NCBI GenBank assembly: GCA_963695855.1 | Contig: CAVOHZ010000008.1 | Location: 448,001-512,000, forward strand | Reading direction: 5' to 3' | DNA length: 64,000 nt | Origin: an uncultured Nitrososphaerales archaeon | GTDB taxonomy: Archaea > Thermoproteota > Nitrososphaeria > Nitrososphaerales > Nitrososphaeraceae | Shown here: piece by piece, positions 1 to 64,000 of the stretch | Layout of the letters: each line of letters starts with the position of its first letter | How positions within the stretch are numbered: position 1 is the first letter of the stretch | Made by a program: the position numbers and the translations under genes | Notes under the pieces: generated by a model | What the model saw: the letters and a program-made list of their open reading frames with translations, nothing else | Told to the model about the DNA's origin: nothing | Database searches by the model: none

Positions 1-347
1 TTTCAAATATATATCATCAAAATCTGACTAAACAATTTGGAACTTCTATGGACATTTCTGAAGAATTTCAGTGGGAATGGCTTTATATTCCTCACTTTTA
101 TCATACTCCGTTCTATTGTTACGCCTATTCATTTGGCAACTTATTAGTACTTTCATTATTTAATCTATATAAAAAGGAAGGAAAATCTTTTATTCCAAAA
201 TATCTGAAAATACTTTCAGCTGGTGGGTCAAAGAAGCCGGAACATTTACTAAATGAAATTGGAATTAATATTTCAAGTAGAAGCTTTTGGCAACAAGGTT
301 TTGACCTAGTAGCAGAAAAAATAACACAATTAGAAGAACTCTTGTGA
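1..347 (+). CDS. M3 family oligoendopeptidase (PepF-like), C-terminal part; 5' end lies outside the window
   Basis: WLYIPHFYHTPFYCYAYSFG motif typical of the M3B oligoendopeptidase C-terminus; the frame is open upstream of the Met at 48. Confidence 0.85.
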   Translation, partial: SNIYHQNLTKQFGTSMDISEEFQWEWLYIPHFYHTPFYCYAYSFGNLLVLSLFNLYKKEGKSFIPKYLKILSAGGSKKPEHLLNEIGINISSRSFWQQGFDLVAEKITQLEELL

Positions 348-1390
348 ATTTATTGTCCAAGGAATATTTGTTAAAAAATATAATTTAGTAATTTATTATA
401 ATTTATATATAACGTGGTTAGAACATATATAAATAACTTCTGTCAATATGGTGTACTTAAATATGTTTATAATAACATGATACTTGTTCCAATATTATAG
501 GAAATAATCTTGCAAATATAATAAAATATATATAAAATAACTCCATTAAGTATTTGTTGCGTTTTTTTATCCTTTCCACCATCTTTAACAAAGTTATTTA
601 AGTAATATTATTTGATAGAATGTAAAATAAAGTGTACATGAACAGAAAATATATTTTATTAGATCAAGAACTTATTGATATATCTGACTTATATTTTCAT
701 TTATCAGAAGTCAACTGAAAAATATTTTGCATCTATTCAATTTGAAAATATAGTAAATAGAGTGATGTTTGAAGTATCTGTTCATTACTTGTTGAATGAA
801 AAACTGTTATATATCTAAATTAGATATGCTATGACAATCTAAACCAATTGTTCAAATTATCAATGTTACCAGTGTGTTGAAAAAATAAAATCGATTTTCA
901 ATCTCAATTGATTTTAACGATATAGTATTCCAATAAAATTTCGAATGATATTGCCATTAAAAAGAGTTTAAACCTTTTGTAAAAATCGTACTACATAACT
1001 ATCTATTTCGGAATTAATATGTCGTGAAAATTGAGGTCTAAACAATATTAAATATTACTTAGGTGACTTCCCACAGATATGATGTAAAAAAATCCTTAAT
1101 ATAATAAAGGAATAAATGATTTAAATATTATGAAAGAATTTTTCTTACCAATCAAGATTTTTGGGATTGAAGAATACTTTTATTGACATTGGTGTTATTA
1201 GATCATTGGGTTTCTTTTTCCACCACGAGAATAAATCTATATTTCTTTAGTTTATCACTTTTGTCATTGATTTTATAATCATCGATCCTCTAACATCCAT
1301 TAAAAAAGATTAACTAAGAAAGCACAAATCCATGTAATTACCACAAACAAGATTTGTCAGAGAAAATTGATACTTTTATTCAATATCCTT

Positions 1391-1543
1391 TTATTCTTGT
1401 ATCATTCTACCTTGAATGGAATTGATTTTTCGTATTTTACTGTGACCAGTTTTTGTTTTATGATCATCCACATCTGAATTAAAAAAGAAACTATCATGAC
1501 AATCCTCGCAATACCAAATACTATTCAAATCATCTGGATGCAT
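1391..1543 (-). CDS. 50-aa C2H2-type zinc-finger small protein (not in ORF track)
   Basis: Hand translation MHPDDLNSIWYCEDCHDSFFFNSDVDDHKTKTGHSKIRKINSIQGRMIQE* shows Y-C-x2-C-x3-F-x8-H-x5-H spacing. Confidence 0.65.
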   Translation of the reverse strand: MHPDDLNSIWYCEDCHDSFFFNSDVDDHKTKTGHSKIRKINSIQGRMIQE

Positions 1544-1756
1544 AAATAATGTTATGTTTAATCGAATATAAGAAATTAGTAATTATCTAATGTGAAAATA
1601 ATAGAAACTATCTATTGTTGAAAACTTATATATTTTTCTTCTAGATCTGATTAGTATAAAAAAAATATTACTATTTTATACAATAATTGTTATATTCTAT
1701 TTTACCAGAAAGATGATCTCAAAAAGCAATTCATCATATAAAAAAAGCTCATCTAC

Positions 1757-1906
1757 CTAGAGATACTCCACAAAATAGTGTTTTAAATATCTCCTCAAAT
1801 CGTCTTCATCATCAAATCCTAGATATGTTCTCAGATTGTGTATCCGTTCTTCATCGATTTCTTGATTGTTTTGTTCATTATTAAGTACGATATACGCACT
1901 GTCCAA
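1757..1906 (-). CDS. 49-aa acidic small hypothetical protein (TTG start)
   Basis: Hand translation MDSAYIVLNNEQNNQEIDEERIHNLRTYLGFDDEDDLRRYLKHYFVEYL*; protein-like composition, downstream of and co-oriented with the lyase gene. Confidence 0.4.
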   Translation of the reverse strand: MDSAYIVLNNEQNNQEIDEERIHNLRTYLGFDDEDDLRRYLKHYFVEYL

Positions 1907-2013
1907 ATTTTTATTACTCTATTTTTGTTGGGATTATGACTTAAACATTATGAATATCTTTTCGAAAGAAAAAGCAATCTCAACTTAAAGTTCTATGTTT
2001 ATTTCATAAACGA

Positions 2014-3399
2014 TCATTCTAAGCCAAGTATTTTTTCATCTGATAATGCCTTATTCAATTCTTGTTCATTCATCAGCTTTCTTTCCAATACTAACTCTCG
2101 AATACTTCGTCTAGTTTCTAAAGCTTCTTTGTAGATCTCAGCCGCCCTTAAATATCCAATGTATGGATTTAAAAGAGTTATAAGTATTGGACTATTTTCC
2201 ATCTGATCCCTTAATTTTTTAGTATTTGCATGTATTCCGTCGATGAAATTGGAAGCAAATATTGGAAGAAAGTTGATTAACATATCGGAAGCATCTAAAA
2301 TGTTTTTTAGCATTCCTGGTAACATTACATTTAATTCAAATTGTCCCGCCTGAGCAGCCATTGCAATTGAAACGTCTCTTCCAATTATATCAAAACATAT
2401 CATGTTTAAGCACTCTGCAAGCGAAGGATTTACCTTCCCGGGCATTATCGAAGAACCTGCATGAACTGCTGGAATTAATATTTCAGCTAAACCAGCTGTA
2501 GGTCCAGAAGCCATCAGTCTTAAATCATTGGCAAGTTTAATAATTTCTAATGCCAGATTCCTTAAAGAAGATGAACAATTTGCTACATCATATTTGCTTT
2601 GTAATGAATAAAACAGATTGTCCGAAGATTTTAAGTTAAAACCTGATATCTCTGAAAGATTTTTCACGGCTTTATTTTTATATCCTCTTGGTGAATTAGC
2701 CCCTGTACCGACTGCCGTTCCACCTAAGCCAATAAATTCTAATTTTTGTTTTGCTATTATTATCATTTCCTTTGCCTTTTCTAGTGAAAAAACATATTCA
2801 TCGAACTCCGCACCTAGTGTCACCGGTATGGCATCCATTAAATGTGTTCTTCCTATTTTGATAATTTCTGCAAATTCTATTCCTTTTTTTCTTAATGATT
2901 CTATTAACTTGTCTAACGAATCAATTGTAAATTTGATATTTATTAATATAGCAATATTCATGGCTGTTGGAAAAGTATCATTGCTGGATTGAGACATGTT
3001 AACATGATCATTAGGACTCACAACGTTGTATTCTCCTTTCTTTTTGCCAAGAATTTCCAATGCCCTGTTAGCTATTACCTCATTTGAATTCATATTAAAA
3101 GCTGTTCCAGCTCCAGAATTAATCGATTCTATCACAAATTCCTCCATATACCTTCCTGATAAAATCTCGTCACAGGCCTGAATTATTGCTAGTCCTATCT
3201 CTCTATCCAGAATATTCAATTCCATATTGGCTATTGCTGCAGACCGCTTAATCATGGCGAAAGCCTTTACCAAGTTAACATGCGATTTTTGTCCGCTAAC
3301 TTTGTATTGTTTTAGTGCTCTAGAAGTAAAAGGGCCATAGTATGAATCTATAGGAACTTGAATTTCTCCTAAAGAATCTCTATCAATTCTAAACGACAT
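2014..3399 (-). CDS. Aspartate ammonia-lyase / class II fumarate hydratase family enzyme
   Basis: GSSIMPGKVNP fumarate-lyase signature, GRTHLMDA and PNDHVNMSQSSND; 461 aa. Confidence 0.9.
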   Translation of the reverse strand: MSFRIDRDSLGEIQVPIDSYYGPFTSRALKQYKVSGQKSHVNLVKAFAMIKRSAAIANMELNILDREIGLAIIQACDEILSGRYMEEFVIESINSGAGTAFNMNSNEVIANRALEILGKKKGEYNVVSPNDHVNMSQSSNDTFPTAMNIAILINIKFTIDSLDKLIESLRKKGIEFAEIIKIGRTHLMDAIPVTLGAEFDEYVFSLEKAKEMIIIAKQKLEFIGLGGTAVGTGANSPRGYKNKAVKNLSEISGFNLKSSDNLFYSLQSKYDVANCSSSLRNLALEIIKLANDLRLMASGPTAGLAEILIPAVHAGSSIMPGKVNPSLAECLNMICFDIIGRDVSIAMAAQAGQFELNVMLPGMLKNILDASDMLINFLPIFASNFIDGIHANTKKLRDQMENSPILITLLNPYIGYLRAAEIYKEALETRRSIRELVLERKLMNEQELNKALSDEKILGLE

Positions 3400-3516
3400 T
3401 TTATAATGTTGATTCCAATATCTAAATATATTAATTGCTTTTTATGATAAGTAGACTCCGTTGTTTAGTATAAGTTTATATAATATATTTATATAGTCTA
3501 CAGAAAGCATATCAAT

Positions 3517-4080
3517 ATGCCGCAAACGAAACCCATTGTAAGTATCGAAAATGTTGTTGCGTCTGCTACCATTAATCAAACTGTGAATTTAAACCAAATA
3601 ACTCAGATATTTCCAGATGTAGAATATCATCCTGACCAATTTCCAGGACTAGTTTTTAGATTAAAATCACCGAAAACGGCTACTTTGATCTTTAGCTCTG
3701 GAAAGATGGTTTGTACTGGGGCTAAATCTGAAGATCAAGCTATCAAAGCAGTAAAGAGTGTTGTACAAAAATTAAAAAAAGGAAGTATTAACATAGAGAA
3801 TGAGCCTATTATAGAGATTCAAAATATCGTAGCATCAGCTAGTCTAGGAGGTAAAATCCACTTAGAACTAGCTGCCCGTGTACTTCCACGAAGTATGTAT
3901 GAACCTGAACAATTTCCTGGACTAATTCATAGAATGTTGGATCCAAAGACGGTTATACTCCTGTTTGCCAGTGGTAAATTAGTGTGCACTGGGGCTAAAA
4001 AAGAAGCCGAAGTTTATCGAGCTGTTCATAATTTGCATACGTTACTTGAAGAGAAGAACTTGATGATTTATGAGGGATAA
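3517..4080 (+). CDS. tbp: TATA-box binding protein
   Basis: Two repeats of the Y.P.QFPGL..R...PK...L.F.SGK.VCTGAK motif. Confidence 0.98.
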   Translation: MPQTKPIVSIENVVASATINQTVNLNQITQIFPDVEYHPDQFPGLVFRLKSPKTATLIFSSGKMVCTGAKSEDQAIKAVKSVVQKLKKGSINIENEPIIEIQNIVASASLGGKIHLELAARVLPRSMYEPEQFPGLIHRMLDPKTVILLFASGKLVCTGAKKEAEVYRAVHNLHTLLEEKNLMIYEG

Positions 4081-4095
4081 TCTTTTAAGCCGTTT

Positions 4096-4689
4096 TTATT
4101 CTTTAAGCTCTTCTCTTTTTTCTCTGTCTATTAAATTTCTAGCATAAAGGATATCAGAAATTTCTGTCATCGTTATTAAAAACTTTAGGTCAATATCTAT
4201 TTGCGTGTATTTCTCGATTATTTCATTATTTCCCCTAAAAAGTATTGATAATACATTATTGACTTTTGCACCATGATTTCTGATTACCTTTATTGCATGT
4301 TTTAAGGACTGTCCTGTTGTAATTACATCGTCTATTAGTAAGACATTTTGATTCTCTTGCAATTTTCCTTCAATTAAATTGTTACCTCCGTAACCTTTTG
4401 ACTCCTTTCTTATGTATATCAGAGGTCTGAAGATTTCATACGCTAATGCAGACGTAAATACTAAACCTGATGTCGGAACTGTAGCTAAACAGTCAAATTC
4501 CAATCCATCGTCTATTATCTTATCTCTTAAGGAAATTATCGTTTGATGAAAGATTGCTGGATGACTCTGTATATTTCTGAGGTCTACGTAATAACTACTA
4601 TCTAATCCGCTAGAAAGTCTAAATTTACCGACTTTGAGCGAATTAGACTGGATTAAGTAGGTTGCAAAATTAACTAGAAAATCTTCCAT
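4096..4689 (-). CDS. pyrE: Orotate phosphoribosyltransferase
   Basis: F.LSSG..S.YY.D.R, RKESKGYG and PRPP motif VLLIDDVITTG; start moved to MEDFLVNF (4689) to avoid overlap with the divergent gene. Confidence 0.92.
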   Translation of the reverse strand: MEDFLVNFATYLIQSNSLKVGKFRLSSGLDSSYYVDLRNIQSHPAIFHQTIISLRDKIIDDGLEFDCLATVPTSGLVFTSALAYEIFRPLIYIRKESKGYGGNNLIEGKLQENQNVLLIDDVITTGQSLKHAIKVIRNHGAKVNNVLSILFRGNNEIIEKYTQIDIDLKFLITMTEISDILYARNLIDREKREELKE

Positions 4690-4740
4690 TTCAATCTTAA
4701 TGTGAAAGAGATTTATTTTAACTCTTTTAGATAATTCTTC

Positions 4741-5847
4741 ATGCCCGAAATATGGCTTGGCTACGGAACTTCGAACGTAGTTCTTGATATCAAACAAGAA
4801 AATTTAAGTCACTTTGTACCTACACCACAGATTTTCTCCAAAGAATATTTATATAATTTTCTATCAAATATCAATTTTTTAAAAAAAACTCTATTCTTTC
4901 CCTTATCGGGTTCTAAAGCGGTAATAAAAATAATCTCATTATTGATTGACATCTCTAATTCTAATCCAGATTTTGAGATAGAAATTGGCACTTATCCAAT
5001 AATATTTCAGCTAATTAGGACTTATTTTTCTAATTACAGAAAACCAATTACACAAATAGAAAAACAGGATCTCCTTGACAAAATTAAAAAATATAATCAG
5101 GTTGTTTTTATTTCCAGAGTATATCACGATCCTTTGTTTGGATTCCATGGAACTCCTTCTATTCTAATGAGAAATTCAGGCAATAATTTGATGAATCAAC
5201 TTTTTTCATCTTCTTCAATGGAATTTCCAAAACCAGGTACAGTAGGTGAACCACTTAAAATGGCTTTAGAATTTTGTAATAAATTAAATATATACTCAAT
5301 AGATCTGGTTTCCTATAATTCAGATATCGTGGGTATACATTATGGTAATACTATCTCTAGTTTTCAAGAATCTATTTCAAGCTTAAATTCCATAGTCACA
5401 TTATATGATGGAGAAAATAGGGCAATCATTGCTAGCTCAGGATATGAATATGAGAATCATCTCACTCTAAGCAATTCATTGAATTTTCTCTGGAATATTG
5501 TACCCTTACTTAGAAAAAATGGATCTGCTGTACTGTTATCTGAAAGTAGCGGCGGTATTGGGGAAGGAGCATTAAAAATGTATATCGAGGGAAGACTATC
5601 CATGAATGAAATCAAGAACGGTAATTATATTAGTGGACTGGAACATCTAATTTTTCTTAAATGTTTACGGGATGAGTATAATCTTGGAATTGTTTCGTCA
5701 CTGCCCTTCTATTATACACGTAAAAAACTTGGTCTTACACCCTTTAACAATGTGAAGGAAATTCTGGAGAATTTCTTGTCAAAATATGGCAAGAATAGTA
5801 AAGTCATAGTATGTCCCGATCCAGATAGTACATTGCTTCGAAAATAG
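4741..5847 (+). CDS. LarA (lactate racemase)-like N-terminal domain protein, divergent
   Basis: N-terminus MPEIWLGYG and C-terminal SSGYE...ESSGGIG pattern resemble the LarA/DUF2088 fold; catalytic residues not evident. Confidence 0.5.
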   Translation: MPEIWLGYGTSNVVLDIKQENLSHFVPTPQIFSKEYLYNFLSNINFLKKTLFFPLSGSKAVIKIISLLIDISNSNPDFEIEIGTYPIIFQLIRTYFSNYRKPITQIEKQDLLDKIKKYNQVVFISRVYHDPLFGFHGTPSILMRNSGNNLMNQLFSSSSMEFPKPGTVGEPLKMALEFCNKLNIYSIDLVSYNSDIVGIHYGNTISSFQESISSLNSIVTLYDGENRAIIASSGYEYENHLTLSNSLNFLWNIVPLLRKNGSAVLLSESSGGIGEGALKMYIEGRLSMNEIKNGNYISGLEHLIFLKCLRDEYNLGIVSSLPFYYTRKKLGLTPFNNVKEILENFLSKYGKNSKVIVCPDPDSTLLRK

Positions 5848-5989
5848 ATGATAAATTGATATTAAAGAATTCTTTTATGTGCAGAGCATAGAAACATGTA
5901 ATATGTGTAAGATGTCGATTTATCGATTCATTTTTTAATTTACTGCCTATATAAAGTTATATACTTTATCAAAATTACTCATAATACAT

Positions 5990-6487
5990 TTGCAATCTGT
6001 ACTCAGGAATATTGGTGATTATATTATTCGTCAGTGTGAAGAGAAAGACCTTGAATTTGTGATAAACATAAATCTCAGGACACTGCCAGAACATTATTCT
6101 GATTATTTTTTTAGCTCAATTTTGACAGAATTACCTGAAGCTTTCATTGTTGCAGAATTTAAAAATCAGATTGTGGGCTATATAATGTGCAAAATTGAAT
6201 TTGGTTTTTCGAATTTTCGTAAGCTTGGTTTTGTAAAAAAAGGACATGTGGTATCAATTGCTGTATTGGAGGAACATAGGGGAAAAGGAATAGGAAAAGC
6301 GTTAATGTTCGAAGGAATTAACGGAATTCTTAGGAGAAAAAGTGATGAAATTTATTTGGAAGTAAGAGTGAGTAACAAAATCGCAGTTAAATTATATCAA
6401 GATATTGGCTTTATTATTAAATCTAGACTTAGTTCATATTATCGAGATGGTGAAGATGCTTATTTGATGTCACGAGACCTTAGTTAG
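5990..6487 (+). CDS. N-terminal protein acetyltransferase (Ard1/RimI-type GNAT)
   Basis: LPEHY, GHVVSIAV..EHRGKGIG, YLEVRVSN and YYRDGEDAY motifs. Confidence 0.92.
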   Translation: MQSVLRNIGDYIIRQCEEKDLEFVININLRTLPEHYSDYFFSSILTELPEAFIVAEFKNQIVGYIMCKIEFGFSNFRKLGFVKKGHVVSIAVLEEHRGKGIGKALMFEGINGILRRKSDEIYLEVRVSNKIAVKLYQDIGFIIKSRLSSYYRDGEDAYLMSRDLS

Positions 6488-6523
6488 AGATATATAATAT
6501 CTCAATGTGGTTCTTTTATAAGA

Positions 6524-6736
6524 ATGAAAGGTAATAAAACTACCGGAATCTTTCTTTTAACTGTTCCTTCGTTGTTATTTTTTCTATATGTTTATTTGTT
6601 ATTTTCCTCTCATCTGGATCTATTCATAATTAAACTTACCATTACAGCTACAGTTGGTGTAGTTATTACTGTATTTGTTTGGATAGGTTATACTATGGTA
6701 TCCTCAACTCATAATACCGAATTACCTGATAACTAG
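6524..6736 (+). CDS. Small two-TM membrane protein
   Basis: Two hydrophobic helices ending in WIGYTM; co-oriented with the GNAT gene. Confidence 0.65.
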   Translation: MKGNKTTGIFLLTVPSLLFFLYVYLLFSSHLDLFIIKLTITATVGVVITVFVWIGYTMVSSTHNTELPDN

Positions 6737-6747
6737 ATCCAAAAAAT

Positions 6748-7587
6748 TTAAAATAACTCTATATCAGTCACAATTTGGTAAATTCTAGGACCCACTTCTC
6801 TTACTACTCTGCACGAAACAATTCTACTGTTATAAGATCCAAACACATTATTACTATAGTTTTTACCTTCTTCAAGTGAGCATAATTTATTATGGGATTT
6901 TATATGAGCAAAAAAGTGAATTATTCCCTTCTTATTTTTAAGTGCTAAAATTGCTAAATCAATAAATTCAAAAGCTCTCTCTGGAAGAGGCATTAGAACT
7001 CTTGTAGCGATACCTGCTAGTTTATTTGGTATTACTTCAGTTACGTTTCCAAGAATCGGAATAACTCTATTTTCAACCCTATTCAATTTAGTATTAGCTA
7101 AACAAAGTTCTGTAGCAGTAGGATTCGAATCAATACTATGTACTGTGCAATTTGTTTTTTTAGCCAGTATTATCGAATATGTGCCAATACCTCCAAACAT
7201 ATTTACTATCACTTCTTTATCTTTTATTAATCTAGAAATTCTCAGTCTTTCTGTTGATAAACGTGGTGAAAAATATGTTTTTGAAACATCAACCTTGAAA
7301 ATACATCCGTGTTCCTTGTATTCTGTAATGGTTTTCTCTTCTCCTGCCAAAAATTCTAATTGCCTTATTCGATGGTCACCTTGTACTGGTGATATTTGTT
7401 GAAATACCGTGTTTACGGATTTGATCTTTTTCAATAACGTATTTGCGATTATTTCTTTCTTGGAAAGAAGACTGTCTGGAATTTTAATAATAATAATATC
7501 TCCAATAATATCAAAAGATGAATATACTTTAGTAATTTCGTCAATTGTCAAAATATCTTTTAATGTTTCTTTAAGCATACGTGGCAT
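6748..7587 (-). CDS. Trm5/Met10+-like SAM-dependent tRNA methyltransferase
   Basis: FDIIGDI, YFSPRLSTER, NMFGGIG and RVLMPLP motifs. Confidence 0.88.
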   Translation of the reverse strand: MPRMLKETLKDILTIDEITKVYSSFDIIGDIIIIKIPDSLLSKKEIIANTLLKKIKSVNTVFQQISPVQGDHRIRQLEFLAGEEKTITEYKEHGCIFKVDVSKTYFSPRLSTERLRISRLIKDKEVIVNMFGGIGTYSIILAKKTNCTVHSIDSNPTATELCLANTKLNRVENRVIPILGNVTEVIPNKLAGIATRVLMPLPERAFEFIDLAILALKNKKGIIHFFAHIKSHNKLCSLEEGKNYSNNVFGSYNSRIVSCRVVREVGPRIYQIVTDIELF

Positions 7588-7592
7588 ATTTT

Positions 7593-9389
7593 TTATCTGT
7601 TTAAATAGTAATACTCTCCTGATCCTTTTTGTACTTTATCGAGTCTACTCATATCCTTGTTTACCCTAGGTCTTCCTGTACTATCATCTCTTCTATAAGT
7701 AATTGATAGATTTTTTAGGAATTGATTCATCCCTTTTACTTTAGACATCGGTTCAGAGGCGTAACCTTCTATTCCTGAATTCCCTTCAAAGATTATTAAT
7801 GTATCGGAAACAATATCTATCAATTGCATATCATGGTCAATAATTATAGCTGATTTATTTTGTGCCCTTACAAATCTTTGAATAAATTTTGCCAACGCTA
7901 TTCTTTCTTCTATATCTATGAAAGCAGATGGTTCATCAAATGCGTAAATTTCAGCATCTTGCATTAAAGTAGCTGTGATCGCTACTTTCTGTAGTTCTCC
8001 TCCACTTAAATTTTTAAAATTTTTCTCATATAATTTTTTTATACCCATAGGAATAATTATCTGTTCTTCAACAGAACTTCCCTCGATCACATTTTGATAA
8101 CGAGAATATAATAATGACTTAACGTCCCCGTCATAATCCTGACTTATATATTGTGGTTTATATGATATTTTAGGATTAATCTCTACCACTCCCTCATCAG
8201 TTTTTTCTATACCTGCAATTATCTTCATAAATGTTGTTTTTCCTAGAGCATTAGCACCTGTTACTCCAATTACCTCTCCCTTTCTTATCCGTCCAGATCT
8301 GATTTTAACTATAAAGGAATCAAATCTTTTTTTTAAATTAGAATATTGAGTAACAATGGTATTTTGCAGTAAATCTTCCGTTGGACTAAAAGAATCAAAC
8401 CTAAATTTTTTTTCTCTAAATCGTACATTTTCAGAAGGAATAAATCCATCAAGAAAATTGTTTATTCCAACTTTAGTAGACTGCACACTAGACACAATTC
8501 CATAAGCTCCAGGTTCCCCATATAATATATGAATATAGTCAGACAAATAATCCAATAATGTAAGATCGTGTTCAATGATCATAACACTTTTTCCTTTTTT
8601 TGCTAAACTTTGAATTACTTTAGCTACCGCCAATCTCTGATATATATCATTATAAGACGAAGGCTCATCAAAAAAATAATAATCTGCGTCTTTTATTGTG
8701 GTAACTGCCACAGCTAACCTCTGTAATTCTCCACCACTTAATTCGCTAACATTTTTATTCAATGAATTCTTCAATCCTAATTCTTCGGATATTAGATCAA
8801 ACATATCTAACTCGTCAAATTTTTTTAGCATTTCTTTTGCGGTTCCATTGAAAAATTTAGGTATTTTATACACTAGTTGAGGTTTTATAGATAGTTTTAG
8901 ATTTCCATTTGCTAAATTTTGAAAATATGCCTTCAATTCAGTTCCGTGAAAATTTTTAATCACGTCATTCCACTCAATCTTTTCATTATATTCTCCAAAA
9001 TTGGGTTTCAAGTTACCCGATAATATGTTTATTATGGTAGATTTACCCATTCCGTTTCTTCCAAGCAAACCTACTACAGATCCCTTTTTCGGAGTTGGTA
9101 AATGATATAATCTGAATGAATTAATTCCATATTGATGGATCTTATGTTCTCCTAGTTCTTTTGGTAAATTTACTATAACTATTGCTTCGAACGGACATTT
9201 CTTTACACATATTCCACATCCAGTACATAGATCTTCTGAAATTACCGCCTTGCCATCATGTGGTCTCTGAATAATACATTCTCCTCCTGTTTTATTAATA
9301 GGACAATAGATTATGCATTCTAATCCACATTTCCTGGGTTTGCATAATTCTTCATCCAATACGGCTACTCTAGAAGATGCATCATTCAA
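7593..9389 (-). CDS. Ribosome recycling ATPase ABCE1/RLI
   Basis: N-terminal 2x[4Fe-4S] Cys motifs, two ABC domains (GRNGMGKS, GANALGKT, LSGGELQ) and C-terminal RPRVNK. Confidence 0.97.
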   Translation of the reverse strand: MNDASSRVAVLDEELCKPRKCGLECIIYCPINKTGGECIIQRPHDGKAVISEDLCTGCGICVKKCPFEAIVIVNLPKELGEHKIHQYGINSFRLYHLPTPKKGSVVGLLGRNGMGKSTIINILSGNLKPNFGEYNEKIEWNDVIKNFHGTELKAYFQNLANGNLKLSIKPQLVYKIPKFFNGTAKEMLKKFDELDMFDLISEELGLKNSLNKNVSELSGGELQRLAVAVTTIKDADYYFFDEPSSYNDIYQRLAVAKVIQSLAKKGKSVMIIEHDLTLLDYLSDYIHILYGEPGAYGIVSSVQSTKVGINNFLDGFIPSENVRFREKKFRFDSFSPTEDLLQNTIVTQYSNLKKRFDSFIVKIRSGRIRKGEVIGVTGANALGKTTFMKIIAGIEKTDEGVVEINPKISYKPQYISQDYDGDVKSLLYSRYQNVIEGSSVEEQIIIPMGIKKLYEKNFKNLSGGELQKVAITATLMQDAEIYAFDEPSAFIDIEERIALAKFIQRFVRAQNKSAIIIDHDMQLIDIVSDTLIIFEGNSGIEGYASEPMSKVKGMNQFLKNLSITYRRDDSTGRPRVNKDMSRLDKVQKGSGEYYYLNR

Positions 9390-9518
9390 CTTTCTTCACT
9401 TTTATTTTTTACAATATGTATTATATCTCTTGCTAGGTTTACGTTGGTTGTTTTCTAATTTTTAATGGTCCAAGAATATTAAAAAAGATTAAATTAAACA
9501 TGATAGTTGCTATTTGTA

Positions 9519-9631
9519 GCCGGTCATAGTGGCAGGGCGCGACCCGGTCCCATACCGAACCCGGAAGTCAAACCTGTCGTCGCTGCCTAATACTGACCTA
9601 CGTGAGTGGTTGGGAAAAGGCAGTGCTGGCG
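9519..9631 (+). rRNA. rrf: 5S rRNA (stand-alone)
   Basis: GC-rich island gccggtcatag...cccggtcccataccgaacccggaagtcaaacc...gggaaa...gctggc with conserved 5S motifs and paired ends. Confidence 0.93.
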
Positions 9632-9692
9632 TTCTAGATATATAAGTGTCAATATTTCGTACTAGATGATATTTTGGATTTTTCAGATACTA

Positions 9693-11168
9693 TTATATCA
9701 GATTCACTAGGAGGAATTTAATAATAGTTCTTATTCCGAAACCTGTGGCTCCTTTTGGATTATATGATTTAGACAATGTTCCTTCTTGATTCCATGCAGT
9801 TCCTGCAATATCAATATGTGCCCATGGCACATCACCTACAAAATTCGATAAAAATGCAGCTGCGGTTATTGCACCGCCAGATCTTCCGCCTATATTTTTT
9901 ATATCTGCAGAATTACTTTTTATCTGTTCATGATATTCCTCAAATAAAGGTAATTCCCACAATTTCTCATAAGTACTATTGGAATGGTCGATAATCTTTT
10001 TAATTAATTCGGAATTAGTACCTATTATTCCAGCAACATTTGATCCTAGTGCGATTACACATGCTCCGGTCAGTGTAGCCATATCAATTGCCAATTTTGG
10101 TTTGTATATGCTTATTCCATAAGATAACGCATCAGCAAGAATCAATCTGCCTTCGGCGTCGGTATTTAATACTTCTACTTTCTTTCTATTATGCATTTCA
10201 ATAATGTCACTCGGTTTGTATGAAGAATCTGATGGCATATTTTCTACGGAGGGAACTATTCCTATTACATAGATCTTGGGTTTTAGTATTGATAATGCTT
10301 TCATAATGGCAATAATATTCACTCCACCGCATTTGTCAAATTTCATCTCCTCCATCCGTTCGCTAGGTTTAATGGATATCCCTCCAGAATCGAATGTTAC
10401 AGCCTTGCCTACAAGTAAAATTGGATTTTCATCATTTTTGTTTCCATGATACTCCATTATGATTAGTTTTGGTTGATTTTTACTTCCTCTCCCTACAGAT
10501 GCTATTCCATTCAATCCAAGTAATTTCATTTTCTTGAAGTCAATAATTTTTGTTTCAATTGCTTTTTTGTTAATATTTATTGCAATTTTTGCTAGATACT
10601 CAGGTGTACATTCGTTAGGTGGTAAATTACTTATATCTCTAGCAAAATTCACTGTTTCTGAAATTATCGAAGCTCTATCAATAATCGTTTGAAATTGTTT
10701 GGACTTCGAATTACAAAGTATTGCTACCGTTTGAAGATGATTTTTTTCGCTCTTTGTTTTATATTTATCAAAGGAATACGAAGACAGAATTATTCCCTCA
10801 GTAATTGCCTCTATTATTTCTTCGGATAAATCAAAAGGAACAATTGAAAATTCTTCTATATCAAATTCCTTTAAATATTGTACTATTTTTCCTGAAATTA
10901 TTCTTGCTTTTTCTGCATTAAAATCGGTTTTTTTTGCTAATCCAACAAATAAAATATTTTGTGCTGGCATCCTTGATAATGTATTTAATTCGAACATACA
11001 CCCAAATTTTGAACTATATTTATCATGAAAGTGCCTTGCTGCCTTTACTAGTTCCTTATTTAGACTATGAAATAACTGGGAATAATCTTCATCTTCAAAA
11101 TAACCTATAACCAATACTTGAGAATTTTTTTTTCCTACTTTTGTTTCATCTGCTCTTATTCTTAACAT
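9693..11168 (-). CDS. pepA: Leucyl aminopeptidase (M17)
   Basis: LVGKAVTFDSGG, NTDAEGRL and WAHIDIAG motifs. Confidence 0.95.
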   Translation of the reverse strand: MLRIRADETKVGKKNSQVLVIGYFEDEDYSQLFHSLNKELVKAARHFHDKYSSKFGCMFELNTLSRMPAQNILFVGLAKKTDFNAEKARIISGKIVQYLKEFDIEEFSIVPFDLSEEIIEAITEGIILSSYSFDKYKTKSEKNHLQTVAILCNSKSKQFQTIIDRASIISETVNFARDISNLPPNECTPEYLAKIAININKKAIETKIIDFKKMKLLGLNGIASVGRGSKNQPKLIIMEYHGNKNDENPILLVGKAVTFDSGGISIKPSERMEEMKFDKCGGVNIIAIMKALSILKPKIYVIGIVPSVENMPSDSSYKPSDIIEMHNRKKVEVLNTDAEGRLILADALSYGISIYKPKLAIDMATLTGACVIALGSNVAGIIGTNSELIKKIIDHSNSTYEKLWELPLFEEYHEQIKSNSADIKNIGGRSGGAITAAAFLSNFVGDVPWAHIDIAGTAWNQEGTLSKSYNPKGATGFGIRTIIKFLLVNLI

Positions 11169-11324
11169 CCCTTTTGAATTCCTAATTAGAATATTTTAAA
11201 CTATTGAATTGTTTTTCCTCTTTGTAAAATAGGACCAAATTTATTACTAATGAACCAGCTAGATTTTTATCTATCGTGTTATTTTGTTCCAATATTCCAC
11301 TAAAGTGGTTTGAAGGTATAGCTT

Positions 11325-12962
11325 ATGGGATTTAGCATGCGTTATTTGGATATGAAAGCAAAAATCCGTGAAATCAGGATAAATGCTATCAAAGGAATAG
11401 CGGAAGCAGGGTCGGGTCACCCAGGTGCATCATTTTCTGCAGCCGAGATAATGGGCGTGTTGTATTTCAGAATATTAAAACACGATCCTTCAAATCCTGA
11501 ATGGTCAGGACGAGATTATTTTATCAATTCCAAAGGTCATTCTGCACCTGGTTTCTATGCAACATTGGCAGTTGCTGGATATTTTCCAACTGACGAAATG
11601 AAAGATCTTAGAAAATTCGGTTCAAGACTGCAAGGTCATCCAGTTAGATACTCTAAATACCTCGAGAATCATTCTCTACCTGGTGTAGAATATTCTGCAG
11701 GTTCTGAAGGTATAGGACTTTCTGTATCAATAGGAATTGCTCTATCTAATATTATAGATAACAAAAAAAACCGTGTCTATGTTCTATTGGGAGATGGAGA
11801 GACCAATGAGGGTCAGATATGGGAAGCTGCAATGACTGCGCCTAAATTTAAACTTGATAATCTAGTTGTGTTCCTAGATCGAAATAGGATCCAGCAAGAT
11901 GGATTTACTGAAGATATTATGCCAATAGATCCTGTGCGTGATAAATGGCTAGCATTTAACTGGAATGTCATAGAAATCAATGGTCATAAGATAGAACAAA
12001 TAATGGATGCGTTAAATAAAGCTGGTCAAATCAAGGACAAACCTACTATTATAATTGCAAACACGATAAAAGGTAATGGAATTAAACATATGGCAAATAA
12101 CCCTCAATGGCATGGCAGAGCACCACATCATAAACAAAGTCCACTATTACTACAAGAATTGGAAGGCGATTATATGATATCTCCATCAATAATCGCTGGT
12201 GAAAAGGAAAATTATGAAGAAAAGATAAGGAAAGCCGAACGTGCCGGGGCTGATATGATTCATCTGGACGTAATGGACGGTAAATTCGTTCCAAACACCA
12301 CCTTCTTAGCCGATACCATAAAAAAATTAAGACCTATAACCAATCTCCCATTTGACACCCATCTTATGATTGAAAATCCTTACGAATACATACATGAATA
12401 TATCGATGCGTCATGTGATATTATTACAGTTCACGCGGAAACATGCGATGAAGAACAGTTTATCTGCATAAGAGACAAAGTATTGTCTCATGGAATTAGC
12501 TTGGGTATTGCTATAAATCCAGAAACTAACCTTCCAAAATGGGTGTTTTCTAATCTAAATTCCATTGATGTAATAATAATAATGTCAGTTCATCCTGGGT
12601 TTTCAGGACAAAAATTTATTCCAGAAACTACATCAAAGATTTTCAATTTAAATAAAATCTTAAAAAATCATGGATTTAAGGGATATATCGAGGCTGATGG
12701 AGGAATAGATGCATCTACTGTTCAGCAAGTTTATGATGCAGGAGCTAGAATCATGGTAGCCGGAAGTGCAGTATTTTCTAATAGTGATATTAATTCAGCT
12801 ATAATACAATTGAGACATAAAACTAATGTTACCTTAGAAAGAAATCTTTTGCGCAAAGCGGATGAAAATAATATAAGAAAAGATTGGTTAGTTGCACGTA
12901 AACATATCTTGATACCACTTGCAAATGAACTTGGTATAGAGGATGAAATAAATGAATTCTAG
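11325..12962 (+). CDS. Fusion of transketolase N-terminal (TPP-binding) section and ribulose-phosphate 3-epimerase
   Basis: SGHPG, SKGH, LQGHP and GDGE in the N-half; ISPSII, IHLDVMDGKFVPN, DTHLM, MSVHPGFSGQKF and EADGGI in the C-half; single ORF. Confidence 0.92.
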   Translation: MGFSMRYLDMKAKIREIRINAIKGIAEAGSGHPGASFSAAEIMGVLYFRILKHDPSNPEWSGRDYFINSKGHSAPGFYATLAVAGYFPTDEMKDLRKFGSRLQGHPVRYSKYLENHSLPGVEYSAGSEGIGLSVSIGIALSNIIDNKKNRVYVLLGDGETNEGQIWEAAMTAPKFKLDNLVVFLDRNRIQQDGFTEDIMPIDPVRDKWLAFNWNVIEINGHKIEQIMDALNKAGQIKDKPTIIIANTIKGNGIKHMANNPQWHGRAPHHKQSPLLLQELEGDYMISPSIIAGEKENYEEKIRKAERAGADMIHLDVMDGKFVPNTTFLADTIKKLRPITNLPFDTHLMIENPYEYIHEYIDASCDIITVHAETCDEEQFICIRDKVLSHGISLGIAINPETNLPKWVFSNLNSIDVIIIMSVHPGFSGQKFIPETTSKIFNLNKILKNHGFKGYIEADGGIDASTVQQVYDAGARIMVAGSAVFSNSDINSAIIQLRHKTNVTLERNLLRKADENNIRKDWLVARKHILIPLANELGIEDEINEF

Positions 12963-13932
12963 TGTAAAGTTTGCAGATATGAGGTCAGCTTATGGGAACA
13001 CATTAGTTGAATTAGGTATGATTAACAAAAACATTGTATGTGTTGGCGCTGATACTACTGATTCACTTAAAACCAAAAAATTTGGAGATAAATTCCCAGA
13101 AAGATTTTTCAACATCGGAATAGCAGAAGCTAATCTAGTTTCTATTGCTGCAGGCTTGGCAATGACTGGAAAAATTGCATTCGCAAGTACCTACGCTGCC
13201 TTCTTACCTGGAAGATGTCTAGATCAAATAAGAAATGCTATATGCTATCCTGACCTAAATGTAAAGTTAGTTGTATCTCATGCAGGTTTAACTGTAGGTC
13301 CAGATGGAGCTTCGCATCAACAGATAGAAGATATTGCAATTATGAGATCTATACCTAACATGAAAGTAATAACACCTTCAGATGCAGTATCTGTTACAAG
13401 ACTAATTAAAAACATTGTTGACATTCCAGGACCTTTTTATATAAGACTTGCAAGACCTTCTAGTGAAATTCTTTATGGAGAAAATGATTCTGACTTCAAG
13501 ATAGGAAAAGGAAATATTCTACGTGAGGGTTCCGATATGACTATAATTAGTTGCGGATTAATGGTATACAAATCATTACAAGCAGCAGACAATCTGAAAA
13601 AGAATCATGGTATTTCTTGTAGAGTTATAGATTGCTATTCAATAAAACCTATTGATCGTGATCTTGTAATTGCAGCTGCTAAGGAGACTGGATATATCAT
13701 CACCATTGAAGAACATAATTACATTGGAGGACTTGGCAGTGCAATTACTGAAATATGTTCTGAAGAATATCCTTGTTATGTTAAACGTCTTGGGATAAAA
13801 GATATATTTGGAGAATCTGCACGAGATTCAGAATTAAATCTCTTGCTGGAAAAGTATGGATTAACCGAAAAAGAAATAGAACGGCATGTTCTATCTACTC
13901 TATATAGAATTAAAAATGGAAATCTTTCTTGA
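12952..13932 (+). CDS. Transketolase C-terminal section
   Basis: FPERFFNIGIAEAN, GPDGASHQ and EEHNYIGGLGS motifs. Confidence 0.93.
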   Translation: MNSSVKFADMRSAYGNTLVELGMINKNIVCVGADTTDSLKTKKFGDKFPERFFNIGIAEANLVSIAAGLAMTGKIAFASTYAAFLPGRCLDQIRNAICYPDLNVKLVVSHAGLTVGPDGASHQQIEDIAIMRSIPNMKVITPSDAVSVTRLIKNIVDIPGPFYIRLARPSSEILYGENDSDFKIGKGNILREGSDMTIISCGLMVYKSLQAADNLKKNHGISCRVIDCYSIKPIDRDLVIAAAKETGYIITIEEHNYIGGLGSAITEICSEEYPCYVKRLGIKDIFGESARDSELNLLLEKYGLTEKEIERHVLSTLYRIKNGNLS

Positions 13933-14572
13933 TACTGCTAATTTAAAATCTATACGTCATTATAATGAAATGGGCATGGTGGACGGCATTACAACCAATC
14001 CTACTCTACTTTCTAAAGAAGATGGTAATCCAGAAGATATAATGCATGAGATAGTAAATATTGTTAAAGGTCCAGTTAATCTCGAAGTGATAGCAACAGA
14101 AACGGAACAAATGATTCAAGAGGCTCACAATCTGAAAAAATATGGCTCTAACGTCATAGTGAAAATTCCAATGATTCCTGCAGGCTTGAAGGCTGTAAAG
14201 CAATTAACTGACATCGGTATAAAGACCAATGTCACTTTGGTTTTTTCAGCTAATCAAGCTATTTTAGCCGCCAAGGCCGGCGCATCTTATGTCAGTCCTT
14301 TTATTGGTAGAATAGATGATTCTGGTCAAGAAGGCATGGCTATCATTAAAGAAATACATCAAATTTTTAAAAATTACCAATACAAATCCAAAATTCTTGT
14401 TGCAAGTATACGACATCCAATTCATGTGATTGAATCTGCAAAAATTGGAGCTGATGTAGTTACTTTGCCACCTGAAATCTTAGGGAAAATGCTTTCACAT
14501 CCTCTAACCGATAAAGGTCTTAAGCTTTTTCTTTCTGATTGGGAAAATTTGCAGAAAAAGATTATTAGGTGA
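13916..14572 (+). CDS. tal: Transaldolase (TalC/Fsa family)
   Basis: FLDTAN, GITTNP, VVKIP-like VIVKIP, YVSPFIGR and AS.RHP motifs; start moved to MEIFLD at 13916. Confidence 0.92.
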   Translation: MEIFLDTANLKSIRHYNEMGMVDGITTNPTLLSKEDGNPEDIMHEIVNIVKGPVNLEVIATETEQMIQEAHNLKKYGSNVIVKIPMIPAGLKAVKQLTDIGIKTNVTLVFSANQAILAAKAGASYVSPFIGRIDDSGQEGMAIIKEIHQIFKNYQYKSKILVASIRHPIHVIESAKIGADVVTLPPEILGKMLSHPLTDKGLKLFLSDWENLQKKIIR

Positions 14573-14589
14573 AAATTATCTCATTTTAT

Positions 14590-16161
14590 TTATATCTTAA
14601 GTAAATTAATCACTTTCTTCGGAATATCCTCAACTCTAGTGGCTAATGTCTTATTATAATTCAAATATTTTAAATTGTGACCAATATTTATTAAATCGTT
14701 CATATCTTTGCCAACCCCTAGAGCAGCCATATGGATAGACATGCTTCTGTATTTCAATACCATCTCCTTGACTGCTTCATAGTTTGAAGGTTCACCGTCT
14801 GTTAGCGTGATCATTATGTTTGGTTTGAACGATCTAATAAAACGCAATAAAATTGAATAGATCTCAGCTAACGGTGTACCACCACTTGCTCTAATTTGAA
14901 CTAATCTTCTTGCGTTAGATATAGACCATGGAACCCTTGGAGGTTTTATAAGCCAACATTTTACCCTTTTCGATTCGGTACTAAATGCAAATACAGAAAA
15001 TTCAATACCTAAGTAGTCCAATGCTTCACATAATGCAACTGTGGCTTGTTTGTATTTTAATTCGACATCCTCAATACTGCTTGAATGATCAAGTAAAATT
15101 ACAACTCTTGTTCGAATTGAAATTTTATGATCTGTAAGGAAAGGTTTATCGTGAGAATCTAAATATGTTTCTACATCTAATTCTTCTCCTTTATCTTCGT
15201 GAACTTCTATCCAACCAGATTTCCAGTCCCTAAACGCAGATTTTATTCTCTGAATTAATTCTATATCATATATTTCTGATTCATTTACATCTGTTTTATT
15301 TGGTATGCTTATGTCAAAGTTTTCTAAACTATCATATCCTTTAGTTTCTGATTTTTTACTTTCCTTTATGAGCGTTTCATATTCTTTTATTACATCACTT
15401 GCTTGTATTATTTCTTTAACCGCTTTATCAAATTCCTTATTCATTAGCTTTGATTTCACGATTTTTTCTATCTGTTTTATAAGTTCTGATTTTGTCATAC
15501 CCAAACCTATTTTTGATCTTGGGGAGGTTATTGGAATGGACAATAACGGATCTATTTGTAATCTTTTAATAATTTCTTTTACTTGGTCATATATCCACTC
15601 CGTTCCCCTTCTTCCCTCAATAGCATCCTTGATGCATTTATTTGCATAGTCTGCAGCATTTTTTACTCTCTCAAATTCATTACCAAATAACTCGCCCTTC
15701 ATATATCCTGTCAGAAAATATTGTGAAAAAGCTTCAATTAATTTGTGTGTGCCATAAATAGTATTTAATAAGGGTTTTGTTAACCATGACATGGCTTCGT
15801 AGAAAATTATTTCATTAGTCATCCCTTGCCAAATTTCAAGTCCCACTATTTCAACTCTTTTTGTTTCTAGACAATTAAGAATAAAACCATAGGCATGCTC
15901 TTTACTTGATGCCTTAACTTTTGTACAATATTTTATCCTCATCGCCTCGTACCAAAGAGTTACTCTCCATTGCCTATACCTATCAAATTCTTCACCATGA
16001 AAATATTTTAGTGTAGGAAGAAAGATCTGTTGTCGGTCTATATCCGTATATGGTTGTTTATCATCTGATAAAGAAACAATAACCTTTGGATTATCAGACC
16101 ATCTTCTTGCTAAGAAAGTTGATATATCTAACAATATAGAATTCGCCGAAGCTGAATTCAT
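14590..16161 (-). CDS. vWA domain protein, NorD/CbbO-like partner of a MoxR ATPase
   Basis: C-terminal MIDAS motif (LLDHSSS...GGTP...LTDGEP) after a helical N-terminal region. Confidence 0.8.
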   Translation of the reverse strand: MNSASANSILLDISTFLARRWSDNPKVIVSLSDDKQPYTDIDRQQIFLPTLKYFHGEEFDRYRQWRVTLWYEAMRIKYCTKVKASSKEHAYGFILNCLETKRVEIVGLEIWQGMTNEIIFYEAMSWLTKPLLNTIYGTHKLIEAFSQYFLTGYMKGELFGNEFERVKNAADYANKCIKDAIEGRRGTEWIYDQVKEIIKRLQIDPLLSIPITSPRSKIGLGMTKSELIKQIEKIVKSKLMNKEFDKAVKEIIQASDVIKEYETLIKESKKSETKGYDSLENFDISIPNKTDVNESEIYDIELIQRIKSAFRDWKSGWIEVHEDKGEELDVETYLDSHDKPFLTDHKISIRTRVVILLDHSSSIEDVELKYKQATVALCEALDYLGIEFSVFAFSTESKRVKCWLIKPPRVPWSISNARRLVQIRASGGTPLAEIYSILLRFIRSFKPNIMITLTDGEPSNYEAVKEMVLKYRSMSIHMAALGVGKDMNDLINIGHNLKYLNYNKTLATRVEDIPKKVINLLKI

Positions 16162-16295
16162 TAATATATAATGATTATTTTTGATATTTTTAACCGTATC
16201 AACTAGAAAAATATAGGATTGATTATAAAAATTTTGTTGATTTTGAATATTCTTTTATTAACAGTTCATAAAAAAAATAAAAGAGAAATAAAATT

Positions 16296-16780
16296 TTAGA
16301 CTGGTGGTGAGGAGAGCAGATCAATTATTTCATGTCTATCAAACATTGAATATGAATACAAACCGTCTTTGGGTTATAACGGAACTAGTTTGTAGTACAC
16401 TTCTTACATCTATAGTTTCTTTACTGTTCTCAGTTGAGACTAGGCAATTGTATAATACTTCAAGTCATTGTGCGTCAACAAGAGCTATGGATTTAATTTG
16501 TATTTGGCTTAGAACTGTAAAGCATTCTCAAATGTCTGGTCCTCTGCTTCGACATCTATCTATGGGTCCAGATTTATGTTTACACGGACATTTGCAAGAA
16601 TCTTATCGGTATTCAGAAAATAAGCCCATCCATTACCGTTCGTTCTCATTTCATGGAAATTTATACTTTAGTGTTTCTTGATGACTGTCATAAACAAAGT
16701 CATCTTCATAGGGTTGTGCATGTTCACAAATAGTAAAAGACGGAGATGATAAATCCAAATCCCCGCGAATGATCCAGCAT
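16296..16780 (-). pseudogene. Possible degraded gene remnant of unknown family
   Basis: Less AT-rich than flanks; minus-strand peptide-like stretches (HAQPYEDDFVYDSHQETLKYKFP*, LANVRVNINLDP*IDVEAEDQTFENALQF*) broken by stops. Confidence 0.3.
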
Positions 16781-17021
16781 ATAAAATAACCCCAGTTTTA
16801 TTATGAGTAATTATTTATCAATTATCAACAAATTATTTAGAGTTTAAAGGATTATTAGAAAGATATTTGAAAATAAATTGTTTTTGTTTCTAAAAATAGA
16901 TATAAGTGTAGAAATGTAAATAGAGAATATGTTACTTATACCAAATTCATGATGGTTTTAGATACTAAAAAGTAAATTTAAATCAGTAATAATAAAAAAT
17001 AGTATTTTAGTCCAGTCTATA

Positions 17022-17831
17022 TCACCCAAATATCGATGTTATCATGTCCATGACTTTCCTAAATTCTACTTCTCCCCATTGATTATATGCATTGGCAAAA
17101 ACTATCTCTGCAGATAATTTTGGTTCGGTTCCTATGTTAATTAATTTAGTGAATGCTATTGTTTCTCTAAGACTCGGACCATAATACAATTCTTCAACAG
17201 CCGCTGCTTCCCTTAGTATTCTAGCTAATTTAACTGCACGTTGAACTGGCACGATATGTTCATTATCTATCTGTATATGCTGTTTTATAATCTCGAGTTC
17301 TATATCTTCAGGTGGATAATCCATGTTTATCCTAATAGGAAATCTACTTAATAATTGTGGAGGGAGCTCTTTTGTTCCAATATGAGACAACGGATTAATG
17401 GTGGAGATCACGAACCAATCTTCATTAGCATGAATTATTTGTCCTTCTGCCTCTTTTAATATTAACTGTCTTCTATCATCGAGTGCCTCATCCAATCTTA
17501 AAAGCATATCCGGTTCAGCTGCATTTAACTCATCAAGATAAAGTATTCCTCCTTCCCTCATTGATTTTACCAAAACCCCTTCAATAAAGCTGATTTCTCC
17601 TTTTTCGATGGTTTTAGTTCCAATGAGATGAGATTCTCTTGTTCTTAAGCTAAAATTCACAGAAAAAACCTTTTTTCCTGTCTCTTCTGCAAATTTTCTT
17701 ACTAGAGAAGTTTTTCCCGTTCCTTTTGGACCAATTATTAAAGCGAATAGCTTCAGTTGACTAGCTCTATGTAAAATATCGGTCGATCCATTCCAATCTA
17801 GATATTTGACTACTTCTGTCAGCTCACTCAT
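17022..17831 (-). CDS. MoxR-family AAA+ ATPase (CbbQ/NirQ/NorQ type)
   Basis: Walker A GPKGTGKT, Walker B LYLDELN, STINP and LLSRF motifs; 269 aa. Confidence 0.9.
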   Translation of the reverse strand: MSELTEVVKYLDWNGSTDILHRASQLKLFALIIGPKGTGKTSLVRKFAEETGKKVFSVNFSLRTRESHLIGTKTIEKGEISFIEGVLVKSMREGGILYLDELNAAEPDMLLRLDEALDDRRQLILKEAEGQIIHANEDWFVISTINPLSHIGTKELPPQLLSRFPIRINMDYPPEDIELEIIKQHIQIDNEHIVPVQRAVKLARILREAAAVEELYYGPSLRETIAFTKLINIGTEPKLSAEIVFANAYNQWGEVEFRKVMDMITSIFG

Positions 17832-17883
17832 CTCATTTTACTAGATGTCGTTTAATTTATAAATTAAACTGTGATTTATAAAA

Positions 17884-19284
17884 TCAATTTCTTCCTGAAC
17901 GTAGAATCATTTTTTTATTACTTATGTAATCTGTTAGTAATATTTTGTCTATTGAGTCTGGATTTATGTAATAAGATCTGCCATTAACATACTTTTCCAT
18001 TTCATTTACATAATTTAATAATGAATCTTCCTCACTTATCATTATTGTATCTATCTGTATTCCTAATTTTTTACATCTTCTTGCTTCCATGATCGTTCGT
18101 TCGCCTATAAATTGGTCAACTTGTCTATATCTATAACACAAATAAACTAATTCTCTAGCATTTACGTCCAGACTCATGTCGTGAGTTTGTTTTATAGAAT
18201 TTATTAGATCCTTATCTGGCACGTAAAAATGTGAATATGGTCTTAGAGATAATATTTTTTCTTGCTCACTTTCAGTATCAATAAAGCATGCACTGGGGTG
18301 ACCATCAGTAATCAGTACTATTCTCTTGTTTTCAACTGGCTTTTTATCTAAAATTTTTTTTGCTAGTCTTAAAGCTGCCTGATAATTGGTATAGTGAAGA
18401 AAATCAGTTCCAGGTTCAAATGTCTTGAGGTAGGGAATATCTAACGGTTTAATTTTGGAAGCGAGAGCTCCAAAACCTATAATGTCAATAATATCTGATG
18501 GAAAATATTTTCTGTTAAGCAGATATAGTGTCCATAAAGCTTTCTTGGCAGCTTCGATTCTACTCAAATTTCCATATAAAGTAGAATATCTCATAGTTGA
18601 ACTAAGATCAATACAGTAAACAACAGCTACTCTTACATCCCTCATTGTTTCATATTCTTCAAAATCTTCAATCTTCAATTCTAGAGGAATTTTTATACTG
18701 TTGTTATCTTTTGCAAGTCTTTGAATAGAGTTCAATAAGGATTTTGGAACATCAATAAGTCTAATGTCATCGCCAATTTCATATCTTTTTGTAGTATCCA
18801 AAATGATTGTACCGTTTCCAAGATTCTTAGTTTCATGTAATCCAATATCTGCATTTTTTAATTCATTCAAAACGTCTTGCAATATTTTTCCTCCTATAAT
18901 TGTAAATCCTTTACTGCTCAACCATTTTTTTGAATCCTTCAAATATCCCTTTTTAATAAGAAGAGTAATTATAGGAACTTGTTTTTTTTCCTCTGCCTTT
19001 TTTACCTTGGATTCGTACCTGTTAGTATTGTATTGATCTACGTCAGGAATATTATTTTCCAATTTTTTCCTTCTTATTAATTCCTGTAATGTTGATTCTA
19101 CTTCCTCTAACGTAGGGGTCCTTTCTTTTATGATTTCTCTCGCTATTGTTTTAAGTATTTCGTTGTTAAGCTCATTGCCGATATTTTGGTTATCTTCTTT
19201 TTCCTCATTTGTTTTCGTATCTCGTAATTTGTGATCATATGGAATGTAAACAAAATCTCTGGAGATATTATGTTTTATATTCAT
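17884..19284 (-). CDS. vWA domain protein
   Basis: CIDLSSTM, YTNYQAAL and LITDGHPSA MIDAS motifs; start overlaps the upstream ATPase stop. Confidence 0.85.
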   Translation of the reverse strand: MNIKHNISRDFVYIPYDHKLRDTKTNEEKEDNQNIGNELNNEILKTIAREIIKERTPTLEEVESTLQELIRRKKLENNIPDVDQYNTNRYESKVKKAEEKKQVPIITLLIKKGYLKDSKKWLSSKGFTIIGGKILQDVLNELKNADIGLHETKNLGNGTIILDTTKRYEIGDDIRLIDVPKSLLNSIQRLAKDNNSIKIPLELKIEDFEEYETMRDVRVAVVYCIDLSSTMRYSTLYGNLSRIEAAKKALWTLYLLNRKYFPSDIIDIIGFGALASKIKPLDIPYLKTFEPGTDFLHYTNYQAALRLAKKILDKKPVENKRIVLITDGHPSACFIDTESEQEKILSLRPYSHFYVPDKDLINSIKQTHDMSLDVNARELVYLCYRYRQVDQFIGERTIMEARRCKKLGIQIDTIMISEEDSLLNYVNEMEKYVNGRSYYINPDSIDKILLTDYISNKKMILRSGRN

Positions 19285-20956
19285 AGATATCTTTTTCTTT
19301 TCTATCTAATATAGGATTATCCAAATTTCTTAAACCTTCCAGAACAAGTTCAATCATTGACGATTTATATTCCAAATCTTTATAATCGGAAAATAATAAT
19401 CCATTTAATACAATTTCATTCTTCTTTATCCGGTTAACAAAATCATCTTTTTCTTTTTCCAAACTATTTGATATTTTGTCTAGCGCCTCAGCTAACATTG
19501 GAAAATTTCTTAATTGATTCTCATAGCTATTTTCTATTACATCAGAACCTCTGGTTCCAATAAATTTTTGCGATACAACAAATTTCTTATTCTTTTGAAA
19601 TTCCTCTTTTATTAATTTTATCTGTTCTGAACTTATACTGTCTATGTATTCTTTTGAAATCATGTTGATTGAATTTGAAATAATTTTATTTAATGTATCT
19701 ATTCTGTTTTGATTGTTATCTTCCAGTTCAGATAACTCAAATTTTGAGGTCTGATAGATACCGTGGATATCCGAAAATCTTGGCACAGCTTTAACTCCGA
19801 ATATTACAGACCTAATTCTTTCTGCTTCTGCGATAATAACTTCGGTAGAATGTACTGACATCCTCACACTTACTCCTTTATCCTGATTAATATCTCCATG
19901 TTTTCTAGCCATGCTAGTGATTAATGCTATCGTCTTAAGTATGAAAATAGGTAATATGATGTTTTCTGGGTTATCTGGTCTTATCTCTTGAACAATTATT
20001 AACATTTCATCAATGATTTTTTGTGGATATCGTGTCTCGATGTGACTACGTAATCTATCAAATAAGGGTTCAATTATTTTTCCAGAGTGGGTATAATCAA
20101 TTGGATTGGATGTTGCTATTATTTTCAAGTCGGGTTCAAAAAATACGGGGTATGAACCAGTCGTAAACTTTCCTTCTTGAAGAATACTTAGTAAAGCAAC
20201 TTGTTTTCTCGGATCTAATACAGGTAATTCGTCGATGCATAAAATACCATGTCTTGCTTGTAATAATTGTCCTGGGGAATATGACTCGATATTGTATATT
20301 TCTACACCTTTTTTAGCAATTTTGATAGCATCAATTTGTCCTACTAAATCTTTTACAGATATGTCAGGTGTAGCTAAAATATACCTATATCTATCCCTTC
20401 CACTAATCCACTCGATTTTAGTGGCAAGTCCATTATTACGAATAATTTCTTCAGTTTCCTTTGAAACAGTAAATTTAGGCACATAATGAGATACTTCTTT
20501 ATCCTCCAACAAGGACATAAGATCTGGTTGCGGAATCGTCGTGGGAATATCATTTGTTATTGAACCTCTAACTATTGGAATATGTGAAAGTAAATTTTTT
20601 GATATTGCTTCAGCTAGTTTAGTTTTTGCTTGTCCGATTTGTCCTATAAGTAATATGTCATGACCTGAAAGGATCGCTCTGTTTATTGCCGGGATTACGT
20701 CGTCTTCATAACCGATTATTCCCTTGAACGGATTTTCTTCTTTCCTGAGAAATCTAATTAAATTGCCTCTAATCTGTTTATCTACTGTTGCATGTTTGTA
20801 GTTTATTAATAGCAGTTCCCTCAGGGTTTTTATCTTGTTATATTCTTCTGGAACTCCTGGCATTATTTGATTATATTCTGGTTGAGACGAATAAGAGTCA
20901 GATACTAATTTCTTTATTTCTTTAAAATCCAACAGATTTCTTTCTATTAAAGACAA
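19268..20956 (-). CDS. AAA+ ATPase, Mg-chelatase ChlI-like/MoxR-related
   Basis: Walker A variant GQIGQAKT, LATPD, ILCIDELP, NPIDYT.SG.II.PL.DR and GVSVR motifs. Confidence 0.85.
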   Translation of the reverse strand: MSLIERNLLDFKEIKKLVSDSYSSQPEYNQIMPGVPEEYNKIKTLRELLLINYKHATVDKQIRGNLIRFLRKEENPFKGIIGYEDDVIPAINRAILSGHDILLIGQIGQAKTKLAEAISKNLLSHIPIVRGSITNDIPTTIPQPDLMSLLEDKEVSHYVPKFTVSKETEEIIRNNGLATKIEWISGRDRYRYILATPDISVKDLVGQIDAIKIAKKGVEIYNIESYSPGQLLQARHGILCIDELPVLDPRKQVALLSILQEGKFTTGSYPVFFEPDLKIIATSNPIDYTHSGKIIEPLFDRLRSHIETRYPQKIIDEMLIIVQEIRPDNPENIILPIFILKTIALITSMARKHGDINQDKGVSVRMSVHSTEVIIAEAERIRSVIFGVKAVPRFSDIHGIYQTSKFELSELEDNNQNRIDTLNKIISNSINMISKEYIDSISSEQIKLIKEEFQKNKKFVVSQKFIGTRGSDVIENSYENQLRNFPMLAEALDKISNSLEKEKDDFVNRIKKNEIVLNGLLFSDYKDLEYKSSMIELVLEGLRNLDNPILDRKEKDIYEYKT

Positions 20957-21347
20957 AATTTAAACATTATCTGGTATCTTGCGCATCATAATATTATTTA
21001 TTAGCAAAATTTTGAATTTGATAATCAATGATTCTCGATTGCCAATTCAAGTAATTCAAGATAACTCTCGTAGTTTGTTTTCTCATCATACAGATAGTAT
21101 TCACTTTTTCCACAATTGTTTTCAGCCATTTTAAATGATATCTTTAAAAAAATGTAATATAATGGTTATTATAACTAGATCCGCTTGTAATTTTATAATT
21201 ATTTTATATCCTATAATAATATTTTGAAATATATCTATTTTGGTTGTTTAAAGTGACCTATTAAATGTAATTTTTATATTTTATTTTTTCCGGTTCTTGT
21301 CTAGTATGATTTTTATTTAGGATCCTAAATTTACCTTTTAGTTAGAA

Positions 21348-21830
21348 TTGTCATCAGCAGACTATAAACATATTGTTAGAATTGCAGGAAAAGATATAGA
21401 AGGAGATAAAAAAATAATTGTTGCCCTGAGCAGGGTAAAGGGAATAGGTTATAATTTTGCCCAAGTATTGCTTCAAAAATTAAATATTAATCCATATATT
21501 CGAGTTGGGTTTCTTACCGATAAAGAACTAGGGGATATTGAAATGGCGCTAAAGGATCCCAATAAAACTGGAATACCACATTTTTATTTCAATAGGAGAA
21601 AGGATATGGAAACCGGTTCTAATGTGCATATAATTACATCAGATTTAGATTTTATAGTATCCAATGATATTGAACGTGAGAAAACAATAATGAGTTGGAG
21701 GGGATACAGACATATGTTTGGTTTGAGAGTAAGGGGACAACATACAAGAACGACAGGTCGGAGAGGAACTGCAGTAGGTGTTCGTAAGAGTGCTCAGGCT
21801 GCTCAAAGAGTACAGAAGAGTGGTGAATAA
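21348..21830 (+). CDS. rps13: 30S ribosomal protein uS13
   Basis: IVRIAGKDI...SWRGYRH..GL.VRGQ.TRTTGR. Confidence 0.97.
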   Translation: MSSADYKHIVRIAGKDIEGDKKIIVALSRVKGIGYNFAQVLLQKLNINPYIRVGFLTDKELGDIEMALKDPNKTGIPHFYFNRRKDMETGSNVHIITSDLDFIVSNDIEREKTIMSWRGYRHMFGLRVRGQHTRTTGRRGTAVGVRKSAQAAQRVQKSGE

Positions 21831-22342
21831 TGGGAGATCCGAAGAAATCTAGAAAAACCTTTAAAAGACCACGACAGATTTGGACAAAAGATCAATTAAG
21901 TTCAGAATTATATTTGTTAGGGACGTACGGTCTTAGGAGTAAGCGTGAGCTATGGAAGGCGCAGACCAAAATAGCTGGAATTCGAAATCAGGCACGCGCT
22001 CTGTTGGCTCTGACCACTGAAAGCCGACATGAAAAAGAAAATAAACTTTTAACATACCTTCAAAGATTGGGACTTGTAGGAGAATCTGCAACGTTAGATG
22101 ATATATTAAATATAAAGATAGAGGATATTCTAGAAAGAAGGTTACAAACTATTGTTATGAAAAAGGCCGTAGCTAAATCTCCTCATCAAGCTAGACAATT
22201 AGTGGTTCACGGCCATGTTTCCATAGGTGACAGAACCATAAATATTCCTGGATATCCTGTCAAAAAGGAAGAAGAATCCAAAATTGTTCTACATAACGAA
22301 TTTATGAATATTGTACCTGCTACATCTCAACCTCCAGGATAA
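21830..22342 (+). CDS. rps4: 30S ribosomal protein uS4
   Basis: MGDPKK, YGLRSKRELWK, LERRLQT and ARQLVVHGH motifs. Confidence 0.97.
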   Translation: MGDPKKSRKTFKRPRQIWTKDQLSSELYLLGTYGLRSKRELWKAQTKIAGIRNQARALLALTTESRHEKENKLLTYLQRLGLVGESATLDDILNIKIEDILERRLQTIVMKKAVAKSPHQARQLVVHGHVSIGDRTINIPGYPVKKEEESKIVLHNEFMNIVPATSQPPG

Positions 22343-22349
22343 CTATATA

Positions 22350-23306
22350 TCAAGAAACTATATCAACGTGGTCTATTTTTCCATCTGCGTTCATGTCAAA
22401 ACCTTGAACTACTACTGCCCAGTCATCGTCGTGTAAATATTTTTTTATCAATTTATCTCCGTGATCTGTTAAAGCAATTACAGCTGCCTTAGTACCTATG
22501 GATCGGACACCTGCAAGTACTATAATACTCCTATCCTGATTATAGGGATTCTTTATTTTTGCAATTAAACCGTGGTTGTCCATATTATAAATTCGTCCTG
22601 CATTGTCAGTTAATCCAGACCAATAATTAGTTTCATTGAATTTAATTGGCAGATGATCATTAAACTCAGAAGTTACTATATTTGTACCTGGACCACCTAT
22701 CAAAATAAGATTTCTATTGTCTATGTCCTTTTCAGCTTTTGCATCTACATCAAGTTTTGCTATAAAGTTTGTAGAAAGGTCACACAGAGTACCTAGATAA
22801 AAACTCAAATGAATAGCGTAATGCCCATCTCTAGCCGAGGATTTATAAGGACCGTGTGGATCAGGTGCACCTACGACAATTAAACCACAAAATGCATTGT
22901 CTTTATAGTAATCTTCTAACCAAAATGGAATATTTTGAGTCATCTTTTTTGTGAATCGATGAATATCTGTTTGTTCTATCTCTTCAACTGAATCGATCTC
23001 AATACCAAAAGATGGACTTGTAATACTGTATAATCTTGCAGTTCCTCCCCGTATGTGACTAGTTCCAGTTTGTTCAATGGCACCTATTTCAACAAGCTTT
23101 CTTACATAGTAATAGGTTGTTTGTTCATATAATTTTAATTCCTTGGCTATTTGTGCAGGGTACATGGATCTCTTAGATAATAATTCTATTATTTTCCAAG
23201 CAATATGATTAGAGAGTATTCGCATATCCTTTGTGTTCTCAAATAGTAAAATTTTTTTACTTATTGTATTACCATTACGTTCATAGATGATTGTTTTCTT
23301 TTTCAA
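22350..23306 (-). CDS. ArsR-like wHTH protein with C-terminal S-layer_C-like alpha/beta domain
   Basis: N-terminal HTH (MYPAQIAKELKLYEQTTYYYVRKL); C-terminal IVVGAPDPHG...NLILIGGPGTN. Confidence 0.7.
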   Translation of the reverse strand: MKKKTIIYERNGNTISKKILLFENTKDMRILSNHIAWKIIELLSKRSMYPAQIAKELKLYEQTTYYYVRKLVEIGAIEQTGTSHIRGGTARLYSITSPSFGIEIDSVEEIEQTDIHRFTKKMTQNIPFWLEDYYKDNAFCGLIVVGAPDPHGPYKSSARDGHYAIHLSFYLGTLCDLSTNFIAKLDVDAKAEKDIDNRNLILIGGPGTNIVTSEFNDHLPIKFNETNYWSGLTDNAGRIYNMDNHGLIAKIKNPYNQDRSIIVLAGVRSIGTKAAVIALTDHGDKLIKKYLHDDDWAVVVQGFDMNADGKIDHVDIVS

Positions 23307-23330
23307 TCTTATTTTTTATCAGTTATAAAT

Positions 23331-23421
23331 TATTTTATACCGGTAATAATAATATATGTATACATTGTATTTTTTTGTAAAAAAATAATGGTCAACCATA
23401 ACAAAATATTTTATAACGGTA
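23331..23421. promoter_or_regulatory. Candidate operator sites between the divergent wHTH gene and glmS
   Basis: tattttataccggta (23331-23345) and tattttataacggta (23407-23421) match at 14/15; palindrome atggt-ca-accat at 23388-23399. Confidence 0.35.
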
Positions 23422-23478
23422 TTGATTTTTCATTAAAGAACTATTTAAAGCATTACACGACAAGGTTATTGTTTACAA

Positions 23479-25245
23479 ATGTGTTCGATTATTGGATATG
23501 CTGGTAAGTCATCTGCGGCATCAGTATTAGTTGATAGCTTAAAAAGAATGGAATATAGAGGATATGATAGTGTTGGAATTGCGACTATAGAAAGTAGTAA
23601 AATCTTTGTCCGTAAAGATATTGGTAAAGTTATTGAAGTTGAAAAATCCCTTCGATTAGGAAATATGCCAGGGCAGGTAGGTATCGGACATACTAGATGG
23701 GCAACTCATGGAGGTATTACCCAAATAAATGCACATCCTCATACAGATTGTGAAAATGAGATTGTGGTTGTTCATAATGGGATAATAGAAAATTATAAAC
23801 AAATAAAAGAAGAGTTACTTGCAAATGGACATATATTTCAAAGTCAAACGGATAGCGAAGTAATTGCACATCTTATGGAACTTCATTATAAAAAAAAACA
23901 TGACGTGAAACAAGCAATTATTGAAACATGTAAGAGATTAAAAGGATCTTATGCATTTGTCGCTATTTTTAGATCAGGCTTAGTTGCAGGAACAAGACTG
24001 GATGAGCCTTTGATTGTAGGGTTGGGAAAAGATGGTAACTTCATTTCGAGTGATGTTTTGGGGTTTCTTGAATACACTGACAAATCTATATTTCTTGATA
24101 ATCAAGATATTGTCATTCTAGATGGACAGAATGTAAATTTTTTTGATTTTAATGGAAATGCAGTCTCTCGTCATGTTACACAGGTTGCATGGGAATTAGG
24201 TGATCTTGATAAAGGTAAATATGCTCATTATACCATAAAAGAAATACATGAACAGCAAAATTCAATCCTAACAGCATTTGGCACTAAAAAAGAGATAATA
24301 ACTACGTTTGTTGATATAATGTCGGAATCGAAGAATGTTTTTATTACTGGGAGTGGTACAAGTTTTCATTCTGCATTATTGGCAAAATACTTGTTAAATA
24401 AGTTCTCTAATCTTAGAACAGAAATAGTTATGTCCAGTGAATTTGAATACATGTTGGGTCCTTTAGATGAAAATTCAGTTCTGTTTGCAATCTCTCAAAG
24501 TGGTGAGACTGCTGATGTTTTACATTCAGTCAAAATGGCAAGACAAAAACATGCAAAAATCCTTTCAATTGTGAATGTTTCTACATCTTCTCTTGCAAGG
24601 CTTAGTGATCATTTTATTGCCATTAATTGCGGTCCTGAAATAGGTGTAGCTGCAACCAAAAGTTTTACAGGTCAACTAGCAATACTTTATTCTATAGTCG
24701 AAAAATTATGTCCTGATAAAATAGATATTAATGAATTTATGAATACATTTAATGATAGCATGCAAAAGATAATGTCATTAGAGTCACATATTGAAACAAT
24801 TGCAGAAAAAATTAAATCTTCCCAGGACATTTATATCTTGGGTAAATCTTTACATTATCCTATAGCTTTGGAGGGGTCACTTAAGATTAAAGAGCTAGCA
24901 TATATTCATGCAGAGGGAATAGCTGCAGGCGAGATTAAACATGGACCGTTAGCATTGATTGAAACTAACACTATTGTCATTGTTATTAATCCATGTGATG
25001 ATACATTTAATGATACATTAAATAGTGTTTATGAAATGAAATCTAGAGGGGCAAAAATTATTGGTATATCGAATCAAAACAATGACAATTACGATTATTT
25101 TATAAGACTTCCTACAATTGATGAATTGATGTATCCAATTCTTGAAATTATTCCATTACAATTACTCTCTTATTACTTAGCCTTAAAGAAAGATGCTAAT
25201 CCTGATTATCCGAGAAATCTTGCAAAATCAGTGACTGTGAGATGA
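23479..25245 (+). CDS. glmS: Glutamine--fructose-6-phosphate transaminase
   Basis: N-terminal Cys (MCSIIG), EYRGYDS, GHTRWATHG, SQSGETAD and C-terminal PRNLAKSVTV. Confidence 0.97.
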   Translation: MCSIIGYAGKSSAASVLVDSLKRMEYRGYDSVGIATIESSKIFVRKDIGKVIEVEKSLRLGNMPGQVGIGHTRWATHGGITQINAHPHTDCENEIVVVHNGIIENYKQIKEELLANGHIFQSQTDSEVIAHLMELHYKKKHDVKQAIIETCKRLKGSYAFVAIFRSGLVAGTRLDEPLIVGLGKDGNFISSDVLGFLEYTDKSIFLDNQDIVILDGQNVNFFDFNGNAVSRHVTQVAWELGDLDKGKYAHYTIKEIHEQQNSILTAFGTKKEIITTFVDIMSESKNVFITGSGTSFHSALLAKYLLNKFSNLRTEIVMSSEFEYMLGPLDENSVLFAISQSGETADVLHSVKMARQKHAKILSIVNVSTSSLARLSDHFIAINCGPEIGVAATKSFTGQLAILYSIVEKLCPDKIDINEFMNTFNDSMQKIMSLESHIETIAEKIKSSQDIYILGKSLHYPIALEGSLKIKELAYIHAEGIAAGEIKHGPLALIETNTIVIVINPCDDTFNDTLNSVYEMKSRGAKIIGISNQNNDNYDYFIRLPTIDELMYPILEIIPLQLLSYYLALKKDANPDYPRNLAKSVTVR

Positions 25246-25321
25246 ATATTTTCTAAGAACAGGTAAATATTGATGGGCAATAGTTTTATCTTAGTATAAA
25301 GTAAAACTTATTGTATACAGT

Positions 25322-26431
25322 TCAAATAACTATATTCTCTTCTATTTTTGATTCATATTCTTTTTCTATATTTCTTAAGAGAGTCCGACTATTGACACGT
25401 CCTTTTGTTCTGATTATTGCTACGATCGATGTTCCTCCAGCACCTACTCCTTCCTTTACAAAACCTTCAGCAAAGGCTCTTAGTCCTTGTTTATTTGATT
25501 CCTTCATGTGTAGATCGACAGCCAGAATTCCTATTTCTCTATCTATAGAATAGACCAAATTTTCAAAATCTGACTGTAAATCATCCAAAATATAGTTTGT
25601 CGTTCCAATAATGATTTTATTTGTTTTTATTTCTAAACGTTTTAGGAATGTTAAAATCGCACACATCTGAGTACCTCCTGCTAACATCACTCTACATCCA
25701 TTTTCCAATGCTCCTGTGGCTATACCCGCAATAGATGGAATCATGGGGTCACCTAAATAAGAAACGGCGTTAAATGGTTGTTCTTTAAATTCTCCGAATT
25801 TAATCTTATTTCTTTCCATGCTTGATGCAATTATTTTATTTTTCAATTCATGTGGATTATTTGGCATACTGCTGCTTATTTTATAGGTGGCATCAATTCC
25901 CAAAGACAACATTACACCTAATGCTGTTGTGGTACCAGAAGGAATACTCTCCCCAAGGATCACTAGGTCATTATTTTTAGCAAGTTGTTCTCCAAGTAAT
26001 TTGCCATACAAATATGCTTTCTTTACATCTTCAAGGCTCATAGCTATTTCTTCAATTATATTGTTTCCATGTTTAAGATCAAAGGAAAAAAATGGTATAG
26101 CTGGTTTAATTTTTACCCCTGCGTCTACTACAATGAAGGGAATGCCAGCAATGTTTAACGAAGTTCTAGTAATAATTGCTGGTGTGGGTTTTCCATCTGG
26201 AGTTGCTGGAACTCCTTTAATACAAATACATTTACCATAATACAGGAATTCGGCATCTGCAGGTGGTGTAAATTTAATCAGGTTTGGGTTAGCTCCTGCA
26301 ACAGTTAATCCCTGAATTTTACTAGTTTCCGTGTGTGATATTACACAAACGAAGATTGGATTAATAATCTTTAAATCATTTAGATTGAATTTATTATTGA
26401 CTAACGTTATATCTTCAAATAGTTTTACCAA
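25322..26431 (-). CDS. cobT: Archaeal-type nicotinate-nucleotide--dimethylbenzimidazole phosphoribosyltransferase
   Basis: GLTVAGA, TPPADAE, GESIPSGTTTALG, LAGGTQM and VKEGVGAGG motifs. Confidence 0.85.
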   Translation of the reverse strand: MVKLFEDITLVNNKFNLNDLKIINPIFVCVISHTETSKIQGLTVAGANPNLIKFTPPADAEFLYYGKCICIKGVPATPDGKPTPAIITRTSLNIAGIPFIVVDAGVKIKPAIPFFSFDLKHGNNIIEEIAMSLEDVKKAYLYGKLLGEQLAKNNDLVILGESIPSGTTTALGVMLSLGIDATYKISSSMPNNPHELKNKIIASSMERNKIKFGEFKEQPFNAVSYLGDPMIPSIAGIATGALENGCRVMLAGGTQMCAILTFLKRLEIKTNKIIIGTTNYILDDLQSDFENLVYSIDREIGILAVDLHMKESNKQGLRAFAEGFVKEGVGAGGTSIVAIIRTKGRVNSRTLLRNIEKEYESKIEENIVI

Positions 26432-26434
26432 ATA

Positions 26435-27061
26435 CTATTCTTCTCCGGTCATAAATTGAATAAACTCCTGTAGAGTTCTTGGAGCTAGAACATAATTCGT
26501 ATTCTTTTCTTCTCCTATAGTTGATACAGTCTTCATTCCATAGTTATGACCAGGGTAAACTCTTAATTCGTCGTTTAATTTAATTATCTTTCTCAACAGA
26601 CTGTCATACATTTCGTTCACATTGCCTCCTGGAAGATCTATACGACCACAATTTCCAACAAACAATGTGTCTCCAGTGAAAATTATTTTCGAGTCTACGA
26701 TTAAACAAATACTATCTTTTGAGTGTCCAGGTGTATGCAATATATCTATAACGATGTTTCCAACTCTTATTCTATCTCCATCTTTAACTGCAATATCGTG
26801 TCTATCCATAGAATTTTCGTGTTGAACAATTTGACAATTAGTAATGGCTAAAACTTGTTCATTTCCTAAAATATGATCAAAATGTGAATGAGTATTGATA
26901 ATGAATTTTACCCTGTATGAATTTCTTTTAATAATATCAAATATCTTATCAAGATCCCACGACGGATCAATAATTGCTGTTTCCTTTTCTTCTTCATCTA
27001 TAACAAGATATGTAAAATTTGCCATTTGACCAACTTGAATTTGTTCTATTTTCAAGGTCAT
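26435..27061 (-). CDS. MBL-fold metallo-hydrolase (glyoxalase II-like)
   Basis: THSHFDH, HTPGHS, TGDTLF and PGHNY motifs. Confidence 0.9.
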   Translation of the reverse strand: MTLKIEQIQVGQMANFTYLVIDEEEKETAIIDPSWDLDKIFDIIKRNSYRVKFIINTHSHFDHILGNEQVLAITNCQIVQHENSMDRHDIAVKDGDRIRVGNIVIDILHTPGHSKDSICLIVDSKIIFTGDTLFVGNCGRIDLPGGNVNEMYDSLLRKIIKLNDELRVYPGHNYGMKTVSTIGEEKNTNYVLAPRTLQEFIQFMTGEE

Positions 27062-27062
27062 G

Positions 27063-27794
27063 CTATATTATTCCACCCTCAACTTCCATTGGAATGCCTA
27101 TTTTTTTCAAATAGATTGTACCTGTATATTTTTTATTATCTAAAAGTCCATTTTTAATTCTGTGAAAAGTTATAGTACTATCAGCTTTGACGCAATGAGA
27201 ATTTATGTTACCAGTATCAGGGTCTAAACCTGAAGGTATATCTACAGCGATGACATGAGCTTTAGATTTATTTATTAAATCAATTATAAGTGCCTGAGGT
27301 TCTTTGATATCTCCTTTTATCCCAGTTCCAAAAATACCATCAATTATTATGTCAGATGCTAATATTTCATTCTTTATTTGTGTGTCTAATTTATAATATA
27401 TTTTTATGGTTTTATGCATTTTCTTGATTATCTCAAAATTTGTTAATGCTTCTTCTGTTTTTATTTTATTTAAATCTCCAAGTACAATTATTTTTATAGG
27501 TTTCCTGGAGTGAATGGATAAATGTCTTGATGCAACCATGGCATCGCCACCATTATTACCTGTCCCACAAACAACTGTAATTTTTAAATCGTCTATTTTT
27601 TTAAATTTCTTTAATATCAATTCTGCTATTCCATAACCTGCATTTTCCATCATCAAGATCTTTTTCATACCGAACTTGTTGTGACCCGCGTCTTCAATTT
27701 TGTACATCTGGTCTGAAGTTATCGGTATTTCTCGGAATTTCTCATCCTTCACCCTTTTCTGGATTTTTTTCAGACTATTAACTCGTATTATCAT
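27063..27794 (-). CDS. nnrE: NAD(P)H-hydrate epimerase (YjeF_N); true start may lie slightly downstream
   Basis: LMMENAG, CGTGNNGGD, DGIFGTG and AVDIPSG motifs. Confidence 0.9.
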   Translation of the reverse strand: MIIRVNSLKKIQKRVKDEKFREIPITSDQMYKIEDAGHNKFGMKKILMMENAGYGIAELILKKFKKIDDLKITVVCGTGNNGGDAMVASRHLSIHSRKPIKIIVLGDLNKIKTEEALTNFEIIKKMHKTIKIYYKLDTQIKNEILASDIIIDGIFGTGIKGDIKEPQALIIDLINKSKAHVIAVDIPSGLDPDTGNINSHCVKADSTITFHRIKNGLLDNKKYTGTIYLKKIGIPMEVEGGII

Positions 27795-27817
27795 TTTTAT
27801 AATCTATCTCTTTTTTG

Positions 27818-28321
27818 TTAATATTTATTGATATTTTTGGGGAAGGGCATTTTAAATTCTGGTAATTCAAATTTTTTTGAAGCACTTTCTGAAACTACAA
27901 ATGTTTCACCAGTATAATTACATTTAATTTGTGGAAACTTTCTCTTACCTCTCAAAATATCTGCAACTTTGTAGTATTCGACAAGTTTTCTACTTGCATA
28001 TGTGTTTTCATGATTTTTTTTAATTCTTTTCTTACGCATGAATTTAAAAGCTAGAATTACATGTTTATTTTTATAATATCTAAACATATTTGCGATTGAA
28101 AAGCATCTTTCGATTTGGTCACTTGGAACATATAATGCATCGCCTGTTCCAGATTTGGCTTCAATTGCTAAGAAAATTCCCTTGTTGTTATTCACTGCAA
28201 CAATATCTGGTAAGCCAACACTTGAACCTCCAAGTCGTTTTGCTGTCCAATACCTATTGTTGAGTCTATTGACAATAAGATACTCGTAGCTATATCCTCT
28301 ACTTCTTCGAATGTTTCCCAA
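27818..28321 (-). CDS. Holliday junction resolvase Hjc-like PD-(D/E)xK nuclease
   Basis: RG..YE...PDIVA...IEAKS motif. Confidence 0.8.
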   Translation of the reverse strand: MGNIRRSRGYSYEYLIVNRLNNRYWTAKRLGGSSVGLPDIVAVNNNKGIFLAIEAKSGTGDALYVPSDQIERCFSIANMFRYYKNKHVILAFKFMRKKRIKKNHENTYASRKLVEYYKVADILRGKRKFPQIKCNYTGETFVVSESASKKFELPEFKMPFPKNINKY

Positions 28322-28432
28322 ACTAATCTTAATCTCTTATTGCCATGTTAAAACCTTGTTTACGAATTTAATTAAAGAAAGAAATCAGATTATTTACAAA
28401 AGATATTATTATGAAAAATAGAACTTGTTAAC

Positions 28433-29053
28433 GTGCTGCCTCTGAATATTAAAAATTCATTAGATATTGTATATGAAGAGTTGAAAAATATAGAAAATAG
28501 ACGAGAACACCTTATCAAAGAATCTCGAGAATTAATAATCCTGTGTAGCCAAACAATAATAGAAGTACATCAAAATAATCTAGAAGCGAGTCAATCTAAA
28601 TTAGAGAAAGCAAAAGCATTATACTTTTCATTAAAAGATTATGCCAAACAAGATCTATCAAGATACCTCTCTATTTCAGAACAAGAACTGGTAGAAGCCA
28701 GTATAGTGTTAGGAATTGCAAAAAATAAATCTTTTCCTAGTTTGGGTGAGATGAATGTTTCAAGTCAGTCATATCTTTTGGGGTTTTTAGATAGCATTGG
28801 AGAGATAAAGCGAATGATTTATGATAAGGTTAGATTGGGAAACTATAATGAGGCTGAAATTTTATTCATTCAGATGCAGGAGATTTTTAATGCCATTTAT
28901 CCATTTGCAGTTTACGATAACTTTGTTTCTGGAATTAGAAAGAAATTGGATGTATGTAGAATATTGATTGAAAATACACGGGAATTGATGACTGAAGAAT
29001 CAAGAAGGTCTATACTTATTCAGTCTCTTGACAAGTTAAACGATAATGAATGA
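28433..29053 (+). CDS. Translin family protein
   Basis: RE..IK.SRE, QELVEA, YLLG..D.IGE.KR and RKKLD motifs. Confidence 0.85.
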   Translation: MLPLNIKNSLDIVYEELKNIENRREHLIKESRELIILCSQTIIEVHQNNLEASQSKLEKAKALYFSLKDYAKQDLSRYLSISEQELVEASIVLGIAKNKSFPSLGEMNVSSQSYLLGFLDSIGEIKRMIYDKVRLGNYNEAEILFIQMQEIFNAIYPFAVYDNFVSGIRKKLDVCRILIENTRELMTEESRRSILIQSLDKLNDNE

Positions 29054-29139
29054 GTAAAAATCTATTCGTCCAGAGTGAAATAATATTTAATAAAAAGTAA
29101 AGTTAATTAGAAACTACACTAAAGCTTTTTCGTATTTAT

Positions 29140-31263
29140 ATGGTGGATAGTGAAAAAGTACGAAGAATATTTGATGATAATGTTCAAAAAGGTAGCAAAA
29201 TAATTACAGAAGAATCAGCAAAATCCATTTTATCTGAATATGGTATAAAGGTGCCAGAATATTCTATAGTTACTAGTGATTCTGAAGCTCTAGTAAAGTC
29301 AAGAGAAATAGGTTTTCCTCTAGTGGCCAAAATAGTATCTGATCAAATTTTACACAAAACAGATGTACAAGGAGTCAAGGTTGGGTTACAAAATGAAGAG
29401 GAAACAAAAGAAGCATTTTTAGACATGCATGGTCGTCTGTCAAAAGAATATGATGTTAAGGGGGTATTATTAGAAAAGATGGTTCCTAAAGGAATCGAAT
29501 TAATAGTAGGATTACAAAATGATCCTCAATTCGGACCAGTGATCATGCTAGGTCTAGGAGGAATTTATACTGAATTATTTAAGGACATTTGCTTTAGAGT
29601 ACTTCCAATTACAAAAGAAGATGCATTGGATATGATTAATGATTTGAAAGGAAACAAAATTCTTAAAGGATTTAGAGGATCGGAACCTGTTGACTTGGAT
29701 ATTTTATGTGATGCTATTGTTAAAATTGGCAATCTCGGTACTGATATGGCAAAATATATTGATAGCGTAGACTTTAATCCTATTATTGTATATCCTCAAA
29801 ATTACTATGTTGTAGATGCCAAGATTCTATTAAAGACAAGCGTGAATGAAGATACAATTTCTAATTCTGTTCCAGATTCAAGCTATATGGATATCTTTTT
29901 TAATGCTAAATCAATTGCATTAATAGGGGCTTCTCCTGAGGAAAACAAAGTAGGAAATTCTGTTCTCAAAAGCCTTTCAAAATATGATTATAAAGGAAAA
30001 ATTTTTCCCGTGAATGCAAAAGGCTATGACCATATACTTGATCTAAAGGCGTATAAAAGTTTAGACGCCATTGACGAACCAGTTGATTTGGTGATAGTTA
30101 CAGTTGATCTTAAATTTGTTCCAGATATATTGGAAACATGCGGCAAAAAAGGAATCCATAACATGGTCATAATTTCTGGTGGTGGTAAGGAACTTGGTGG
30201 TGAAAGAGCTGAAATAGAGCAAAAAATCAAAGATTTGTCTTCTAAATTACATGTAAGGATAATAGGACCAAATTGTATCGGGATGTTTAATGGAGAAAAT
30301 AGACTTGATTGTGCATTCCAAGGACACGAAAGAATGATACGACCCAAAAAAGGTGACGTCGCATTTTTGTCTCAGAGTGGTACTATTGGAATAGCATTTA
30401 TGGAAACCTCTGACTCCTTTGGAATGAGTAAGATGATCTCATATGGAAACCGTTCCGATGTTGATGAGGCAGATATGATCTGGTATCTTTCTGAAGACCC
30501 TAAAACCTCTGTCATCGGGTTATATGTAGAGGGGCTTGGTGATGGCAGAAAATTTATGAATACTGCCAAGAACGTAATAAAGAATAAGAAAAAACCAATA
30601 GTAGTTTTTAAAAACGGCAGGTCACAACGAGGGGCTAAACAAGCAGAGTCTCATACAGGATCGCTGGGTGGTTCATATGCGGTAGTAAAGGGTGCTTTTG
30701 ATCAAGCCGGAATTATTTCTGTTGATAGCTATGAAGAACTAACTGGTACATTAAAAGCATTGACTTGGCAACCAATTCCGCAAGGAAATAGAGTAGCATT
30801 AGTAACAAATGGAGCAGGACCTGTAATAGCCGCAATAGATCATTTTGAAAGGTTATCTTTAAAGATAGCAGAGATGAGTGAAGAGAGTAAAAAGAAATTT
30901 CATGAACACTATCCTTCAACATATGTTATAGGAAATCCATTGGATGTTACTGGATCCGCTAATGCAGATGATTATAAATTTGCTATACAGACATTCTTAG
31001 ATGATCCCGAAGTCGATATTATTATGCCCTGGTTTGTTTTTCAAGACGACCCATTGGAAGAGACAATAGTAAATATCCTTGCTGATTTTCAGAAAGAGAA
31101 GAAAAAACCTATCTTGATAGGTGCACTCGGAGGACCATTTACTCAAGAAATCTCAAAACGAATAGAAGAAAATAACGTACCTGTTTATCATTCTGTCCTC
31201 TCCTGGGTAACAGCCGCTGGAAGTTTGGCACAATGGTCAAAACTAACTAACAATAATTCTTAA
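29140..31263 (+). CDS. ADP-forming acyl-CoA synthetase, probable 3-hydroxypropionyl-CoA synthetase of the thaumarchaeal 3HP/4HB cycle
   Basis: ATP-grasp-first domain order ([18 protein letters not shown]) then CoA-binding/ligase domains (IIGPNC, SQSG, SHTGSL); resembles the Nmar_1309-type enzyme from recall. Confidence 0.85.
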
Positions 31264-31316
31264 TTTTTTTAGATCAGGCAAAATTTATATTGTTTTAAAA
31301 AGATATTAATAATAAA

Positions 31317-31667
31317 ATGGAAAGCTCTCAGCAATCACAAATAGTAACTGTAACCCCAAAAGCTGCAGAAAAGGTTATTGAATTTATGAAGCAAGAAGAA
31401 AAGGAAAGTCTTTTCTTACGAGTCTACGTAACCGGTGGAGGATGCTCCGGATTATCATATGGAATGGGGTTTGAAGAAAATGCAGAAGAAGATGATTATA
31501 TGATTGAACAAAATGGGGTAAAAATCATAATCGATAATTATAGTCAGAGATATCTAAATGGAGCAAGCATAGATTATATAGATAGTCTAATGGGATCTGG
31601 ATTCAAGATTAATAATCCCAACGTAACTAAAAGCTGTTCTTGCGGACACTCATTCTCAACAGAATAA
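31317..31667 (+). CDS. A-type Fe-S carrier (IscA/ErpA/HesB)
   Basis: GGGCSGLSY and CSCGHSF motifs. Confidence 0.93.
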   Translation: MESSQQSQIVTVTPKAAEKVIEFMKQEEKESLFLRVYVTGGGCSGLSYGMGFEENAEEDDYMIEQNGVKIIIDNYSQRYLNGASIDYIDSLMGSGFKINNPNVTKSCSCGHSFSTE

Positions 31668-31843
31668 CAACTTTTTTTAAACATTATATTTTTTCATACG
31701 TTTAGGATCTATCTATTTAATTATTTTTTAAATTTTTTTAATTACATATAAAATCAGTTTAATGATAAACGGATTTTCAAAAAATAAACCAAGGAGATTG
31801 AATAAATTAATTATGCTTTAGCAAAAAGAAAAGAAAAGATATC

Positions 31844-33109
31844 TTATGGCCAAATTCCTCTAATTTTTGTTGCCTCTACAACTCTATTTATAGCAAGTAA
31901 AGTGGCAGCCTTTCTCATATCCACGTTATATTTGTTTAGTGCATCATAAACGTCATGGAATGATTTAGTGATGTTCTTGTCTAGTCTGTTATTTACTTCC
32001 TCTTCAGTCCAATAATCTCTTCTCAAATTTTGTAACCATTCAAAATAAGATACTATTACTCCTCCAGCACTCGCAAGAGTATCTGGTATTACAAGAATTC
32101 CATTCTTGAATAGTATTTCATCAGCCTCTGGGGTTGTTGGACCGTTTGCAGCTTCAGCAACTATTTTTGCCTTTATTTTTTCTGCATTATTCTTTGTTAT
32201 CTGGCTTTCTAAAGCTGCAGGTATTAATATAGTACATTCTGTTTCCAATAGTTCTTCATTTGAAATTGATCTCGATCCATCAAATCCTACTACTGAACCA
32301 GTTTCATTTTTATGTTTCGTCAATGCGTCTACGCTGATTCCTTCACTGTTGGCAATAGCTCCCCGAGAATCTGATGCAGCAATCACTTTTCCACCTTGAT
32401 CATGTACTAATTTTGAAGAATACTGTCCCGCATTGCCAAAACCTTGGACAACTATTGTAGATTCCTTCATGTTTATACCAAGTTCTTTAGCAGCCTCTCT
32501 TACGGTATAAGCAATTCCCCTTCCAGTGGCTTCAGTTCTTCCCAAAGAACCGCCGATAGGAATAGGTTTGCCTGTTATTAGTTCTGGTTGTACAAAATTA
32601 CCTTTAAGTGCAGAGTACGTATCCATCATCCATGACATTTCTTTACCTCCAGTATAGACATCAGGCGCCGGAATATCTGTATAAGGACCAATTATATCAG
32701 CTATCATGTATGCATATCTTCTTGTCATTCTCTCTAGTTCATTTTCTGACATTTCTTTCGGATTGCAATTTATTCCCCCTTTGCCACCACCATAAGGAAT
32801 ATCAGCAATCGCACATTTCCAGGTCATCCACATTGATAAAGCCATAACTTCATCTATTGTAACATCTGGATGGTATCTCATTCCTCCCTTATATGGACCC
32901 CTTGCATCGTTATGTTGAGATCTATATCCTGTAAATACTTTCATGGATCCGTCATCCATCTTTACAGGGATGGATACAGTAAGTACTCTTTTAGGATGAG
33001 CTAATACATCAAACATTCCCTTATCAAGATTAAGAATTTTCGCGGCTTCTTCCAGTTGTTTTAACGCAACTTGAAATATATTAATTTTTTCACTAACATT
33101 TGAAGACAT
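31844..33109 (-). CDS. gdhA: Glutamate dehydrogenase (Glu/Leu/Phe/Val family)
   Basis: GPYKGG.RY, GGGKGG, DIPAPDV, QGFGNAG and EAANGP motifs. Confidence 0.93.
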   Translation of the reverse strand: MSSNVSEKINIFQVALKQLEEAAKILNLDKGMFDVLAHPKRVLTVSIPVKMDDGSMKVFTGYRSQHNDARGPYKGGMRYHPDVTIDEVMALSMWMTWKCAIADIPYGGGKGGINCNPKEMSENELERMTRRYAYMIADIIGPYTDIPAPDVYTGGKEMSWMMDTYSALKGNFVQPELITGKPIPIGGSLGRTEATGRGIAYTVREAAKELGINMKESTIVVQGFGNAGQYSSKLVHDQGGKVIAASDSRGAIANSEGISVDALTKHKNETGSVVGFDGSRSISNEELLETECTILIPAALESQITKNNAEKIKAKIVAEAANGPTTPEADEILFKNGILVIPDTLASAGGVIVSYFEWLQNLRRDYWTEEEVNNRLDKNITKSFHDVYDALNKYNVDMRKAATLLAINRVVEATKIRGIWP

Positions 33110-33151
33110 ATTTCTGTACGTTCTATTTAAATATTGAATAATAAATATATT

Positions 33152-34182
33152 CGCTCATATCTCTAAATGTTTCATCTACTAACGACAAAGAATCTCCATG
33201 AATCTTTGATTTCTTGTCTTCGTTCTGTTATTATCAATAAACTGGAATACCTTGGAATATACCTCTAAATTGTATTTTGTTTACACCCATGAACTTGCTT
33301 ATCATATCTGGTAGAGATTACTTCTTTTGCATTCACAGTTATTTACATGGACTGGACCATTTGCATACTTTTTCTTTCTGTGAATGGCTTATTTGTGTAT
33401 GGAACCATGTTCCTCGAGCTGGTCATATGTTCTATATTTATCTGTAAATATAGTTGAACCATATTCCACTCTGCTGCAGATAATTTCAAGAAGTGACTGT
33501 AGTACAGGAACATCGAAATATGTTATCCCGTTCCTTTGATGAATACAGGTTATCATTGGATGAGATGATCTTTGTAAAATGTTCCTCTTGCCTCAAAGGT
33601 TTTAGCCCTCTTTTCCTGGGTTTTCTTCCTGCTGATTTTACTATCTCATAATTTTACTATCTCATCATGATATGATCTACCTTTCAATCCTGCCTTGATA
33701 TAGAATTCATCACCTTCAACATTACCACCGAGTTTAGTCGAGGAAGAGAAAGAAGGTGATGATGATATTTTTTCCATAACTGTTCTGATGAATCTATAGC
33801 ACTTATGATATGGTACAACTGATTCAAGTGATACATCTCTTATAGAACATTCAGGCCAGAGTACAAAGTATAGATATATTGCCAAAAACGACACCTTCAA
33901 TGGTGTATGTGTGTGAATAATGAAATACGGTACCTTTTTTTGTCATTGAACCGTCTTTCACATTGCTTGCAAAAGTACTTTTGGTACGACTTGTAGAAAC
34001 CGTCTTTCTTTATGTTATAGGACTGACAACATGGACATACTACATTATTCTTCTTCCACCTAACCTCTCGCAGTACGCTTGTACACCAACTTTCATCAGA
34101 AAGACATGTGGTTAAAGTAAACACATCTTTAATGTGTGTTATATAGCTTTAAGCTTGGCTGAAACATTTGTCAATACGAGCG
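33152..34182 (-). mobile_element. IS1595 family (ISH4-like) element, copy 1; transposase pseudogene
   Basis: 1031 bp; imperfect terminal IRs cgctcatatctctaaatgtttca / cgctcgtattgacaaatgtttca; Zn-ribbon CPCC...CKQC and GDEFY motifs split by frameshifts. Confidence 0.9.
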
Positions 34183-34239
34183 GTTATAATAATAAAATAT
34201 CATTAGAAAATATATGCTAATTGGTACCTAAATAGATAT

Positions 34240-34692
34240 CTATAGTATCCTAAAATCTTCCTTTACTATTATAAATACAATATGTGTATTTGTGCGTTCT
34301 ACATATGGCAATGATAAATCTTTTTTTACAAAATTACTGAGTTCATCTCTATTTCTAAACTTTGCGACAATTAACATGTCGGTCAAACCAGTAATATCAT
34401 AGATTGCACATACGTTTTGGTATTTCGATATGATCCTTTCTACTTCAACCACCTTATTTTTAACTGCGGTAACTTCAATTATTGCTGTTAAATCATACCC
34501 TAATTTTTCGTGATCGAGTATTGCTGAATATGATTTGATAATGCTATTTTTTTCTAACTTTTCTACTCTAGAGAGTACAGTAGGAGGAGAAACTCCAATT
34601 TGGTAAGCAATCGCACGATATGATAATCTGGCATCAGAGATCAATTTTTTAAGTATCTTTATGTCTAAATCATCAAAAGAAATAGTGGTCAT
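34240..34692 (-). CDS. Lrp/AsnC family transcriptional regulator
   Basis: DDLD..IL..L..DAR.S...IA..IGVS..TV..R HTH plus AsnC effector domain. Confidence 0.92.
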   Translation of the reverse strand: MTTISFDDLDIKILKKLISDARLSYRAIAYQIGVSPPTVLSRVEKLEKNSIIKSYSAILDHEKLGYDLTAIIEVTAVKNKVVEVERIISKYQNVCAIYDITGLTDMLIVAKFRNRDELSNFVKKDLSLPYVERTNTHIVFIIVKEDFRIL

Positions 34693-34907
34693 TATTATTC
34701 ATTCCTCTTTTGTGCTTTTAATACTTTACAAATATAAAGTATTTAAATACTTTTGGTTGTCATCCGTTATTAAAACATGTAAATTTACTTTTGTACTTAA
34801 AATTTTTCCCTGATTAAGTTATCTACATAAGAACTGCTTATACGAAAGAAATCTTTTACTGTATTTTATAAATAAGTCAAACAGAAAAAATTACAAAAGC
34901 TGTTAGA

Positions 34908-35261
34908 CTATGTTAAATATATATGCTTTTTATACGATTTGTCCTTGTATATATCATCTATAAATTTGGAAAATACTGATTGAATAACAAAATTCTTTTG
35001 TAATTCTACATAGTTATCAGAGATTGATTGGATTGTGTTAATATTTTGTTGTTGATATTTGTTTGCTAAATCTATACTTTTTTCAAGACTGTAATTATTT
35101 TTCTTTTGATATTCATTGATAGTATTAGTAATACTATTTGTTGTATCTACAATATTTGACATGATATTTTCTATCAGTTGTCTTTGATTGTCTATAAAAT
35201 TCACTTTACCTTCTTTTATAAAATCACTTTGATTTTTATTTTCGTCTTTCAGGTTTGTCAT
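34908..35261 (-). CDS. Helical Asn/Gln-rich hypothetical protein, possibly truncated
   Basis: 117-aa ORF with amphipathic helical character (KYQQQNINTIQSISDNYVELQKN). Confidence 0.55.
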   Translation of the reverse strand: MTNLKDENKNQSDFIKEGKVNFIDNQRQLIENIMSNIVDTTNSITNTINEYQKKNNYSLEKSIDLANKYQQQNINTIQSISDNYVELQKNFVIQSVFSKFIDDIYKDKSYKKHIYLT

Positions 35262-35473
35262 ATAATAAACAATTTTATCTTAGATTTCTATATCTTATAA
35301 CCTATAATAAAAAGTAAAAATTAGATAAAATTATACTAAAATATGTATAAAATAGATATTTTTTATCAAGTATCATATTATTAGCAATTTACTTGTTTCT
35401 TTTATCAAAAAAAATCGAAATCATCATTATTATCTTCGATTCATGATAAGAGAGACGTTTTTATGTCACATCC

Positions 35474-36545
35474 TATACTGACTAACTAAATATCGTAGAT
35501 ACATTTTTTAGCTAACTATCGTTTGTTACATATTACATTTGCATTCTCAATTAGATAAGGCATACAGGCGAGAATCCAATCCAGATGTAAGAGAAAGAAT
35601 ACTTCTTGTCAGACGCGTATTAGAAGATAAACAACATATCGTAAATGTAGCAAAAGAATTGCATAGATGTAGAGCATGTGCTTACAAATGGTACAAGAGA
35701 TATACTGAGGAGGGATTAAAAGGATTAAAAGACAAAACAAAAACTCGCAGACCTCCATCAGTACCAAAGGATGTAATGGTAAGGATTAGAAAAGAACTAG
35801 CAGAAAGCAATACAGGATGAGATTTTAGACAGGTAATGGATCTGATATACAGAAAGACAGGAGTAAGATATCATGAGGTACATATCTACTGTCTATTACA
35901 CAAATGGGGTTTCAAGTCAAAGGTACCACAGAAAAGATTTGTAAATAATGCTTCTACAAAGGAAAAGAAGAAATTTAAAAAAGAGTAAAACAGATTCTTG
36001 ACAATTTAAAATCAGACTGGACTGTACTTGTACAGGATGAATCCATATTTGTATACGATTATCCGATAAAAAGAAAAAAATGGATATCTGCAGGTAAAAG
36101 ACCTGTAGTAACAGTTACTGGTTCTCGTAAAAAGAATATTGTATTTGGCTCTCTATCTTTAGATAGTAAACAGTTATTCAAACAATATGATAAATTTAAC
36201 AGCAATACATTTGTTGACTACTTAAAACATGTACAGAAAAGATTTGGTAAATGATAGTATTTGTTGATAGAGCAACACCACATTGTTCAAAGATTACAAG
36301 AAGATTTCTTAATTCTAATACCGATAACATCAGACTGGAATATCTTCCTGTTGGTTCACCAGAGTTTAATGCAGTAGAAGAATGCTGGAGACAGGGTAAG
36401 TATCATATACTTTCTACCTATTATCCATTGTTTGATAATCTAAAAGATACAATTTCATATTATTACAGAACTACAAGATTCAAACTGGATATTGTAATGT
36501 ACCTAATGAGAACAATAGATTAGCGAAATTATGTTAGGCAGTATA
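35474..36545 (+). mobile_element. IS630 family element, transposase pseudogene
   Basis: IRs tatactgactaac / gttaggcagtata with TA ends; HTH ORF 35539-35820 ending at a premature TGA, A-rich frameshift near 35980, QDES motif and DDE-end ORF (DRATPH, SPEFNAVEECW). Confidence 0.88.
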
Positions 36546-36566
36546 ATTTGTGAATTATAAACTATA

Positions 36567-37333
36567 CTAAGATATTATACAAATTTTTGGCAATGTTATT
36601 TTATGTTTATTCTTAGATGAGAGATGTTTTACAAATAGTATATCATTTTTATCAATTCCTTTTTTTAGTAGATCCTTATTTGCATCTTCTGAAATGTTTT
36701 CAGCTAAATTTTTCAAAATAGTATCAATCTTTTCATATTCCATTCCAATTTCATCTTCTGCAGTTTGGTCTTTCCATAAAGAAGGACTGCTTTTTTTAGC
36801 AATATTTTTTTTGCAAGATTTAGATATTTAGCTAATTCTCTTACTTCGGTTTTGTAAAGGTCTGCTAATGGAAGAATATCCGCTGCACCATCTCCAAATT
36901 TAGTAAAATATCCAATCATCAATTCAGTTTTATCCGACGTACCTAAAACTAATTTATGGTCAATATTTGCATAGTAATAAATAAAATTCATGCGAATTCT
37001 GGCAGTAAGATTAGCTATGGATATTTTTTCTAGAGGCAATATATCTATATACTTTTGTTTTATTTCAGTAATGTCTATGATATGGTAGTTTATACCTACT
37101 TTTTGAGATAATTCAATAGCATCATCTATATCACTCTGCTGTGAGACTTTTTTATCTGGAAGAATTAAGCCTAATACTTTATTATTGCCCAATGCTTTAG
37201 TAGCTAAATATAAGGCAACAGAGGAGTCAATTCCACCACTTAATCCCAATACGGCTCCTTGAGAATTGGATGTTGTAACTTCATTTCGAATAAATTCAAT
37301 AATACAATTTTCAATATATAATAGGTCCAACAT
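36567..37333 (-). CDS. nadE: NH3-dependent NAD+ synthetase, frameshifted near 36790-36812 (possibly a sequencing artefact)
   Basis: GLSGGIDS, NLTARIRM and GYFTKFGDG motifs; C-terminus KKSSPSLWKDQTAEDEIG...KNKHK...* continues in another frame to 36567. Confidence 0.88.
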
Positions 37334-37447
37334 TTGCCATTCTTATTAATTAAATATTACTATTAAATCGATCTTTTATTTTTTTTGGATTGATGACTAT
37401 ACAACTATAATAACATTAACAAAAGTAATCAATGAGTAAAATCTATT

Positions 37448-38478
37448 CGCTCGTATTGACAAATGTTTCAGCCAAGCTTAAAGCTATATAACACACATTA
37501 AAGATGTGTTTACTTTAACCACATGTCTTTCTGATGAAAGTTGGTGTACAAGCGTACTGCGAGAGGTTAGGTGGAAGAAGAATAATGTAGTATGTCCATG
37601 TTGTCAGTCCTATAACATAAAGAAAGACGGTTTCTACAAGTCGTACCAAAAGTACTTTTGCAAGCAATGTGAAAGACGGTTCAATGACAAAAAAAGGTAC
37701 CGTATTTCATTATTCACACACATACACCATTGAAGGTGTCGTTTTTGGCAATATATCTATACTTTGTACTCTGGCCTGAATGTTCTATAAGAGATGTATC
37801 ACTTGAATCAGTTGTACCATATCATAAGTGCTATAGATTCATCAGAACAGTTATGGAAAAAATATCATCATCACCTTCTTTCTCTTCCTCGACTAAACTC
37901 GGTGGTAATGTTGAAGGTGATGAATTCTATATCAAGGCAGGATTGAAAGGTAGATCATATCATGATGAGATAGTAAAATTATGAGATAGTAAAATCAGCA
38001 GGAAGAAAACCCAGGAAAAGAGGGCTAAAACCTTTGAGGCAAGAGGAACATTTTACAAAGATCATCTCATCCAATGATAACCTGTATTCATCAAAGGAAC
38101 GGGATAACATATTTCGATGTTCCTGTACTACAGTCACTTCTTGAAATTATCTGCAGCAGAGTGGAATATGGTTCAACTATATTTACAGATAAATATAGAA
38201 CATATGACCAGCTCGAGGAACATGGTTCCATACACAAATAAGCCATTCACAGAAAGAAAAAGTATGCAAATGGTCCAGTCCATGTAAATAACTGTGAATG
38301 CAAAAGAAGTAATCTCTACCAGATATGATAAGCAAGTTCATGGGTGTAAACAAAATACAATTTAGAGGTATATTCCAAGGTATTCCAGTTTATTGATAAT
38401 AACAGAACGAAGACAAGAAATCAAAGATTCATGGAGATTCTTTGTCGTTAGTAGATGAAACATTTAGAGATATGAGCG
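37448..38478 (+). mobile_element. IS1595 family (ISH4-like) element, copy 2, inverted relative to copy 1
   Basis: Same 1031-bp length, same ends and identical translated fragments as 33152-34182. Confidence 0.9.
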
Positions 38479-38939
38479 ATTCTTTTTAACTAAATAATAA
38501 CGAAAACAGTAGTTGAGCAACAAATCACCATCAAATAAAGAAAATTTTCTAATCTAATTTAATATACTGAAAAAATTTACCTCTATCAAAAAAATTCTTT
38601 CCTTTCCACCCGATAATAGTAAGAATTGTTCTAATTAGTAAACTTGCTATTTTGTTATATTCATAAGTGAGCAATTGTAAATCTCTCAACCCAGAATATA
38701 CAATCCCTTTTGTATTCGGAATAGGTTCAAAGTTAACAGTCTTGCAATTAACTTGGTAGTATATAATGTAAAGTAAAAGTGATTATTTTAGATTGTTGCT
38801 TCTGAATCAAGTTGTTCATAAATAATAAAACAAAGTAATTAGTTTTAGTTTACATAAATAACTTATGAATATCTTTACAAAACTGTTAACAATATCGATT
38901 TTGCTATAATGACTATTACCAAAAAATTATAATTTAGGT

Positions 38940-39968
38940 TTATAGTTTGTCATCATTCGAGATAGAGATTGATATACTTTCATTAACAACTTTAATCAAT
39001 TTATATATCGATATAGGCTTCTTTAGAATGTTAAATTTATAATTACATTCTAGGTCATCAGAAGTGCTCATTATAATTACATTCATTTTAGGATTTATTT
39101 CTAACAGTCTAGTAGCCAAAAATAATCCATTCATTCGTGACATTCTATCGTTGGTAATTAGTAATGAGTATTTACTCAAATTTTTCTTGATGTGCTTATA
39201 TGCTAATAGTGGATCAGTAAAAGAACAAACATCATAGCCATTCATTTTTAATGTCTCACTGAATAAGTTTACTAGATAGGCATCATCGTCAACTATAGCT
39301 ATAGATTTGTTAAATTTTTGCAATTTGCTGTGAACTTTTAATTGGTTGTTTGCTTCTTTAAGTTGCTCATACAATTCTGCTTGTATCCAAAGACTTTCAA
39401 ATATAGAAGCATATGATGAAGCAATACACTTGCTATTAGAGTAGGCAGCCAATCCTGATGCATCATAAGAACTATCCTTTGTATCATCTTTTGTTTCTAT
39501 AATTAGAGATTCGTTTTTATCAACTACTACAATTCCAATCCTAGTATCCAAGCTCATCTCAATAGCCCTAATATCTATCTCAGGAAATACCAACATTACT
39601 TCATTTACTATCTGTCTAATTTGCTTCTCATCAGCATGGATTAATACTCTAACTTTTATATCATTTTCTAGTACTTCCTTAAATAGATGCATTATACCCA
39701 TACGTGTTTGACGTCGAAACGCATGAATTGAGGGAAATATTCTTAGTACTTCTTGTTCTGCTGATTTTATTAGGTCATAAGCTAGCTTTATTGATTCCCT
39801 AGGATTTTGAATAATCTCTATGTTAGATGATCTAATTCCTCCTTCCTCTCCTCCTTCTTCTATTCTTCTTTTAGTGACCAATTTATTCAGTTTGGAGTAT
39901 AATTCTTTTAGTAGCTCTCTTCTGGATAACTCCGTCATTTTTCTTTTTATTTTTATACTGAAAATCAT
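38940..39968 (-). CDS. Chimeric signalling protein: histidine-kinase-associated sensor domain fused directly to a receiver domain
   Basis: IEIIQNP...IKSAEQEVL...SYASIFESLW.QAELYEQLK then SIAIVDDD...KKP receiver; no HisKA/HATPase between them. Confidence 0.7.
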   Translation of the reverse strand: MIFSIKIKRKMTELSRRELLKELYSKLNKLVTKRRIEEGGEEGGIRSSNIEIIQNPRESIKLAYDLIKSAEQEVLRIFPSIHAFRRQTRMGIMHLFKEVLENDIKVRVLIHADEKQIRQIVNEVMLVFPEIDIRAIEMSLDTRIGIVVVDKNESLIIETKDDTKDSSYDASGLAAYSNSKCIASSYASIFESLWIQAELYEQLKEANNQLKVHSKLQKFNKSIAIVDDDAYLVNLFSETLKMNGYDVCSFTDPLLAYKHIKKNLSKYSLLITNDRMSRMNGLFLATRLLEINPKMNVIIMSTSDDLECNYKFNILKKPISIYKLIKVVNESISISISNDDKL

Positions 39969-40191
39969 ATATTATTGCAGAAACATCATTTTTTTCTCTA
40001 TCTCTAAAAGCTTGTTGTTTACAATTATTATTTTTATCTGCTTGAACACATATACATGGCTTTATTGGGATACCATCATCAAGTCTCCATACTTTAAAGC
40101 CCAATGCTGATCCAAGAGAAATGTAGCTACTAATTGTAAATCCAAGAATTGAGTATATGATTTGTTTTAGATTTTCTAATATCACTGACAA
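39883..40191 (-). pseudogene. Probable frameshifted N-terminal membrane-anchor fragment of the sensor gene
   Basis: Hydrophobic N-terminus (IIYSILGFTISSYISLGSALGF); overlaps the downstream ORF in a different frame. Confidence 0.35.
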
Positions 40192-41089
40192 TAGTATTAT
40201 ATATTGATGAATATAAAGCTCTCCTTCAAAAAACTAATCAATTGAAAAGTAATAGCTTCTAAAACCTTACACATTTTAATTACTATATATAGAATAAGAA
40301 ATAGGCTTGTCAAATGTTAAGCAAGTCTTTCAGACTCCTATAATAATATAGATTGTAATAAGTGTTTGGTTAATGTCTCTATCTATACCAAAGAGAATAT
40401 TTATTATCATATCAGTTAATTCAGTAATATCATACATTAGAAAATTTGGTGCTGTTAAGTTAATTTCTCTTTCTTTAATAAAATGAATTTTATTTCTGAA
40501 TTATAGAAATATAAAATAATCTATTCCAATTGTATACATGTCATAGATCACAATTTTATTTATTGTTATTGTTAATACCTGGATAATAATCATCAAAACA
40601 TTCGGTATTTTTTAGGAAAAATACAGGCTTGAGGATGATGTTATGTTCTACCATCTCTATACATAGTACATGTTTTCCATATTTGTCAGCTAATGATCTA
40701 ATGAATTTTTCAGCAATAGGCATGTTTCTCTCCTCTGATATATAGATTCCAAGCACAGAACTATACTGGTCCTATACAAAACTATAACCAGAAATGCTAG
40801 GTACCAATTTGAATAATGGTTTCATCTATTATTAAATGCTTATACTTTTTTTCTTTTGTGAATATGACATGAACCAAATCTCTGGATCCAATTCCAAACA
40901 GAAACATAACTTCTTTTCTTATCTCTAAAGATAACGAATGTTTTAGACGTATTTCTAAAACTTAAACCAAGAAAATACAAATACAAAGAATACGTAACAG
41001 GAAAAGTAGACGTTCTATTTCTTTCAAATTTAATTTTCATATAATAGATAGGATATTCTTAGCTATAGCGTTGACTGGTAAACTTAACA

Positions 41090-42529
41090 TCCATGAAAAT
41101 ATACCTGTATGCTGATTATCTTTTCTATCCTGTTTAGCCTCATTTTGTTATATCTTTCTATCTATCAAACATTGTCGACAATAGCCTCCGCTATATGTGG
41201 CATCGTTGTTCTCTCAAGTCATCGTATTGTTATTGTCTAACGAATTATCTTTATTGAGATCCAATCTTCTTCAGATTTTCCAGTTTCTGTTCATATCTAC
41301 TCCTGTTTATGTTTCTATATAATTGGTGTCTTGTTAGCATGTACCATATTATAACAAGCATCTCCTTTGCTGTTGCAACTATTGCTTTGCCGTGTCCTTT
41401 TCTTTGTTTTATTCTTTCATAGAATATTCTCATGTGATGGTCATGTCTTATTGCAGATAATGAACACTGTACTAGCATTCATCTCAGCAAAGGAGAACCT
41501 TGTTTTGTTATTCTACCTGTTTTTATTTTTCCGGATGATTCTCTTGTTGATGGTGATAATCCTGCATAACGAACAAGTTTACATGGTGTAGAGAATCTAT
41601 TGATATCCCTATTTCTGTTGATATCAGCATGGCAGAAAAAATGTCTATTCCTGTTATACTGACAAGTATCTTTATATCTTGACTGTCTTGCCAGGCATAT
41701 GTTGCTATCTCTTTTAATACTATTTCTATCTGGTTATCTATTGATTCTATTGATTCTATTGATGCTAGTGTTGTATTCAGTATTATTTTGTCTATCGGTG
41801 AAACTGAGAGTGATTTTAGCCAGTTAACTCCAGATTTTCCAAATATGTCTGTCAGTTCTGTTCTGTATTCATACTTGTCCAAAATAGCATGAATCTTGTT
41901 TGCTAATTTTGTTTATGTTCTAGACAAGACTATTCTATGTCTGACCAGACTCCTTTTTTCCCTAAATTCCTTTACAGGTACATATTACTCGCATACCAAT
42001 CAATCCAGTTCTCAGCAGATCAGATAATATACGTGCATCAAGTTTATCTGATTTTATCTTTGCTTGTGCTATTATCTTTGTCTTGTATGGATTTGCTAGT
42101 ACTGTATCTATTCCATTATCTTCTAACGTATCATGTATTCTCATCCACATGTTTCCTGTAGATTCCAGTACTGCATTACATTTTTTTGTTCTATGATTAT
42201 GTATCCTTTTAATCAATTCTAATATTCCCTGATAACCGTTACCAAAGAAGAATTCATTCAGTATCCTTCCCCTATCATCTTTTAGAGCTGCCATGCACTT
42301 TCTCTTTCCAACATCTATTCCAAGATGATTCAATTTTTTTCATTCACGATTTTTTTTATTTGTTGGCTAACAACAGGCGGCAAACATCCATACACTCTCT
42401 AAGAGTACTATGATAGCCACTTTAGATAAATAAGGTTCAGTCAGAGCCTCACTCTCCTCCGCAGTATGTTAAGTTTGAACCTAGCCAACATACAACAATG
42501 GTATAACCCAGAAGATTTTCATATCGTCA
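41090..42529 (-). mobile_element. IS110 family element with frameshifted DEDD recombinase (fragments 41251-42333)
   Basis: LGIDVGK, LESTG, KSDKLDA and C-terminal KAIVATAKEML motifs; CA core at 41088-41089 and 42528-42529; sub-terminal IR atgaaaat (41093-41100) / attttcat (42515-42522). Confidence 0.9.
42361..42490 (-). ncRNA. Putative IS110 bridge/seek RNA (target-binding and donor-binding loops)
   Basis: Outer stem tgttggcta/tagccaaca; stem aggttca/tgaacct enclosing CAGAGCCT and TGTTAAGTT (both target halves); stem gcggc/gccac enclosing CATCCAT (one donor half) and hairpin actct-cta-agagt. Confidence 0.75.
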
Positions 42530-42779
42530 GAGCCTAGGAAAGAGTAAGAATACTTATATTAATTGGTATAAAAGTAATAATCGGCACGATAATAAATGAT
42601 TTAACATTTCTATTTGGAAGGGGACATCTAACACGTTTTTTAGTGAACCAAAATTAAAGATTTATTTTAATTCTGAAACCGATATAATTTCAAAAGAAGA
42701 TAAAAAATGTAGTTTACAGTTTGATAGTAAAACTACTGATAGTAATGGAAAATAAAATAATTAAAATCTATGTCTAGAT

Positions 42780-42983
42780 TTGATTCCTGATGGTTTTATT
42801 TCATTTTTTATTTTTTGGATTATGGCAATACTACTTTTCTCTATCAAATCAATTTCAAAAAAAGAAGATAAAATTAAGTGTATAAAAAATACAAAATGTA
42901 ATTTTTGTAGTAGCAAGATGGATGTTAAATTACATTGTAACAATGCTGATTGTAGGGCTTTTTCTCATAAACCTCCTTCTTAA
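42780..42983 (+). CDS. Small membrane-anchored Cys-rich (possible Zn-ribbon) protein
   Basis: N-terminal TM helix followed by CNFC-x9-CNNADC. Confidence 0.4.
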   Translation: MIPDGFISFFIFWIMAILLFSIKSISKKEDKIKCIKNTKCNFCSSKMDVKLHCNNADCRAFSHKPPS

Positions 42984-43083
42984 CTTATCCGACGACTTTT
43001 GACAGCGTTAGAAAACTGATTAAGAGTTTACAGAAGTAAGTATAATATGCTTTATATTTTAGTATGTCGACAGTACTTAGTAT

Positions 43084-44601
43084 ATGCAATTAGCTCAAAC
43101 AGATTTAGATCTAAGCAAGAAATGCATGGAGATAGTGAATGAAATAGAACAATCGAATATAAAATGGGTTCGATTGAATTTTTGCGATCCTTTTGGTTTT
43201 TTACAACAAATAAGTGTCCAAAGTGAAGAGATAACAGAAGATGCGTTTAAAAACGGTATTCCTAGGCTAGATGGAAGTTCGATAAGAGGGTTCAGAGAGA
43301 TTCAGGAATCTGATATGCTGCTAAAGCCAGATCCAACTACTTTTGCTGTTTTACCAAATTATTTTGATAAAGATCATCACAATTATAATAACACTTACAG
43401 ATCAACAGCTGCCCGTATGTTTGTGGATATATATGAGGGCTTTAAGGGTACCCGTTACACTCGAGATCCTAGATTTATTGCACAGAAAGCTGCTCAAGTT
43501 GCAAAGGATAAAGGTTTTGAAAACAGCTATTGGGGTCCAGAATTGGAATTTTTTGTATTCAACAATATAAGACTGTTGCCAAATGCCATGTCAGCAGTTA
43601 ATTGCTCAGGAGGTACTGGATATTCTATTGAATCTACTGAGGCTCCGTGGGGGAATGGTAATGAAGGTGCAGCAGGATACACAATTCCTTTCAGAAGTGG
43701 GTATTTTCCAGCGCCACCTGCAGATAGTTTGACGGACTTTAGGGATGAAGTATCCGACATGCTACGCCAATATTTTGGAATCACGGTTGAAGCCCATCAT
43801 CATGAGGTAGCTACGGCGGGACAATGTGAAATACAAATGTCGTTTGCTAGTCTTGTTTCTATGGCTGATCAGGTAGTCACATACAAGAAAACAGTAAAGG
43901 AAACTGCTGCAAAACGTGGAATGGTAGCAAATTTTATGCCAAAACCGGTTGCACTAGATAACGGATCTGGAATGCATGTTAGCCAGAGTCTGTGGGGAAA
44001 GAAAAAAAATGATGAAGTAAATTTGTTTTATGATCCTGCTGATGAATATGCAGAGTTGAGTCAAACTGCATTTTACTATATAGGAGGGCTGATAGAACAT
44101 GCTGAGGCACTATGTGCCATTACTAATCCGACAACGAATTCTTATAGAAGGTTAGTGCCAGGATTCGAGGCTCCAATAAATGTTGCATGGAGCAAGATGA
44201 ACAGGTCAGCAAGTATAAGGATTCCTGCTCACTTTAGAAAAATGGAAAAAAGAAAGAGGATAGAGTTAAGAACACCAGATCCTAGTTCCAATATCTATCT
44301 TGTTGAGGCTGCATTGTTACTTGCAGGTCTGGATGGAATCAACAAAAAATCTTCAGTTCCAGAACCAGTAGATGCAGATATCTACAAGCTATCCGAAGAG
44401 AAAAAAACAGAATATGGAATTAAAAAATTGCCAACATCTTTGCAGGATGCCATAGAATCGTTAGAGAGTGATATGGAATTTCTAAAGCCGGCATTTACAA
44501 GTGATTTTCTAGAAATGTATTGTGATATTAAAAAAGATGAACATGTACAAGTTGCATCGATTCCATCGCCAAGAGAATTCTATATGTATGGTAACGTCTG
44601 A
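43084..44601 (+). CDS. glnA: Glutamine synthetase type I
   Basis: DGSSIRGF, GPELEFF, HHHEVATAGQCEI, FMPKP...NGSGMH, NSYRRLVPGFEAP, NRSASIRIP and RIELR.PDP motifs; TATA-like tttatat about 27-33 bp upstream. Confidence 0.95.
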   Translation: MQLAQTDLDLSKKCMEIVNEIEQSNIKWVRLNFCDPFGFLQQISVQSEEITEDAFKNGIPRLDGSSIRGFREIQESDMLLKPDPTTFAVLPNYFDKDHHNYNNTYRSTAARMFVDIYEGFKGTRYTRDPRFIAQKAAQVAKDKGFENSYWGPELEFFVFNNIRLLPNAMSAVNCSGGTGYSIESTEAPWGNGNEGAAGYTIPFRSGYFPAPPADSLTDFRDEVSDMLRQYFGITVEAHHHEVATAGQCEIQMSFASLVSMADQVVTYKKTVKETAAKRGMVANFMPKPVALDNGSGMHVSQSLWGKKKNDEVNLFYDPADEYAELSQTAFYYIGGLIEHAEALCAITNPTTNSYRRLVPGFEAPINVAWSKMNRSASIRIPAHFRKMEKRKRIELRTPDPSSNIYLVEAALLLAGLDGINKKSSVPEPVDADIYKLSEEKKTEYGIKKLPTSLQDAIESLESDMEFLKPAFTSDFLEMYCDIKKDEHVQVASIPSPREFYMYGNV

Positions 44602-44644
44602 TGGTCAGTTGCTATTATATTTCATTTAGAGTTGGATAATTATC

Positions 44645-46144
44645 ATGCCATATTCAAAAGATGTTCTAGATTTAAAAAGACATATTTTAAAAGCAGCTGA
44701 ATCATCCTCTGGCTATTTTGATCTAAATAGACTTATCGTTGACGTAAGAAAAGTAGATAATTCAGAAATTCCATATTCTGGCCTAGGAGCTCGTCCTCCG
44801 AACGATTATTTTCATTCTATCAAGATAATTGGGGCAGAGATAAGACCCGAAGAAGATGATGTCAGATACAATGACATCGATACTACCTTCACATTGGGAG
44901 GAAGATATTCTAGCAATGTTATAACTACTAATGTGCCATTTTTTGTTTCTGGGATGAGCTATGGCTCATTAAAACTTCCTGCTAAAATAGCACTGCATCT
45001 TGCGTTAAACAGGCTTGCTAAAGAAGGGATAAACATGATAATGAATACTGGAGAGGGTGGAGCGTTACCGTGGGAACTGTACGGCTCGGAAGAATCTTGG
45101 TCAAACGTTTCCAAAAAAAGACGTGAGATTATCCTAGACTATGCTGAACGATTATTGAAAGAGCACAATCTAGAGTCAATAGACAGGGATCTCCTTTTTT
45201 CTCGTTTCTATCCATTGGTTACTCAGTATGCTTCGGGAAGATTCTGGAAAGATCCTAGTTATCTATTGAGCGCTGACGCCATAGAAATAAAGATTGGTCA
45301 GGGTGCAAAGATAGGTCATGGTGGATTATTACCGGGTCCAAAGGTAACAGATCTGGTTGCAGAGAATAGGGGAATTCCACCTTACAAGGCAGCACATTCA
45401 CCATCAAGACACCTTGATATTTTGGGACCTGAAGACTTGGTGGCAAAGGTTCTGGAGCTGCGAGAAATTACGGATTGGCGGACTCCTATAATTGTAAAGG
45501 TTGGATGTTCTCGCGTATATGATGATATTGAAATCATTCTCAAATCATATGCAGATGCAGCTTCCATTGATGGTTTTGTAGGCGGAACTGGTGCCGCTCC
45601 GTGGGAACTACGAGATACCGTTGGAATAAATATAATACCATCTCTTATTCCTTCGAGAGAAGCGATTGAAGATTATTATTTACCTGATGAAAGGGATGAA
45701 TTTAGATTACTCGTTCATGGTGGTGTATGGGATTCAGAAAGAATTGCTAAATGTATTGCATTAGGTGCTGATGGTGTAGGTATAGGAACAGGTTTTATGC
45801 TTGCAATGGGATGTACTCTTGTGCAAGATTGTTATACAAATTCATGCCCAGCAGGCATAACGGGATCATATGAAAAATTGGACATAGAGACAAGTGTAAC
45901 TGGAATAGTAAATTATGTTAAAGGAACATTATTTGAACTAAAGAATATTGCTGGTTCGCTAGGAAGAAAAAGTATTCATGATCTTAGGAAAGAGGACCTT
46001 GTTGGAACAGACGAGTTGTCCAGCATGATTAGCGGATTGCCATTAGCGGGCGGCGAAACTTTTAAAGATTTGGTAAAGGCAAGGGTAAAAACTGTTATTG
46101 ATAGTAGAAGGAAGGAAGGAGAGAGAGTAATTGAGAGGTTTTGA
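44645..46144 (+). CDS. Glutamate synthase FMN-binding subunit (GltB domain 2 / GlxD-like)
   Basis: GMSYGSL, NTGEGG, QYASGRF, EIKIGQGAK.GHGG.LPG.KV, GGTGAAP and CTLVQDCYTNSCPAGI [3Fe-4S] motif. Confidence 0.9.
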   Translation: MPYSKDVLDLKRHILKAAESSSGYFDLNRLIVDVRKVDNSEIPYSGLGARPPNDYFHSIKIIGAEIRPEEDDVRYNDIDTTFTLGGRYSSNVITTNVPFFVSGMSYGSLKLPAKIALHLALNRLAKEGINMIMNTGEGGALPWELYGSEESWSNVSKKRREIILDYAERLLKEHNLESIDRDLLFSRFYPLVTQYASGRFWKDPSYLLSADAIEIKIGQGAKIGHGGLLPGPKVTDLVAENRGIPPYKAAHSPSRHLDILGPEDLVAKVLELREITDWRTPIIVKVGCSRVYDDIEIILKSYADAASIDGFVGGTGAAPWELRDTVGINIIPSLIPSREAIEDYYLPDERDEFRLLVHGGVWDSERIAKCIALGADGVGIGTGFMLAMGCTLVQDCYTNSCPAGITGSYEKLDIETSVTGIVNYVKGTLFELKNIAGSLGRKSIHDLRKEDLVGTDELSSMISGLPLAGGETFKDLVKARVKTVIDSRRKEGERVIERF

Positions 46145-46176
46145 AGACTACGGTGAATGTTGGATGATAAGTCGTC

Positions 46177-47364
46177 TTGAATGATGCAGATAAATTTATC
46201 ATTAGAAAAGCTGTGTTGCAGCTTGCAAAGACAGGTAAACCACGTTCTACTTCGATAGATGATGATATAAGAAAACTTCATGATGTCAATTCCAAGGGAA
46301 CAAATCTATGGAATTATGTGACAGCATTAGGAGCACAACTTTCAAGACCGCCATATGATCCTTACAGAGAAACTGTAAACCTAGACATATCTATAGGAAG
46401 AGGCAAGTCTAGAAAAGTTGTTTTGAACATACCTTTGATAATTTATGGAAACATTACTATGGATTCTCATTCCCTCGAATCTGTACATCTTGCCTTAAAC
46501 CGGCTAGCTGAAGAAGGAAATGTATTGGGGTTAATTTTAGAAACAGAAATAAATACAGAGCAAGATAAAAGAAAATATCCCTTATTCAAAAAAATATCGT
46601 TCTATCCAGAATCTTCTTTGCAAGATAGTTTAGAGGATTATAAACAAATCTCCTCTGCAGAAGGACTGGTGTTAGAATATAAAGATGAATCTTCTTTGAA
46701 CATACTCCAGAGTCTACGAGAGGAATTTGACGGTCCTATATTGGTAGATGTCAGTGATGTTTTTCCATTGTCTTTTAATTCAATATTGGATTCAAAAGCG
46801 GATGGAATTATAGTGGATACAGAAAAGGTAACGAAAAATATTGAAAGATACAAGGGAAAACATGCAATAGCAGTAATTTGTGATGCAAGGAATGCTATAA
46901 ATCATTATTATAAAGGGAAAGAGGAAAGTGGTGATAATGCAATATTAGTGATTGCAGGTGATGTAAACAGTGTCGGCAAGATCGTGAAGGCAGCAGCACT
47001 TGGTGCAGATGTTGTAGGATATTCTACAAGCATGTTGATAGCAAATTCTCACATTTACTCGGAAAAGCCTTTGGACGTAATATCGACTGCAGAAAATGTT
47101 TACCGTCATATGATAGGAACAAAGGGAGAAATTAGGGGAATCCCTGCTGCCTTGGGATATAGTGATTTTCATAATCTATCTCCATCCGATTTGCGTACAT
47201 CCAGTATAGATGCAAGTTTGCAAGGAAATATACTGCTTGAGGGAATCGACAGAACTTATATGGAGATTATAGAGGAAATAGTTAATGAGTATGTTAGTGA
47301 GAACGGAATACACATGAATTCGTCAGAAACTCAAGAGGTTATAAAGTCGATGGTAGGAGAATAA
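46177..47364 (+). CDS. Divergent glutamate synthase FMN-barrel paralog lacking the Fe-S cysteines
   Basis: AQLSRPP.D, LNIPLII, IVKAAALGADVVG and ALGYSDFHNLSPSDL are retained; GEGG, GQGAK and the Cys triad are absent. Confidence 0.7.
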   Translation: MNDADKFIIRKAVLQLAKTGKPRSTSIDDDIRKLHDVNSKGTNLWNYVTALGAQLSRPPYDPYRETVNLDISIGRGKSRKVVLNIPLIIYGNITMDSHSLESVHLALNRLAEEGNVLGLILETEINTEQDKRKYPLFKKISFYPESSLQDSLEDYKQISSAEGLVLEYKDESSLNILQSLREEFDGPILVDVSDVFPLSFNSILDSKADGIIVDTEKVTKNIERYKGKHAIAVICDARNAINHYYKGKEESGDNAILVIAGDVNSVGKIVKAAALGADVVGYSTSMLIANSHIYSEKPLDVISTAENVYRHMIGTKGEIRGIPAALGYSDFHNLSPSDLRTSSIDASLQGNILLEGIDRTYMEIIEEIVNEYVSENGIHMNSSETQEVIKSMVGE

Positions 47365-47367
47365 AAT

Positions 47368-48276
47368 ATGTGTGGAATATGTGCCATTATGTTGGAAAAT
47401 TGCAAAAAGGATTTTCCTATTGGTTCTCTACTATATAAAATGATGGAGAGCCAGCAGATAAGAGCTCAGGATAGTACAGGTGTGGCCATCTTCAATAAAG
47501 AAACAAACAAAGAGTTTTACAGAATAGATTACTATAGAAAAATTACAGGGACAAAATTACCTGTGAGACATAATGACAGTATATGCAATATCTTTACACA
47601 AAAAGTACCTAGCGAGAGATTAGCTGAAACTTTGTATGAAATAAATCAAGATCCCAAAGCCGTAATAGCAAGTTTTGCAAAAGAAATGATCCTTATAAAA
47701 GATTTAGGACTTGTAAGGGACCTTGATGCAAAATATAACATCAAGTCAATTCAGGGAACACATGGGATAGGTCACTTGAGGATAGCCACAAGCAGTAGAG
47801 TCACTCCAGACCATTCACATCCATTCAGTACTACAGCGATTCCAGATATTGCTGTGGTACATAATGGCGAAATAACAAACTATTCCAAGTTAAGGTCTTC
47901 ACTTGAGCTTAAAGGATATCGTTTCTTTACTAGATGTGACTCAGAGGTCATTGCTGTATTCATTGCAGATCAAATTTTGAGACATGGCGATATAGAAAAG
48001 GCAAATTATGAATTTATAAATAAAGCAGATGGCCCTTTTACATATATAGTTGCTACACCCGACTCTCTCGCCTTGGTTAGAGACAAATTTGGAGCAAGAA
48101 AAGCTATTTTCGGATATAATCCAGGCAGTAAAGACTATCCATCTTTCTGGGCGATAGCTACTGATTTATCTGCTTTGGATTCTGTGGGAGCAACATATTA
48201 CGTAGAAACTCCGCAACCTGGAAAACCAAAAATATTTTACAACCAGATGAAAATCAGACAATCTATTGCTAATTAA
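47368..48276 (+). CDS. Class II glutamine amidotransferase (GltB domain 1 / GlxB-like)
   Basis: N-terminal MCGI, DSTG.A, GIGHLR.AT, HPF, VVHNGEITNY and CDSEV motifs. Confidence 0.9.
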   Translation: MCGICAIMLENCKKDFPIGSLLYKMMESQQIRAQDSTGVAIFNKETNKEFYRIDYYRKITGTKLPVRHNDSICNIFTQKVPSERLAETLYEINQDPKAVIASFAKEMILIKDLGLVRDLDAKYNIKSIQGTHGIGHLRIATSSRVTPDHSHPFSTTAIPDIAVVHNGEITNYSKLRSSLELKGYRFFTRCDSEVIAVFIADQILRHGDIEKANYEFINKADGPFTYIVATPDSLALVRDKFGARKAIFGYNPGSKDYPSFWAIATDLSALDSVGATYYVETPQPGKPKIFYNQMKIRQSIAN

Positions 48277-48769
48277 ATAATCAATCAATCAATAAAATAA
48301 TTTATTTTTGAAATTTTTAATTATATGAAATTTTTAATTAAATTATTAATAAACTACTACTTGTCTTGTGCTCTTTTAAAATCTGTCCGTTTTGATTTAT
48401 TTAATTATCTGTTTTGATTTATTTATTATGGTGAATAAAAAATATATATCATATCAATTTTCTACACTTTTTAAAAATGTGTGCATATACGACTTTATCA
48501 ATTTGTGTTAATAGAATAAAAGATATATCAGTAAGTAACCTTGCTAAATATTCGAGATAAAATAAATTGTATATTCTAGATATTGATGAAATAAGATCCA
48601 TTGCGGACTCTAAGGTCCAAGACATCAAATCCAGATGAACAATTTAAACGACTCAATTTTATGTTATATGAAAAATATAGAATAGATCTCCCTAAAGGGC
48701 TAAAGAAGGCGTCTTTAGAAAAGTTTAAGGATCTTATAAGTTCGCCATTGGTATACGAAAGAGCAGTAG

Positions 48770-49327
48770 TATCAGATCATCAGGATTGTCCAATTCAAAA
48801 AAACTGGTATTCTCTTCTGACCTGTCTTCTCTCAGCGTCAACAAGTTGATGTCTTGTCAATATGTTGTAGGCTATAGTCTTGCTAATGTATTGCTCTTCT
48901 CCTCTACCTTCTACATTCAGACTCTCGTTTACAATATTTACCAGCTGTTCTGAACCAAAACCGGTAGCATTTCTTACCTCAAGTATCATTTTCTCTATAT
49001 ATATCGTTAGGAGTTGTTTGGACTGTTATGTGGTCTTTTTGATCTGAAGCTCAGGTGTGTAATACCTTCTTCTCTGAACCTTTTTACCACTTGCTGCAGC
49101 TGACGTTTCTCCTGCTAATCATGTCTGGGGCTTCTTGTCTTGTTATCGTGATCAGGTCACTAACGAGTGTTCTGACTCCTGCATGACAACGCTTTCTAAC
49201 TATTTCTGACTCTTTCTTTAATATGTTGATATGCCATTTCTCTAGATACACCTCTCGTTGTACAATGATCATTGATTTTCACTTTGTTTATTGTCAAGGA
49301 GGGGTCACGCATGTCTCTTAGCTTACA
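48770..49327 (-). mobile_element. IS481-like transposase remnant (5' part with one terminal IR)
   Basis: Minus-strand TGT-start end (tgtaagctaagagacatgcgtgacccc); fragments RSKRPHNSPN, ILEVRNATGFG and AYNILTRH; truncated at the start of the integrase core. Confidence 0.6.
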
Positions 49328-49361
49328 ACTATATCTAGTGATTATCGTAGAAAAATACCTA

Positions 49362-49715
49362 TTAATTATCTTTTTTCATTCGTTCATTAATTACCAAACG
49401 AAGTTCTTCGTCAGTTTTGTCCGCGAATTCAATATTCAATGATTTGGCTATCCTTTCCAATTTTTCTCTTTCAGAAGAGACTGGGCCTTCAATAATTTTA
49501 CCGATTGTAAAATTCTTAGAGTTATCTAGCTTAATCTTCTGTGAATCAACGTTTGAAAATTCCCTAATCTCTTTCGATAACGTTTCTCTAGTTCTATTAT
49601 ATTCGCCTATTGCCTTGCCCATCTGTCTAGATATTTCTGGTAATTTTTTGGAACCGAAGATCAAAAAAATGCTGATCAAAATAATAATAATCCATTCTGA
49701 TCCCCCAATAGCCAT
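49362..49715 (-). CDS. tatA: Twin-arginine translocase TatA/TatE subunit
   Basis: GGSEWIIIILI..LIFG.KKLPE..R..GKA.GEY motif. Confidence 0.9.
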   Translation of the reverse strand: MAIGGSEWIIIILISIFLIFGSKKLPEISRQMGKAIGEYNRTRETLSKEIREFSNVDSQKIKLDNSKNFTIGKIIEGPVSSEREKLERIAKSLNIEFADKTDEELRLVINERMKKDN

Positions 49716-49944
49716 ATATTTAAATTATATTCGTTAATTACCTAAAAATACCTTTATTTCGTTCGTCTTGTATTTATGTACGTAAAAAATGTATAATTAA
49801 TAATATTTCTTATTGTCTAATTCTTTTTTTAATAAAAAAATTAAAATTTATTATAATTATTTAAAATTTATTTAGAAATATTAGTCAAAGCACTTATATT
49901 CGTGCCTGTCAACCTTATTTTTACTTTATAATAAACATGAGGTT

Positions 49945-51213
49945 ATGGAATTGCCTAGTACCGGTATAGTAAAATATCACGTTAAATTAAGTTTCGAGGT
50001 TGATGGACTCGTAGAAAAAGCAGACATTATTGGAGCTATTTTTGGTCAGACCGAGGGTTTGCTTGGTCCAGAAATGAACCTGAATGAATTACAAAAGGTC
50101 TCTAAAGTTGGTAGAATAGAAGTAAATGTAGATACAAAGTCAAACATTGCAAATGGAGATGCATTAATCCCAATGAGTACGGACATTTCTACCGCAGCTC
50201 TCATCGCAGCAGCGATTGAAAGTATCGATAAAGTTGGTCCTTTTCAAGCTCATTTTATTTTGTCAGGGATCGATGATATTCGAGCGATAAAGAAAAAAGT
50301 TATTGTCGATCGTGCAAAAAAAATTGTACAAGAGTGGGCTACTAAGACTATCAGCGAGGGCGAAGAAATGTTAAAAGATGTTTATGACGCCAGCAAGCCT
50401 GGAAAACTTACTGCCTTTGGTAAGGCTCAACTTGCATGCGGTACTGGAGTTTTTAATTCCGAATGGATTATACTTGTAGAAGGAAGGGCAGATGTGATTA
50501 ACCTTCTTCGTGCGGGATTTGATAATGCTATTGCAATTGAAGGGGCAAAAATTGATGAAACTATAACCCATCTTACTGAAGGTAAAAAAGTAATTGCATT
50601 CCTTGATGGAGACCGGGCCGGTGATCTAATATTGAAGGAGTTACAGGGATTGGTTAGTGTCGATAAAGTTTACAGAGCTCCACAAGGAAGAGAAGTAGAA
50701 GAATGTACGCCTCTAGAGATATCAGAAATATTGGGTAATATCTTTGAAGAATCAAAAGAAGATACTTTCCCACATAAACAAACACCTTTTCCCCAAAAGA
50801 AATATCACAAAACCGAGAAAGAGAAACCTGTATTTCAACAATCTCCACAAAAAATCCCACAAAGCAATAACGTTGAATCTATATTGGTCCAAAGTAATAA
50901 TGCTATTAAATCTGATACAGGTCCAAATTCCATAATACGTGACATTTACTCGCAAATTAACGAAACACTTGAGGCCATTGTTCTTGATGGAACGATGAAC
51001 ACAATAATCAAAGTTCCTGTTTCTGAAATTGTAAAAAAACTAGATGACATTTCGGGAGGGAAGATCCTAATTCTTGATGGAATAGTGACTCAGAGATTGA
51101 TTGATGCCTCTGACAAAGCTGGAATAGAACAAATAGTAGGTCACAGATTGGCAGATATAAAACGGAACTCATCACTCAAAATTAACACATTCAGTGAAAT
51201 AGGATTACCATAA
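49945..51213 (+). CDS. dnaG: Archaeal DnaG (TOPRIM, exosome-associated)
   Basis: GAIFGQTEGLLG, VEGRADV, FLDGDRAG and DGIVTQRL motifs. Confidence 0.95.
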   Translation: MELPSTGIVKYHVKLSFEVDGLVEKADIIGAIFGQTEGLLGPEMNLNELQKVSKVGRIEVNVDTKSNIANGDALIPMSTDISTAALIAAAIESIDKVGPFQAHFILSGIDDIRAIKKKVIVDRAKKIVQEWATKTISEGEEMLKDVYDASKPGKLTAFGKAQLACGTGVFNSEWIILVEGRADVINLLRAGFDNAIAIEGAKIDETITHLTEGKKVIAFLDGDRAGDLILKELQGLVSVDKVYRAPQGREVEECTPLEISEILGNIFEESKEDTFPHKQTPFPQKKYHKTEKEKPVFQQSPQKIPQSNNVESILVQSNNAIKSDTGPNSIIRDIYSQINETLEAIVLDGTMNTIIKVPVSEIVKKLDDISGGKILILDGIVTQRLIDASDKAGIEQIVGHRLADIKRNSSLKINTFSEIGLP

Positions 51214-51221
51214 ACCTATTT

Positions 51222-51917
51222 ATGAAAGATACTAAGCTACAACATGTTGTAATACTTTCACAGCTCCTATTATGTGGGGCTAAGAATAATTTTGTGGAAA
51301 TTACTACAAATGAATTAGCAAAAAAAATTAATCGTTCTCAACAGTTAGCCTCAAAAGAGTTACTTTGTCTTGAATTGATGGGATTATTAGAAAGAAATCA
51401 ACATGGGAAAAAATTTAGTGTGAAGATAACTGAAAAAGGATTTCAAGAAGTTTATGAGCTATTTCTTTTTTTGAAGACAGCGGTTGAAACTTTTAAAAAT
51501 ACTCTCAATTTTGAAGGAGAAGTGGTTTCAGGAATGGGTGAAGGATCGTATTACATGTCATTATCTGGTTATAAACAAAGATTTAAAGAAAAACTAGGTT
51601 ACGAACCGTATCCTGGTACACTTAACATAAAGTTGAATTCAAAATTTTATGTTGATAGAAAAAAAGAGATATTGAAATTTCCATCTGTAGCTGTAGATGG
51701 ATTTAGTGATGAAACTCGAACGTATGGATGGGTAAAATGTTACCCAGCTTATCTAAATGAGAGCGAAAAACCAAATTGTGCAGTACTAATTTTGGAAAGA
51801 ACTCACTATGATGATACTATTATAGAAATAATAGCTCCATTTTCAATCAAAGAAGAATTTAATTTAAAAAACGGTGATCTAATTAAATTTAAAGTAAAAA
51901 CTGATAATTTATCTTGA
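51222..51917 (+). CDS. ribK: CTP-dependent riboflavin kinase with N-terminal wHTH (RbkR type)
   Basis: HTH with SQQ.AS motif; G.VVSGMGEG.YY, PYPGTLN and RTHY...IEIIAP motifs. Confidence 0.9.
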   Translation: MKDTKLQHVVILSQLLLCGAKNNFVEITTNELAKKINRSQQLASKELLCLELMGLLERNQHGKKFSVKITEKGFQEVYELFLFLKTAVETFKNTLNFEGEVVSGMGEGSYYMSLSGYKQRFKEKLGYEPYPGTLNIKLNSKFYVDRKKEILKFPSVAVDGFSDETRTYGWVKCYPAYLNESEKPNCAVLILERTHYDDTIIEIIAPFSIKEEFNLKNGDLIKFKVKTDNLS

Positions 51918-51931
51918 TATCTTAATTCTCA

Positions 51932-52564
51932 TCATAGATCATAAACTGCATCCCCTAGCTCTTTTTTTATTTCGGAACTCTTAGTTTTTGGGATTGGTGT
52001 ATTCAATCTTATGACTCTTGCGTCAATATTTCTTTTTTTGCAATTTTCAGAAATATATTTTTCTGTATGTGTCTGATCATAACCTAAAGCAATAATATCG
52101 GGTCTTACATATTCAACACTATCAAATAAAGTGCCTTTCCTTCCTATCAATGCTAGATCTACAAAACTTAAGGCTGAGACCATTTCTTTTCTTAATTCCT
52201 CATTATGGTATATTACACGATTTTTTTTTATTTTAGTTGCAGTAGATGTTGTTGCAATTATTACTACCAGGACATCTCCATATGATTTAGCTGACTTCAG
52301 TGTCGATATGTGACCAGGATGTAATATGTCAAATACCCCTCCTACTAGCACTACCGTTAAGGTTTCTCTTCCTAACGTGCTCAATCTAAAATTATTGTCT
52401 TTATATTTTTCAATTAATCCAATTTTAGTCAACTCCAATATTCGTGGATAAAAAAATTTTTTATCTAATTGATATCTATCTTGCAGACGCTGTAAAAATT
52501 CCATCCCCTTGTCTAAATTGCTTACGTATAGAGAACCAAGTATTATTTTGTCTAGCGACTTCAA
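51932..52564 (-). CDS. ribL: FAD synthase (RibL-type cytidylyltransferase) with N-terminal wHTH-like extension
   Basis: GGVFDILHPGH and PDIIALGYDQ motifs; convergent with ribK. Confidence 0.8.
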   Translation of the reverse strand: MKSLDKIILGSLYVSNLDKGMEFLQRLQDRYQLDKKFFYPRILELTKIGLIEKYKDNNFRLSTLGRETLTVVLVGGVFDILHPGHISTLKSAKSYGDVLVVIIATTSTATKIKKNRVIYHNEELRKEMVSALSFVDLALIGRKGTLFDSVEYVRPDIIALGYDQTHTEKYISENCKKRNIDARVIRLNTPIPKTKSSEIKKELGDAVYDL

Positions 52565-52811
52565 TTCGATCCCAAAATATTTTTTATTGTAGTGTCTCTA
52601 ATGTTATATATTTGTTTGATCCATACAAATTTTTGAAAATTCCTTTTACAATAATATATTTGAAAATTCAACTATGATGATATTTCCTTTTCAGAAGCAA
52701 TTCAATAAAGATACTAAATTAGATAATCATATTTTTAATTTTTAGCATTTGAGTCATACCTCATACCTTCCTCATAATCCTTTTATTAGGTTATGAGTAA
52801 ATATTGTTCGA

Positions 52812-53027
52812 TTGACGAAATTTTGTCCTGAGTGTGGTGGAGAATTGAAATTGGAACCATCTACAAAGAATTTTATTTGTAGAAGTTGTGGACTCTATGC
52901 CTCTCGTGAAAAAATGGATGAATTACGAGACAAATCTGAAATCAACTATCAAGACCCTAAAAAAAGAATCCATGATGATTATCTTGATTGGTGGCAATCT
53001 TCAAAAAAAGAAAAGCAAAAAAATTAA
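52812..53027 (+). CDS. Small Zn-ribbon protein
   Basis: CPECGG...CRSCG and DYLDWW motifs. Confidence 0.8.
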   Translation: MTKFCPECGGELKLEPSTKNFICRSCGLYASREKMDELRDKSEINYQDPKKRIHDDYLDWWQSSKKEKQKN

Positions 53028-53035
53028 TATTTTTT

Positions 53036-53536
53036 TCAAAAAAAATCTTTGGATTTTTCAGATATTTCAGTTCGTAAGGAGACCATTTGTTCTTCCTTTC
53101 TGGTTCTCAAGACTGTCATTAATTCAATTTCTTTAACTTCCGTTATCGATAAAATTTTATTCACTATAATATCTCTCATATTCTCTAAACTTTTTGAACG
53201 AATTTTTACTAGTAAGTCGAATTTATCATAAATCTCATGTATTTCTAAAATCTGTTCGATTTCTTCTAATATTGCAACGGCTTGATCAGTTTTTCCATTT
53301 TCCAATTTTACCATTATAAAAGCCAAATGATCATATCCTATCAAATTATTGTCGATGATGACAGAAAATTTCTTTATTATTCCAGTAGATATCATCTTTT
53401 TAACCCTCGTATGTACGGTCGCATCAGAAATCCCGATCTGTTTTGCCAATTCGACGAATGGCAGCGAAGAATTATTACTTAGTACGTCTATTATTTTATA
53501 ATTAATATAATCTAGAATATTTTGTTTAAAACTCAT
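53036..53536 (-). CDS. Lrp/AsnC family transcriptional regulator
   Basis: LAKQIGISDATVHTRVKKM HTH plus AsnC domain. Confidence 0.9.
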   Translation of the reverse strand: MSFKQNILDYINYKIIDVLSNNSSLPFVELAKQIGISDATVHTRVKKMISTGIIKKFSVIIDNNLIGYDHLAFIMVKLENGKTDQAVAILEEIEQILEIHEIYDKFDLLVKIRSKSLENMRDIIVNKILSITEVKEIELMTVLRTRKEEQMVSLRTEISEKSKDFF

Positions 53537-54147
53537 AAGCTAGATCTAATCTTATATTATATTAGTTTTAATATGTCTAATATTTCTAATTTATAGGAAC
53601 TTAATTATTTTTTTTGCATATTTCGATACTACATACAATTAATTACTTTCATATTTTTCAGAAAATATCAAATTTCTTGCTAAAAATGATTATTCTTTGA
53701 ATATTCAAAGGACTTTATCTGCTTCTTTCATAAATATGTGGATACAACCTTAAAAAAATTGATTAATATTATTTATATGATAAATTACATTTTCCCTAGT
53801 TTCTTTCAAAGGTTTTGAAATGATGAAATGTTATCATCTCATCTCCACTCATCTCATATTATTTCCTTTTATTCTTCTCTCCTTTTTATTTTTATTAACA
53901 TAATCAATGAACAATTCTATCAATAAATGGGAGATAATACTGCAAACATATCCATAGCAACTATAAGGAAATGAGACTGATATGGCATGCTGCTTATTAT
54001 ACACCGGTTCAGTAAAGATTTTAGTAGAGCCGAAATCCCTAGCATATGCTGGTCTGTTATTGGGATGATAATAGATGAGGAGAAGACATGTATTAAGCAG
54101 TTACATAACAATAATAATGACTATTATTCACTAATTTCAGTGATATA

Positions 54148-55080
54148 ATGTCACAGCCTGTTTGTTCAAAATGTTATAATAAAAATAGTATCTACTTTAG
54201 ACCATATTCTGGTGAATATTTATGCAAGTCATGTTTTATTTTCTCAATAGAAGAAAAAACATCGAGAACAATATCGAAATTTTCTATGATGCGGTATGGT
54301 GATAGAATTGCCGTTGGTGTTTCGGGTGGAAAAGATAGTCTATCTCTTTTATCTATAATGAAAAAGATCACTGAAAGAAAAAACATCAAGGACTTGGTTG
54401 CTATAACAATAGACGAAGGAATATCCGGATACAGGGAGGAATCTTTAACCTTGGTCAAGGATTTTTGTGCAAAGTTAAATATAAAAAATGAAATTTTTGG
54501 TTATAAGGATTTATTTGGCATGAATATGGATAATGCTATCTCATCACGTCCTTCTGAAAAGATGACCTCTTGTTCTATTTGTGGTACCTTTAGACGAAGA
54601 GCTATTGATATTGCAGCTCAAAATTTAGGGATGAATGTTATAGCTACGGGACATAATTTAGACGATCAACTTCAATCGTTCTTAATTAATATTATTTCAG
54701 GAGATGTGAATAGAATAGGATGGATATATCCTGAACCAATTCAGTATGGATTTCATCATCTCAAGAAAATAAAACCATTCATAGAAATCTATGAAAGAGA
54801 AATCGTTTTCTATGCACTTCAACAAAACATTCCATTCCAATCTGAGCAATGTCCATACATGAACGAAAGTATTAGAAGTGATATGAGAAATTTCTTTAAT
54901 TCACTTGAAGAACAAAGACCTGGCATCAAATATAATACCTATAAATCTCTCCTGAAAATATCCAAGACGTTAAATTCCTCTAACGATTCTCTTAGTAATA
55001 AATGTAGTACTTGTGGACATGAATCTACAAATGGTATTTGCTCTGTTTGTAAGAATCTTATGATTTTGAGATCTGATTAA
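54148..55080 (+). CDS. tRNA 2-thiolation protein (TtuA/NcsA family)
   Basis: N- and C-terminal Zn fingers, PP-loop SGGKDS, CSICG..RR and TGHNLDD motifs. Confidence 0.9.
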   Translation: MSQPVCSKCYNKNSIYFRPYSGEYLCKSCFIFSIEEKTSRTISKFSMMRYGDRIAVGVSGGKDSLSLLSIMKKITERKNIKDLVAITIDEGISGYREESLTLVKDFCAKLNIKNEIFGYKDLFGMNMDNAISSRPSEKMTSCSICGTFRRRAIDIAAQNLGMNVIATGHNLDDQLQSFLINIISGDVNRIGWIYPEPIQYGFHHLKKIKPFIEIYEREIVFYALQQNIPFQSEQCPYMNESIRSDMRNFFNSLEEQRPGIKYNTYKSLLKISKTLNSSNDSLSNKCSTCGHESTNGICSVCKNLMILRSD

Positions 55081-55115
55081 TAAACAAATATAATATAATA
55101 TCTTCAAATAGATGG

Positions 55116-55436
55116 TGCGGAGGCAGGGAGGACTAGGGTGTTAGCCGTACCCTTCTCTGGAAATCGGCTTTATGCTAGGGTCAGTAACTGTTGGGTAAAT
55201 CCTTGGGGAGTAGTTTCCTGCATATCGGGTTGAAATGAAATTACGCCGAATCGGATGGGTATGAGCAGCAAGCTATACGAAGGCATGGCTTTGACTGTTA
55301 ATCCTCGAAATGGGTGAGGTCCGGGAGGGAGCAACCCTAAGGTGACGTATCCGTGCTGGTTCGTCTACGTGGTAGATCATACAAGGTGTGAGATTGGGAT
55401 TATTTCCTAAGGTGGTACCAATGGGCTGCCTTCGCA
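55116..55436 (+). ncRNA. Archaeal SRP (7S) RNA
   Basis: GC-rich ~320 nt; terminal helix tgcggaggcag/ctgccttcgca; helix-8 motif aggtccgggagggagcaaccct. Confidence 0.85.
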
Positions 55437-55467
55437 AATAACTTCGCAAATAACTTCGCAAATAACT
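55430..55467 (+). repeat. Tandem repeat (cttcgcaaataa) x3 overlapping the SRP RNA 3' end
   Basis: Perfect 12-bp units at 55430, 55442 and 55454, followed by ct. Confidence 0.95.
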
Positions 55468-55488
55468 ATGTGTTTATTTTAGGACTAT

Positions 55489-56493
55489 TCATAACCAGTG
55501 ACGAATTTGCAAAAAATCATCCATTGGTTCATGTTTTAAAATTTTTATCAAAGCCTCTGCTTGAGGAACTGAAAGTACAGGTTTGCTGAAATGGTTATCA
55601 GTAGCGATTCTAGGACATGCTACTTGAATATATGCATCTATACCTTTGAAATTTCTTAATCTTTCTTCAGTTATTTCAGTAATAGCAATGAGGTGGATTT
55701 CTTTCCCGAGATCTTCAAAAACTTTTTTTAGTTTCAATGCTTTGATTTTTGCAAATTGTCCCTCTTTCAAACCAATGATTATTCCTATTTTCTCCGCATC
55801 CTGTGCTTTGTATACCGACAATATTGCTTTTTTTTCTAATTTTCTTGCATAATCATTGACCTCTTTATATTCATTAAAATAGGGATCTAGCATTATTGTT
55901 GGTTTTTCAGTTGACATCGCTATACTTGCAGCATGAAACATACTTTGACCTAGAAATACATACGCATCTATCTGGTTTTTTACATCATATGCCGGATAAA
56001 ATTCACATCCAAAAACTTGCGCATTATTAAGCTGCCCTTTTCCTTGACCAATAATCACGTTCAAGCCAGATTGTTCCAATATCTTCCTAACAGATTCGAT
56101 TTGCTCTAGGTGTTGACTATCAGTAACCAATCCTATCGATCTAATCTTTTGATTATCGACTTCACTAGCAAATTTTTTCGCAACCGCGTCGAATTCTATA
56201 TCGTCGAACGCATTAATCATTATTACCTTGTTACCAAACATTTCGAGCGAAACAGTGTGTCCAATGTTAAATAATAAATCTGCTCCCAGCATATCTGCCG
56301 CATGAGTGTTTAGATCACAAGATCCCCAACACGCATCGCCTATTACGTATGCGGGGATTGAATAAATTTCCATAATTTTTTTTGCTGTTTCTTGAATTTT
56401 CGGGAAAAGAGCTTCAGGACCATTTAGAGCTACTGAAGAAGGTTTCCTTTTGCTAATTACCTCTAAAATCTTGTCTTCGTCTATTAGAATCAT
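55489..56493 (-). CDS. dph2: Diphthamide biosynthesis enzyme Dph2
   Basis: CWGSCD, QVFGC, FHA and ACPRI motifs. Confidence 0.92.
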   Translation of the reverse strand: MILIDEDKILEVISKRKPSSVALNGPEALFPKIQETAKKIMEIYSIPAYVIGDACWGSCDLNTHAADMLGADLLFNIGHTVSLEMFGNKVIMINAFDDIEFDAVAKKFASEVDNQKIRSIGLVTDSQHLEQIESVRKILEQSGLNVIIGQGKGQLNNAQVFGCEFYPAYDVKNQIDAYVFLGQSMFHAASIAMSTEKPTIMLDPYFNEYKEVNDYARKLEKKAILSVYKAQDAEKIGIIIGLKEGQFAKIKALKLKKVFEDLGKEIHLIAITEITEERLRNFKGIDAYIQVACPRIATDNHFSKPVLSVPQAEALIKILKHEPMDDFLQIRHWL

Positions 56494-56637
56494 CTTGTTT
56501 ATTCAATTAAACTTGGATATTGCCTCAAATATTACTTTTCATCTCTGGATCGGAAGAATTAGTTCTGAAATGTTGTTATATTTTAATGTAGATTTAAAGA
56601 ATAATATTGTATATCGTTATGTAATTGCTATTGTTGT

Positions 56638-57483
56638 TTGGGAATTAAAGAAGAAAAGAAAGTGAAAATCATGGGAATAATAAATTCCAGTCCAGAGTCA
56701 TTTTATAAAGCTTCAATCAGGACTAAAAGCATTGATGTCTCCTCCTTTGCAAAAAAAATAGAAGCAGAAGGGGCAGATTTGCTAGATGTAGGAGGGATGT
56801 CTACTGCTCCTTATCTAGATACATTCATTTCTCCAGAAAAGGAAATCCAGAGATTAAGAATAGCTATCAAAGCTATAAAAAGAGCAACCAGTATTCCAGT
56901 CTCAGTTGATACACCAAGGGCAGACGTAGCAGAAGAGGCAATTCATTTTGGAGCTGATATGGTAAACGATGTTTGCGGTCTAAAATATGATGATAAGATG
57001 GGTGAAACTGTTGCAAAATATGGCGTCAAGATAATTTTGGGAGCTTATGAGAAAAACCACCGTAGAATTTCTCAAAATGGGGGTATTTCTTACACGAAGC
57101 GATTGTTATATGACAGTATCAGGACAGCCAAAGAATCAGGGGTAAACAACGAAAATATTATAATAGATCCTTCTATCGGTTTTTTCCGCCAACAAGGCAA
57201 TAATCCTTTTTTTACCAAAATCAAAATTCCATGGTACCTGAGAGATCTTAATATCATTTCTAATTTACACAATTTAACTAAAATAGGCAATCCTCTGTGC
57301 ATCTCTATATCTAGGAAGTCATTCTTAGGTGAATTGTTGAAATTGAAATCTGGAGAAAGGCTTGCTCCTTCTTTGATTCTAGAAGCGATTAGCGTTTTGA
57401 AGGGTGCAAGTATTATTAGAACTCATAATGTCAGGGATACATTTCAGATGCTTTTGACTCTAAACCGTTTTGATCGAATCTGA
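56638..57483 (+). CDS. folP: Dihydropteroate synthase
   Basis: MGIIN.SPESF, DVGG.STAP, SVDT, NDV, IDPSIGF, SRKSF and IIRTHNV motifs. Confidence 0.88.
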   Translation: MGIKEEKKVKIMGIINSSPESFYKASIRTKSIDVSSFAKKIEAEGADLLDVGGMSTAPYLDTFISPEKEIQRLRIAIKAIKRATSIPVSVDTPRADVAEEAIHFGADMVNDVCGLKYDDKMGETVAKYGVKIILGAYEKNHRRISQNGGISYTKRLLYDSIRTAKESGVNNENIIIDPSIGFFRQQGNNPFFTKIKIPWYLRDLNIISNLHNLTKIGNPLCISISRKSFLGELLKLKSGERLAPSLILEAISVLKGASIIRTHNVRDTFQMLLTLNRFDRI

Positions 57484-57614
57484 ATTTAAGGTTTTTAATC
57501 GTCAGCTATCAGTATGTGAATAACACTTTTATACTCATCAATTATAGATTGTCAAAGATTTTCGAAGTTCAAAACGCTTATAATCCTTCTTTGAATTTAT
57601 AATATAAAGAAGTA

Positions 57615-59048
57615 TTGAATATCAAAGAAGGACTTACTTTTGATGACGTATTATTAGTACCCAAACATTCTTCAATTGTGTCACGATCCCAAACCAGCTT
57701 GAAAACTCGGTTATCGAGAAATATTAAGTTGAATATTCCAATCATTAGTGCAAATATGGATACAGTAACTGAATCATCTATGGCTATAGCCCTTGCAAGA
57801 GAAGGTGGAATAGGTATAATTCACAGATTTATGACCATTCAAGATCAGGTGGACGAGGTATTACGGGTTAAAAGATCGGAATCAGTGATGATAGAACAAC
57901 CTTATACAATCCCGATAGATTCAACTATAAAACAAGCAAAAAAAATGATGCAGGGTTACGGTGTATCGGGTTTACTGGTAGAAAAAGATAAAAAACTCGT
58001 TGGAATTGTTACAGAGAGAGATATTTTATTTGAAAAGAATTTTGAAAATAACGTATCTGAGGTAATGAGCAAAGATGTGGTTTTTGCGGAGTCGGGTACT
58101 ACCATCGATGAGGCAAAAGAAATACTCCATAAAAATAAGATTGAAAAATTACCTATTATAGACAAAGATAAACAGATAGTTGGACTGATTACAAGTAAGG
58201 ATATCCTAAAAATGGAACAATATCCAAATGCATCTAAAGATAAAAAAGGTCACTTAATGGCTGGTGCCGCGGTTGGTGTAAAGGGTGATTATCTAGAAAG
58301 AACTGAAGCATTATTGGAAGCAGGTGCAGACGTTATTGTTGTTGATATAGCTCATGGTCATAGTGAGAACGCCATTAACTGTGTTCGTCAAATAAAAAAG
58401 GCCTTTAAAAATTGTGAATTGATAGCAGGGAATGTTGCTACTGGTAATGGAGCAGAAGATCTGATAAAGGCTGGAGTTGATGCAGTTAAAGTTGGAGTGG
58501 GGTCAGGGTCCATATGTATAACTAGGGTAATAACAGGTTCAGGTGTTCCACAATTGACGGCAATTGTTGATAGTGTTCAAACCGCCAACAATTATGATGT
58601 CCCTGTAATTTCTGATGGCGGAATAAGAAATTCTGGAGATGTAACCAAGGCTCTTGCTGCGGGTTCATCGTCAATAATGATTGGCAGTCTACTGGGAGGA
58701 ACAGATGAAAGCCCAGGAAAAACTCTCGTTAAAAATGGGAAAAAATATAAAATTTATAGAGGTATGGCTTCCTTTTACGCCTCATTAGGTAGGAGATACA
58801 GAGAGGAAGGAGCACAAGTGGTCGATTCTGATGATCTAAACGATTATGTTCCAGAAGGAGTAGAAGCCATGGTTCCATACAAAGGCAGTGTGGTTGAAAT
58901 AGTACGTCAATTGGTCGGAGGATTGAGATCTGGATTAAGCTATTGTGGTGCAAAGAACATATCTGAAATGCAGAAAAATGCTGAATTTATTAGAATTACA
59001 TCAGCGGGATATATTGAGAGTCAACCCCACGATGTTTCTTTAATGTAA
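57615..59048 (+). CDS. guaB: IMP dehydrogenase
   Basis: [12 protein letters not shown] pair, [12 protein letters not shown] and YRGMAS motifs. Confidence 0.96.
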
Positions 59049-59269
59049 TTTTTAACTTTCTTTGTGTTAGTTTAAGGACATAAAAGAGACTTGGCCAGTT
59101 TTAAAAAAATCGTTTTAATACTTTCTGTTTATTATTGTGTTATCTGTTAGAATTATTAAAGCAAATAAGATTATTAGAATATATTTCAATCTTCTAAAGG
59201 TATTTGGAATAAGTTCATTCTTGAAAAGAATCTATTAAATTATATACTGTTTTTATTTTATACAGGTCA

Positions 59270-59494
59270 TTGTCAATTGATGTAACCATCCAAGTTTTGA
59301 AGGAAAATGTTGGAAAAAGAATAATGATCAAATTAAAAGGAGATAAAATTGTTAAGGGTGTATTGGAAAAATTTGATCAGCATATGAATCTAATTTTGAG
59401 TGATGCAACAGAATATAAAAATAATCAAGCAACAACTCTCGGAAACATGTTGTTAAAGGGAGATAATATAATAATAATTTCTCCTCAAGAATAA
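59270..59494 (+). CDS. Sm-like archaeal protein (Lsm/SmAP)
   Basis: G.L..FDQHMNL.L and KGDNII.ISP Sm motifs. Confidence 0.92.
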   Translation: MSIDVTIQVLKENVGKRIMIKLKGDKIVKGVLEKFDQHMNLILSDATEYKNNQATTLGNMLLKGDNIIIISPQE

Positions 59495-60805
59495 AACCTT
59501 TTATTTTTTGTTCAAGTTATTTTAAAAGTATCATCTTGAAAAAATTGTTCTATAAACTAATCATACAAGATAAATCAAGACACGATAGTTCTTTAATATC
59601 TTTTTAAATAATTTGCTAAGTTGGATTCACTCCATGAATGATTTTGTTAATATCTCTGTACAAATATATATACTATATTTTTACAGATTTGTTTTTTTCT
59701 TGTCATGGAGATGAAATAATAATAGTCATGATTTTTAATTAATTCTGCTTTGCTTTATTCTAGTATCTTTTCTTATTTTCTTTTATTTAATTCTCGCCAC
59801 TATACCACCAAGATTCATACTGTAGAAATACTGAAATATTTTTCAAGAACTGTGTTTGTGCATTAATGTATTATTGATAATAAAAAATTTAACTTTTTAG
59901 AACAAAAAAGATTTTGTCTTCATATGAGAAATTGCTTGTTGGAAGGTGTCGCCTGACACGCTAAGCTGTATAGGAAGTTACTTGTATTATTTTATTTATA
60001 TTGTTGATATGATTTTTCAGAATTGTTTTAGGAAATTAATTCATCTTTATTATTAATATAATTATTTAGATTATAATTAATGACTATCGTTTTATAAGCT
60101 ATATGTGTACGTTTTATACAATATAATTGAATAATACAATTCGACTATGAATAAAAATCGAAAAATGATAAATACGATTCTACTGTTTATTGGAATTGCA
60201 AGGGCAACAGTCACTTATTTGAATGTAAGTGTATGAGTCAAGTTCTCGTCCAAACTTCGGAAGTCCATTACCTGGATCGATACCTTAATTGCAAATTATG
60301 TATTAATACATGCTTAAAATAGAATCCGATCATAAATCTCTTTTATATTCCTTCTTTCATAAGAGATTAAATTACTCGAAATCAAGTCGACGTATAGGAA
60401 TGTGTTGTAAGTCCATTACGCAAAACATCCAAATATTAAAGATATATTATTTTTAATATCTCGAAACATAATTTCTAACTTTTTAGGTGAACATTGAATT
60501 ATTCTATATTAATAGGTACTTAGACACTTTACACAAGTCGAATCAACAAATTAAATAATCATAAGAAATTCTATAAATTTAATCTCGTTCAATGTTTTTA
60601 TATATAATATACTCTAAGATTATGTCTTATTCTGATTTTGACTTAAATATTGAAATGAACTTGATATTTTAGCACTTAAATACTTCCAATTTTTATTAAA
60701 AAACTTTAAAGCTATACTACTAATTTATAAAGCAATCTGAAATCCTATATGTCTTATCTTTTTTAAATTTCCTATAAAATAAATAATCCGAATATTCTAT
60801 TAATT

Positions 60806-61030
60806 TTGTTGTTTAATACTTTACCAAGGCCGGCAAAGATCGGCGTTATAATCCTCCTAGGTGGTGTTGGAGTTTTGGCAGTCGGGACAACAATGATGAG
60901 TGAGTCTTTTTCATATTATGGATTACTTATTATTATTACTGGACTTTTCATTTATCTTGCATATAGTTATAGCTTTATGGGAAGATCAAGATATCAGATG
61001 GATGAAGGAAAGAAGAAAAGAAAAAGGTAA
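60806..61030 (+). CDS. Small two-TM membrane protein with basic tail
   Basis: Two hydrophobic segments and a KKKRKR C-terminus. Confidence 0.6.
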   Translation: MLFNTLPRPAKIGVIILLGGVGVLAVGTTMMSESFSYYGLLIIITGLFIYLAYSYSFMGRSRYQMDEGKKKRKR

Positions 61031-61596
61031 CCAGGATTTAATACTCTTAATTAATAGCTTGGTATTATATTTGTCAGAGACTGAAACACTTTTTTAGGCC
61101 CTTTTTTTTTGTCTTCCATAGTTTCTAAAATTCTTACAAATTGCATTTAATTCAATTCTTTTTAGAGCTATGGATAAAGATATTTCTATTCATCATATTC
61201 TACGATTATATTATTTATCAAATCAAATACCGGTTCAGTTATAGTTTTGCAGATACTCAGGATATTGAGTTCGATTGCACGTTGACCATAGTAGATATTA
61301 TTTTAATATACAAGTCGAATTCATTCAATTACCAATTTTTGATTGATTAACAAAGAAATCTTTTAGCTATAACTTGTACAAATTTCGATTTGTTTAATTA
61401 GTCATCTATAAATGAAGTTTTTACAATATATTTCTAATTGTTAAACTAGATTTATTTTATTAGTAAATTAGTAAATTGATTACATAATTACTCTAGAATT
61501 TAATATAATTATATTATGTGATCTTTTTCTGAAAAAAGCTGTAAAATTCTTTTAAAACGCAGTTATTTTATGTTATAAAAGAAGGCAATAGAAAAA

Positions 61597-62250
61597 TTGA
61601 ATAAAAATAATTATAGTATGATTTTGGGTTTTTTATTCTTGATAATACTGACAATCCAATTTTCTAGTCGACAACAAAATATACTAGCACAAATGGGAAA
61701 TTCAAATTCTGCGGAATGAATTCCAAATCGTACAACGGTAAAGCCAAATGTGGATGTGTCTATTGAAGGTACTGAAAATGATGACAAGATTAAAGGTGGA
61801 GAAAGTAATGATAAAATTTCTGGGAAAGATGGAGGTGATAAATTAAACGGTGTCTTAGGAAATGATGTTCTGAAAGGCTATGCTGGAGCTGATAAGATAA
61901 ATGGAGATTTTGGAAATGATAAATTAGCTGGAGGTGCGGGAAATGATCTCTTACAAGGAAAAGGAGGTAACGACAAGATCAAAGGTGGATCAGGTAATGA
62001 CAAGATAAAGGGAAGTGCAGGAGCTGATAAAATACAAGGTGGAGAACGTATGTATACTGTTGACGGAGTAAAGGGTAAAGATAAACTGGAGGGAGGCAAA
62101 GGTGCAGACGCATTTATGTGTAATACTGAAGACACATTTAAGGATTTTAATTCACAAGAAGGAGATTCAATTACCGGTGTGTGCTCGCCTGTCGATGAAC
62201 GAATTCCTAATTTAAACAAACTCGCATCAGAAAATAATAGCCAATTTTAA
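61597..62250 (+). pseudogene. Secreted RTX/hemolysin-type Ca-binding repeat protein interrupted by an in-frame TGA (61717-61719)
   Basis: Signal-peptide-like N-terminus in frame with ORF 61750-62250; multiple GG.GND.L/I nonapeptides. Confidence 0.7.
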
Positions 62251-62591
62251 GAATTTTTCTTTTCACCCATTATTATTTATATTTTATATCTAGGTGGTTT
62301 TTGAGTAGATCTTCTGTAGTTGAATATATTACCTACCAAAATCAATGAAATATATCCCTTGAATTAAATATAATTAAAACTTCATATAATTTTAATCAAA
62401 CATTTATAGGTAATATTTATAGAGAATTGAATTGTAGATCCTATATATAGTTAAATATAAAAATAGATTATAATGTCTATCTGTGATGATACAATGTTAT
62501 TGTCATATTTATCATTTAAATTTCATCACATTTTCATCTTAGATTCTATCAAACTTACGATCTCTTTAACTCTCCTGAATCTAGCAAGGTA

Positions 62592-63242
62592 TTGATTCAT
62601 ATGTTAGTAAAACTAAATTTAAAATATTCTATTTTCATCCTGGTTTTTATCGGATTTTTAGTATTCTCCAATCTGATCTTCGATGAAATAGACGCTAAGA
62701 AGTCAAATGATAAATCAAAGAAAAAAATATCCATTTGCTGTACATGGGGACATACATTGGAAGATGGAACGCTCACTTATGTTATTAAAAATGGTGACAA
62801 TGCTCTCCATAAAATCGTAAAATCATCTTTAAATGACTGGGAAAATGCGGTATCAGTTTTACACTTCCAAGAGGTAGATGATAGTGTAAATCATGATATT
62901 TCCATAGATTTTAAGAAAGGAAAAGGAAAAAAAGTAGGTAAAACAGTTACATATTTTGATAACAAAGGGTTTATTGATCATGTGGAAATATCACTATCAA
63001 AAAAATCCTACGGAGTCAAATTAGATAAAACTATTTTAGAACATATTACTAAACATGAGATCGGTCATTCTCTGGGATTAGGACATGCTAATTTCAAAAA
63101 TACTCTGATGTCTCCTGTTGTTAATGAGGTTACTACAAAAATATCAAAGTGTGAAATTGATGCTGTAAAGAATGCCAATGAATGGAAATTCGAAAATAAT
63201 AATTCTCATTCCTCCGCTGAGAAATCCTTCAAATGTAAATAA
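62592..63242 (+). CDS. Secreted matrixin/M10-like zinc metalloprotease
   Basis: Signal/TM N-terminus; HEIGHSLGLGH zinc motif and Met-turn (TLMSP). Confidence 0.88.
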   Translation: MIHMLVKLNLKYSIFILVFIGFLVFSNLIFDEIDAKKSNDKSKKKISICCTWGHTLEDGTLTYVIKNGDNALHKIVKSSLNDWENAVSVLHFQEVDDSVNHDISIDFKKGKGKKVGKTVTYFDNKGFIDHVEISLSKKSYGVKLDKTILEHITKHEIGHSLGLGHANFKNTLMSPVVNEVTTKISKCEIDAVKNANEWKFENNNSHSSAEKSFKCK

Positions 63243-64000
63243 TGCTCTATTCATTGGTAACTGTCAATTGACTGCAAGTAAACATTCGATTTCTAGAACA
63301 ATACTTTTTGATTTTAGAATTTTTTTATTATATCATAGCTTGTACACGTATAATTGTTTTGTTTTGTCTATCATTGGTCACATAGGAAATTATTCATAAA
63401 GATCGAACCTCCACCGATCATGATAATTGCCTAATCCCGTTATACTTTTCTTCAATGCTGGAATTAGATAATTTTTCAATCTGATTAAATTAAATAACTT
63501 AATTCAATATCCGATTTCATCGTATGAATATAATATCGACGTTTCTTTTTAACCAGTAATATGACATATTTTTGAACTAAAAATAAATGTTTCTAAAAAT
63601 TGGAATTCAAAATTATTTATTGGATGGTTCTCCATAACTTTTACTCGTGATGTGAGTTTTAGATCACGAATTTTGGATGTTATAATGTTGCAAATCTATT
63701 TGGCTCTTAAAATCTACTAATAATTTTTGTGTTTGATTCGAGTTTATTCAATCTTATGACGACATATAATAATATAATAAAATTTATTTACTATGAAGCT
63801 ATATTTCTACAATCTACCAATAAAAACTAGATATAATTCGTGTGTTTCAGTACTTTGAGATATTGTATTTCTCGGTCGTAATTAGTAATAACGTTGGAGA
63901 AAAGATTACTACTTAAGCTTCATTATTAAATTGATGAAAAAACTATTTTGCTATATCACATTGATTAGCTAATATATTTTCGCATTTCCTGCTAATCTAT

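Follow-up and report, generated by a model that had tools for sequence, protein, structure and literature searches.

Bacterial elements that combine a DEDD transposase with sub-terminal inverted repeats reportedly insert into 38-bp repeats of Tn3-family transposons, with a fixed position and orientation, and are said to carry a non-coding region downstream of the transposase. An RNA-guided mechanism is described as established for IS621, ISEc11, and ISEc21 (PMC11208160, PMC11187229). IS621, as presented by Durrant et al. (2024; PMC11208160), has a sub-terminal repeat of 2–3 bp, a CT core, and REP sequences as its targets. In the account given by Siddiquee et al. (2024; PMC11187229) of the IS1111-family seekRNA elements ISEc11, ISPa11, and ISKpn4, the non-coding region lies downstream of the transposase, with few exceptions that have it upstream. 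The sub-terminal repeats of IS1111 elements are given as 7–17 bp in one of these sources (PMC11208160) and as usually 11–13 bp in the other (PMC11187229). A transposase-less relative, MITEPpu9 of ISPpu9, is described as having IS110-family ends and an unrelated small RNA, Ssr9 (Pares-Guillen et al. 2025; PMC12288879). Our search found no publication on an IS110-family insertion in IS6 repeats or on such elements in Nitrososphaeraceae; the supplementary tables of PMC11208160 and PMC11187229 may already hold cases, and subscription journals lay mostly outside the search.

The stretch of DNA analyzed here (the window, 64,000 nucleotides) comes from a soil ammonia-oxidizing archaeon. It contains a decayed insertion sequence of the IS110 family, very probably of a kind whose DEDD recombinase is steered by a bridge (seeker) RNA onto the terminal repeats of IS6 elements and of miniature inverted-repeat elements (MITEs). 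The direct evidence for this reading comprises the anatomy of the element, its site-specificity in 12 of 12 copies, the covariation of guides with both targets and donor ends, and a preference for repeats that match the guide.

The window insertion and the split IS6 repeat

The decayed IS110-family (IS1111-like) element occupies positions 41090–42529 of the window on the minus strand (1440 bp), with junctions fixed by 12 copies, and is 85.6–87.3% identical to the four other full-length copies. Read directly, the left flank is AACTTAACA (41081–41089) and the element begins with TCCATGAAAAT from 41090; its last bases, to 42529, are ATTTTCATATCGTCA, and the right flank at 42530–42534 is GAGCC. 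Because CA closes both the left flank and the window element, the boundary can be moved by two bases without further duplication. This junction reading, in which all 12 complete copies are alike, agrees with the initial annotation, which had proposed an exact insertion at a CA core with no other target duplication. In-silico excision of 41090–42529 yields AACTTAACAGAGCC, the reverse complement of which, GGCTCTGTTAAGTT, is identical at 12 of 14 positions to GGTGCTGTTAAGTT at 40448–40461, the mismatches being positions 3 and 4; the claim that removal of the element restores an IS6-type repeat is thereby confirmed. The IS6 terminal inverted repeat is split five bases from its tip, at the CA/TG core. 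The 8-bp sub-terminal inverted repeats that had also been noted are indeed present, one (ATGAAAAT, 41093–41100) lying three bases from the transposase-distal end and kept in other copies, the second (ATTTTCAT, 42515–42522) lying seven bases from the RNA-proximal end and invariant in a 31-sequence alignment.

Elements of the IS6 family are about 0.7–0.9 kb long and have one ORF and short terminal inverted repeats starting with GG; an 8-bp target duplication is a hallmark of the family. The intact IS6 copy that we used as a reference (C6:6938-7661) is 724 bp long, has a 220-aa ORF, and ends in GGCTGTGTTAATTTAAG and GGCTCTGTTCAGATAAG, which are common to many copies. Its protein matches PF13610 at 39.4 bits (cut-off 27) and the NCBIfam model NF033587 at 98.9 bits, below the cut-off of 125; PF13610 matches number 32 genome-wide. 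Perfect 8/8 duplications flank six of 22 IS6-size repeat pairs and three of 11 MITE-size pairs, and none of the remaining pairs.

The IS6 copy of the window is degraded, given that nothing above 66-aa ORFs is left in 40448–41089. Its left terminal inverted repeat, GGTGCTGTTAAGTTA (40448–40462, plus strand), is of the GGTGC type and forms the unoccupied end; this repeat site (C8:488448) is 66 bp from an IS6 transposase-like region. The IS6-family transposase gene remnant (40514–41070, minus strand) was located by tblastn with the genome's own IS6 proteins (C8:488514-489070) and is 77–81% identical to other IS6 copies over ~440 bp (blastn). The right inverted repeat is present in two parts. Its inner part (41075–41089), which reads TG-TTAAGTTTACCAG inward on the minus strand, stops at the core and is complementary to the 5' guide of the target-binding loop described below at 9/9 positions. 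The outer five bases (42530–42534), GGCTC on the minus strand, are cut off by the insertion and equal the 3' guide GGCUC at 5/5 positions. An 8-bp target duplication is absent around the window IS6 copy, the flanking octamers being gaaaattt and taggaaag.

The transposase gene of the window element (41251–42333, minus strand; DEDD and Transposase_20 domains) is a pseudogene with in-frame stops and two frameshifts relative to an intact paralogue, and the window copy is dead. The protein of that paralogue, c3, aligns to it in frames 2, 3, and 2 (tblastn), and PF01548 is matched at C8:490010-490324. A programmed frameshift was considered for the window gene and rejected, since c3 and a further copy, c4, each encode one unbroken 356-aa frame. 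The c3 transposase (L001:732-1802) scores 77.3 bits with PF01548 and 79.3 bits with PF02371, both over the cut-off, and 223.3 bits (cut-off 140) with NF033542, an NCBIfam model whose description is an RNA-guided transposase; these matches bear out the assignment to the IS110 family made in the initial annotation. A search of PDB sequences finds c3 to be distantly similar to two recombinases of solved structure, IS621 (E 6e-9) and ISCro4 (E 9e-9), and the best plasmid-borne relatives found by tblastn are haloarchaeal and rhizobial genes named 'IS110 family transposase', at 36–40% identity. Neither set of matches settles membership in the IS110 or the IS1111 group.

The predicted bridge RNA and its guides

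Both loops of a predicted bridge RNA (42362–42490, minus strand) lie within the 208 nt that precede the transposase start, enclosed by an outer stem that pairs 42482–42489 with 42362–42369. The target-binding loop (42434–42481, minus strand) is closed by the stem GGUUCA/UGAACC and holds a 5' guide, AAACUUAACA (42467–42476), followed by a 3' guide, GGCUCUG (42442–42448); the first is the complement of the top strand and the second has top-strand sense. The donor-binding loop (42377–42420, minus strand), with the stem GUGGC/GCCGC, holds the 5' guide UAUC (42412–42415) and the 3' guide AUGGAUG (42385–42391). The latter, read as AUGGA-UG, equals the 3' end of the element plus the core (41088–41094), and UAUC is complementary to element nucleotides 5–8 (GATA) only and not to the core. 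The 162-nt region downstream of the transposase contains no recognized guide.

Folding of the intact paralogue RNA gives z = -3.17, matched by none of 200 shuffles, and that of the window copy is weaker (z = -1.92, matched by 6/200). From 31 aligned sequences, RNAalifold returns the outer stem, the stems of the two loops, and an inner hairpin, with compensatory change at four pairs; 98.4% of aligned cells are paired, versus 21–38% with slid partners, and none of 500 shuffles attains the covariation score. The target-loop stem keeps its pairs in 97.7% of cells, pair 78/92 of the inner hairpin switches from AU to GC in 11 sequences, and pair 136/194 of the donor-loop stem changes from CG to UA in 11–12 sequences. 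With one invariant U-G pair set aside, nine cells are G-U and one is A-C, a balance that fits the transposase-sense strand as the probable strand of the RNA. A scan of window positions 40300–42700 gave no Rfam 15 match at E up to 1, so no curated family recognizes the bridge RNA. Related elements are represented in four public RNA-library runs by a small number of low-depth pieces, two of them over the RNA region (42287–42484 and 42409–42499), all as assembled contigs that cannot show transcription. Across the public runs, likewise all assembled contigs, no run contains as many as half of the words sampled from the element, and no joints are present.

We compared guides with flanks and ends in 31 elements, of which this genome supplies 11 and related Nitrososphaeraceae genomes 20. 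The 3' (left-target) guide and the upstream flank agree at 150/155 nt, with no mismatch in 26 of the 31 elements; the permuted mean is 106.8, and the observed value was reached in 0/10,000 permutations. This guide occurs as nine different 5-mers: GGCTC, GGTCC, GGTGC, GGCTG, GGCCC, AGTTG, AGTTC, GGGTT, and GTTAA. The 5' target guide agrees with the downstream flank at 163/196 nt (permuted mean 141.2, 0/10,000), and at its variable right-target position m2, m5, and m6, three of the 12 elements of this genome, mismatch their own guide. Donor guides agree with element ends at 120/124 and 136/140 nt (0/10,000 each), and small transposase-less derivatives of the element (minis) have UAUA/AUAGA guides that match their own TATA/ATAGA ends. 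The proposal in the initial annotation that a guide RNA is programmed against an IS6-type repeat thus finds support both in the target-loop guides AAACUUAACA and GGCUCUG and in this covariation.

Occupied and empty IS6-type repeats

Complete elements number 12 in the genome, comprising five full-length copies, two of which, at C10:929323-930763 and C8:48398-49842, have an intact 356-aa transposase, and seven minis of ~320–355 bp. All 12 lie within a site composed of a GGCTC-like sequence, TG, and TTAA.TT, so written that on the window plus strand the left flank is ...TTAA(C/G/A)TTAACA and the right flank is G(A/G)(G/A)C(C/T); the outer flanks differ among all 12. Nine sites are of the GGCTC type, and AGCTC, GGCCC, and GGTCC occur once each. 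Ends of IS6 copies or IS6-type MITEs account for 8/12 sites: c1 and m7 adjoin IS6 transposase remnants, the only two of the 12 sites to touch a recognizable IS6 transposase, and c3, c4, c5, m2, m3, and m6 lie inside MITEs of ~100–120 bp with IS6-type ends. For two more (m1 and m4) the site is a fragment of an IS6-like end, for c2 it is an IS6-like repeat of 17 nt beside a nested IS5-like element, and the m5 site, GGCTC followed by TGTTAATGTTAGG..., is repeat-like over only ~11 nt. Given that most sites are MITEs or solo repeats, the accurate name of the target is 'IS6-type terminal repeat' rather than 'IS6 element'. The ~930-bp repeat beside c2 was considered as an IS6 target and rejected; it is IS5-like, with ends GAGCCTATCCCAAAA and a 3-bp duplication, and is nested beside the 17-nt IS6-like repeat. 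Besides the complete copies, the genome has six orphan right-end fragments (40–104 nt, 72–90% identity), one with a GAGCC flank and the other five with differing flanks.

Among the repeat variants, insertions favor the one that the guide matches. Repeats of the GGCTC type are occupied at nine sites and empty at nine, whereas those of the GGTGC and GGCTG types are occupied at none and empty at 23 and 14 sites, respectively. The initial annotation had predicted further copies at the same CA of ggctctg-type repeats and none in the ggtgctg type, and this is what we observe, with 12/12 copies at a GGCTC-like core and none in the 23 GGTGC sites. Its further expectation that only one end of an IS6 element would be hit holds in part: in the window IS6 copy, the five outer bases by which its two ends differ do fall under the guide, but no general rule follows, since insertions occur in either IS6 end, provided that it matches the guide. 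The mini m7, whose GGUCC guide matches, is inserted into the opposite IS6 end, and m3 occupies the other end of a MITE; related genomes have three insertions at the transposase-start end of IS6 and four at the stop end. One relative (L007) has a GGUGC guide and sits in a GGTGC-type repeat. Among 23 related loci, seven have an IS6 transposase immediately downstream of the element and an eighth has one at ~840 nt, in both IS6 orientations; an adjacent upstream IS6 transposase occurs in 0/24 related loci, with a match ~170 nt off in L006 and a weak match in L026.

The 15-mer GGCTCTGTTAAGTTA, with up to two mismatches, occurs at 88 sites in the genome, whereas three genomes simulated with a Markov model have 4, 10, and 7, and a simple classification rule assigns 44 of the 88 to IS6 ends, 17 to MITE-like sequences, and 27 to other sequence. 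With at most one mismatch to the 15-mer, 16 sites are empty. IS6 and its miniature derivatives are much commoner in this genome than the IS110-family element. It is conceivable, though in our judgment improbable, that the element reads a short, generic motif present in IS6 repeats by coincidence, the link reflecting nothing but IS6 abundance. Such a motif would suit guides that cover only ~14–15 nt, the sites of m5 and c2, where likeness to the repeat extends over only 11–17 nt, and the 27 near-target sites outside the IS6 and MITE-end classes. However, chance gives 4–10 sites, and IS6 or MITE ends make up at least 61 of the 88; several of the 27 are themselves partner ends of occupied MITEs or repeats interrupted by an IS5-like element. 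Guides elsewhere, moreover, track the local variants of the IS6 repeat (GGTGC, GGCTG, GGTCC, and GGCCC), and the IS6 transposases directly downstream in 7/23 related loci likewise argue for IS6-type repeats as the target proper.

Copies c3 and c4 have identical end probes and transposases that are 98.6% identical, and the end probes of m1, m3, and m6 are 99.5–100% identical, yet their sites differ; we count this near-identity as evidence for what appears to be recent activity of the elements. Close copies could also arise by duplication, or by IS6-mediated movement of a composite made of an IS6 end or MITE plus the IS110-family element, in place of independent insertions. We consider this very unlikely: c3 and c4 do have 65 identical inner-flank bases in common, and c3, c4, m2, and m6 do belong to one MITE family, but in 12/12 cases the outer five repeat bases lie beyond the element and are followed by unique flanks, the targets come from at least four different host elements, guides covary with flanks across genomes, and empty paralogous sites with an unbroken repeat exist (e.g., C6:172423 and C10:1746000). 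The least credible alternative, which we give almost no weight, is that the protein alone picks the target as a classical site-specific recombinase and that the structured upstream region is a promoter or leader; the absence of a matching Rfam 15 family would suit it, but both loops match target and element ends on the expected strands and change together with them, including nine left-target 5-mers at a level of agreement that no permutation reached, and NF033542 describes an RNA-guided transposase, in line with the mechanism reported as established for IS621, ISEc11, and ISEc21.

Proposed mechanism and comparison with known systems

We therefore return to the reading of the element as one guided by RNA onto IS6-type repeats. 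Encoded in ~200 nt of non-coding sequence ahead of the transposase, a bridge (seeker) RNA would direct the DEDD recombinase. Its target-loop guides would read GGCTC-TG-TTAAGTT, the consensus terminal inverted repeat of IS6 elements and IS6-derived MITEs, and AUGGA-UG and UAUC in the donor loop would read the two ends of the element itself, so that insertion would occur after repeat base 5, at the TG core, in one orientation, and with no target duplication. By analogy with the published mechanism of the family, the element would be excised as a circle before RNA-guided strand exchange, and the two intact copies would mobilize the transposase-less minis in trans. The IS6 repeats may plausibly serve as harmless landing sites, a putative safe harbor, and splitting a repeat may plausibly disable that IS6 end and so immobilize the host element.

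More tentatively, and with less than even confidence, we suggest that the locus may be one layer of an RNA-programmed parasitic hierarchy with three tiers in ammonia-oxidizing archaea, in which IS6 elements and MITEs live on the genome, the IS1111-like element lives on their repeats through guides that have been repeatedly re-programmed after the repeat variants (GGCTC, GGTGC, GGCTG, GGTCC, and GGCCC), and the minis, reduced to a bridge RNA that matches their own ends, live on its recombinase. Given that IS1111-type ends and guide order occur here together with an IS110-type upstream RNA, the element might also correspond to the proposed intermediate between the IS110 and IS1111 groups, in which the RNA moved between the ends as the two groups split.

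From archaea, in which such systems have hardly been described, the locus offers a natural case of bridge-RNA targeting directed at, and redirected among, the ends of a second transposon family. The nine left-target 5-mers, the TG core, and the minis with their own donor loop form a panel for studying how this branch of bridge recombinases reads DNA. If splitting of the repeat disables IS6, the element would act as a natural brake on the spread of IS6 in the IS-rich genomes of Nitrososphaeraceae. The known mechanism is unchanged by these observations; host range, target range, and architectural variety are widened.

Compared with the elements said to target Tn3-family repeats, the element likewise takes one position and one orientation within the terminal repeat of another transposon. 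It is unlike them in being archaeal, in using IS6 repeats and MITEs, in having its RNA upstream, and in existing as several natural guide variants that track variants of the repeat.

As in IS621 as described in PMC11208160, the RNA is upstream of the transposase and has two internal loops, target first and donor second, which read both strands and the core dinucleotide, the left guide pairing with the bottom strand and the right guide with the top strand. Unlike IS621 in that account, the element has an 8-bp sub-terminal repeat, a TG core, and IS6 repeats as targets, and the order of guides within the loop is reversed. That order within the target loop is the one described for IS1111 elements (PMC11187229), with which the element also has sub-terminal inverted repeats in common, 8 bp being close to the lower limit of the published lengths. 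The terminal extensions of 7 and 3 bp, here TGACGAT and GGA, likewise follow the IS1111 pattern of that source if the core is counted at the RNA-proximal end, and are otherwise 5 and 5 bp. The upstream position of the guide RNA differs from that in most IS1111 elements described there, in which it is downstream. The minis resemble MITEPpu9, as described in PMC12288879, in being transposase-less, in having IS110-family ends, and in presumably being moved in trans, but differ from it in that all seven retain the bridge RNA, with a donor loop that fits their own diverged ends. The element combines the ends and guide order of IS1111 with an upstream RNA, and it is a new archaeal instance of the known targeting of one transposon by another.

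The IS110-family element and its copies

Re-reading the sequence confirmed the junctions described in the initial annotation. On the plus strand, the left flank ends in AACTTAACA (41081-41089), the element starts with TCCATGAAAAT at 41090 and ends with ATTTTCATATCGTCA at 42529, and the right flank is GAGCC (42530-42534); the 8-bp sub-terminal inverted repeats are ATGAAAAT (41093-41100) and ATTTTCAT (42515-42522). Both the left flank and the element terminate in CA, giving a 2-bp core and no other duplication. With the element removed, the joined flanks read AACTTAACAGAGCC, and the reverse complement, GGCTCTGTTAAGTT, agrees at 12 of 14 positions with GGTGCTGTTAAGTT at 40448-40461. The window corresponds to C8:448001-512000 in a genome of 3.55 Mb, ~31% G+C and 11 contigs. 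The gap of 3.1 kb that contains the IS6/IS110 nest is bordered by genes at 38940-39968 and 43084-46144, with a response-regulator gene on the minus strand on one side and, on the other, genes for a glutamine synthetase and then a glutamate-synthase-domain protein, both on the plus strand.

A BLAST search with the 1440 bp against its own genome identified four further full-length copies (85.6-87.3% identity). Two, c3 (C10:929323-930763) and c4 (C8:48398-49842), have an unbroken reading frame for a 356-aa protein, with matches to PF01548, PF02371 and NCBIfam NF033542 (223 bits, cut-off 140). The transposase gene of the window copy (c1) has two frameshifts and stops, and that of c2 a single frameshift. 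In c5, it is interrupted by a nested ~1.03-kb repeat (C10:167345-168374), with 8 bp of the element present on both of its sides and ~36 BLAST hits elsewhere. Searching with both element ends revealed seven transposase-less minis of 318-355 bp (C8:113677-114014, C8:187904-188221, C3:37351-37671, C10:1354506-1354842, C10:1407616-1407948, C10:1746114-1746451 and m5, C3:465563-465917), in which ~215 nt remain at the RNA-proximal end and ~40-100 nt at the opposite end; in all seven, both ends and the complete bridge RNA are present. That near-identical copies occupy different sites suggests that the element has been active recently and that the minis were probably moved in trans by the two intact transposases. 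Six orphan fragments of 40-104 nt resemble the RNA-proximal (right) end (72-90% identity): that at C10:1382477 is flanked by GAGCC, as are complete copies, and those at C8:155468, C10:489150, C10:949601, C10:1007353 and C8:431303 have different flanks.

Matches to the c3 transposase (E up to 1e-80) occur in 8 of 121 sampled genomes of the family, its own included, spread over 3 of 18 genera, a patchy distribution. The genome also contains a second IS110-family type (C10:287391-288700, C10:289954-291263 and C8:370647-371356), whose 378-aa transposase is 42% identical to that of c3 and which, by eye, appears to have an upstream two-loop RNA of similar plan with other guide sequences, and a third type (362 aa; C10:140735, C10:267181 and C10:1598728).

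Insertion sites in IS6-type terminal repeats

The sequence to the left of the window element is part of a family of ~724-bp repeats, whose intact copies code for a 220-aa protein scoring above the cut-off for PF13610 (39.4 versus 27) and below that of the IS6 NCBIfam model (98.9 versus 125). In the window, the IS6 copy comprises 40448-41089 plus 42530-42534 and is degraded. Genome-wide, there are 32 PF13610 matches and 87 IS6-transposase-like stretches (tblastn), and perfect 8-bp duplications border 6 of 22 IS6-size and 3 of 11 MITE-size repeat pairs. The 15-mer GGCTCTGTTAAGTTA occurs with at most two mismatches at 88 sites, versus 4-10 in simulated genomes; IS6 ends account for 44 of these and MITE-like sites for 17.

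The 12 complete elements share one arrangement, which in the transposase direction is GGCTC-like 5-mer / TGAC...element...CATGGA / TGTTAA(G/C/T)TT, and no two outer flanks are alike. The window copy and m7 adjoin IS6 transposase remnants, at the transposase-start end and the opposite, stop end, respectively. Six elements (c3, c4, c5, m2, m3 and m6) lie within ~100-120-bp MITEs with IS6-type repeats at both ends, m3 at the MITE end opposite to that used by the others; m1 and m4 lie within IS6-like end fragments, c2 lies in an IS6-like repeat of 17 nt with a nested IS5-like element next to it, and the m5 flank, TGTTAATGTTAGG, is only partly similar to the IS6 repeat. By repeat type, nine insertions are in GGCTC and one each in AGCTC, GGCCC and GGTCC, the last by an element with a GGUCC guide. 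Uninterrupted sites (N5-TGTTAANTTA) number 23 for GGTGC, 14 for GGCTG and nine for GGCTC, so the guide-matching minority type receives most insertions, and the two commonest types have none. This distribution bears out the predicted preference for GGCTC-type over GGTGC-type repeats; the further expectation that only one IS6 end would be hit fails as a general rule, given m7 and m3 in the other end and, among seven related loci with an adjacent IS6 transposase, three start-end and four stop-end insertions.

IS6-type repeats also host a second kind of nesting, in which an IS5-like element of ~920 bp (ends GAGCCTATCCCAAAA, two-ORF transposase, 3-bp TAA/TTA duplication) is inserted in their TTAA in at least three places; it is found at C8:376315-377240, with ~46 further BLAST hits, and at C10:1052441-1053370 and C6:215890-216819. 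In another unit, an IS6-like terminal repeat is followed after ~95 nt by an ORF starting MMYVGMDLHK with weak similarity to PF01548 (DEDD), broken in at least one copy (C10:1354843-1355410, C10:1254513-1254619 on the minus strand, C3:298792-300412 and C3:365865-365971); an inverted IS6-like repeat bounds the C3 unit 2.6 kb away.

Guide RNA structure and covariation with DNA

The ~200 nt upstream of the transposase have a common RNA layout in all copies. An outer stem (GUUGGCUA/UAGCCAAC) is accompanied by a first stem (GGUUCA/UGAACC) enclosing AAACUUAACA, a small hairpin and GAGGCUCUGA, which form the target loop, and a second stem (G(U/C)GGC/GCC(A/G)C) enclosing UAUCAUAGU, a hairpin and GAAUGGAUGUUU, which form the donor loop. 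AAACUUAACA is complementary to the top strand of the core and right target, TG-TTAAGTTT; GGCUC-UG is in the same sense as the left target and core and so pairs with the bottom strand. In the donor loop, AUGGA-UG corresponds in sense to the 3' end of the element and the core, and UAUC is complementary to GATA, element nt 5-8. RNAalifold analysis of 31 sequences (11 from this genome and 20 from related genomes) recovered the outer stem, both loop stems and the first hairpin, with compensatory change at four pairs; m5 was excluded because of a 24-nt tandem duplication of the 3' half of its first loop (...GAGTAAGGCTCTGACTGAACCAA twice). Paired cells amount to 98.4%, versus 21-38% when the partners are displaced by 1-3 columns; none of 500 shuffles reached the observed covariation score. 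G-U cells are consistent with the transposase-sense strand. Fold z-scores are -3.17 for an intact copy's RNA and -1.92 for that of the window copy; Rfam gave no match to the guide RNA.

The central interpretation of the initial annotation, that the guide RNA is aimed at an IS6-type end, is supported by independent guide-DNA covariation. With one genome searched per species, 29 related loci were identified, all in Nitrososphaeraceae or Nitrososphaerales assemblies except for one Bathyarchaeia contig (59% identity), and element ends could be placed in most. Across 31 elements, the 3' target guide is identical to the 5-nt upstream flank at 150 of 155 positions, with a perfect match in 26 elements, and takes nine values (GGCTC, GGTCC, GGTGC, GGCTG, GGCCC, AGTTG, AGTTC, GGGTT and GTTAA); permutations averaged 106.8, with 0 of 10,000 as high as observed. 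The 5' target guide fits the seven bases past the core at 163 of 196 positions (28 elements; permutation mean 141.2, 0 of 10,000 as high). For the donor guides, agreement with the element ends is 120 of 124 and 136 of 140 positions. The minis have UAUA and AUAGA guides and ends of TATA and ATAGA, unlike the ends of the full-length element. Within this genome, the variable right-target position fits the element's own guide in 9 of 12 cases, the misfits being m2, m5 and m6. The m2 and m6 sites fit the target guide of the full-length element better than their own.

Among relatives, an IS6 transposase lies directly downstream of the element in 7 of 23 loci, with an eighth ~840 nt off; the upstream control gave 0 of 24 adjacent, with one hit ~170 nt off and one weak. 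Locus L007 has a GGUGC guide and sits in a GGTGC-type IS6 repeat. A sister lineage (loci L011, L016, L019, L026, L027 and L028) has an AGUUG or AGUUC left-target guide and the site ...GTTAAC-AGTT(G/C)/TG/TAAA...; the upstream flank of L028, GGCTCTGTTAACAGTTG, places its insertion 17 nt inside the IS6-like repeat of another element.

Mechanism and comparison with known systems

To the observed anatomy, fixed site and orientation, guides and guide covariation, the RNA-guided mechanism published for the family (PMC11208160 and PMC11187229) may be applied by analogy. The element would be excised as a circle with its ends joined at the core, the joined ends and the target would each pair with one of the two loops in a recombinase-RNA complex, and strands would be exchanged at the core. 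Insertion may also have functional consequences for IS6: its repeats might serve as landing sites that do no harm, and a repeat parted from its outer five bases may leave that IS6 end disabled. No account of IS6 repeats as targets of an IS110-family element, or of these elements in Nitrososphaeraceae, came to light in the literature searched; supplementary tables might list cases of either.

Targeting of transposon ends by such elements is of a known kind: IS4321 and IS5075, of the IS1111 group, reportedly target the terminal repeats of Tn21-family transposons. [quoted passage not shown] The pairing logic is like that of IS621 (PMC11208160), with the left target read from the bottom strand, the right target from the top strand and the core included, but the within-loop order is opposite to that of IS621 and the core is TG, where IS621 has CT. 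MITE-like derivatives of ISPpu9, another IS110-family element, carry an unrelated small RNA (PMC12288879); the minis described here instead retain a bridge RNA whose donor loop fits the ends of the minis themselves. Overall, the element is a new archaeal example of the known kind, with a partly unusual architecture.

Follow-up and report, generated by a model that had tools for sequence, protein, structure and literature searches.

The window, i.e., the whole stretch of 64 kb that was analyzed, contains on its minus strand an insertion sequence of the IS110 family. The element comprises a recombinase pseudogene and a gene for a structured non-coding RNA, which adjoins the start codon of the recombinase on the upstream side with no terminator-like signal in between (Table 1). 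All strings quoted in an earlier note on this DNA were found where it had placed them. The junctions of the element are defined by unbroken target sites. Four further full-length copies of this genome are homologous to it over positions 41081-42535, and the homology ends exactly at the boundaries of the target. At both junctions a CA dinucleotide is present (TG in the orientation of the element), which had been proposed as the core and is kept at the corresponding positions of nearly all related copies. Both ends carry a subterminal inverted repeat, ATGAAAAT(C/A)T, the right-end copy agreeing with the left-end copy at 8/8 (perfect) or, in the longer comparison, 9/10 positions. The non-coding parts of the element amount to approximately 195 nt upstream and 160 nt downstream of the recombinase.

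Table 1. Features of the element, its RNA gene and its insertion site, with positions in the window
Feature	Position	Strand	Evidence or remark
Decayed IS6-family element; its terminal inverted repeat is the insertion target	40448-41089		blastn against an intact 725-bp copy; inverted repeat at 40448
IS110-family element between both core dinucleotides	41090-42527	minus	1438 nt; RNA-gene-side end 42527, opposite end 41090
Core CA (TG in element orientation), RNA-gene-side junction	42528-42529	plus	Sequence; TG before the left end in 34/35 copies
Core CA (TG in element orientation), opposite junction	41088-41089	plus	Sequence; TG after the right end in 28/31 copies, counting only those with a right-end candidate found
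Left 7-nt extension TG+ACGAT (TGACGAT)	42523-42529		Precedes the left-end repeat
Left-end subterminal inverted repeat ATGAAAATCT (element sense)	42513-42522	minus	Sequence; kept among the compared copies
Bridge/seek-type non-coding RNA gene	42361-42493	minus	Covariance model R1, 128.3 bits, E 2.6e-29
Outer stem, TGTTGGCTA paired with TAGCCAACA	42490-42482 with 42369-42361	minus
Target-loop stem, GGTTCA paired with TGAACC	42481-42476 with 42439-42434	minus
Guide A, AACTTAACA (= AACUUAACA), 5′ side of target loop	42467-42475	minus	9/9 match to 41081-41089
Target-loop inner hairpin TACTG...GAGTG	42450-42466	minus	Multiple alignment
Guide B, AGGCTCTG (= AGGCUCUG), 3′ side of target loop	42442-42449	minus	8/8 match, reverse complement of 42528-42535
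Donor-loop stem, GTGGC paired with GCCGC	42420-42416 with 42381-42377	minus
5′ donor guide UAUCAUA	42409-42415	minus	UAUC alone pairs contiguously with the left end ACGATAT
3′ donor guide AUGGAUG	42385-42391	minus	7/7 match; reverse complement of 41088-41094
DEDD recombinase pseudogene	41251-42333	minus	Three ORFs: 41962-42333, 41523-41882, 41251-41478
Nearly invariant motif GGCTAAACAGGA, right-end non-coding part	41128-41139	minus	Alignment of 24 right ends
Right-end subterminal inverted repeat ATATTTTCAT (element sense)	41093-41102	minus	Sequence
Right 3-nt extension GGA	41090-41092		After the right-end repeat

To describe the lesions of the pseudogene, an intact paralog of 356 aa (L003:1714-2784, its RNA at L003:1545-1677) was used as reference. 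The frameshifts suspected in the earlier note were located at a 4-nt insertion near 42001-42005 (codon 110) and a 1-nt deletion near 41608 (codon 238); in addition, an in-frame 9-nt duplication lies near 41755-41763. Because of the frameshifts, only the N-terminal piece of the window copy matches Pfam (first ORF, DEDD_Tnp_IS110, E 5.3e-18). This copy cannot itself make a recombinase and could at best move in trans by means of the two intact paralogs of its genome. The assignment to the IS110 family was borne out by the intact protein, which matches DEDD_Tnp_IS110 (PF01548, E 1.5e-21) followed by Transposase_20 (PF02371, E 2.9e-22) and passes, over its full length, the NCBIfam model NF033542 'IS110 family RNA-guided transposase' with 223.3 bits at a cut-off of 140. 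Among solved structures it matches those of IS621 (E 6e-9) and ISCro4 (E 9e-9). Its phmmer scores against IS4321 (41.4 bits), IS621 (38.6 bits) and ISCro4 (38 bits) make it equidistant from the three. Residues D7, E57, D96, D99 and S262 of the intact paralog lie in columns conserved with IS621, IS4321 and other relatives; an Asp-Glu-Asp-Asp set and a serine of the Tnp domain are the catalytic residues of this family.

The element has inserted into the terminal inverted repeat of a decayed IS6-family element, whose last 7 nt are found beyond the insertion at 42528-42534. The ORF of the intact 725-bp IS6-family copy matches Pfam DDE_Tnp_IS240 and the NCBIfam IS6 model. Since the preferred target, GGCTCTG/TTAAGTT, covers the terminal inverted repeat of this abundant element from base 1 to base 14, the IS110-family element nests inside other transposons. 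It resembles IS4321/IS5075 in this respect, for which Partridge and Hall are said to have reported in 2003 that they target the terminal inverted repeat of another transposon. Uninterrupted sites were also detected. The 15-mer target without insertion has one exact occurrence and nine occurrences with at most one mismatch, and sites resembling the inverted repeat number 124 compared to approximately 9.6 expected. On a metagenome contig, ...AACTTAACA is joined directly to GAGCC, i.e., the site is uninterrupted.

The RNA gene has a length of approximately 130 nt and is composed of an outer stem, a loop that binds the target and one that binds the donor, in this order. It is the sole match of covariance model R1 within the 64-kb window, and an Rfam search of 40500-43200 at E values up to 10 returned no family. 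The donor loop contains TATCATA, a hairpin (ACTCT-TAG-AGAGT) and ATGGATG. In the target loop there is a further inner hairpin, which in the window copy is one pair short (ACTG versus ACTC in relatives) and in which an A-U to G-C change is kept in 8/27 sequences. Five helices are backed by compensatory changes, with seven pairs changed on both sides. Of the alignment cells, 93.3% are paired versus 31.8-40.6% when the partners are slid, and RNAalifold returned the same helices as the comparative model. The fold of the two loops, which the earlier note had proposed to check, is thus supported by compensatory changes, but the window copy folded as a single sequence gave weak values. For its 191-nt stretch the z-score is −1.52 (16/200 shuffles as good) and for the 130-nt stretch −1.94 (9/200), its minimum-energy fold is devoid of the target-loop stem, and the fold of this copy is not clearly above shuffles. 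The structure therefore rests on the comparative analysis and on an intact copy, which reached z −2.89 with 0/200 shuffles as good. A structured non-coding region with two internal loops lying next to the recombinase on the same strand is what characterizes bridge/seek RNAs. The stretch is partly present in 20 of 24 listed sequencing runs, none of which contains half its words; two of the runs are recorded as RNA, and the contigs of four runs were aligned. In the two RNA libraries, contigs cover 41746-41956 (X15) as well as 42088-42238 and 41006-41065 (X20) and none falls on the RNA gene, which, as these are assembled contigs, says nothing on transcription either way.

Guide A is identical to the plus strand of flank plus core; its complement, read in element sense, is the core followed by the right flank (TGTTAAGTT). 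Guide B, whose first A is a constant base of the scaffold, has the same sense as the left flank plus core and therefore pairs with the opposite strand. When the mononucleotides of the 130-nt stretch were shuffled 1,000,000 times, guide A turned up 382 times, guide B 1,652 times and the donor 7-mer 13,122 times, and guides A and B never occurred jointly. Covariation was studied in 35 copies from the same genome and from related archaeal genomes. Across this set the scaffold is conserved, and the guides vary and follow the flanks. The left flank agrees with guide B at 165/170 positions in 34 copies (shuffle mean 113.9, maximum 142) and the right flank with guide A at 170/196 positions in 28 copies (mean 148.2, maximum 163); neither value was reached in 100,000 shuffles, tests that overstate independence because the copies are kin. 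Ten variants of guide B were found, and for eight of them the commonest flank is fully matched. A hold-out set from other genomes yielded agreement of guide B with the left flank at 76/84 positions (shuffle mean 52.3, maximum 71) and brought new target classes, including the unrelated ATTATTTG, matched 8/8; L078 shows the class ATTATTTG/TTAT. Thus, the central claim of the earlier note, that the guide segments match both halves of the insertion target, holds for this locus and is supported by the covariation in both sets. Two target guides that each read a different strand of the target, share the core and co-vary with the flanks are, again, a property of bridge/seek RNAs.

The agreement is not uniform. 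In many copies the guide for the right flank is imperfect: in a subfamily with the guides TAAACTT, TAATCTT and TAAAACT, 0/8 right flanks match fully and agreement is restricted to the four to five core-proximal bases, two recombinase-less copies of the same genome match at 8/9 positions, and in the single Bathyarchaeia copy only 1/9 positions match by eye. Within the hold-out set, 9/23 new matches had no left end by the rule applied, and for five of those nine (L082, L088, L089, L096, L098) no flank match was evident by eye.

The donor loop was assessed in the same way. Its 3′ guide reads in the same direction as the tip of the right end, CATGGA, followed by the core TG, and its variants ATAGATG and ACGGGTG fit the right ends CATAGA and CACGGG, respectively. 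For the 5′ guide, a degenerate match of TATCATA to the other donor half had been suggested. This holds for the first four bases, TATC, which co-vary with the left end, but not for the remainder; the variants TATC, TGTC, TCCT and TATA each fit their own left end. With three variants of the 3′ arm and four of the 5′ arm, the donor guides co-vary with the ends of the element; donor guides fitting the abutted element ends are a further property of bridge/seek systems.

In the non-coding part of the right end, the motif GGCTAAACAGGA is complementary to a 3′ segment of the RNA, CCTGTTAGCC. A pairing of the two was considered: the Bathyarchaeia copy is still complementary with two changed positions, but other subfamilies are not. 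A second RNA in this region was considered and dropped, as RNAalifold yielded no conserved fold (about −2 kcal/mol); the guide strings are absent from the 160-nt right-end region.

The genome harbors five full-length copies of the element, two of which are intact and encode 356 aa each; the other three, i.e., the window copy and two more, are broken, one of them by an interruption. Besides, there are derivatives of approximately 335 bp that have no recombinase gene and keep the whole RNA, with donor guides fitting their own diverged ends. Four nearly identical copies of this kind are located in different flanks. The genome carries amoA, the host is hence an ammonia-oxidizing archaeon, and related copies reside in records of Nitrososphaeraceae and Ca. 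Nitrosocosmicus, in line with the thaumarchaeal origin named in the earlier note. When a sample of 151 genomes of the order was searched with R1, 18 were positive.

Very probably, the locus is one copy, now decayed, of an insertion sequence that belongs to the IS110/IS1111 superfamily, has a DEDD recombinase and is guided by RNA; its host is an ammonia-oxidizing archaeon. Directly seen are the sequence matches, the covariation of guides with flanks and with element ends, the conserved fold, the protein family and the empty sites. By analogy, we infer transcription of the RNA, its binding by the protein, circle formation and RNA dependence. Modelled on IS621, ISEc11 and ISEc21, an RNA of approximately 130 nt would originate from just inside the recombinase-upstream end and fold into an outer stem around two internal loops. 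In the target loop, the 9-nt 5′ arm would pair across core and right flank on one strand, and the 7-8-nt 3′ arm across left flank and core on the other. The donor loop would do likewise for the ends that abut in the excised circle: one arm would pair over 7 contiguous nt with the tip of the right end and the core, the second over 4 contiguous nt and at scattered positions with the left end. A tetramer of RNA-bound recombinase may then exchange strands at the TG/CA core.

Could the repeated strings instead be subterminal repeats recognized by the protein, comparable to the transposase-binding sites of many DDE elements, so that the element truly ends at 41081 and 42535 and RNA guides do not exist? 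The homology among full-length copies does include both 'flank' strings, and genuine subterminal inverted repeats are present in the element. However, the two 'flank' strings abut uninterrupted at many loci, namely the tips of IS6-family inverted repeats, and on the metagenome contig. Moreover, different internal strings go along with correspondingly different flanks, including the unrelated ATTATTTG, AGTTAATG and CAGTTGTG, the strings are located in the loops of a fold supported by compensatory changes, and the protein family is an RNA-guided one. This explanation is close to refuted and retains next to no probability. Hardly better placed, and very improbable in our opinion, is a mere 5′ untranslated leader that controls translation or stability of the recombinase, the flank matches being incidental. 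Such a leader would suit the location of the region, which immediately precedes the start codon and is separated from it by no terminator-like signal, and ISPpu9 possesses a structured inhibitory 5′ UTR (PMC12288879). Yet, a leader does not predict the covariation of guides with flanks and ends, nor does it explain that derivatives without recombinase retain the whole RNA. The roles as leader and guide are not exclusive because the bridge RNA of IS110 is thought to be processed from the leader.

A different objection, which is a matter of activity and not of identity, is that the family might be an extinct relic whose guides record past insertions. The three broken full-length copies and several hold-out matches that look decayed point in this direction. 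On the other hand, the two copies with intact ORFs also have an intact RNA and perfect matches between guides and targets, the flanks differ among the four nearly identical copies that lack the recombinase, and related genomes contain up to 10 copies. Present inactivity of the whole family is therefore judged to be unlikely, albeit not to the degree of the two explanations above.

As a kind, RNA-guided recombinase elements of this type are already known from the bridge/seek RNAs of 2024; in the present case the mechanism occurs in a little-studied lineage and with an unusual arrangement. According to the reports on IS621 (PMC11208160; PMC13626964), the archaeal element shares with it an RNA upstream of the recombinase in the same orientation, two simple internal loops with the target loop preceding the donor loop, two arms per loop, each reading a different strand and terminating in the core dinucleotide, a donor arm whose pairing is discontiguous only, and the two-domain architecture (DEDD and Tnp) of the recombinase. 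It differs from the IS621 described there by a mirrored guide polarity, the archaeal 5′ arm pairing with the element-sense strand of the right half, by a subterminal repeat of 8-10 bp versus 2-3 bp (PMC11208160) and by a TG instead of a CT core. Its protein is only distantly related to that of IS621, and the host is an archaeon. The IS110 group in the strict sense is described as having its RNA at the left end, i.e., upstream of the recombinase gene, with a guide for the bottom strand that precedes the one for the top strand (PMC11208160, PMC11187229), and a subterminal repeat of only 2-3 bp (PMC11208160). Of these features, the archaeal element has the upstream left-end RNA (42361-42493, recombinase start at 42333 on the same strand) but neither the guide order nor the short repeat.

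By contrast, the order of its guides, with the right-half guide before the left-half guide as the earlier note had read it, is that of IS1111-type seekRNAs as reported by Siddiquee et al. (PMC11187229). There, ISEc11, ISPa11, ISKpn4 and IS4321/IS5075 have the top-strand-complementary guide first and the bottom-strand guide second, and the IS1111 group shares with the archaeal element long subterminal inverted repeats and terminal extensions of 7 bp and 3 bp. An IS4321 copy inspected by eye revealed the same terminal geometry (TAATGAG and AGA). Subterminal inverted repeats of the IS1111 group are given as 7-17 bp by Durrant et al. (PMC11208160) and as usually 11-13 bp by Siddiquee et al. (PMC11187229), so that the archaeal repeat of 8-10 bp is inside the former range and below the latter. 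What separates the element from the IS1111 group is the position of the RNA, which lies downstream of the recombinase (right end) in that group and upstream in the archaeal element, and the multi-loop donor site of many IS1111 members (Durrant et al., PMC11208160), to be compared with two simple loops here. IS1111-like exceptions with a long non-coding region upstream (ISMtsp17) or on both sides (ISHvo10, ISAcp5) are mentioned in PMC11187229; the archaeal element, with non-coding regions on either side, is similar to them in this layout. Judged by its ends and the order of its guides, the element is closer in appearance to the IS1111 group than to IS110 proper. Since it combines an upstream two-loop RNA with guide order and ends of the IS1111 type, guide polarity and RNA position are separable.

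The recombinase-less derivatives have a counterpart in MITEPpu9 of Pseudomonas putida, a miniature IS110-family derivative without recombinase that moves by the recombinase of its parent (PMC12288879). MITEPpu9 carries the sRNA Ssr9, which is described as dispensable for transposition, whereas the archaeal derivatives of approximately 335 bp carry the bridge-type RNA itself. A literature search on non-autonomous elements with a bridge RNA found MITEPpu9 as the only relevant report. A literature search for IS110 in Nitrososphaera found one metagenomics paper of 2012; relatives of the element may already figure in the ISfinder-wide tables that supplement Durrant et al. and Siddiquee et al.

It is possible rather than probable that the element belongs to a separate lineage of bridge recombinases, archaeal for the most part (Nitrososphaerales, a single Bathyarchaeia record and perhaps haloarchaea), that mixes features of both groups, i.e., an IS621-like upstream two-loop RNA with mirrored polarity, long subterminal repeats and 7/3-bp extensions of the IS1111 type, and is specialized in nesting in the inverted repeats of other insertion sequences. 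Such a lineage might be a living example of the RNA-translocation step that Durrant et al. proposed to lie between the IS110 and IS1111 groups. Within this tentative reading, the miniatures would have donor loops that evolved in concert with the ends of the same miniature and would thus be self-addressed parasites of the recombinase. The self-guided miniatures suggest that RNA, not protein, can define the identity of a mobile element. The family offers a well-documented natural series for RNA-guided recombination. Ten or more variants of the left guide and several target classes unrelated to one another are each found at the cognate site in ammonia-oxidizing archaea, a group from which the literature searched describes no such elements. 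The recombinase is compact (356 aa), and with its RNA of 130 nt (9+7 target and 4+7 donor guide bases) it makes up a candidate system, of mesophilic soil origin, to be reconstituted and reprogrammed. Model R1 also marks elements and recombinase-less derivatives that gene callers miss.

The same genome holds a second IS110-family lineage. R1 gave no match in this lineage, in IS4321 or in the Rhizobium etli and Natrinema relatives, which indicates that the RNA family as modelled is narrow. By eye, the R. etli and Natrinema relatives nevertheless possess the same 7/3-bp terminal geometry. The closest bacterial relative found is located on a Rhizobium etli plasmid (194 bits); it appears to still carry its guides downstream, where a guide order of the IS1111 type was recognized by eye in a single copy.

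The genome from which the window originates (3.55 Mb, 11 contigs, archaeal amoA present) contains four further full-length copies of the element with about 87% identity to the window copy. Homology to these copies covers positions 41081-42535 and ends there. This extent alone fits two cases, an element terminating at 41081 and 42535 or copies which all reside in one target. The former is ruled out since the joined flanks, AGGCTCTGTTAAGTT, occur unbroken elsewhere in the genome: there is one exact site, and nine sites if up to one mismatch is allowed. Thus, the full-length copies all share the same target and 41081/42535 are not the element ends. A longer string, GGCTCTGTTAAGTTAAG, was detected at 124 sites with up to three mismatches (approximately 9.6 expected) and formed 35 inverted pairs within 3 kb, 17 of them at 720-733 bp and nine at ~120 bp. 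The 725-bp unit codes for a 219-aa protein that exceeded the cut-off of Pfam DDE_Tnp_IS240 (E 4.9e-9) and gave a full-length match of 103 bits to the NCBIfam IS6 model, under the cut-off of 125. From the inverted pairs and this protein, the target is the tip of a terminal inverted repeat, that of an IS6-family element and its miniature derivatives, and insertion takes place between bases 7 and 8 of this repeat. A soil-metagenome contig, in which ...AACTTAACA is directly joined to GAGCC, represents an empty site in a relative. The IS6-family element is scattered genome-wide as intact copies (the 17 pairs) and miniature forms (the nine pairs). In a Nitrososphaeraceae subfamily (L029, L037, L044-L046) with the guide B AAGTTGTG, the insertion follows ...GGCTCTGTTAACAGTTGTG and lies 19 nt inside a variant of this IS6 inverted repeat, a case of natural retargeting inside a single host element.

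The minus strand upstream of the recombinase gene reads exactly as quoted in the earlier note, with two loops enclosed by an outer stem. As claimed there, the guide segments of the first loop match both target halves: AACTTAACA (guide A, core plus right flank in element sense) is identical to plus-strand positions 41081-41089 and AGGCTCTG (guide B, left flank plus core in element sense) corresponds to the reverse complement of 42528-42535. One million shuffles of the 130 nt never yielded both the 9-mer and the 8-mer in the same shuffle. The right-half guide in the 5' arm precedes the left-half guide, likewise as described, which is the IS1111 order.

Features of the element, its RNA gene, its host element and related copies
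Feature	Position	Strand	Remark
Outer stem of RNA	upstream of recombinase gene	minus	TGTTGGCTA pairs TAGCCAACA
First (target) loop	upstream of recombinase gene	minus	closing stem GGTTCA/TGAACC; inside AACTTAACA, small hairpin, AGGCTCTG
Second (donor) loop	upstream of recombinase gene	minus	closing stem GTGGC/GCCGC; inside TATCATA, hairpin ACTCT-TAG-AGAGT, ATGGATG
Recombinase ORF piece 1	41962-42333	minus	fragment of one IS110-family gene
Recombinase ORF piece 2	41523-41882	minus	fragment of same gene
Recombinase ORF piece 3	41251-41478	minus	fragment of same gene
Host IS6 copy, decayed	40448-41089 plus 42528-42534		comparison with intact copy
IS6 transposase fragments	40840-41040; 40556-40756	minus	ORFs
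Miniature copies, own genome	C8:113668-114019; C8:187898-188230; C10:1354500-1354840; C10:1407610-1407957; C10:~1746100-1746456; C3:37339-37676; C3:465557-465910
Second IS110-family lineage	C10:287651-288100; C10:290554-291003; C8:370647-371096		378 aa; first two (L053/L054) an inverted pair
Third IS110-family lineage	C10:140735; C10:267181; C10:1598728		362 aa; three copies (L056-L058)
Fourth IS110-family gene	C10:1354934-1355410		degraded, three in-frame stops (L064)

By a pattern search in the same genome and in 29 related loci of public archaeal genomes, belonging to Nitrososphaeraceae, Ca. Nitrosocosmicus and one Bathyarchaeia record, the RNA scaffold was identified in 35 copies. It hardly varies among them, in contrast to the guide segments. 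On the left side, five bases of guide B outside the core were compared with the flank in 34 copies; L024, with an eroded end and core, was excluded. Agreement was found at 165/170 positions, while 100,000 trials with flanks shuffled among copies averaged 113.9 and did not exceed 142; since the copies are kin, such shuffle counts are not probabilities. For eight of the ten guide-B variants the commonest flank was identical, the exceptions being GGCTG, which matches in one copy out of two, and GGCGC, whose flank is GGCAC. On the right side, the comparison covered the seven bases of guide A outside the core in 28 copies, after exclusion of four in which no right end was found (L036, L042, L049, L050) and three whose candidate end is not followed by TG (L033, L034, L043). 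Agreement was looser there (170/196; shuffle mean 148.2, maximum 163). Copies at the cognate flank were present for each of the guide-A variants TTAAGTT, TTAATTT, TTAACTT and TTCACTT, but none of the eight copies of the subfamily TAAACTT/TAATCTT/TAAAACT revealed a full right match, only the core-proximal four to five bases agreeing. The Bathyarchaeia copy matched its left flank at 7/8 and its right flank at only 1/9 positions, its right end having been located by eye.

Covariation was also found in hold-out loci. A covariance model built from 27 RNAs was run on a sample of 151 genomes of the order and, at E up to 1e-5, matched 18 of them, corresponding to 13/103 high-quality genomes and 12/64 genera. 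The newly fetched loci contained 27 matches, four of them in the training alignment, leaving 23 new ones; an automatic rule located the left end in 14 of these, which gave 12 distinct guide-flank pairs. Guide B positions 2-8 agreed with the flank at 76/84 positions, a value not reached in 100,000 shuffles (mean 52.3, maximum 71). Unrelated targets were included: ATTATTTG (8/8, L078), CTGTTTTG (7/8), GGTTCTG (7/8, three loci) and GATAAG (6/8, core changed to AG). In the right flank of L078, TGTTATATG, six contiguous bases equal the reverse complement of guide A. The automatic rule gave no left end for the other nine new matches. One of these is truncated at a contig end; by eye, three match (7, 7 and 6 of 8) and five are without evident match.

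The five proposed helices are paired in 93.3% of the cells of a 27-sequence alignment, compared to 31.8-40.6% when the partners were slid by one to three columns, and both-side changes occur in seven pairs. RNAalifold, supplied with no structure, gave the same helices. The donor stem alternates between U-A, U-G and C-G, as fits an RNA of minus sense but not the complementary strand. Folds of individual sequences were uneven among copies: z -2.89 for the intact copy (L003; 0/200 shuffles as good), -2.11 for the Bathyarchaeia copy (L036; 2/200), -1.94 for 130 nt of the window copy (9/200), whose inner hairpin has lost one pair, and -1.42 for a miniature copy (L007; 23/200). The two-loop fold postulated in the earlier note is therefore borne out by the alignment, but the window sequence of 191 nt by itself reached only z -1.52 (16/200). 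Read by eye, several copies in the alignment have a TATA-like AT-rich stretch ~20 nt ahead of the outer stem. At L027:351-493, the donor hairpin loop is enlarged by a (GA)n expansion of ~20 nt, thus the hairpin tip tolerates insertions. The motif GGCTAAACAGGA (window 41128-41139, minus sense), ~45 nt from the right-end tip, is nearly invariant in 24 aligned right ends and retained by miniature elements. It is complementary to the 3' segment of the RNA (10 bp plus one bulge); the Bathyarchaeia copy keeps this complementarity with two positions changed, and it is absent from some subfamilies. The RNA model matched weakly (38.6 bits) at one more site, C8:431347-431452, ~17 kb upstream of the window start.

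On the donor side, ATGGATG is the reverse complement of 41088-41094, as had been noted. This 3' arm runs in the same sense as the right-end tip and core, and the two change together, in the combinations ATGGATG and CATGGA+TG, ATAGATG and CATAGA+TG (four copies), ACGGGTG and CACGGG+TG. Two relatives with ACGGATG did not fit; L048 is on CATGGA, a mismatch, and for L049 a right end was looked for and not found. The match of TATCATA to the other donor half, formerly called degenerate, holds for the first four bases and not beyond. These four co-vary with the left end (TATC, TGTC, TCCT, TATA), with two misses, L038 and one miniature copy. Discontiguous pairing of one donor arm was also reported for IS621 by Durrant et al. 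(PMC11208160).

The recombinase of the window copy is indeed frameshifted. Compared to the intact 356-aa paralogue, 4 nt are inserted near 42001-42005, 1 nt is deleted near 41608 and 9 nt are duplicated in frame near 41755-41763. In the full-length copy C10:166432-168955, the gene is split by an insertion of ~1.03 kb. The intact paralogue contains both DEDD_Tnp_IS110 and Transposase_20, and its acidic residues and serine fall in columns conserved in alignments with relatives. It passes the NCBIfam model NF033542 'IS110 family RNA-guided transposase' (223 bits, cut-off 140) and matches the solved IS621 and ISCro4 proteins (E 6e-9 and 9e-9). In phmmer searches, IS4321 of the IS1111 group (41.4 bits) was as distant as IS621/ISCro4; proteins from the Bathyarchaeia record (311 bits), the second IS110-family lineage of the same genome (277 bits), a Natrinema plasmid (236 bits) and a Rhizobium etli plasmid (194 bits) were much nearer. 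Guide covariation, conserved fold and the NF033542 protein support the interpretation of the earlier note that this probably is an archaeal RNA-guided IS110 system.

The group features are mixed. The RNA upstream of the gene and the two simple loops resemble IS621. By contrast, the 5' arm complementary to the element-sense strand of the right half, the ends with an 8-10-bp subterminal inverted repeat and the extensions of 7 nt (TGACGAT, core counted) and 3 nt (GGA) are IS1111-like. In the accessible text of Siddiquee et al. (PMC11187229), IS1111 members have extensions of 7 and 3, and their seekRNAs, encoded downstream of the gene, carry the top-strand complement first, the order of ISEc21 being opposite; an IS4321 copy revealed the same 7/3 lengths. 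The same text names ISMtsp17, ISHvo10 and ISAcp5 as exceptions with upstream or double non-coding regions, so that the upstream layout as such has already been seen; a description of their RNAs was not found there. The R. etli relative shares the repeat and extension geometry. As judged by eye from its single copy, it has 266 nt of non-coding sequence downstream and 135 nt upstream, and downstream of the gene a guide-like 8-nt top-strand match followed by a 7-nt bottom-strand match. The Natrinema relative (L072, plasmid NZ_CP100757.1, about 503-1916 of the locus; 40% identity) has a 14-bp subterminal repeat, the core TG and, by eye, a guide-B-like string upstream of the gene. It lies inside an ISH3-family element, uninterrupted copies of which occur in other haloarchaeal plasmids, and is another IS110-family element nesting in a transposon. 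Due to the upstream two-loop RNA together with IS1111-type order and ends, the present element is filed under the known RNA-guided IS110/IS1111 kind. Judged by sequence comparison, the mechanism would be one already known, here in a new host lineage; the mixed architecture and the putatively self-guided miniature elements are the more original points.

Seven copies of about 315-352 bp in the genome lack the recombinase but retain the left end, the complete RNA and, of the right end, about 115 nt. Four of the seven have nearly the same sequence and lie in different flanks; the copy at C3:37339 was missed by the pattern search because its guide B is mutated. Their ends read ACTATAT and CATAGA instead of ACGATAT and CATGGA in full-length copies, with corresponding changes in their donor guides (TATA and ATAGATG). 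In another genome, a miniature copy with the guide A AAATTAACA lies at the site TGTTAATTT (9/9), and two in the own genome have one right-flank mismatch each (8/9). These data suggest that the miniature elements may be recognised via their own RNA with a borrowed recombinase. In the copy at C3:465557, the segment comprising guide B plus stem is duplicated internally.

Other IS110-family lineages coexist in the genome. The second has an upstream region of roughly 295 nt with a weak RNA-model match (27 bits, E 2.5e-4), an 11-bp subterminal repeat, ATGTAAAAGTC, and a 3' target-loop string, CTTGTTG, equal to the left flank plus TG; comparison of its 5' arm with the right flank gave no match. The third lies within a repeated unit of roughly 2.2 kb that also carries a 334-aa ORF and is bounded by inverted repeats resembling GGCTCTGTAG...CTACAGAGCC. 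Its left flank also ends with GGCTCTG, and the string CTGTAGGT occurs again just downstream of the recombinase gene. The fourth gene is situated directly downstream of a miniature element and also in the right flank of the C3:37339 miniature copy; its upstream sequence starts with the same TTAACTTAAC-type string.
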